Part shown: positions 1 through 22,097 of the stretch, in pieces
Layout of the letters: each line of letters starts with the position of its first letter
Position numbering within the stretch: position 1 is the first letter of the stretch
NCBI GenBank assembly: GCA_019057815.1
Contig: JAHLWR010000034.1
Span: 1 to 22,097 of the forward strand
Direction: 5' to 3'
DNA length: 22,097 nt
DNA from: Candidatus Heimdallarchaeota archaeon
GTDB taxonomy: Archaea > Asgardarchaeota > Heimdallarchaeia > Heimdallarchaeales > Heimdallarchaeaceae
Translations under genes and position numbers: made by a program
Notes under the pieces: generated by a model
The model's database searches: none
What the model was told of the DNA's origin: nothing
What the model saw: the letters and a program-made list of their open reading frames with translations, nothing else

Positions 1-124
1 TAGTATTGTAAGTATGAACCTCTTCACCATCGCTCAAGCCATCACTGTCAGTATCATCATTTAAAGGATTAGTATTGTAAGTATGAACCTCTTCACCATC
101 GCTCAAGCCATCACTGTCAGTATC
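1..124. repeat. 69-bp-period coding tandem repeat (DTDSDGLSDGEEVHTYNTNPLND), truncated by the window edge
   Basis: 1-55 and 70-124 are identical 55-bp strings. Confidence 0.95.
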
Positions 125-1477
125 TGTATCGTTAGGATCTGTATTATGTTGATATTCTAGAAGGTTAGTTAAACCGTCACTATCAGCATCTTCAAAAGAA
201 TCATCAACAAGAGGATTTAGGTTGTTATTTACTTCCCAGCCATCGGGCATGAAATCGCCATCAGTGTCATTCAATGATGGATTGGTATGATATACAATTA
301 TTTCTAAGATATCAGCTAAACCATCACCATCTGTATCTTCATATGATAAAGGATAGGAATCGCTAGCTCCTGCAGAACCTTCAATAGCATAAGCTCCTGA
401 ACCAGACCAGTCTGTCCAGTAATTTCCTTTATTTATTGAAATGTTATACCATGTGTTTGTTAGACCATTATCAATAGCTTGGGAAGTTCCTCCTAGGTTA
501 TTAAATATGAAATAATTGTGATAAATGATGTTTTTATAGGAATTATAATCTAAGTAAATCCCATAATCTTCATTTTCTTGTAAAAAATTATCAGTAATAA
601 GACAAGAATCAGAAGAATACAGAAAGATACCATAGAGATTGCTTGTACAATTGTTATTGGTAAGAGTAGCATCGGAAGAATACTGCAGACCGATACCATT
701 CTCGTTGTTTGTACACGTGTTATTAGTAAGAGTACAACCAGAAGAATCCCCTAGATGGATACCTCTGTAGTTGTTGTTGGTACAAGTGTTATCAGTAAGA
801 GTAGAGCCAGAAGAATACTTACAATAGATACCATAGTAGTAGTTGTTGGTACAAGTGTTATCAGTAAGAGTAGAGCCAGAAGAATACCACAGACAGATAC
901 CATAGAGATAGTTGAAACTACAAGTGTTATTAGTAAGAGTAGAGCCAGAAAAACCCCCTAGATGGATACCTCTTTTATTGTTGGTACAAGTGTTATTAGT
1001 AAGAGTAGAACCAGAGGAATAATACAGATAGATGCCATCAACGGTGTTGTTGGTACAAGTATTATTTATGATTGAAGCGGTTCCATCAGCAACATTGTTA
1101 ATGTAAATTCCATAGTTTCCTGCATCCACATAACTGTTTCTAATAACAAAATACCTTGTTGTGCCTTTGATGTAAATACCATTATCACTTGAACTTATAA
1201 TTTCATAATTTCCAATGATATAGGGATCAATCTCTGTGCCTGAACCAGGAAAACCATAAGAAATAAAATCGCTGTCAGAATCTATCTCAATGGGTTCATG
1301 CGGTGTTAAATCAAAAGAAAAAGGATTTTCTAAAACACGATCAAATACTTTCATTAAATGGTAACTGCTACTGGGTGATGTAGCAATTTCTGTCTCTAAG
1401 TTAAGAGAAAAAAGAATTAAAGAAGCTACAATTATCCCTACTATCAGTTTGTTAGAAAAAACTATTCTCCTTTTCAT
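1..1477 (-). CDS. Secreted/surface protein with right-handed parallel beta-helix (NosD/PbH1-like) repeats followed by DxDxDG Ca-binding repeats; 3' end runs off the window
   Basis: Not in the ORF track. Manual translation from ATG at 1477 is open to position 1. It reads MKRRIVFSNKLIVGIIVASLILFSL (signal-like), GFPGSGTEIDPYII, (STLTNNTCTNNxxxGIxLxxSSG)n, GNYWTDW...DSYP, then DTDGDGLAD/DTDGDFMPDGWE/DTDSDGLSDGEEV repeats. AAGGT precedes the start. Confidence 0.9.
   Translation of the reverse strand, partial: MKRRIVFSNKLIVGIIVASLILFSLNLETEIATSPSSSYHLMKVFDRVLENPFSFDLTPHEPIEIDSDSDFISYGFPGSGTEIDPYIIGNYEIISSSDNGIYIKGTTRYFVIRNSYVDAGNYGIYINNVADGTASIINNTCTNNTVDGIYLYYSSGSTLTNNTCTNNKRGIHLGGFSGSTLTNNTCSFNYLYGICLWYSSGSTLTDNTCTNNYYYGIYCKYSSGSTLTDNTCTNNNYRGIHLGDSSGCTLTNNTCTNNENGIGLQYSSDATLTNNNCTSNLYGIFLYSSDSCLITDNFLQENEDYGIYLDYNSYKNIIYHNYFIFNNLGGTSQAIDNGLTNTWYNISINKGNYWTDWSGSGAYAIEGSAGASDSYPLSYEDTDGDGLADILEIIVYHTNPSLNDTDGDFMPDGWEVNNNLNPLVDDSFEDADSDGLTNLLEYQHNTDPNDTDTDSDGLSDGEEVHTYNTNPLNDDTDSDGLSDGEEVHTYNT
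605..1078. repeat. ~7 tandem 66/69-bp coding repeats (beta-helix rungs)
   Basis: 773-818 and 842-887 are identical over 46 bp. 748-766 equals 955-973 (19 bp, offset 207 = 3x69). Confidence 0.95.
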
Positions 1478-1613
1478 TTTTTTACCTTAATTATTATAAC
1501 AATAATACTACCCAACAGTTGCTAATAAACTTTTTCCAATCTTGATTAACAAGTTGATAATTTCTGCTAGAACTTAGAAGTTTTAAAGCTTATGTTTTTC
1601 CTTTCATTGACCA

Positions 1614-2417
1614 ATGTTCAAAGGAATCAATAAAATTAACGAATATTTTAAAAATAAGAATGTTGTTATTGCCATTTCTGGAGGGTTAGATAGTACTGTT
1701 TTGTTTGAGCTAGCAAAAAAATCAGCTGAAAAATCATTAGGAATTATAGTTAAAACAGCTTTTCTACATGAGCACGAATTCCAGAACGCTTTAGATTATC
1801 TGAATAATCAGAACAATGATTTTAGAATAGTTGAAGCTGATTTGTTTAAACATCCAAGAATTACTGAAAATGACCGAAACAGATGTTATTATTGCAAAAA
1901 AGCTATCTTTAGTTCAATTATTGATTCAATCAAAGATTATGATTATGATTTTATAGTTGACGGTTCAAATTACTCTGATTTAGCTGATTATAGGCCAGGT
2001 ATTAGAGCCTTAGAAGAGCTAGGAATCAAAAGCCCTTTTATTAAATTTAAAATTACAAAAAATACTATTCGTCAGATGGCCAAGCATCTCAACCTTGAAG
2101 TAGCAAATAAACCGGCTACAACTTGTTTAGCAACTCGAATTCCTTATAATACCACAATATCTGTGGATAAATTGGCACGAATCGAAAAAGCAGAAAAAAT
2201 AATTCGGAATTTGGTAAATGTCAATAATTTGCGTGTCAGAGACCACGATACTATTGCTAGAATTGAAGTTGCAGAAGAAGACTTAGATATCTTATTAAGG
2301 AGAGATATAAGAACAAAAATAAACGAAGAATTGAAGAAAATCGGTTATTTGTATGTAGCTATTGATATAGAGGGTTACAAACAAGGATCTTTAAACCAAA
2401 CTATCAGGAGAAAATAA
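1614..2417 (+). CDS. larE: ATP-dependent sulfur transferase LarE (NPN cofactor biosynthesis), tri-Cys [4Fe-4S]-type
   Basis: PP-loop SGGLDS, RCYYCK, DGSN...DYRPG, CLATRIPY, RVRDH...ARIEV, GYKQGSLN; adjacent to larC/larB. Confidence 0.92.
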   Translation: MFKGINKINEYFKNKNVVIAISGGLDSTVLFELAKKSAEKSLGIIVKTAFLHEHEFQNALDYLNNQNNDFRIVEADLFKHPRITENDRNRCYYCKKAIFSSIIDSIKDYDYDFIVDGSNYSDLADYRPGIRALEELGIKSPFIKFKITKNTIRQMAKHLNLEVANKPATTCLATRIPYNTTISVDKLARIEKAEKIIRNLVNVNNLRVRDHDTIARIEVAEEDLDILLRRDIRTKINEELKKIGYLYVAIDIEGYKQGSLNQTIRRK

Positions 2418-2418
2418 A

Positions 2419-3648
2419 ATGAAAGCACTAATAGTAGATCCAAGATTAGCTGGATGTTCAGGAGATATGTTTCTCTCAGCTTTTATTGATTTAATAGACA
2501 ATAATAACATTCTTGATGAAGTAATTCTAAAAATAAATCAATTATTTCAAACAGGTCTAGAAGTAAAAACACACATTATATCTAAGAAAGGAATCAAATC
2601 TACACATCTAGAACTAAAAATAGATCAAGATATAAAAATCCGTCATGCAACTGAAATTGCTGATTTAATGGATAAATTAATGGATAATTTAGATATCACA
2701 GTTAACACTAAGAAACTAGCTATCTCGATTCTTAACGCTCTTTTTCAAGCAGAATCAGCTGTTCATAATACCCCTATTGAAAAATTACATTTACATGAAA
2801 CTGCAAGTATTGACACTATTCTAGATATTGCTGGGACAGCCTATATAATTGAAAAAGCAGGTTTATCGAATGTTCCAATTCTTGGACTTCCTGTTAATAC
2901 TGGCAGTGGTTTTATCAATATTGCTCACGGAACAGTAAGTGTTCCTCCACCAGCTGTTTTGGAAATTCTAAGAAACAACGATTATAGTTTTTTCAGTGAT
3001 AATGTCAAAGGAGAACTTCTAACACCTACAGGGGTTGCTATTTTGGCTACTATTGTTTCAAAACAGATAACAGATTTTCCACCCATCACTATTAGTAAAA
3101 TAGGGTATGGAGCTGGAACTAAAGAATTAGAATCAAGAGCTAATGTTCTTCGATTAATCCTAGCTGATATCCCAGATGAAGAAAGCAAACACTACTTAAC
3201 AATGCTAGAAACGCACTTAGATGATGTTTCGGGTGAAATATTGGGAGGAATAGTATCAAATCTCCTTGAGATGGGTGCTTTGGATGTTTCTTATTATCCT
3301 TTAATTATGAAGAAAAACAGACCAGGATGGACCCTCAGGATAATATGCGATGACGATAAATCCTCTGAACTAGCTCTTTATGTTATGAAGGAATTAGGAA
3401 CATTGGGAGTGAGAGAAAAAAGGTTTGCTAGATATGAATTAGAAAGGCGAGTTGTAGAAAAAAAAGTTATTATAAACAAGAATGAGTATATTTGTAGATA
3501 TAAAGAACGTATTCTAAACAATGAAATCATCGGAGCAAAACCCGAATACGAAGATCTAGCTAAGATATCAAAAGAACTAAAAATACCTATTATAGAACTT
3601 GAAAAAGAACTTCTACGCCAATATAAAGGGAATGAGGATTTAGAATGA
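2419..3648 (+). CDS. larC: Nickel insertase (cyclometallase) LarC, single fused ORF
   Basis: AGCSGDMFLSA, AESAVH...HLHE...DTILDIAG, HGTVSVPPPAV, GELLTPTG, GYGAG, ETHLDD, MKKNRPG, TLGVR, KPEYED. Confidence 0.92.
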   Translation: MKALIVDPRLAGCSGDMFLSAFIDLIDNNNILDEVILKINQLFQTGLEVKTHIISKKGIKSTHLELKIDQDIKIRHATEIADLMDKLMDNLDITVNTKKLAISILNALFQAESAVHNTPIEKLHLHETASIDTILDIAGTAYIIEKAGLSNVPILGLPVNTGSGFINIAHGTVSVPPPAVLEILRNNDYSFFSDNVKGELLTPTGVAILATIVSKQITDFPPITISKIGYGAGTKELESRANVLRLILADIPDEESKHYLTMLETHLDDVSGEILGGIVSNLLEMGALDVSYYPLIMKKNRPGWTLRIICDDDKSSELALYVMKELGTLGVREKRFARYELERRVVEKKVIINKNEYICRYKERILNNEIIGAKPEYEDLAKISKELKIPIIELEKELLRQYKGNEDLE

Positions 3649-4445
3649 ATAAACGAGAAATTCTAGAAAAGCTTGTTGAAGGGAAAATCACCTTAGAAGA
3701 GGCTGAATCATTACTTTCTAACACTAAAATAGAGGAAATTAATGAAATAATAAAATACGATCTACTAAGAGAAAAAAGAACTGGTATTCCTGAAATAGTT
3801 TATTCTGAGAATAAAGAACCAGAAACAGTTATTGAAATAGCACAAAAAGTATTGAAGAAGAAATCTGCTATTCTACTTTCCAGATTAACTCCAAAACATG
3901 CCAAAGCTATTAAAGAATTAGCTGATGACTTTGCTCTTGACTTTGGAACAGGAGAAAAATTCTGTCTAATAAAGCATAAAAACTATGAGTTTGAAAAAAA
4001 GGGAGGTAAAGTTGGATTGATAACAGCTGGTACATCCGACATCCCTATCGCTCAAGAAGCTAAAATTGTAGCTGAAATGATGGGTTGCGAAACCTACATG
4101 ATAAATGATGTAGGAGTAGCAGGGATTCACCGTTTATTTGAACCACTCAATGATCTACTCGAGAAGGAAGTTGATGTAATCATCGTTGCTGCTGGGATGG
4201 AAGGAGCACTACCAACAGTAGTTTCAGGTTTAGTTGATATTCCAGTAATAGGTTTACCTATCTCAGTAGGTTATGGATATGGGGGGAAAGGAGAAACAGC
4301 TCTAATGAGTATGCTCCAAAGTTGTAGTTTAGGATTAGCTGTTGTAAATATAGATGCTGGAGTGAATGCTGGAGCTTTTGCAGCGAAAATCGCATTAAAA
4401 TCGCAAAAAAAGGTAGATGAAAATGAACATAGTAATAACAGGTAG
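3645..4445 (+). CDS. larB: NaAD carboxylase/hydrolase LarB (PurE-like)
   Basis: REKRTGIPEIVY, TAGTSDIPIAQEA, DVGVAGIHRL, AGMEGALPTVV, PISVGYG, MLQSCSLGLAVVNID; ATGA overlap with larC. Confidence 0.93.
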   Translation: MNKREILEKLVEGKITLEEAESLLSNTKIEEINEIIKYDLLREKRTGIPEIVYSENKEPETVIEIAQKVLKKKSAILLSRLTPKHAKAIKELADDFALDFGTGEKFCLIKHKNYEFEKKGGKVGLITAGTSDIPIAQEAKIVAEMMGCETYMINDVGVAGIHRLFEPLNDLLEKEVDVIIVAAGMEGALPTVVSGLVDIPVIGLPISVGYGYGGKGETALMSMLQSCSLGLAVVNIDAGVNAGAFAAKIALKSQKKVDENEHSNNR

Positions 4446-5223
4446 TACAAAAGGGATAGGTTTAGCTTTAGCTAAAGAGTTTCTAAGATATGGAGATAAT
4501 GTTGTCATTTCTTCACGTAATCAGGAACTTGTTGAACAAAGAGTAAGTGAATTGAAGGAGAAGTTTCCAAAAAACGAAATTTATGGTACAAAATGTGATG
4601 TCACCATAGTTGAAGATATAGAAGAACTTGCATCTTTTGCCAAAGAAAACTTGAAGATAATAGATTTCTGGATAAACAACGCTGGAACAAACGGTGGTGA
4701 ATACAAGGAATTAACAGAAGTATCTGATAATACTCTAAAAACAGTTTTAACAACAAATTTACTTGGAACACTTCGAGGAACTAAGATAGCTTTAAATTTA
4801 ATGAAACCTCAGGGGAATGGTCATATTTTTAACATGGCTGGTTGGGGAGCAGGTGGAAGACCAAGTCCTAAACTAGCGGTTTATGGAGCTTCTAAAGCTT
4901 CTGTACCTCAATTAACTAAATCTCTTGTAAAAGAAACAAAAAAATATAATGTTGGAATCCACTATCTTAATCCTAGAATGGTAGTAACTGAATTCTTAGC
5001 TCAGCATGTTAATAAGGAATCAGCTAAAATTTTTAACATTCTAGCAGAAAAGCCTGAAAAACCAGTCAAGTACTTAGTTAAGAAAATGAGAAAAATAAAA
5101 GGTACTGGAAAAAGCCTGAGCTATTCATCATCTTTACAAATTTTCTGGAAGTTTTTGACTGCTTCAAAAAGAAAAAATAGATTTTTTGATGAAGAAGGAA
5201 CACCTCTCATAGATATCAAATAA
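4417..5223 (+). CDS. SDR family oxidoreductase, chlorophyll(ide) b reductase NOL/NYC1-like
   Basis: TGSTKGIG, WINNAG, YGASK (YxxxK). NOL-like strings: EFLxxGDNVVIxSR, GTKCDVT, GHIFN, GRPxP, NILAE, RKNR. Overlaps larB by 29 bp. Confidence 0.85.
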   Translation: MKMNIVITGSTKGIGLALAKEFLRYGDNVVISSRNQELVEQRVSELKEKFPKNEIYGTKCDVTIVEDIEELASFAKENLKIIDFWINNAGTNGGEYKELTEVSDNTLKTVLTTNLLGTLRGTKIALNLMKPQGNGHIFNMAGWGAGGRPSPKLAVYGASKASVPQLTKSLVKETKKYNVGIHYLNPRMVVTEFLAQHVNKESAKIFNILAEKPEKPVKYLVKKMRKIKGTGKSLSYSSSLQIFWKFLTASKRKNRFFDEEGTPLIDIK

Positions 5224-5229
5224 AATCTT

Positions 5230-6015
5230 TTATTTCTTCTCTATTCTTCCAACAGGAGCAATATAAACTGTAAACTCGTCTTCTCCGTCCAATTCGAATA
5301 ATTCATCGCATATTTGTTGATTATAAGCTGCTATAGCACAGGTGCCAACACCTATAGATTCAGCTGCTAGATATAGATTCTGACATATGTGCCCAGCTTC
5401 AATGGCTATAACTTTACTAGAAGTTATACTGTAACGCCATTCCATCCTGTAAGGTATTACAGCCCAAACAAAAATTACTGCTCCCTTAGGAATGAAACCT
5501 TGATTAGCTATCTTTGTTAGTTTATCTGATTCAATATCGTCTTTTCCCTTCAAGTAGAGTAATTTGTGTTCTATAGCTAAATAGCGATACAAACCAGATT
5601 CTAGATCTTCGACTCGATTAACAATTAGATATGTTTCATACGGATGTCTTGCGCCACCTGAGGCTACAACCCTCCTAGTTCCTGAGCCATGATGTTTTGT
5701 AACTTCATGAACACCTTGTGTCATCCATAAGAGCAAAGATAATTCTTCAAATGTTAAAGATTCATCTGTAAATGCTCTTCTACTTCGTCTGTTCAGAAGT
5801 GTTTGATGTAAAGTTGTTTCTTTTCCAATATTTATTTTTTCTATATGAATTAAATCTACTATTTTTCCATCTTTGGTGTAAGGTTTCTGCAAAGGAGGAT
5901 TTGGAACTTTTTTTTGTTGATCAGTTTGGAAATTTTCAGGTTTTGAGTACATATCATCATCAAAAACCTTCAAAATTCTTCGAAATTTATTTACAGTTTT
6001 CTTATCAATTACCAT
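5230..6015 (-). CDS. SagB/ThcOx family dehydrogenase (FMN nitroreductase fold)
   Basis: NRRSRRAF, ELSLLLWMTQG, ASGGARHPYETY, WRY...EAGHICQNLYLAAESIGVGTCAIAAY. Confidence 0.88.
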   Translation of the reverse strand: MVIDKKTVNKFRRILKVFDDDMYSKPENFQTDQQKKVPNPPLQKPYTKDGKIVDLIHIEKINIGKETTLHQTLLNRRSRRAFTDESLTFEELSLLLWMTQGVHEVTKHHGSGTRRVVASGGARHPYETYLIVNRVEDLESGLYRYLAIEHKLLYLKGKDDIESDKLTKIANQGFIPKGAVIFVWAVIPYRMEWRYSITSSKVIAIEAGHICQNLYLAAESIGVGTCAIAAYNQQICDELFELDGEDEFTVYIAPVGRIEKK

Positions 6016-6067
6016 GATAATATTTTCTTTAACACTCGTTTATTAAGTTATTTTTCTAATTTGATTT

Positions 6068-6122
6068 ATAGAAAAGGTCAAAAAAATAGATAGTATAATC
6101 TCTAAATTTTAATACACTTCTT
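6068..6122. repeat. Direct repeat P1 (copy of the region upstream of smsC)
   Basis: Matches 9589-9642 at about 50/55 columns (4 mismatches, 1 gap). Weaker similarity continues to ...caatgaa (6145 vs 9663). Confidence 0.9.
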
Positions 6123-6280
6123 GCCCTGCTGGAGTTCCCAATGAAATAGAACTTAAGTAATCAATAATCATTAAAGAGACAATAAATCCTTGGATTATGT
6201 ATGTCTTTTGCAGCTTAGATGTCATGCTTTGCTTTATTTTGTTTTTACTCTTAAACAAGAAAAAAAGAAGAGATAAGAAT

Positions 6281-6372
6281 TTAAGGTTCTTTTCTCGAAA
6301 CAACCATTGCAGCTAAAGCTCCCATAAGAGTTATAGGAAGAGTTGTCTTCATCCAATCAGGATAGTCAGGTG
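6281..6372. repeat. Direct repeat T1 (last ~30 codons of the DUF3160 gene)
   Basis: 83/92 identical, ungapped, to 8566-8657. Confidence 0.93.
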
Positions 6373-8470
6373 GAGTTGTATCTAACATTTCCTGCCATTC
6401 TTCGTCACTTAAACGATTAGAAACAGTCTGGGTAAATTCATAATAGCTGAAAGTTCCTCCTCTAGCTAGTCTAAGATTTCCTTTGTGATCTTGAATAACA
6501 ACATAAATAACGAAAGGGTCTCCTGTACCAACTTCTAGAACTTGCATAGAATTTGGATCAGTATGAACATCTGCTATCACGGCCATCCTGTCATCAGCTC
6601 CACTAACCCATTTCTCATATTCGGGGTCATTGAAATTAGCAAGAAATGAAATTGTTTTTCCAACATTGTTTATGTATATAATATCTTCTTCCGTCAAATG
6701 TTCATTTTCCAACTCTTTTACACTTATTTCAGCAAGATTCTGGAAAATTTCTTCGATGTCAGCAAGCTTACTAGAAAAACCATCAATCAACAATCCTCTT
6801 TTCTCAAGACCTTCTCTTAGCATTTTCACTAAGCTTGATAACCTAGAATAGAGTTCAGGATAAGGTTCAACATAACCGTTTGGTATAGTTGGAATGCAAC
6901 CTAATTGTGTGTATGACTGTTTTGCATAAAGTATAGTGTCATGTCTGAGTTCAGCCCATGATCCCAAAGCTGTCATAAGAGCTTTGTCTGACCAAGCATC
7001 ACTGAGCATGAAACCAGGATAACCTTCTGAAGCAGGTTCCAGAAGGGGGAAAAGCGAATATAACCACATCCAATAGAGATTCTGAGTCCAATCATAAGAA
7101 GTTAAGTTGTTGAATTCTGTTCTTAGTTTTTGGATCTGACTTTGATATTCAGGATAATTTTCAACATCCTCTTGAGTATAATTAGCAGCTCTTGGACTAC
7201 CAAAAACAGAGAAGACATCCAAACCAGTTGGCATCAAACGCATGAAAACCTTATTATGTACTAGCTGTTGGAAAATGTAAGAATCAGGAATGAATCTTTG
7301 ACCCATCAATCTAAAACCTTGAGTAACATTTTCAGCTTCAAAATTATCCATAATTATCATAGAATTGATTTTAGGTCTACGATAGTTCTTAGCATCATCA
7401 ATAATACTCTCAATTAATAAGGTATTAGCCAATTCATTTCCTGCAGGAGCACTGTTATTTTGCCAAATAGTGTACATCTCTTCAGCTGTGAGATCATCAC
7501 TTGCTCCGACATAGAAGACCGTGGGTTCGTATATTCGATCAAAATAATCCCAAACAGTTTCACTTTCTCCAATTGTAGTATTGAAAGATGATATTAGCAA
7601 CAATGCCATTCGAGTATGTTCTATACCCATTTCAGGTTCACCACTAGGACTCTGAAATTGGAAACCCATCCTACCAGCATATATTACTGCTTTAAAGTAG
7701 TTTCCGAGAATATCGTTTCTAGTGTAATGCCCTCTAACCTTGTACTGCGAATAATCTTCCTCATAGCCAAAAATGGCTGAATTTGAAAATTCTAATGAAT
7801 TGATTTTATCCAATTCAGTTAAAGTCAGTTCTTCTACTTCAACAGGTATAACATTAGTTTCATTTAACAAGAAAAGCATTACTGATAGATAAGCAATGTT
7901 TTTCGTTATCGCATCATGAACAACACTCTCAGTTACTGTCGAGTTTAAGGCAATTTGAGAGTCTCTTAAAGCTATCAACATTGATTCAAAATCGTCAAAA
8001 AAGCGTTCTCCTTCTAGAATTCTTAAGCTTACATCATATAAAACATGAAAAGCGTGAAGACACAAGTCCGTCGTAATGAATTTTGGGATTTCATCATCTG
8101 AATCGTATAAGTCGTAAATATCATCATAACCTTCATCTATGAGAGCAAAACCATAGTTGGCTAATAATTCCTCAATTTCAGGTGACAGTGATAATCCTTG
8201 TTTATCAACGTTAGTCAATCCCTCTTTAATTTCTGTTGGTTTTATTGAAGGTGTATAATCTTGTGTTAAGGGTGTATATGTACTAAAGGAAGTCTCTATT
8301 GGTGTTATTATAAGATGAGTTGCAGCTGTATCAGAAATAAGCGATTCACCTTCCCAATCTGAGTTATTATCCCAGAGATTCGGTAAAAAAATAACCATGT
8401 TCGTTATTATTGCTATAGAAATTATAATCGCTGACGAAATTAGTATTAATTTTTTTTTCATAATTTTCAT
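6281..8470 (-). CDS. DUF3160 domain-containing membrane-anchored/secreted protein
   Basis: FITTD, YSQYKVRGHYTR, FRLMGQRFIPDS, SWAELRHDTILYAKQSY, GYVEPYP, IADVHT, GGTFSYYEF; N-terminal TM/signal and C-terminal hydrophobic + RK tail. Confidence 0.88.
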   Translation of the reverse strand: MKIMKKKLILISSAIIISIAIITNMVIFLPNLWDNNSDWEGESLISDTAATHLIITPIETSFSTYTPLTQDYTPSIKPTEIKEGLTNVDKQGLSLSPEIEELLANYGFALIDEGYDDIYDLYDSDDEIPKFITTDLCLHAFHVLYDVSLRILEGERFFDDFESMLIALRDSQIALNSTVTESVVHDAITKNIAYLSVMLFLLNETNVIPVEVEELTLTELDKINSLEFSNSAIFGYEEDYSQYKVRGHYTRNDILGNYFKAVIYAGRMGFQFQSPSGEPEMGIEHTRMALLLISSFNTTIGESETVWDYFDRIYEPTVFYVGASDDLTAEEMYTIWQNNSAPAGNELANTLLIESIIDDAKNYRRPKINSMIIMDNFEAENVTQGFRLMGQRFIPDSYIFQQLVHNKVFMRLMPTGLDVFSVFGSPRAANYTQEDVENYPEYQSQIQKLRTEFNNLTSYDWTQNLYWMWLYSLFPLLEPASEGYPGFMLSDAWSDKALMTALGSWAELRHDTILYAKQSYTQLGCIPTIPNGYVEPYPELYSRLSSLVKMLREGLEKRGLLIDGFSSKLADIEEIFQNLAEISVKELENEHLTEEDIIYINNVGKTISFLANFNDPEYEKWVSGADDRMAVIADVHTDPNSMQVLEVGTGDPFVIYVVIQDHKGNLRLARGGTFSYYEFTQTVSNRLSDEEWQEMLDTTPPDYPDWMKTTLPITLMGALAAMVVSRKEP

Positions 8471-8519
8471 ATTGAAAACCTACTTAAATTACTGTATGAA
8501 AATAACATATTAACACTTC

Positions 8520-8539
8520 TTGTGTTTCAATCAACACAA
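8520..8539. promoter_or_regulatory. Perfect 7-6-7 inverted repeat upstream of the DUF3160 gene (operator or hairpin)
   Basis: TTGTGTT-tcaatc-AACACAA, 50-70 bp upstream of the start at 8470. Confidence 0.35.
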
Positions 8540-8565
8540 ATATTACCTATTTTTAAAAAAAGTAA

Positions 8566-8657
8566 TTAGAGTTCTTTTCTCGAAACAACCATTGCAGCTA
8601 AAGCTCCAAGAAGAAACATAGGAAGAGTTGTCTTCATCCAATCAGGGTAGTAAGGTG
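8566..8657 (-). repeat. Direct repeat T2: orphan copy of the DUF3160 3' end (gene remnant)
   Basis: Minus strand 8658-8566 reads TPYYPDWMKTTLPMFLLGALAAMVVSRKEL*, versus PPDYPDWMKTTLPITLMGALAAMVVSRKEP* in the intact gene. Confidence 0.92.
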
Positions 8658-8658
8658 T

Positions 8659-9531
8659 CTAAGTTATTGATAAGCAATATACTGCTGAATGACTTGAGGT
8701 GTCTATGGATTTAATATGAAAACTATTGTTCCTTATTATTTTCTTCAAATCATCAGGATTAATAAACTCCCTTATATTTCTATAAATTTCCCTTTCTTTC
8801 AATTTGTATTCTCGTGTTAGTCTATTGTATAAGGAATAAGTGATTGCTTGCATACCATAGTCCTTCTTAACTGCTGGAAATTGATAATGTTCTCCAGCGA
8901 TAATATCTTCACCTAGTTCTATTAATAACTCTCCACTGTGATTCTCCCTTAAATTTTCTGAATTGTACTTGTTATCAGCTGCTTTTGGTTTGTAGGTTGA
9001 AAAAATCCAAAATCCATTAGGGTTCAAGTGTTTCCTAACAGCTGAGAATAAATCTTCCAACATTGAAATGGGAAAACTGGGGAATGTATTCATTGATAAA
9101 ACAATTAAATCAAATTGCTTTTGATACATATTGTTGGTTTTTAAGAAATCATCAAAAAGAATATTGCAATTCTCTAGCAGTGAGTGTTTTTTTGAATAAG
9201 CTTGGAAGTATTTCTTACAGTGTTTACAAATCTCAATTCCAAACAATTTTGCTTTTTTAGTTTGTTTTTCGTTTTCTGCTGCAATCTTGTTTAGAACTCG
9301 TCCATATGCTGTACCAATCTCTAGTATTGTTTTTGGATTGTTATCAAATATGAATTGAATCTCGGGATCATATCTTTTAGCATGGTTTTTTCTTCTTCTC
9401 CAGAAAACATCTGCCCAAAGCTCTGAAGAATGTAAATCGCTCCTTATATCTGAAATTGATTCGTTTTTCATTAAAAATCCAAAGTCATACAGTCTCTGTA
9501 ATTCAGATTCGATTTCATCCTTAGAATACAT
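8659..9531 (-). CDS. Class I SAM-dependent methyltransferase
   Basis: Motif I ILEIGTAYGR, LFGIEI, FDLIV, HLNPNGFWIF. Confidence 0.82.
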   Translation of the reverse strand: MYSKDEIESELQRLYDFGFLMKNESISDIRSDLHSSELWADVFWRRRKNHAKRYDPEIQFIFDNNPKTILEIGTAYGRVLNKIAAENEKQTKKAKLFGIEICKHCKKYFQAYSKKHSLLENCNILFDDFLKTNNMYQKQFDLIVLSMNTFPSFPISMLEDLFSAVRKHLNPNGFWIFSTYKPKAADNKYNSENLRENHSGELLIELGEDIIAGEHYQFPAVKKDYGMQAITYSLYNRLTREYKLKEREIYRNIREFINPDDLKKIIRNNSFHIKSIDTSSHSAVYCLSIT

Positions 9532-9588
9532 ATAGTCTCAATGATTGTGATAATATATTAAATCATCCCATCAGAAACTCTGTTTTCC

Positions 9589-9642
9589 ATAGAAAAAGTC
9601 AAAAAATTGATAGTATAATCTCTAAACTTTAATACACCTCTT
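9589..9642 (+). promoter_or_regulatory. Direct repeat P2 containing the putative smsC TATA box (TTTAATA 9628-9634)
   Basis: TATA-like element ends 24 nt before the ATG at 9659, consistent with a leaderless archaeal mRNA; duplicated at 6068-6122. Confidence 0.6.
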
Positions 9643-9658
9643 TTACTGGATTTATGCA

Positions 9659-10402
9659 ATGAATTTATTAGAGGTAAAAGACCTATCTCTCGTTATTGAT
9701 GGTAAAACTATCTTTAAAGAGGTGAATTTCAAGATATTAAAAGGTGAAATCCATGCTCTTATTGGTGTTAATGGTTGCGGAAAATCTTCTATCGCTAGCG
9801 TTCTTATGGGCTTAGTTTCTCCAACAAAAGGATCAATTTTCCTTGCTGGTGAAGACATTACCAATCTTTCTATAACTGATAGGGCAAAACGAGGATTAAC
9901 TTTAGCTTGGCAAGAACCTACACGCTTTGAAGGGATATCAGTTAAACAGTATTTGGAACTTTCTGGGAAAACAAAAGATATGATACAAATAAGAAATGCT
10001 CTAAATACAGTTGGTTTATTGCCTTCTTTGTATCTTTCAAGAAAAGTTGACAAGTCACTTTCAGGTGGAGAAAGAAAAAGAATAGAACTAGCATCTGTTT
10101 ACTTGTTAAAACCGAAGATAGCGATTTTAGACGAAATAGACTCTGGTGTTGATTATGTTGCCATTGAAAAGGTTCTTGAAACAATTAAAACAATATCTAG
10201 TAAAGGGAGTGTTCTCTTAATCACTCATCAAGATGAATTTCTTAAAATAGCCGATGTAGCGACCTTAATCTGTAATGGTATTGTTCTTCGAACTGGTAAT
10301 CCTAATGAAATAAGTAAATACTACAAATATGAATGTGCTTTCTGTGATGACGAGGAGAGAAGAAAGAATCCATTGGAGGAATTTCTGAATGTCACTGGAT
10401 AG
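9659..10402 (+). CDS. sufC: Fe-S cluster assembly ABC ATPase SufC/SmsC
   Basis: Walker A GVNGCGKS, WQEP, LSGGERKRIELA, LDEIDSGVD, ITH, C-terminal C-x20-CxxC (IC...ECAFC). Confidence 0.9.
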   Translation: MNLLEVKDLSLVIDGKTIFKEVNFKILKGEIHALIGVNGCGKSSIASVLMGLVSPTKGSIFLAGEDITNLSITDRAKRGLTLAWQEPTRFEGISVKQYLELSGKTKDMIQIRNALNTVGLLPSLYLSRKVDKSLSGGERKRIELASVYLLKPKIAILDEIDSGVDYVAIEKVLETIKTISSKGSVLLITHQDEFLKIADVATLICNGIVLRTGNPNEISKYYKYECAFCDDEERRKNPLEEFLNVTG

Positions 10403-11339
10403 AAGAAAAGAATTTGAGATGCTAATGGATGTTTTGGGGAAAGAAGGTGGAGATTCCGAAGCGATTAAGGAAAATCTTGGTGCAAGTATGGTTCTCAACA
10501 AAGATGAAGTCATTCACGTTAATAGTACGAAAGGTGTTATAATCACTTCAGAGAAAATTCAAGATGGTATTAAAGCTCATATCAGAGTTGTAGATAATCA
10601 TAAAGAGGAAAAGCCTGTTCATCTCTGCTTTGGTATGCTTCCGAAAGAAGGAAGACAAGTCATTGAATCTGTTATTATCATAGGAAAAAATGCTAAAGTC
10701 AAAATTATGAGTCATTGCATTTTCCCAAATGCAGTAAATATTGAGCACATAATGGATGGTAAATTGATTATTGAAGAAGGAGGAGAACTCATCTATGAAG
10801 AGGAACACTTCCACTCAGACACTGGAAAAATCAAAGTCGTTCCTAAATTTGAAGCAATCGTGGAAAAAAAAGCTAAGTTTTTCAACAATTTCTACCTCAA
10901 AAAGGGTAAGGTTGGAGAACTATACATTGACTATCATGTTAAATTGAAGGAATCAGCTGTTACCGAACTAACTACTAAAATCTATGGTAAAGAAGATGAT
11001 TTTATCGAAACAAAAGAAAAGATATCTTTAGAAGGAGAAAACGCAAGAGGATTAATTTTGGGCAGGATTGTATTAAAGGATAGAGCTCAAAGCAAGTTTA
11101 TTGGCATAACAGAGGGTTTAGCTCCTAATACAAGAGCCCATGTTGATTGCACAGAAATAATCATGGATCAAGCTAAAGCTTCCGCAATCCCAGAAATTAT
11201 TTCTCATCATCCATCTTCGAAGTTGACACATGAAGCAGCTATCGGACAAATAGATCAAAAACAATTGCAAACATTGATGGCAAAAGGATTAACAGAAGAT
11301 CAAGCGATAGAAATTATAGTAAACGGAATTCTCTCATAA
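10389..11339 (+). CDS. sufB: Fe-S scaffold SufB/SufD-family protein (SmsB)
   Basis: PVHLCFG, SHCIFPNA, RAHVDCTEI, LTHEAAIG...LMAKGLTEDQAIEIIVNG; overlaps sufC. Confidence 0.9.
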   Translation: MSLDRRKEFEMLMDVLGKEGGDSEAIKENLGASMVLNKDEVIHVNSTKGVIITSEKIQDGIKAHIRVVDNHKEEKPVHLCFGMLPKEGRQVIESVIIIGKNAKVKIMSHCIFPNAVNIEHIMDGKLIIEEGGELIYEEEHFHSDTGKIKVVPKFEAIVEKKAKFFNNFYLKKGKVGELYIDYHVKLKESAVTELTTKIYGKEDDFIETKEKISLEGENARGLILGRIVLKDRAQSKFIGITEGLAPNTRAHVDCTEIIMDQAKASAIPEIISHHPSSKLTHEAAIGQIDQKQLQTLMAKGLTEDQAIEIIVNGILS

Positions 11340-11351
11340 ATTCCTTTTCAA

Positions 11352-11765
11352 CTAGTCTTCGATATGTATTTCAATAAATTCATAAGAGAGAATAGCCTTA
11401 GCTAATTTTTCTCTTATTGTTTTTAAATATCTCCAGACTGATGTTTGCGATATATCAATCTTTTGAGTAATTTTTAGCTTTTGAGCTATCTCATCTTGAG
11501 TTAAATTTTCAATGTCAGACATTTTAAGAATTTGAAGTTCAAAACTTGATAATTCTATGATTCCTTTAACAGCAAAGAGATTTCTGTCAAAATCCATTGA
11601 GCGTGCAACCGGTGGGCGACCTCTACCTCTTCTTCTACCCATCCCTCTACCCATCCCTCTACCGTCATAAGGACGACCATTATAACCTCTATCAGAACCG
11701 CGCAACCTGTTAAAAAAGGGACGATTATCAGCGTCACTGTCTTGATTATCTCGGTTGTTTTCCAA
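11352..11765 (-). CDS. DUF134 (UPF0251) HTH protein with Gly/Arg-rich N-terminus
   Basis: GRPP...ELSSFELQILKMSDIENLTQDEIA...SQTSVWRYLKTIREKLAKAI; TTG start supported by AGGTG 7 nt upstream. Confidence 0.75.
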   Translation of the reverse strand: MENNRDNQDSDADNRPFFNRLRGSDRGYNGRPYDGRGMGRGMGRRRGRGRPPVARSMDFDRNLFAVKGIIELSSFELQILKMSDIENLTQDEIAQKLKITQKIDISQTSVWRYLKTIREKLAKAILSYEFIEIHIED

Positions 11766-11815
11766 GCTATTACACCTGTGTAGAGAAATAAAAAAGATAA
11801 GAATTTAAAAAGATT

Positions 11816-12202
11816 TCATTGTTTATCTTCAGTTTTTATTGATTTGAGATATTCAATATCTTTTTGAAACGATTCTACCTGTTTCTCAATCCAGGAAATT
11901 TCATACTCTATAGTCTCTGCATTTAATGGTTTTCCAGCTACATCCCATCTAGCATCAACAGGTGGTGAATATATTCCTTCTTCAGATATCTGAGATTGAT
12001 ATTCTGGATTTACCCACCAACCTCTTGGGCGATCTGGGAACCAATCACAGTTTGGACTTACGAATCTTCTCCCATAGCCTCTTCCACCGTAAGCAGCATA
12101 ACCTCTTCCTCTTCCATATCCTGGACCATATCCTGAACCATATCCATATCCATATCCTGGACCATATCTCATAAATCTACGTCTTCCAAACATTTCAATC
12201 AC
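11816..12202 (-). CDS. DUF5320-like Gly/Tyr/Arg-rich protein with C-terminal coiled coil
   Basis: (GYG)n/GRG repeats, CDWFPDRPRGWW, C-terminal EISWIEKQVESFQKDIEYLK; alternative ATG start at 12193. Confidence 0.65.
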   Translation of the reverse strand: MIEMFGRRRFMRYGPGYGYGYGSGYGPGYGRGRGYAAYGGRGYGRRFVSPNCDWFPDRPRGWWVNPEYQSQISEEGIYSPPVDARWDVAGKPLNAETIEYEISWIEKQVESFQKDIEYLKSIKTEDKQ

Positions 12203-12274
12203 ATTAATGAATTATTACTCAATATTAATTAAAACGTTTCAGTATTTAAACTTTTGTTTTTGAATATTAACCCA

Positions 12275-12799
12275 TTAATCCAATTTGTACTTCTTCTCCC
12301 ATGCAGAAATTTCTACATCAAGAACATTTTCGTAAGGTGTTAATGGGCAAACCCAGCGATCGCTATATGCACAGTAAGGGTTGTACGCTGTATTGAAATC
12401 TAGAACATACTCATCATCTTTGACAGTTTGAATCTCGATATATCTACCAGCTTCATATGTTTCTCTCCCAGTAGTCTTATCTTTAAATGGGATAAAGAAG
12501 TAATCAGAGTTGGGTTGTTTGAAGACGGTTAGATTTTTGAGAACTAGTGGAAGCATGAATTCAACATATCCAAAACGTATGTAGTCTTGCAAAGGCCCTT
12601 TAGAGGTAATGATTTGAACTCTTCGTTGCTCTTGATATTCTTTTAATTCTACAACAAAACGGAAATCTTTGTTTATTGAGAAGTAATTTAGTCCTTTAAA
12701 ACTCACTTTATCTGTTTCATTCAAAGGTGCATGTGGAGAGTATTTAAAAAAATCGTCTTTTTCTTCACGAGCTTTGAGGATATCTTCTTCATAAGTCAT
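12275..12799 (-). CDS. DUF1684 domain-containing protein
   Basis: REEKDDFF, FKGLNYF, PFKDKTTGRETYEAGRY, LDFNTAYNPYCAYSDRWVCPLTPYEN. Confidence 0.9.
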   Translation of the reverse strand: MTYEEDILKAREEKDDFFKYSPHAPLNETDKVSFKGLNYFSINKDFRFVVELKEYQEQRRVQIITSKGPLQDYIRFGYVEFMLPLVLKNLTVFKQPNSDYFFIPFKDKTTGRETYEAGRYIEIQTVKDDEYVLDFNTAYNPYCAYSDRWVCPLTPYENVLDVEISAWEKKYKLD

Positions 12800-12917
12800 T
12801 TTGAACCGCTATAAATCATTCTTTTAATATTTTATTATATGTTCTTTCAAAAATCTTTAATATACTTCAATTCAAGTTTTAAAGGACGATTATCTATAAC
12901 ACAGGATCTCGATATAG

Positions 12918-13811
12918 ATGGAGAAAAAAGAAAATAATTTTTTATCACAAAATCAAACATCTTCGAGTAACTTCAGTTGGATACTTGACGAATTACCTTA
13001 CGGAATATCTGTACAAGATACAAATCGTACTATTCTATATGAGAATAAAAAAGTAAAAGAGCTTTTAGGAACATATATGGGAAAAAAGTGTTTTAAGAGA
13101 TGGACCTATATTCCAGGTGAAGGTCAAGCTCCTTGTCGGGATTGTATGATGGCATTAATAATTAAAGACAAAACCGAGCATAAAGTTTTTCGACGAACAA
13201 TTAACAAGCAAGGTGAAGAAATGTTCCTAGAAATCCATCATATCCCCCTAGTTGAAGAAAGCGGAGAAGTTAATCTATATATTCAAATAATAGAAGTATG
13301 TACAGTACTCGACAAAGGAAAAGTTCTCTCTATTCAGACACCAGAACAAGTGCTAGAAAACGTACAATTCTCTATTGTTCAATTTGGTGATTTAGGGGGA
13401 GAAATTGTTACAACAGACAAACTTTCATTTGTTGAATCTAATAAACTTGAGGAATTTCTAATTAAGATAACAGTTTACATCTTTGGAGGGTTGATTCAGG
13501 GAGTTGAAGATCAAACAGGATTGTTTGGACCGCTTCCTGTGTTAGATAGAACAGAATATGAAATGCTTGCTTATCTTTTCCAAATACGTAATGATTTAGC
13601 TTTAGATCCAAGAAAAAGGGGGATAGAAAGATGTATGTTGTTAATATTTCTGAAAAGGGAATACAACTTTATTTTTGAAAAAAGGAAATTGATTGCTAAT
13701 TTCTTAGCTGAAAAAGTTGATGAGTGGGGCATTCTGCAAAATATTTCTCCTAAAGAACATGAGATATTTGCAACTGAGTTACGTAGTTTATTGAAACAAC
13801 TAATAATGTAA
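12918..13811 (+). CDS. PAS-domain protein with C-terminal longin/uDENN (folliculin-like) domain
   Basis: N-terminal PAS: ILDELPYGISVQDTNRTILYEN...GKKC...PCRDC. C-terminal: FSIVQFGDLGG, GLFGPLP, FQIRNDLALDPRKRGIER. Confidence 0.7.
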   Translation: MEKKENNFLSQNQTSSSNFSWILDELPYGISVQDTNRTILYENKKVKELLGTYMGKKCFKRWTYIPGEGQAPCRDCMMALIIKDKTEHKVFRRTINKQGEEMFLEIHHIPLVEESGEVNLYIQIIEVCTVLDKGKVLSIQTPEQVLENVQFSIVQFGDLGGEIVTTDKLSFVESNKLEEFLIKITVYIFGGLIQGVEDQTGLFGPLPVLDRTEYEMLAYLFQIRNDLALDPRKRGIERCMLLIFLKREYNFIFEKRKLIANFLAEKVDEWGILQNISPKEHEIFATELRSLLKQLIM

Positions 13812-13896
13812 ATAGATTTTTAGCGTATTTACTAATGTCTTTAATCTTTTTCTGTTAAAGGATTAGGTTTATTAAACAATCTAAGAAAAATAACCC

Positions 13897-14832
13897 ATGA
13901 AGTATGGTTATTACGTCAGAACAGTTCATACTTACCCTGAAATACGCGATTTGACGTTAAGAGCTGAAAAACTAGGTTTTGAATCAGCTCATGTAAATGA
14001 TCATCTGATCGGTTTTGATGAAGAGAAAGATAAGAAAGAACCTTATCTAGAAGCTTTGATGTTGATGGCTTCATTGGCTATTGAGACTGAAAAAATCAAA
14101 CTTGGTCACATAGTTTTATGTAACTCATTCAGAAATCCTGCGTATTTAGCTAAAATGGTCTCAACATTGGATCACATTTCAAATGGTAGAGCTCTCTTGT
14201 GGCTCGGTGCTGGGTGGTATGAAGAGGAGTACAAAGCTTATGGATATCCTTTTCCCTCTGCAAGGAGACGAGTTGATGAGCTTGAAGAATCCCTTACGAT
14301 TTACAAAAAACTATTTACTGAAGATGTGACTACTTTTGAGGGTAAAATATGGAAACTGGATAATAATAAGAACTATCCAAAACCCTTTCAAAAGCCCTAT
14401 CCTCAAATCGTTTTAGGAACTACTGGAAAAAGAATGACTGAAATAGCTTGTAAAGAAACTGACGGAATTAATCTACCTTATGTTGTACCTGATGAACTTC
14501 CCAAGATTATAACAAACATCAATAAACTTCTCTCAAAATATGACAGAGATAAATCTGAATTTGAAATATCCTATTTCAACACGATTACGCTTGTTAATAG
14601 TCAAGAAGAACTAGATTTTTTGATAGAAAAAATCATCAAAAAGGCACCAAAGGATAAAAAACCCACTAAAGAAGATATTTTAAATAATCAATTCTTAGGG
14701 TTCCCAGAAGATATAAAAGATAAAGTCGAGAAAATTGAAGAGATGGGAATTGAAAAAATGGTTATAGCTGTTAGAAAATCGGAATCAATAGAGGATCCCT
14801 TGAAAGTGTTTGTCGATAAAGTGATGAAATAG
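13897..14832 (+). CDS. LLM class flavin/F420-dependent oxidoreductase
   Basis: RAEKLGFESAHVNDH, FRNPAYLAKMVSTLDHISNGR, LGAGWYEEEYKAYGYPFP, PKPFQKPYP. Confidence 0.9.
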   Translation: MKYGYYVRTVHTYPEIRDLTLRAEKLGFESAHVNDHLIGFDEEKDKKEPYLEALMLMASLAIETEKIKLGHIVLCNSFRNPAYLAKMVSTLDHISNGRALLWLGAGWYEEEYKAYGYPFPSARRRVDELEESLTIYKKLFTEDVTTFEGKIWKLDNNKNYPKPFQKPYPQIVLGTTGKRMTEIACKETDGINLPYVVPDELPKIITNINKLLSKYDRDKSEFEISYFNTITLVNSQEELDFLIEKIIKKAPKDKKPTKEDILNNQFLGFPEDIKDKVEKIEEMGIEKMVIAVRKSESIEDPLKVFVDKVMK

Positions 14833-14843
14833 GTGTAAAGAAA

Positions 14844-15086
14844 ATGATCAGAATAATCTTCAGTAGATTACAAAGAGTTATCAAAGAAACGGTTGATGTG
14901 AGTAAAGCAGATCTTACCTTCTATACACATTTTAAGGATGATTTGGATATGAGTAAGGATGATTTGAAACTTTTTGCAAGGAAAATTACAGACGAGTTTA
15001 ATGTAGATATACCTAAGAACTTTTTCAAAGAATTTGAAACAATCGGAGAATTAGTAGGATTCATCGAAGCAGAAAAAGGAAGATAG
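14844..15086 (+). CDS. Acyl carrier protein-like protein lacking the canonical DSL serine
   Basis: 80 aa; FKDDL...ITDEFNVDIP...FETIGELVGFI parallels ACP FVEDL...LEEEFDTEIP...ITTVQAAIDYI; AGGTG upstream, 11 bp after the LLM stop. Confidence 0.7.
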   Translation: MIRIIFSRLQRVIKETVDVSKADLTFYTHFKDDLDMSKDDLKLFARKITDEFNVDIPKNFFKEFETIGELVGFIEAEKGR

Positions 15087-15209
15087 AAAAAATCTTTTTT
15101 GATAAATCTATCATTAAAACGCTTTAATGCTTTCGATTATTCTATTCTTGTTTTTTTGATCATATTCGGTATTTTAGTAAGAATTATAAATTATGAATTT
15201 TTTGCTTAA

Positions 15210-17039
15210 TTGATATATATGAGTAAAAAAGAAATAACTATTGAAAAATTAGCATCGATTCCAACAGTTATGCTGATTAAAGCAAATAAGGTTAAAGATA
15301 AAATTGGTTTTTATTGGAACAAAACGAAGCGAAACGAGTTTTATATTTTAGATCCTAAAACATTGGAATATAAACAAATAACAGATGGTCATTTACCCAA
15401 AGCCATTAGAGCGGGTTATGTCTGGTTGAAAGATAATATTCACATTGCTTACACTAAGGATAAGGATGGAAATGAAAACCACGATATATATCTGTTTAAC
15501 ACAGAAACAAAAGAGAGTACTCAAATAACAGATACACCTGAAGCTCAAGAATATCCTATAACCATTAGTCCTGACGGAAAAAATCTACTTTTTTCCTCAA
15601 CTCGTCAAGGTCAATTGAATTTATTCATACTGAATTTAGAGACAAAAGAAGTTCAACAATTAACAGCAAATGATAAACCAACCTGGGGAAATGCAGTGTG
15701 GGGTAAGAATGGGTGGATTTACTATGATTTCAATGATACACACAACATCAAAAATTCTGATGTTTGGGCTATAAAAGAGGACGGTAGTGAGATAAAAATG
15801 ATTTTCAGGATATCTGAGGAATCAAATGAAACTCTAGCTGATATCAATGAAGAAGGAACACTACTAGCAATTTCTAGTGACCATTCTGGTGTAAAGCAAG
15901 CAGGAATTTTAAACATCTTAACAAATGAAGTCAAATGGTTAGGTGAAGGACAATTTGAAGAAGATGCGGTCGAATTCTCTAAGGATGGAGAAAAACTTGT
16001 AGTTCTTCGGAATAAGGATGCAGAGATAATACCTGTTATTCACTTCCTTGAAACAGGGGGATATACAAGACTTGATTTTAAAGGGTTGGTTTACAATACA
16101 ACATTTTGTCTTGATGATAAGTATCTGATATATATAAGAACAGACACAAAAACACCTATGGTCTTTGCACGTTATAATCTGCAAAAAGAAGAAGAAGAAA
16201 TTATTATACCTCCTCAAACAGATTTAACTGCAGAAGAGTTCTATGACGTGGAATATGTAAAATATCCAACATTTGATGAGCAAATAATTCCAGCAACGTT
16301 GTGCAAACCAAAACTAGAACTAGGAAAGAAATATCCAGCTTTAGTTAACGTTCATGGAGGACCTACAGGTCAATATTTCAGAATGTTTGATATGTTTTCT
16401 CAAATATTTGCACATGAAGGATTCGTCATTCTCAATCCAAATATTCGAGGTTCAACAGGTTATGGAAAAGAATTCATGGAAATGAACCTAAAAGATTGGG
16501 GTGGTGGTGATGCAAAAGATGTTATTTGGGCTAAGAAATACTTAGAAACTCTAGATTATGTTGACCCTGAAAGAATTGGTGTTTTCGGTGGTTCTTATGG
16601 TGGATACATGACTTTTATACAATTAACGAAGTACGCTGATGCTGGATGGAAAACAGGCTCAGCTTGGATTGGCATATCTCATCTAAAAACAATGTTTGAC
16701 AAATCTAAACCACATTTCAAGTACTTTTTAACCTTACATATGGGACCATATGAACAAAATAAGGATTTATGGGACGATCGTTCAGCTATGACACATATCG
16801 AAAAAATAACTGCTCCAATACAACTTATTCATGGTGTTAACGATCCTCGTTGCCCAATAGAGGAAAGTAGGCAATTCAGAGATAAACTAATTGAGATGGG
16901 TTGGAAAGAATCAACTGAAGGAGAAAATACTTTCGAATACGTAGAATTTACTGATGAAGGTCACGGTGCATTTTCTGACATTGCTATGAGAATTAGAACA
17001 TTCAAGCTTTTTATTGACTTTTTCAAAAGAAGACTCTAA
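15210..17039 (+). CDS. S9 family serine peptidase (acylaminoacyl/dipeptidyl aminopeptidase-like, beta-propeller + alpha/beta hydrolase)
   Basis: VHGGP, NIRGSTGYG, GGSYGG nucleophile, HGVNDPRC, DEGHG; likely ATG start at 15219. Confidence 0.93.
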   Translation: MIYMSKKEITIEKLASIPTVMLIKANKVKDKIGFYWNKTKRNEFYILDPKTLEYKQITDGHLPKAIRAGYVWLKDNIHIAYTKDKDGNENHDIYLFNTETKESTQITDTPEAQEYPITISPDGKNLLFSSTRQGQLNLFILNLETKEVQQLTANDKPTWGNAVWGKNGWIYYDFNDTHNIKNSDVWAIKEDGSEIKMIFRISEESNETLADINEEGTLLAISSDHSGVKQAGILNILTNEVKWLGEGQFEEDAVEFSKDGEKLVVLRNKDAEIIPVIHFLETGGYTRLDFKGLVYNTTFCLDDKYLIYIRTDTKTPMVFARYNLQKEEEEIIIPPQTDLTAEEFYDVEYVKYPTFDEQIIPATLCKPKLELGKKYPALVNVHGGPTGQYFRMFDMFSQIFAHEGFVILNPNIRGSTGYGKEFMEMNLKDWGGGDAKDVIWAKKYLETLDYVDPERIGVFGGSYGGYMTFIQLTKYADAGWKTGSAWIGISHLKTMFDKSKPHFKYFLTLHMGPYEQNKDLWDDRSAMTHIEKITAPIQLIHGVNDPRCPIEESRQFRDKLIEMGWKESTEGENTFEYVEFTDEGHGAFSDIAMRIRTFKLFIDFFKRRL

Positions 17040-17066
17040 ATTCTTCTCTTTTCTTTTTACTTCATT
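17037..17066 (+). terminator. Oligo-T archaeal terminator-like tract after the peptidase
   Basis: TAAATTCTTCTCTTTTCTTTTTACTTCATT begins at the stop codon, between convergent genes. Confidence 0.4.
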
Positions 17067-17176
17067 TCTACAAACATTTTGATAATAATAGTTAGTCTGT
17101 TATTTTTATGTTAAAAAAATAATCCTTATCCTAATAGCGAGTATTGCAAATATATTAAAAAAAGTTGAGAAAATAA

Positions 17177-18451
17177 TTATTCTAATCTTTCTCCTTCTTG
17201 TACACTGAACATTGTTAAACCACTAACCATCTTAGGATAGAAGTCAGTACTTTTTTGAGGCATCCTTTCGTGATTCTTGGACACACTTAATACTTCTTCG
17301 GCTTTTGTTGGGTTTAACATGAACACTGATTGGTATTTGCCTTGATCAGCTTTCTCTATCGCTTCATCCCACCATCTTTCGTAGAAGATATCATCGTCAA
17401 TGTGTAAATCGCCTAATCCCATTATACCATGAAATATCATATCCCTTAATATTACAACATCAAGTTGTTTGTACTCTTCACTTGCATCAGTTACGTATCT
17501 ATTTACATCTGCTATATTTTTCATTACAAACGATAAGGCTCTTCTATCTTGGTAAAGCACAAAGACATGTTTGTCTATGTTTTTCTTTAGAAAATCTGGA
17601 ATCTCACTCTTGCTTATCTCGTCTATTTCAAAGAATTCTTTTAATTCTATCATCTTTTCTTCAGTTACTTTTTCTTTTGCAAGACATCTATGTGTAGCTA
17701 GAATCACTAGACCTTCATCTTCAATTGGAACGAGATAGGTCATTCTAAAATTATATGAATCATTTTCATCCCATTGTTCCATTTCATCTCTTCTTATATC
17801 TCTATATGTACAAGCAGTTTCATATCTGTGGTGTCCATCAGCTATTACAAGTTGTTGATTTTCAAAAACGCTCTGGATAACTTGGATTTTTTGTTTGTCA
17901 GTTAATTTCCAAAGTTTGTTTAAAACACCTAAACTGTCTATTGTTTTGATAAGTGGTTCACTTTTCGCTATTTCATCAAAAATAGAGATAGCCTTCTTCT
18001 CAGGATCAGAGTAAAGAATAAAACCTGTTTCCAAGTTATGGACAGTTGCTTTAAGCATATTCAACCTGTCAATTTTAGGACCTTTGTGAGTTCTTTCATG
18101 AGGGAGAACAATGTTTTCATCAAATGGGTGAAGCCTTAAAGCACCAATAAAACCTTTTCGAATATACTTCTGCCCAAATAATTCGTACTCTTGATAATAA
18201 ACATAAATAGCTGAAGTAGCATCTCTCTCGAAAATCCCTTCTTTTTTCCACGCATCTAGTCTTTGTTTTGCGATAGCATACCTGTTTTCTTCAATTGGAA
18301 GTGTGAGTTTGCTGTAATTATATTCAGACTTCTCATAATATTCTTTTTGCATCTCAGGAGTTATCTTATCATAAGGTTGAGCAATCAGGTTATCCATATT
18401 ACCTGCTTTTTCTGAATATCTTATTGCTTTGAAAGGTTTAATATCTACCAT
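17177..18451 (-). CDS. DUF1015 family protein (ParB/Srx-like fold)
   Basis: IKPFKAIR, QPYDKI, VLPHERT, DRLNML, IADGHHRYETA, MPQKSTDFYPKMVSGL. Confidence 0.92.
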   Translation of the reverse strand: MVDIKPFKAIRYSEKAGNMDNLIAQPYDKITPEMQKEYYEKSEYNYSKLTLPIEENRYAIAKQRLDAWKKEGIFERDATSAIYVYYQEYELFGQKYIRKGFIGALRLHPFDENIVLPHERTHKGPKIDRLNMLKATVHNLETGFILYSDPEKKAISIFDEIAKSEPLIKTIDSLGVLNKLWKLTDKQKIQVIQSVFENQQLVIADGHHRYETACTYRDIRRDEMEQWDENDSYNFRMTYLVPIEDEGLVILATHRCLAKEKVTEEKMIELKEFFEIDEISKSEIPDFLKKNIDKHVFVLYQDRRALSFVMKNIADVNRYVTDASEEYKQLDVVILRDMIFHGIMGLGDLHIDDDIFYERWWDEAIEKADQGKYQSVFMLNPTKAEEVLSVSKNHERMPQKSTDFYPKMVSGLTMFSVQEGERLE

Positions 18452-18559
18452 AGTAATCTATCCGTTGTTTTTCTATAGGTATAAGAATTTTATTTAACGA
18501 ACATTTTTTAATTTATTGCAAATTTTAATATGAAAAAGAAGAAGAAAGTTTACAAACAA

Positions 18560-19483
18560 TTAGGAGGATTTTAGAGCTTCAATCACTCTTTCAGCTGCTT
18601 GAACGCTAGCTCTATAACTTCCTTCTTTAGTTTGTGCACCTATATGTGGGCTTATTATCACATGATCATGTTTTAGTAAAGGGTTGTCTGGTTCTGGAGG
18701 TTCCTTCTCAAAAACATCCGTGCAATAATAACCTAGTTGTTCAGATTCTAAAGCTTCATAAGCAGCAAGTTCGTCTACAATTCCACCTCTTGCGCAATTA
18801 ATTAGAACCACTCCTTTCTTCATCATATACAACATTTCTTTTCCAATCATGTGTTTTGTTTCATTGGTTAGTGGTAAGTGTAGACTGATATAATCAGCAT
18901 TCTTAACTACTTCCTCAATTGATGACTTCATTTCAACAACAGGATTTTCAGGAACAAAGGCATCATAACCTATTACTGTCAGGCCTAGAGCTTTACATTT
19001 GACTGCTAAACTAGTCCCAATTCTTCCTGTTCCAATCAAACCTAATGTTTTACCATCAATTTCCCTTGAAAAGAGTTCTTTCTTCATGCTTTTGTATACG
19101 CTAGGATCGTGTTTTATTTCGCAAGTTCCTTTAACTACATCTCGAGTGGAAGCTAGAATCATTGTTAGAGCCAATTCAGCAACAGAATTTGTTGTTGCAG
19201 CAGGAGTATTAACGACCTTAATTCCTCTATTCATTGTAACTTCTAAGTCAATATTGTCCAACCCTACCCCAGCTCTTCCAATAACTTTTAGATTTACTGC
19301 TTTTTCTAGAAGCTCACCTCGTACTTTAGTTGCAGATCGAATAATCATAGCATCATATTCACCGATTATTTGTGGTAGCTCTTCCTTTGGCAGATCCCAA
19401 GCTACTTTAACCTCAAACCCAGCTTCTTCAAGTATTTCAACAGCTTTCTCATCTAATTTGTCAGTTAGTATAACTTTTATCAT
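18560..19483 (-). CDS. serA: D-3-phosphoglycerate dehydrogenase (short form, no ACT domain)
   Basis: IRSATKV, IGRAGVGLDNID, SVAEL, GLIGTGRIG, NCARGG, DVFEKEP, SPHIGAQT; located between the aminotransferase and DUF1015. Confidence 0.82.
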   Translation of the reverse strand: MIKVILTDKLDEKAVEILEEAGFEVKVAWDLPKEELPQIIGEYDAMIIRSATKVRGELLEKAVNLKVIGRAGVGLDNIDLEVTMNRGIKVVNTPAATTNSVAELALTMILASTRDVVKGTCEIKHDPSVYKSMKKELFSREIDGKTLGLIGTGRIGTSLAVKCKALGLTVIGYDAFVPENPVVEMKSSIEEVVKNADYISLHLPLTNETKHMIGKEMLYMMKKGVVLINCARGGIVDELAAYEALESEQLGYYCTDVFEKEPPEPDNPLLKHDHVIISPHIGAQTKEGSYRASVQAAERVIEALKSS

Positions 19484-19496
19484 ATCAATTCCCCTA

Positions 19497-20582
19497 TTAT
19501 AAATTCCATATTTCTTTGATATTATCTAGTAATTCTTTGATACTGTTTAAAGTATGATCACCCATATGACCAATTCTAAATGTTTTGCCTTTTAATGGTC
19601 CATACCCATTAGCTATTTCCATTCCTCGCTCTGCTAAAGCTTTATTCAATTCTCCAACATCCTTGTTTAGCGTATTTTCAATAGTACTAACCGTCACTGA
19701 AGCATAGCCATCTTCAGCGAAGAGTTTGAAACCATTATCAAGAGCCCACTTTTGAGTATATTCAGCCATTTCTAGATGACGTTTATACCTATTCTCAGCT
19801 CCTTCTTTAAGCATCTTACCTAGCTGATAATCTAGAGCATTTAATAGCGAGATAGCTGGAGTTGAAGGAGTTTGTTGTTTTTTCTCGAAATAATTATGAA
19901 TTTGAACAAGATCTGTATATAAACCCCGGTTTTTTACTTCATTTCCCCTTGTAATAACATCATCAGAATAGATAACTATAGCTAAACCTGGAGGCATAGC
20001 AAATGCCTTTTGAGTCGAAGCAAAAACAAAATCTGTATACATTTCATCTGGAAAAATTAAATCTCCACCCAAACTTGAAACTGCATCAACGGATAAAAGT
20101 GTGTTTGGATATCTATTAACAACTTCACCTATAGCTTTAAGATCACACTTAACACCAGTGCTTGTTTCATTTTGGCAGACTGTCACAAGATCATATTCAT
20201 TTTCTTTTAATTTTCCTTCAATCATCTCTGGTTTAATGGCTTGTCCCCATTCAACTTCAATGATATCGATTTCATTACCGCATCCTTTAATTGCCTTTGA
20301 CATTCGATCAGAGAAGGAACCATTAATACAACAGAGAGTTTTTCTACCTTCCCTAACAAGATTTCTACCAGCAATATCCATTGCTATAGAGCCAGAAGCA
20401 GCTATGACAACAATATGCTGACTTGTATTGAAAAATTCTTTGAGTTTACCTAAAACACTTGCATAAAGTGCTGTAAAATCCTTATGTCTATGACCTATCA
20501 TTGGCTTTACTTGAGCTTCCAACACATCTTTTTCTACTTCAGTTGGTCCTGGAATAAAGAGCTTTCTGTGCATAACAATCAC
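19497..20582 (-). CDS. Class V PLP aminotransferase (serine-pyruvate/alanine-glyoxylate family; probable phosphoserine aminotransferase)
   Basis: LFIPGPT, MIGHR, QNETSTGV, DAVSSLGG, STQKAFAMPPG, FRIGHMG; alternative ATG start at 20573. Confidence 0.88.
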   Translation of the reverse strand: MIVMHRKLFIPGPTEVEKDVLEAQVKPMIGHRHKDFTALYASVLGKLKEFFNTSQHIVVIAASGSIAMDIAGRNLVREGRKTLCCINGSFSDRMSKAIKGCGNEIDIIEVEWGQAIKPEMIEGKLKENEYDLVTVCQNETSTGVKCDLKAIGEVVNRYPNTLLSVDAVSSLGGDLIFPDEMYTDFVFASTQKAFAMPPGLAIVIYSDDVITRGNEVKNRGLYTDLVQIHNYFEKKQQTPSTPAISLLNALDYQLGKMLKEGAENRYKRHLEMAEYTQKWALDNGFKLFAEDGYASVTVSTIENTLNKDVGELNKALAERGMEIANGYGPLKGKTFRIGHMGDHTLNSIKELLDNIKEIWNL

Positions 20583-20777
20583 TTAAGTTTAAATAATAAA
20601 AGTTCGCTCGTTTTATATTCTTTACGATGAATACATGAATAAATGAACTAATAGTATTATTTTTGAACAACAGAAAAAAAATTTAATCATACACATACCA
20701 AATACATATGACAAAACATTTTACATCCAATTTTTAAAGTAAAAAACGAAAATTATTTAATAAAGTATGATACATAA

Positions 20778-20811
20778 GAGATATATTTCAGAGACACGGG
20801 AGTTATATCTC
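20778..20811. promoter_or_regulatory. Two copies of a 12-bp palindrome (consensus GAGATATATCTC) upstream of a TATA box
   Basis: GAGATATATTTC at 20778-20789 and GAGTTATATCTC at 20800-20811 (22-bp period); TTTATAG at 20831-20837; ATG at 20861. Confidence 0.5.
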
Positions 20812-20860
20812 CGCATTTACAATGGTAACATTTATAGATTAAGATTGAGAGGAATATTTA

Positions 20861-22097
20861 ATGAGTCTTCCAGACAGAGACAAGCAGAAGGCGTCAATTG
20901 GCAGAGAATTAATAAAATTCAGTGAACTGATACCATCTGTGAGAACTGTCCACCCCCCAATTAAAAAAGCGCTAGCTTTAATCGATGGATCTTCGAAATC
21001 GAGAGCCGCAGTTTTACTTGCAGGTGAATTAAATCGCAAAAATGGTACAAAAATTGATGTTTTGTGTTTCTATTCTGAACAACATCAAACTGATACTTCA
21101 TTACCATCGAAAGAAAGTTATGATGATTCTTTTGCTTTCGCATATGACCATCTAAAAAGCGAAGATTTCGAGATTAAAGGACAAGTTTTAGAAGATGTCT
21201 CAATGTTCAATCAGATTCTTGATGCAATTTTAAATTCAGGAGAATATGATTTGATAATTATACCCTCATCATTTATTGGGATAAAGAGAACGGAAATAAC
21301 AGATGCAGATGATGAAAGTGATGCTAAAATCACTGTTATGGGTGATATCTTCGAATTCTTAATTAAAGGAAATAACCTTCCATTGCTGCTCGTAGAAAGT
21401 GAAAAAATCAATATAGAGCTATTATGGACTAATATTGGAATCATCGTTAACAGTCACACAAACTTGCGTTATTGTATAGAAAAAGCTATACAATTCAGTA
21501 ATAAGAAAGCTCTGTTTCATGCAATTATTAACCTAAATCCCCAATATTACGATGATTTGTCTTCAGAGGAATTTGATGAGCTATGTAAAAAACAAAAAGA
21601 AGAGATGGATATATTCAATAGAGCTAATTCAGAGGTATTTAAAGACATATCACGTTTTGTAGATTTTCATTTATTATCAACTAATAAGATAAAGGAAGTA
21701 AAGGACTTATTAATCAGTTTTGGAAAAGATATTGGTATTTTAATTTTCTATTTACCATCTAAGCACGCAAGTCTTTATGGCCTTTTTATCGATATGTTGA
21801 CGGATCCAGATATAGTTTTCCCAATCCTCATCACAAAAAAAGAAGTTAAGGAAGAAGATATATCAAAGAAAGAAGAAACAAGTGAAGAAGAAATAAGTGA
21901 AGAAGAAGAAGAAGAAGATAAGATAAAAATTGATGAATCAGTGAAAAATGCAATTAAAAAAGAAGTCAAGAGAGACATCATTTCAGAGATAAAAACAGGT
22001 AAAGAAGAAGTTAAGAAAGAAATATTTGAAGAGGAACCTAAGAAAGAAGAACCTAAAAAAGAAGAACCTAAAAAAGAAGAACCTAAAAAAGAAGAAC
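20861..22097 (+). CDS. Tandem universal stress protein (USP)-like domains followed by an E/K-rich tail; runs off the window
   Basis: Not in the ORF track. Manual translation is open from ATG 20861 to the end: IKKALALIDGSSKSRAAVLLAGEL, YDLIIIPS, MGDIFEFLIKGNNLPLLLVE (USP pattern), a second degenerate domain ending FPILIT, then an acidic stretch and EEPKK repeats. Confidence 0.8.
   Translation, partial: MSLPDRDKQKASIGRELIKFSELIPSVRTVHPPIKKALALIDGSSKSRAAVLLAGELNRKNGTKIDVLCFYSEQHQTDTSLPSKESYDDSFAFAYDHLKSEDFEIKGQVLEDVSMFNQILDAILNSGEYDLIIIPSSFIGIKRTEITDADDESDAKITVMGDIFEFLIKGNNLPLLLVESEKINIELLWTNIGIIVNSHTNLRYCIEKAIQFSNKKALFHAIINLNPQYYDDLSSEEFDELCKKQKEEMDIFNRANSEVFKDISRFVDFHLLSTNKIKEVKDLLISFGKDIGILIFYLPSKHASLYGLFIDMLTDPDIVFPILITKKEVKEEDISKKEETSEEEISEEEEEEDKIKIDESVKNAIKKEVKRDIISEIKTGKEEVKKEIFEEEPKKEEPKKEEPKKEEPKKEE
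22031..22097 (+). repeat. 15-bp coding tandem repeat GAAGAACCTAAAAAA (EEPKK)n, truncated by the window edge
   Basis: Four full units (first GAGGAACCTAAGAAA) plus a partial fifth. Confidence 0.95.

Follow-up and report, generated by a model that had tools for sequence, protein, structure and literature searches.

Whether a single polypeptide of an Asgard archaeon connects a prokaryote-type sensor domain to the regulation of eukaryote-like small GTPases, and through which residue it would act on them, is the question raised by one open reading frame in the stretch of DNA analysed here (the window, 22,097 nucleotides of contig JAHLWR010000034.1 from Candidatus Heimdallarchaeota archaeon). An earlier note, made from the sequence alone, had read this frame as a PAS sensor fused to a folliculin-like longin/uDENN domain retaining a GAP arginine. 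The frame, located at 12918-13811 on the forward strand, is complete and codes for 297 amino acids followed by a stop, as had been noted, and it is a real, conserved gene. Full-length homologues of its product, P0001, were found at 84-93% and 52-55% identity, and the full-length AF2 model has a pLDDT of 88.9. A search for related loci with P0001 alone gave just one near-identical relative, a 93% identical protein from 'Ca. Heimdallarchaeota archaeon 8H_bin2'; this relative and the NCBI names of the family members point to an Asgard origin of the family. By its predicted function, P0001 is a good candidate for a soluble signalling protein of the one-component style in an Asgard archaeon of the Heimdall group. 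The features discussed below are the following.

12918..13811, + strand: gene of the PAS-longin protein P0001 (full-length homologues; AF2)
12975..13298, + strand: PAS domain, aa 20-127 (TIGR00229, PAS_9, AF2 topology, Foldseek, ESM Atlas)
13089..13181, + strand: Cys3-His site, putative metal/Fe-S ligands C58-x14-C73-x2-C76 plus H88 (conservation in 40 homologues); codons C58 13089-13091, C73 13134-13136, C76 13143-13145, H88 13179-13181
13314..13355, + strand: two short linker helices at the PAS/longin junction, aa 133-146 (DSSP on AF2 models)
13356..13808, + strand: predicted longin domain of the folliculin/NPRL2/SMCR8 class, aa 147-297, ββ-α-βββ-ααα (AF2, Foldseek, VIA-align, Atlas, hhalign)
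13386..13403, + strand: β1-β2 loop G157-D-L-G160-G161-E162, at the 'GP motif' position (FLCN G15-P16; hhalign, family counts)
13494..13541, + strand: family motif (G)Q194-G195 ... G201-L-F-G204-P205-L206-P207-V208, from the end of α1 into β3
13605..13613, + strand: D230-P231-R232 in the β4-β5 loop, candidate arginine finger (conservation; HMMER and hhalign register)
13617..13619, + strand: R234, the residue picked earlier, not conserved (family counts)

The C-terminal part of P0001 does form a domain of about 150 residues, as had been proposed. No Pfam family was found for residues 140-297 at E<=10, and searches of residues 132-297 against Pfam, NCBIfam and the PDB sequences, and of the family profile against the PDB sequences, returned nothing. 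PF11704 had no match at E<=1 in P0001's own genome, and neither PF11704 nor PF06218 (NPR2) was among the top 25 families of 116 family members. The predicted structure of the domain is that of a longin. In the AF2 domain model (pLDDT 92.5, pTM 0.88; domain-model numbering), strands 19-26 and 29-35 are followed by helix 43-62, strands 70-77, 80-93 and 105-115, and helices 116-122, 125-139 and 147-165. VIA-align gave as the best match of this model the Lokiarchaeal longin 8yqg (Z 12.3, rmsd 2.8 Å, 134 residues aligned, 15% identity), followed by Lst4 (Z 11.1), FLCN (Z 10.1-10.6) and the C9orf72-SMCR8 entries (Z 9.1-9.6), with the non-GAP longins of AP sigma (Z 9.0), TRAPP (Z 8.6) and VAMP7 (Z 8.2) lying a modest gap below the GAP-class longins. 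Foldseek also placed 8yqg first (E 1e-4), with FLCN and NPRL2 next. In the ESM Atlas, the nearest cluster is a Heimdallarchaeal one in which 23% of the members carry PF11704, and the other neighbours include Asgard GTPase-longin fusions, C9orf72 and NPR2.

Profile comparison with hhalign aligned the 112-member family with 16 Asgard PF11704-positive longins at 97% probability (E 2.3e-10) over 165 columns, with the GP loops aligned, and these Asgard longins in turn with FLCN at 79% probability. The direct comparison of the family with vertebrate FLCN was not significant (probability 1.4%), in part an effect of the FLCN profile, which comprised nothing but near-identical sequences from vertebrates. 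Together, the predicted fold and the profile homology show residues 147-297 to be a longin of the folliculin/NPRL2/SMCR8 class, which upholds the folliculin kind of fold claimed before. The 'uDENN' part of the earlier label was not borne out: P0001 stops at residue 297, directly after the three longin helices, and so has neither a DENN nor a uDENN module behind them.

In GAP-class longins, the arginine finger lies in the β4-β5 loop (FLCN R164, NPRL2 R78 and SMCR8 R147). In the AF2 model of P0001, the corresponding loop comprises residues 225-235 between strands 211-224 and 236-246 and contains R232 (codon 13611-13613), which is kept in 110/112 family members as part of a DPR motif whose D230 is kept in 107/112. 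The earlier note had placed R234 at the position of FLCN R164 and named R232 as the alternative. A near-invariant arginine does exist in this loop, but it is R232: at position 234, Arg is found in only 10/112 family members, against Lys in 46/112 and Glu in 13/112, and the close homologues have K, M or K there. Because R232 rather than R234 is the conserved residue, the insert relative to FLCN that precedes the arginine is three residues long, not five. HMMER aligns R232 with the arginine of the ARG motif, hhalign aligns it with FLCN R164, and in a third alignment it is one residue off. R232 is a candidate equivalent of FLCN R164, its position being supported by loop identity and sequence alignment.

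Other parts of the earlier comparison with FLCN proved sound. The human FLCN string quoted there is correct, since the 579-aa database folliculins match it and the Arg of LARG is residue 164; the ungapped 25-residue alignment with seven identities is in the register that hhalign also found; and SIVQFGDLGG of P0001 corresponds to FLCN LCHFCELHGP, that is, to the β1-β2 loop. Within this loop, G160 is kept in 105/112 family members, and at position 161, 52/112 members have Pro and 26/112 have Gly. P0001 has Gly at this position, and its closest clade has Gly, Ala, Ser or Thr instead of the GP-motif Pro. The motif that runs from the end of α1 into β3 is conserved as well (Q194 in 104/112, G201 in 110/112, G204 in 107/112, P205 in 105/112 and P207 in 112/112), and hhalign pairs its G204-P205 with the G-P of FLCN GPIFFGD.

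The longin family is present in 77/77 sampled genomes of P0001's class, mostly in several copies. The domain upstream of the longin is PAS in 41 members, TPR in 16, REC in 10 and GAF in 6; paralogues of the TPR-, PAS- and REC-longin types occur in P0001's own genome, and a REC-PAS-longin paralogue adjoins a PAS histidine kinase gene. Because paralogues carry this longin module behind receiver, GAF and TPR domains as well, the family looks like a general-purpose output that connects sensors of the prokaryotic type with small GTPases of the eukaryote-like kind.

Small GTPase genes were found next to several paralogues. In a tight operon (C35), two GTPase genes (338 aa and 335 aa) that overlap by 4 bp are followed, after a 3-bp gap, by a gene for a 256-aa longin protein. 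A PAS-longin gene lies amid six GTPase genes (C36), with one for a 311-aa GTPase downstream of it, a Rag-like GTPase gene is located upstream of a REC-longin gene on the same strand (G015 and G068), and the PAS-longin gene of P0010 is followed by a gene for a 176-aa GTPase. In P0001's own genome, which encodes roughly 36 small GTPases, 2/10 family genes lie less than 500 bp from a small GTPase gene, compared to a background of 1.9% (binomial P 0.014, with thresholds chosen post hoc). No GTPase gene was found near P0001 on its contig, C2, nor beside six of its homologues (P0007, P0013, P0014, P0040, P0052 and P0056; eight were examined, and the contigs of P0011 and P0012 were too short). The GTPase linkage is therefore not general, as is also seen in complete genomes from other families (G256, G213 and G045), where none of the longin genes was found less than 5 kb away from a gene for an Arf-like GTPase (E<=1e-20). 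As P0001 has no adjacent GTPase gene, the paralogues in GTPase operons are the better first targets. The one-component idea of the earlier note, in which a sensor input is joined to a GTPase-regulating output, fits the PAS-, REC-, GAF- and TPR-longin architectures and the GTPase operons of some paralogues. No support was found for a Rag partner of P0001 itself or for the proposed tie to TORC1-like nutrient signalling.

For the C35 trio, the two GTPases and the longin were predicted as a complex with GTP. The ipSAE was 0.51, compared to 0.07 for the best control and 0.00 when GTPase 1 was replaced, with at least 60% of the contacts in common between runs and a partner pLDDT of at least 78. The mark applied to such predictions was reached by 58/80 solved complexes and 2/110 mismatched pairs, and at scores of 0.60 or below, those that reached it were just 7 of the 80 solved complexes and the two mismatches that passed. 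Because similar Rag-longin complexes are solved, the pass of the C35 trio may reflect likeness to them. This prediction lends weak support to a complex between longin and GTPase.

On the input side, the PAS domain that had been proposed at about residues 20-130 was found at residues 20-127. It matches TIGR00229 (27.4 bits, cut-off 22.9) and, slightly below the cut-off of 27, Pfam PAS_9 (24.8 bits, E 2.7e-5). Its topology in the full-length AF2 model is the canonical ββ-ααα-βββ, its Foldseek partners are the PAS domains of NifL, LOV, DosP and FixL, and its ESM Atlas feature matches are exclusively PAS clusters. The C-x14-CxxC motif pointed out earlier is present as C58-x14-C73-x2-C76 and is conserved in PAS-longin homologues. 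Among 40 of these, C58 is kept in 33, C73 in 31, C76 in 32 and H88 in 26. In the AF2 model, the four residues of this Cys3-His site fall into the Eα-Fα region (pLDDT 90-93). Lying in the region that holds the cofactor in PAS domains, this site would most likely bind metal, as an Fe-S cluster or as zinc, and with such a centre the PAS domain would most likely report redox, oxygen, sulfide or metal status.

How the two halves of P0001 might work together can be sketched from these features. The β1-β2 loop (G157..G160-x-E162), the α1-β3 segment (Q194-G195...G201-LFGPLP) and the β4-β5 loop (D230-P-R232) would form the active surface at one end of the sheet, the clustering of the three conserved loops being inferred from topology. 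This surface may dock a small Arf/Rag-like GTPase, on which R232 would act as an arginine finger that speeds GTP hydrolysis, and the PAS domain would gate GTPase access or dimerisation. Such a protein, with a PAS metal-centre input and a PAS-gated, folliculin-class longin that docks an Arf/Rag-like GTPase and offers R232 as the arginine finger, is our preferred explanation, for which we see about an even chance of being right. Its most specific form, in which a redox, oxygen or sulfide signal at a metal or Fe-S centre of the Cys3-His PAS directly gates the GAP activity of the R232 longin on a Rag/Arf-like GTPase, is doubtful. Eukaryotic longin GAPs work as heterodimers in which two longin domains build the catalytic cleft, and no partner longin gene adjoins the gene of P0001.

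Alternatively, the longin domain could bind small GTPases or other roadblock/longin proteins non-catalytically, serving as a platform, as part of an exchange factor or as a module for dimerisation or adaptor functions, as in complexes of the TRAPP, Mon1-Ccz1, Ragulator or MglB type, with the conserved Arg required for binding or structure and not for catalysis. We consider this possible, if rather unlikely. Characterised longin/roadblock domains are mostly GEF components or platforms (PMC10933270), the longins of AP sigma, TRAPP and Mon1-Ccz1 match the model at Z 7.9-9.0, the top match 8yqg is a dimeric longin without assigned activity, and Liu et al. (10.1101/2020.10.19.343400) proposed that the FLCN-like module of Asgard archaea acts as a GEF. 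The missing GP-motif Pro of P0001 points in the same direction, and this absence and the prevalence of GEF subunits and platforms among longins both speak against a GAP. However, the near-invariant β4-β5 Arg and the β1-β2 Gly(-Pro) are common to the family and to GAP-class longins and not to other longins (PMC12290439), and GAP-class longins stand above GEF longins in VIA-align Z. More remote, and in our estimate improbable, is that the C-terminal domain is no GTPase regulator at all and represents a second module for binding a ligand or protein, with a fold of the profilin-like class (PAS, GAF and roadblock kin), whose conserved loops would hold a small molecule or a non-GTPase target. PAS-type structures match the domain too (4r3a, Z 8.0), Foldseek aligned tandem-PAS proteins over the entire P0001, most family genes, that of P0001 included, have no GTPase neighbour, and NitrOD3, a roadblock-related receiver output domain of Thaumarchaeota, has no known GTPase link (PMC5847659). 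Against such a module, the longin matches rank above the PAS matches (Z 12.3 versus 8.0) and the profile homology to PF11704-positive longins reaches 97%, and because of these two results the reading of the domain as a second PAS/GAF-type domain was rejected as the main one. Moreover, α1, as one long helix, and the helices at the C terminus are of longin type, GTPase operon linkage occurs in four independent contexts (all of paralogues), and the C35 complex prediction also counts against it, weakly.

A further alternative concerns the input side only and fits any output model: the Cys3-His site may bind a structural zinc, or its cysteines may form a thiol/disulfide switch, in place of an Fe-S or metal sensor. 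We regard this as quite plausible, though somewhat short of an even chance. Cys3-His is a common ligand set for zinc, and the CX14CX2C spacing is unlike the motifs of the Fe-S PAS precedents, CX2CX11CX2C in S. carnosus NreB with its [4Fe-4S] cluster and CX2CX11C in the [2Fe-2S] domain of B. licheniformis; on the other hand, the site lies within the Eα-Fα cofactor region, the seat of the Fe-S clusters in NreB-type PAS domains (PMC13478379). P0001 shares with NreB-type domains three conserved Cys, including a CxxC, in the N-terminal half of its PAS domain, and it differs from them in the order and spacing of these Cys, in the addition of H88, and in its output, a longin where NreB has a histidine kinase. 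Membership in the NreB-type Fe-S PAS group was considered and rejected, as CX14CX2C plus H88 does not match CX2CX11C(X2C), and because of this difference in spacing the NreB-type PAS serves as an analogy only.

One of the known systems closest to P0001 is FLCN, whose longin is the catalytic subunit of the FLCN-FNIP2 GAP for RagC/D (PDB 6NZD, 6ULG and 8DHB). P0001 resembles FLCN in fold (Z 10.1-10.6 with about 136 residues aligned), in the β3-β4 register (GP...F.I.D), in the β4-β5-loop Arg, with R232 aligned to R164, and in the Gly of the β1-β2 loop. Unlike FLCN, to which its identity is about 10%, P0001 has no DENN domain, none of the long FLCN inserts and no FNIP-like partner found; it carries a three-residue insert before the Arg and an upstream sensor domain, and its GAP activity is predicted. 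The Lokiarchaeal Roadblock-Longin protein of 8YQG, which forms a longin dimer, is likewise an Asgard longin joined to another domain, which is a roadblock there and a PAS sensor in P0001.

The concept proposed for P0001 is already in the literature (Liu et al., 10.1101/2020.10.19.343400; PMC12290439). Liu et al. described an Asgard 'NPRL2-like longin' fused to two-component signal-transduction domains (bioRxiv 10.1101/2020.10.19.343400, Fig. 5c) and inferred that prokaryotic signalling is wired to 'eukaryotic' regulators. P0001 similarly combines a GAP-class longin and a prokaryote-type sensor in one Asgard polypeptide. Whereas that work contains no residue-level analysis, our study describes a Heimdall-centred subfamily with the pattern GQG...GLFGPLPV...DPR, the candidate residue R232 and a Cys3-His PAS domain. 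Heimdallarchaeial 'FLCN/SMCR8-type' longins with a GP motif and an arginine finger have been proposed as GAPs for ArfR/Rag-like GTPases (Traffic 2025, PMC12290439). Like these longins, which are prominent in Heimdallarchaeia, P0001 has the longin fold, a Gly in the β1-β2 loop and a neighbouring conserved Arg. It differs from them in having G-G in place of G-P and in its fusion to a PAS domain, sensor fusions not being mentioned for those longins. The family of P0001 is probably a subfamily different from the annotated FLCN/SMCR8-type longins, since Pfam Folliculin does not recognise it.

How the dozens of Ras-superfamily GTPases of Asgard archaea are controlled matters for understanding how membrane and nutrient signalling arose in eukaryotes, and to our knowledge no GAP acting on a small GTPase of these archaea has been demonstrated so far. 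Sensor-longin fusions rank with the best GAP candidates, as their input domain suggests the conditions under which the switch would operate and their conserved Arg lends itself to mutation. To these, P0001 adds a compact representative of 297 aa whose PAS input probably binds a metal, a corrected candidate residue (R232, not R234), and the definition of a multi-copy, class-wide subfamily that current Pfam models overlook. If the most specific form of the preferred explanation, with a metal- or Fe-S-based signal gating the R232 GAP directly, is true, P0001 would be a one-polypeptide 'sensor to GTPase off-switch', a living model of the way in which Rag-type GTPases were tied to environmental sensing before TOR existed.

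The gene under study was located as follows:

12918-13811, plus strand: ORF of 297 residues encoding the PAS-longin protein P0001

This gene is real. Its homologues spanning the full length share 84-93% and 52-55% identity, 'Candidatus Heimdallarchaeota archaeon 8H_bin2' carries a 93% identical copy in identical gene order, and the full-length AF2 model has a mean pLDDT of 88.9. In the window, whose G+C content is ~33%, its neighbours are a divergent DUF1684 gene on one side and a gene for a luciferase-like oxidoreductase on the other. An A/T-rich TATA-like stretch precedes it and T-runs follow, suggesting that P0001 is probably transcribed alone as its own unit. Around more distant homologues, no conservation of this neighbourhood was found. 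Genes for a SufC-like ABC ATPase and a SufBD-core protein of Fe-S cluster assembly (9659-11339) lie 1.6 kb upstream on the same strand, but with three minus-strand genes in between; since this order is kept only in a near-identical relative (locus L013), their proximity to a gene for a Cys-bearing PAS domain is probably coincidental. At 11352-12202 on the minus strand, two small genes encode proteins with low-complexity, Gly/Arg/Tyr-rich N-termini, one a DUF134/HTH protein of 137 aa and the other a 128-aa protein without a family.

The C-terminal half of P0001 matched no named family in any sequence library searched (Pfam, NCBIfam and PDB sequences). An exhaustive search returned 109 cluster representatives carrying this half, and the AF2 model built from the alignment of 112 homologous domains (pLDDT 92.5, pTM 0.88) showed the order ββ-α-βββ-ααα. 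The structural matches of this model are listed below.

Structural matches of the P0001 longin model
Lokiarchaeal Roadblock-Longin (8yqg): Z 12.3, rmsd 2.8 Å over 134 residues; Foldseek E 1e-4
Lst4: Z 11.1
FLCN (folliculin): Z 10.1-10.6
C9orf72-SMCR8 entries: Z 9.1-9.6
AP sigma: Z 9.0
GATOR1/SEAC entries (NPRL2/NPRL3 chains): Z 8.5-8.7
TRAPP longins: Z 8.6
Best PAS-type chain (4r3a): Z 8.0

In the ESM Atlas the closest cluster is Heimdallarchaeal, and 23% of its members carry PF11704 (Folliculin); after it come clusters of Asgard GTPase-longin fusions, C9orf72 and archaeal NPR2-like proteins. Together, the ranking and the clusters indicate that the modelled C-terminal domain is a longin that most resembles those of the GAP class, by a modest margin over other longins. 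The longin fold proposed in the earlier note was thus right, with 8yqg as the best match, while P0001 contains no DENN module; the full folliculin-type architecture (longin plus DENN-like) has been reported for some Heimdallarchaea (Liu et al., bioRxiv 10.1101/2020.10.19.343400).

Pfam Folliculin had no match in the genome of this assembly and, among 301 genomes of the phylum, exceeded its cut-off in 51. We excised 16 longins from Asgard proteins passing this model, which carry the motifs ...FDdk.GP... and ...F.I.D..ARGG.R.... The P0001 longin family aligned to them by hhalign with 97% probability (E 2e-10, 165 columns) and with the Gly-Pro loops in register, and the Asgard ARG motif aligned at 79% to a 13-residue FLCN segment. 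The human FLCN segment given in the earlier note is 100% identical to primate folliculins in the protein database, and in folliculins of 579 aa the SLARG arginine occupies residue 164. Direct hhalign of the family against FLCN was not significant, though it reproduced exactly the register proposed earlier; in this non-significant alignment R232, preceded by a 3-residue insert, is paired with R164, the folliculin arginine finger. HMMER paired R232 with the ARG arginine of the Asgard longins, and one hhalign run placed it one residue off.

R234, proposed earlier as the equivalent of FLCN R164, was wrong by two residues: of the 112 domains, 10 have Arg at its position, 46 have Lys and 13 have Glu, whereas R232, in the DPR motif of the β4-β5 loop, is Arg in 110. 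Also near-invariant are G160 (105/112), Q194 (104), G195 (100), G201 (110), G204 (107), P205 (105), L206 (103), P207 (112) and D230 (107). At position 161, 52 of the 112 have Pro, giving the GP motif that has been described as specific for longins of the GAP type and for their relatives in the Heimdall group (PMC12290439); P0001 has Gly there. Because longin topology places the β1-β2, α1-β3 and β4-β5 loops at one end of the sheet, the conserved loop residues should form a single surface.

For the N-terminal half, P0001 scored 27.4 bits against TIGR00229 (cut-off 22.9) and 24.8 bits against Pfam PAS_9, slightly below its cut-off of 27. Residues 20-127 adopt a canonical PAS fold in the AF2 model, with Foldseek matches to the PAS domains of NifL, LOV, DosP and FixL, and an Atlas feature search returned PAS clusters only. 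The C-x14-CxxC motif noticed earlier is present (C58, C73, C76) and conserved among 40 PAS-longin homologues (C58 in 33, C73 in 31, C76 in 32), as is H88 in 26. In the model this site falls in the PAS cofactor region, between helices Eα and Fα, with pLDDT 90-93. In NreB, three or four cysteines in a comparable PAS region bind Fe-S clusters, CX2CX11C a [2Fe-2S] and CX2CX11CX2C a [4Fe-4S] (PMC13478379). The cysteine spacing of P0001 differs, so that a putative NreB-like Fe-S site is an analogy only, and putative zinc binding is an equally simple reading. The genome's only other match to this Cys-bearing PAS is the first PAS, with a C-x10-C-x2-C motif, of a 469-aa triple-PAS protein (L048:1-1407; C48:214606-216012) whose output domain is not recognised by Pfam.

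Among 116 family members, the longin is preceded by PAS in 41, TPR in 16, receiver in 10 and GAF in 6, and NCBI names, from Heimdall-, Hod- and Thorarchaeota, describe the N-terminal parts only. The family was found in every one of the 77 genomes sampled from the window's class, mostly in 3-12 copies each, and sporadically elsewhere in the phylum (0/76 and 2/68 genomes in the two largest other families). P0001's own genome has ~10 copies, among them TPR-, PAS- and REC-longin proteins as well as three whose longin is N-terminal; in two paralogues of the latter kind on contig C46 (L007:946-1941 and L009:901-1950, both minus), ~180 residues without a Pfam match follow. In Hodarchaeales, the gene of a 542-aa REC-PAS-longin protein, P0040, is convergent with that of a PAS histidine kinase (L040:1766-4406), which suggests a phosphorelay from kinase to receiver-longin. 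In these respects the longin domain behaves as a signal-transduction output domain.

P0001's own genome encodes at least 36 clear small GTPases, some beside longin-family genes:

C35:12105-14899 (L035:1105-3899), minus strand: operon for 338-aa and 335-aa Arf/Rag-like GTPases and a 256-aa longin-family protein
C36:111215-118693 (L034:716-8194): six small-GTPase genes around a 458-aa PAS-longin paralogue

The C35 genes, spaced by a 4-bp overlap and a 3-bp gap, are reminiscent of a Rag heterodimer together with the longin that regulates it. The 335-aa paralogue keeps the P-loop and NKxD, with EADEE replacing the DxxG switch II motif, and is possibly a pseudo-GTPase or locked partner; the longin-family protein has YGPE and TDER motifs. 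In four of the six C36 GTPases (298-318 aa) the GTPase domain is followed by a C-terminal extension of ~130 aa that is probably a longin/roadblock domain, like that of Rag proteins. In two complete sister-genus genomes a 329-aa Rag-like GTPase gene lies upstream of a REC-longin gene on the same strand, and P0010, the closest outgroup PAS-longin, is followed by a 176-aa GTPase gene. No GTPase neighbour was found for P0001 and most homologues, nor, in three further complete genomes, for members of the family. Of the 10 family genes in P0001's own genome, 2 have a GTPase gene within 500 bp, the background rate being 1.9% (P 0.014, with post hoc thresholds).

With GTP included, the predicted complex of the three C35 proteins scored 0.51 against 0.07 for the best control, with at least 60% of contacts common to runs and partner pLDDT of at least 78; replacing the first GTPase gave 0.00. 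Of 80 solved complexes 58 reached the mark, as did 2 of 110 mismatched pairs; at scores of 0.60 or below, only 7 of the 80 and both passing mismatches did so. The prediction lends weak support to a C35 longin-GTPase complex. Since similar Rag-longin complexes have been solved, the pass may reflect likeness.

Asgard proteins in which NPRL2-like longins are fused to two-component signal-transduction domains have already been published, with the same idea of prokaryotic signalling wired to eukaryotic-type regulators (Liu et al., bioRxiv 10.1101/2020.10.19.343400). A GP motif and arginine finger, with suggested GAP activity, have been described in Heimdallarchaeial FLCN/SMCR8-type longins, with no mention of sensor fusions (PMC12290439). 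The earlier observation on P0001 was largely right, and a putative GAP mechanism of its longin can reasonably be inferred. New here are the PAS input with its Cys3-His site, the pinpointing of R232 and the definition of a longin subfamily that is spread over the window's whole class and missed by Pfam.
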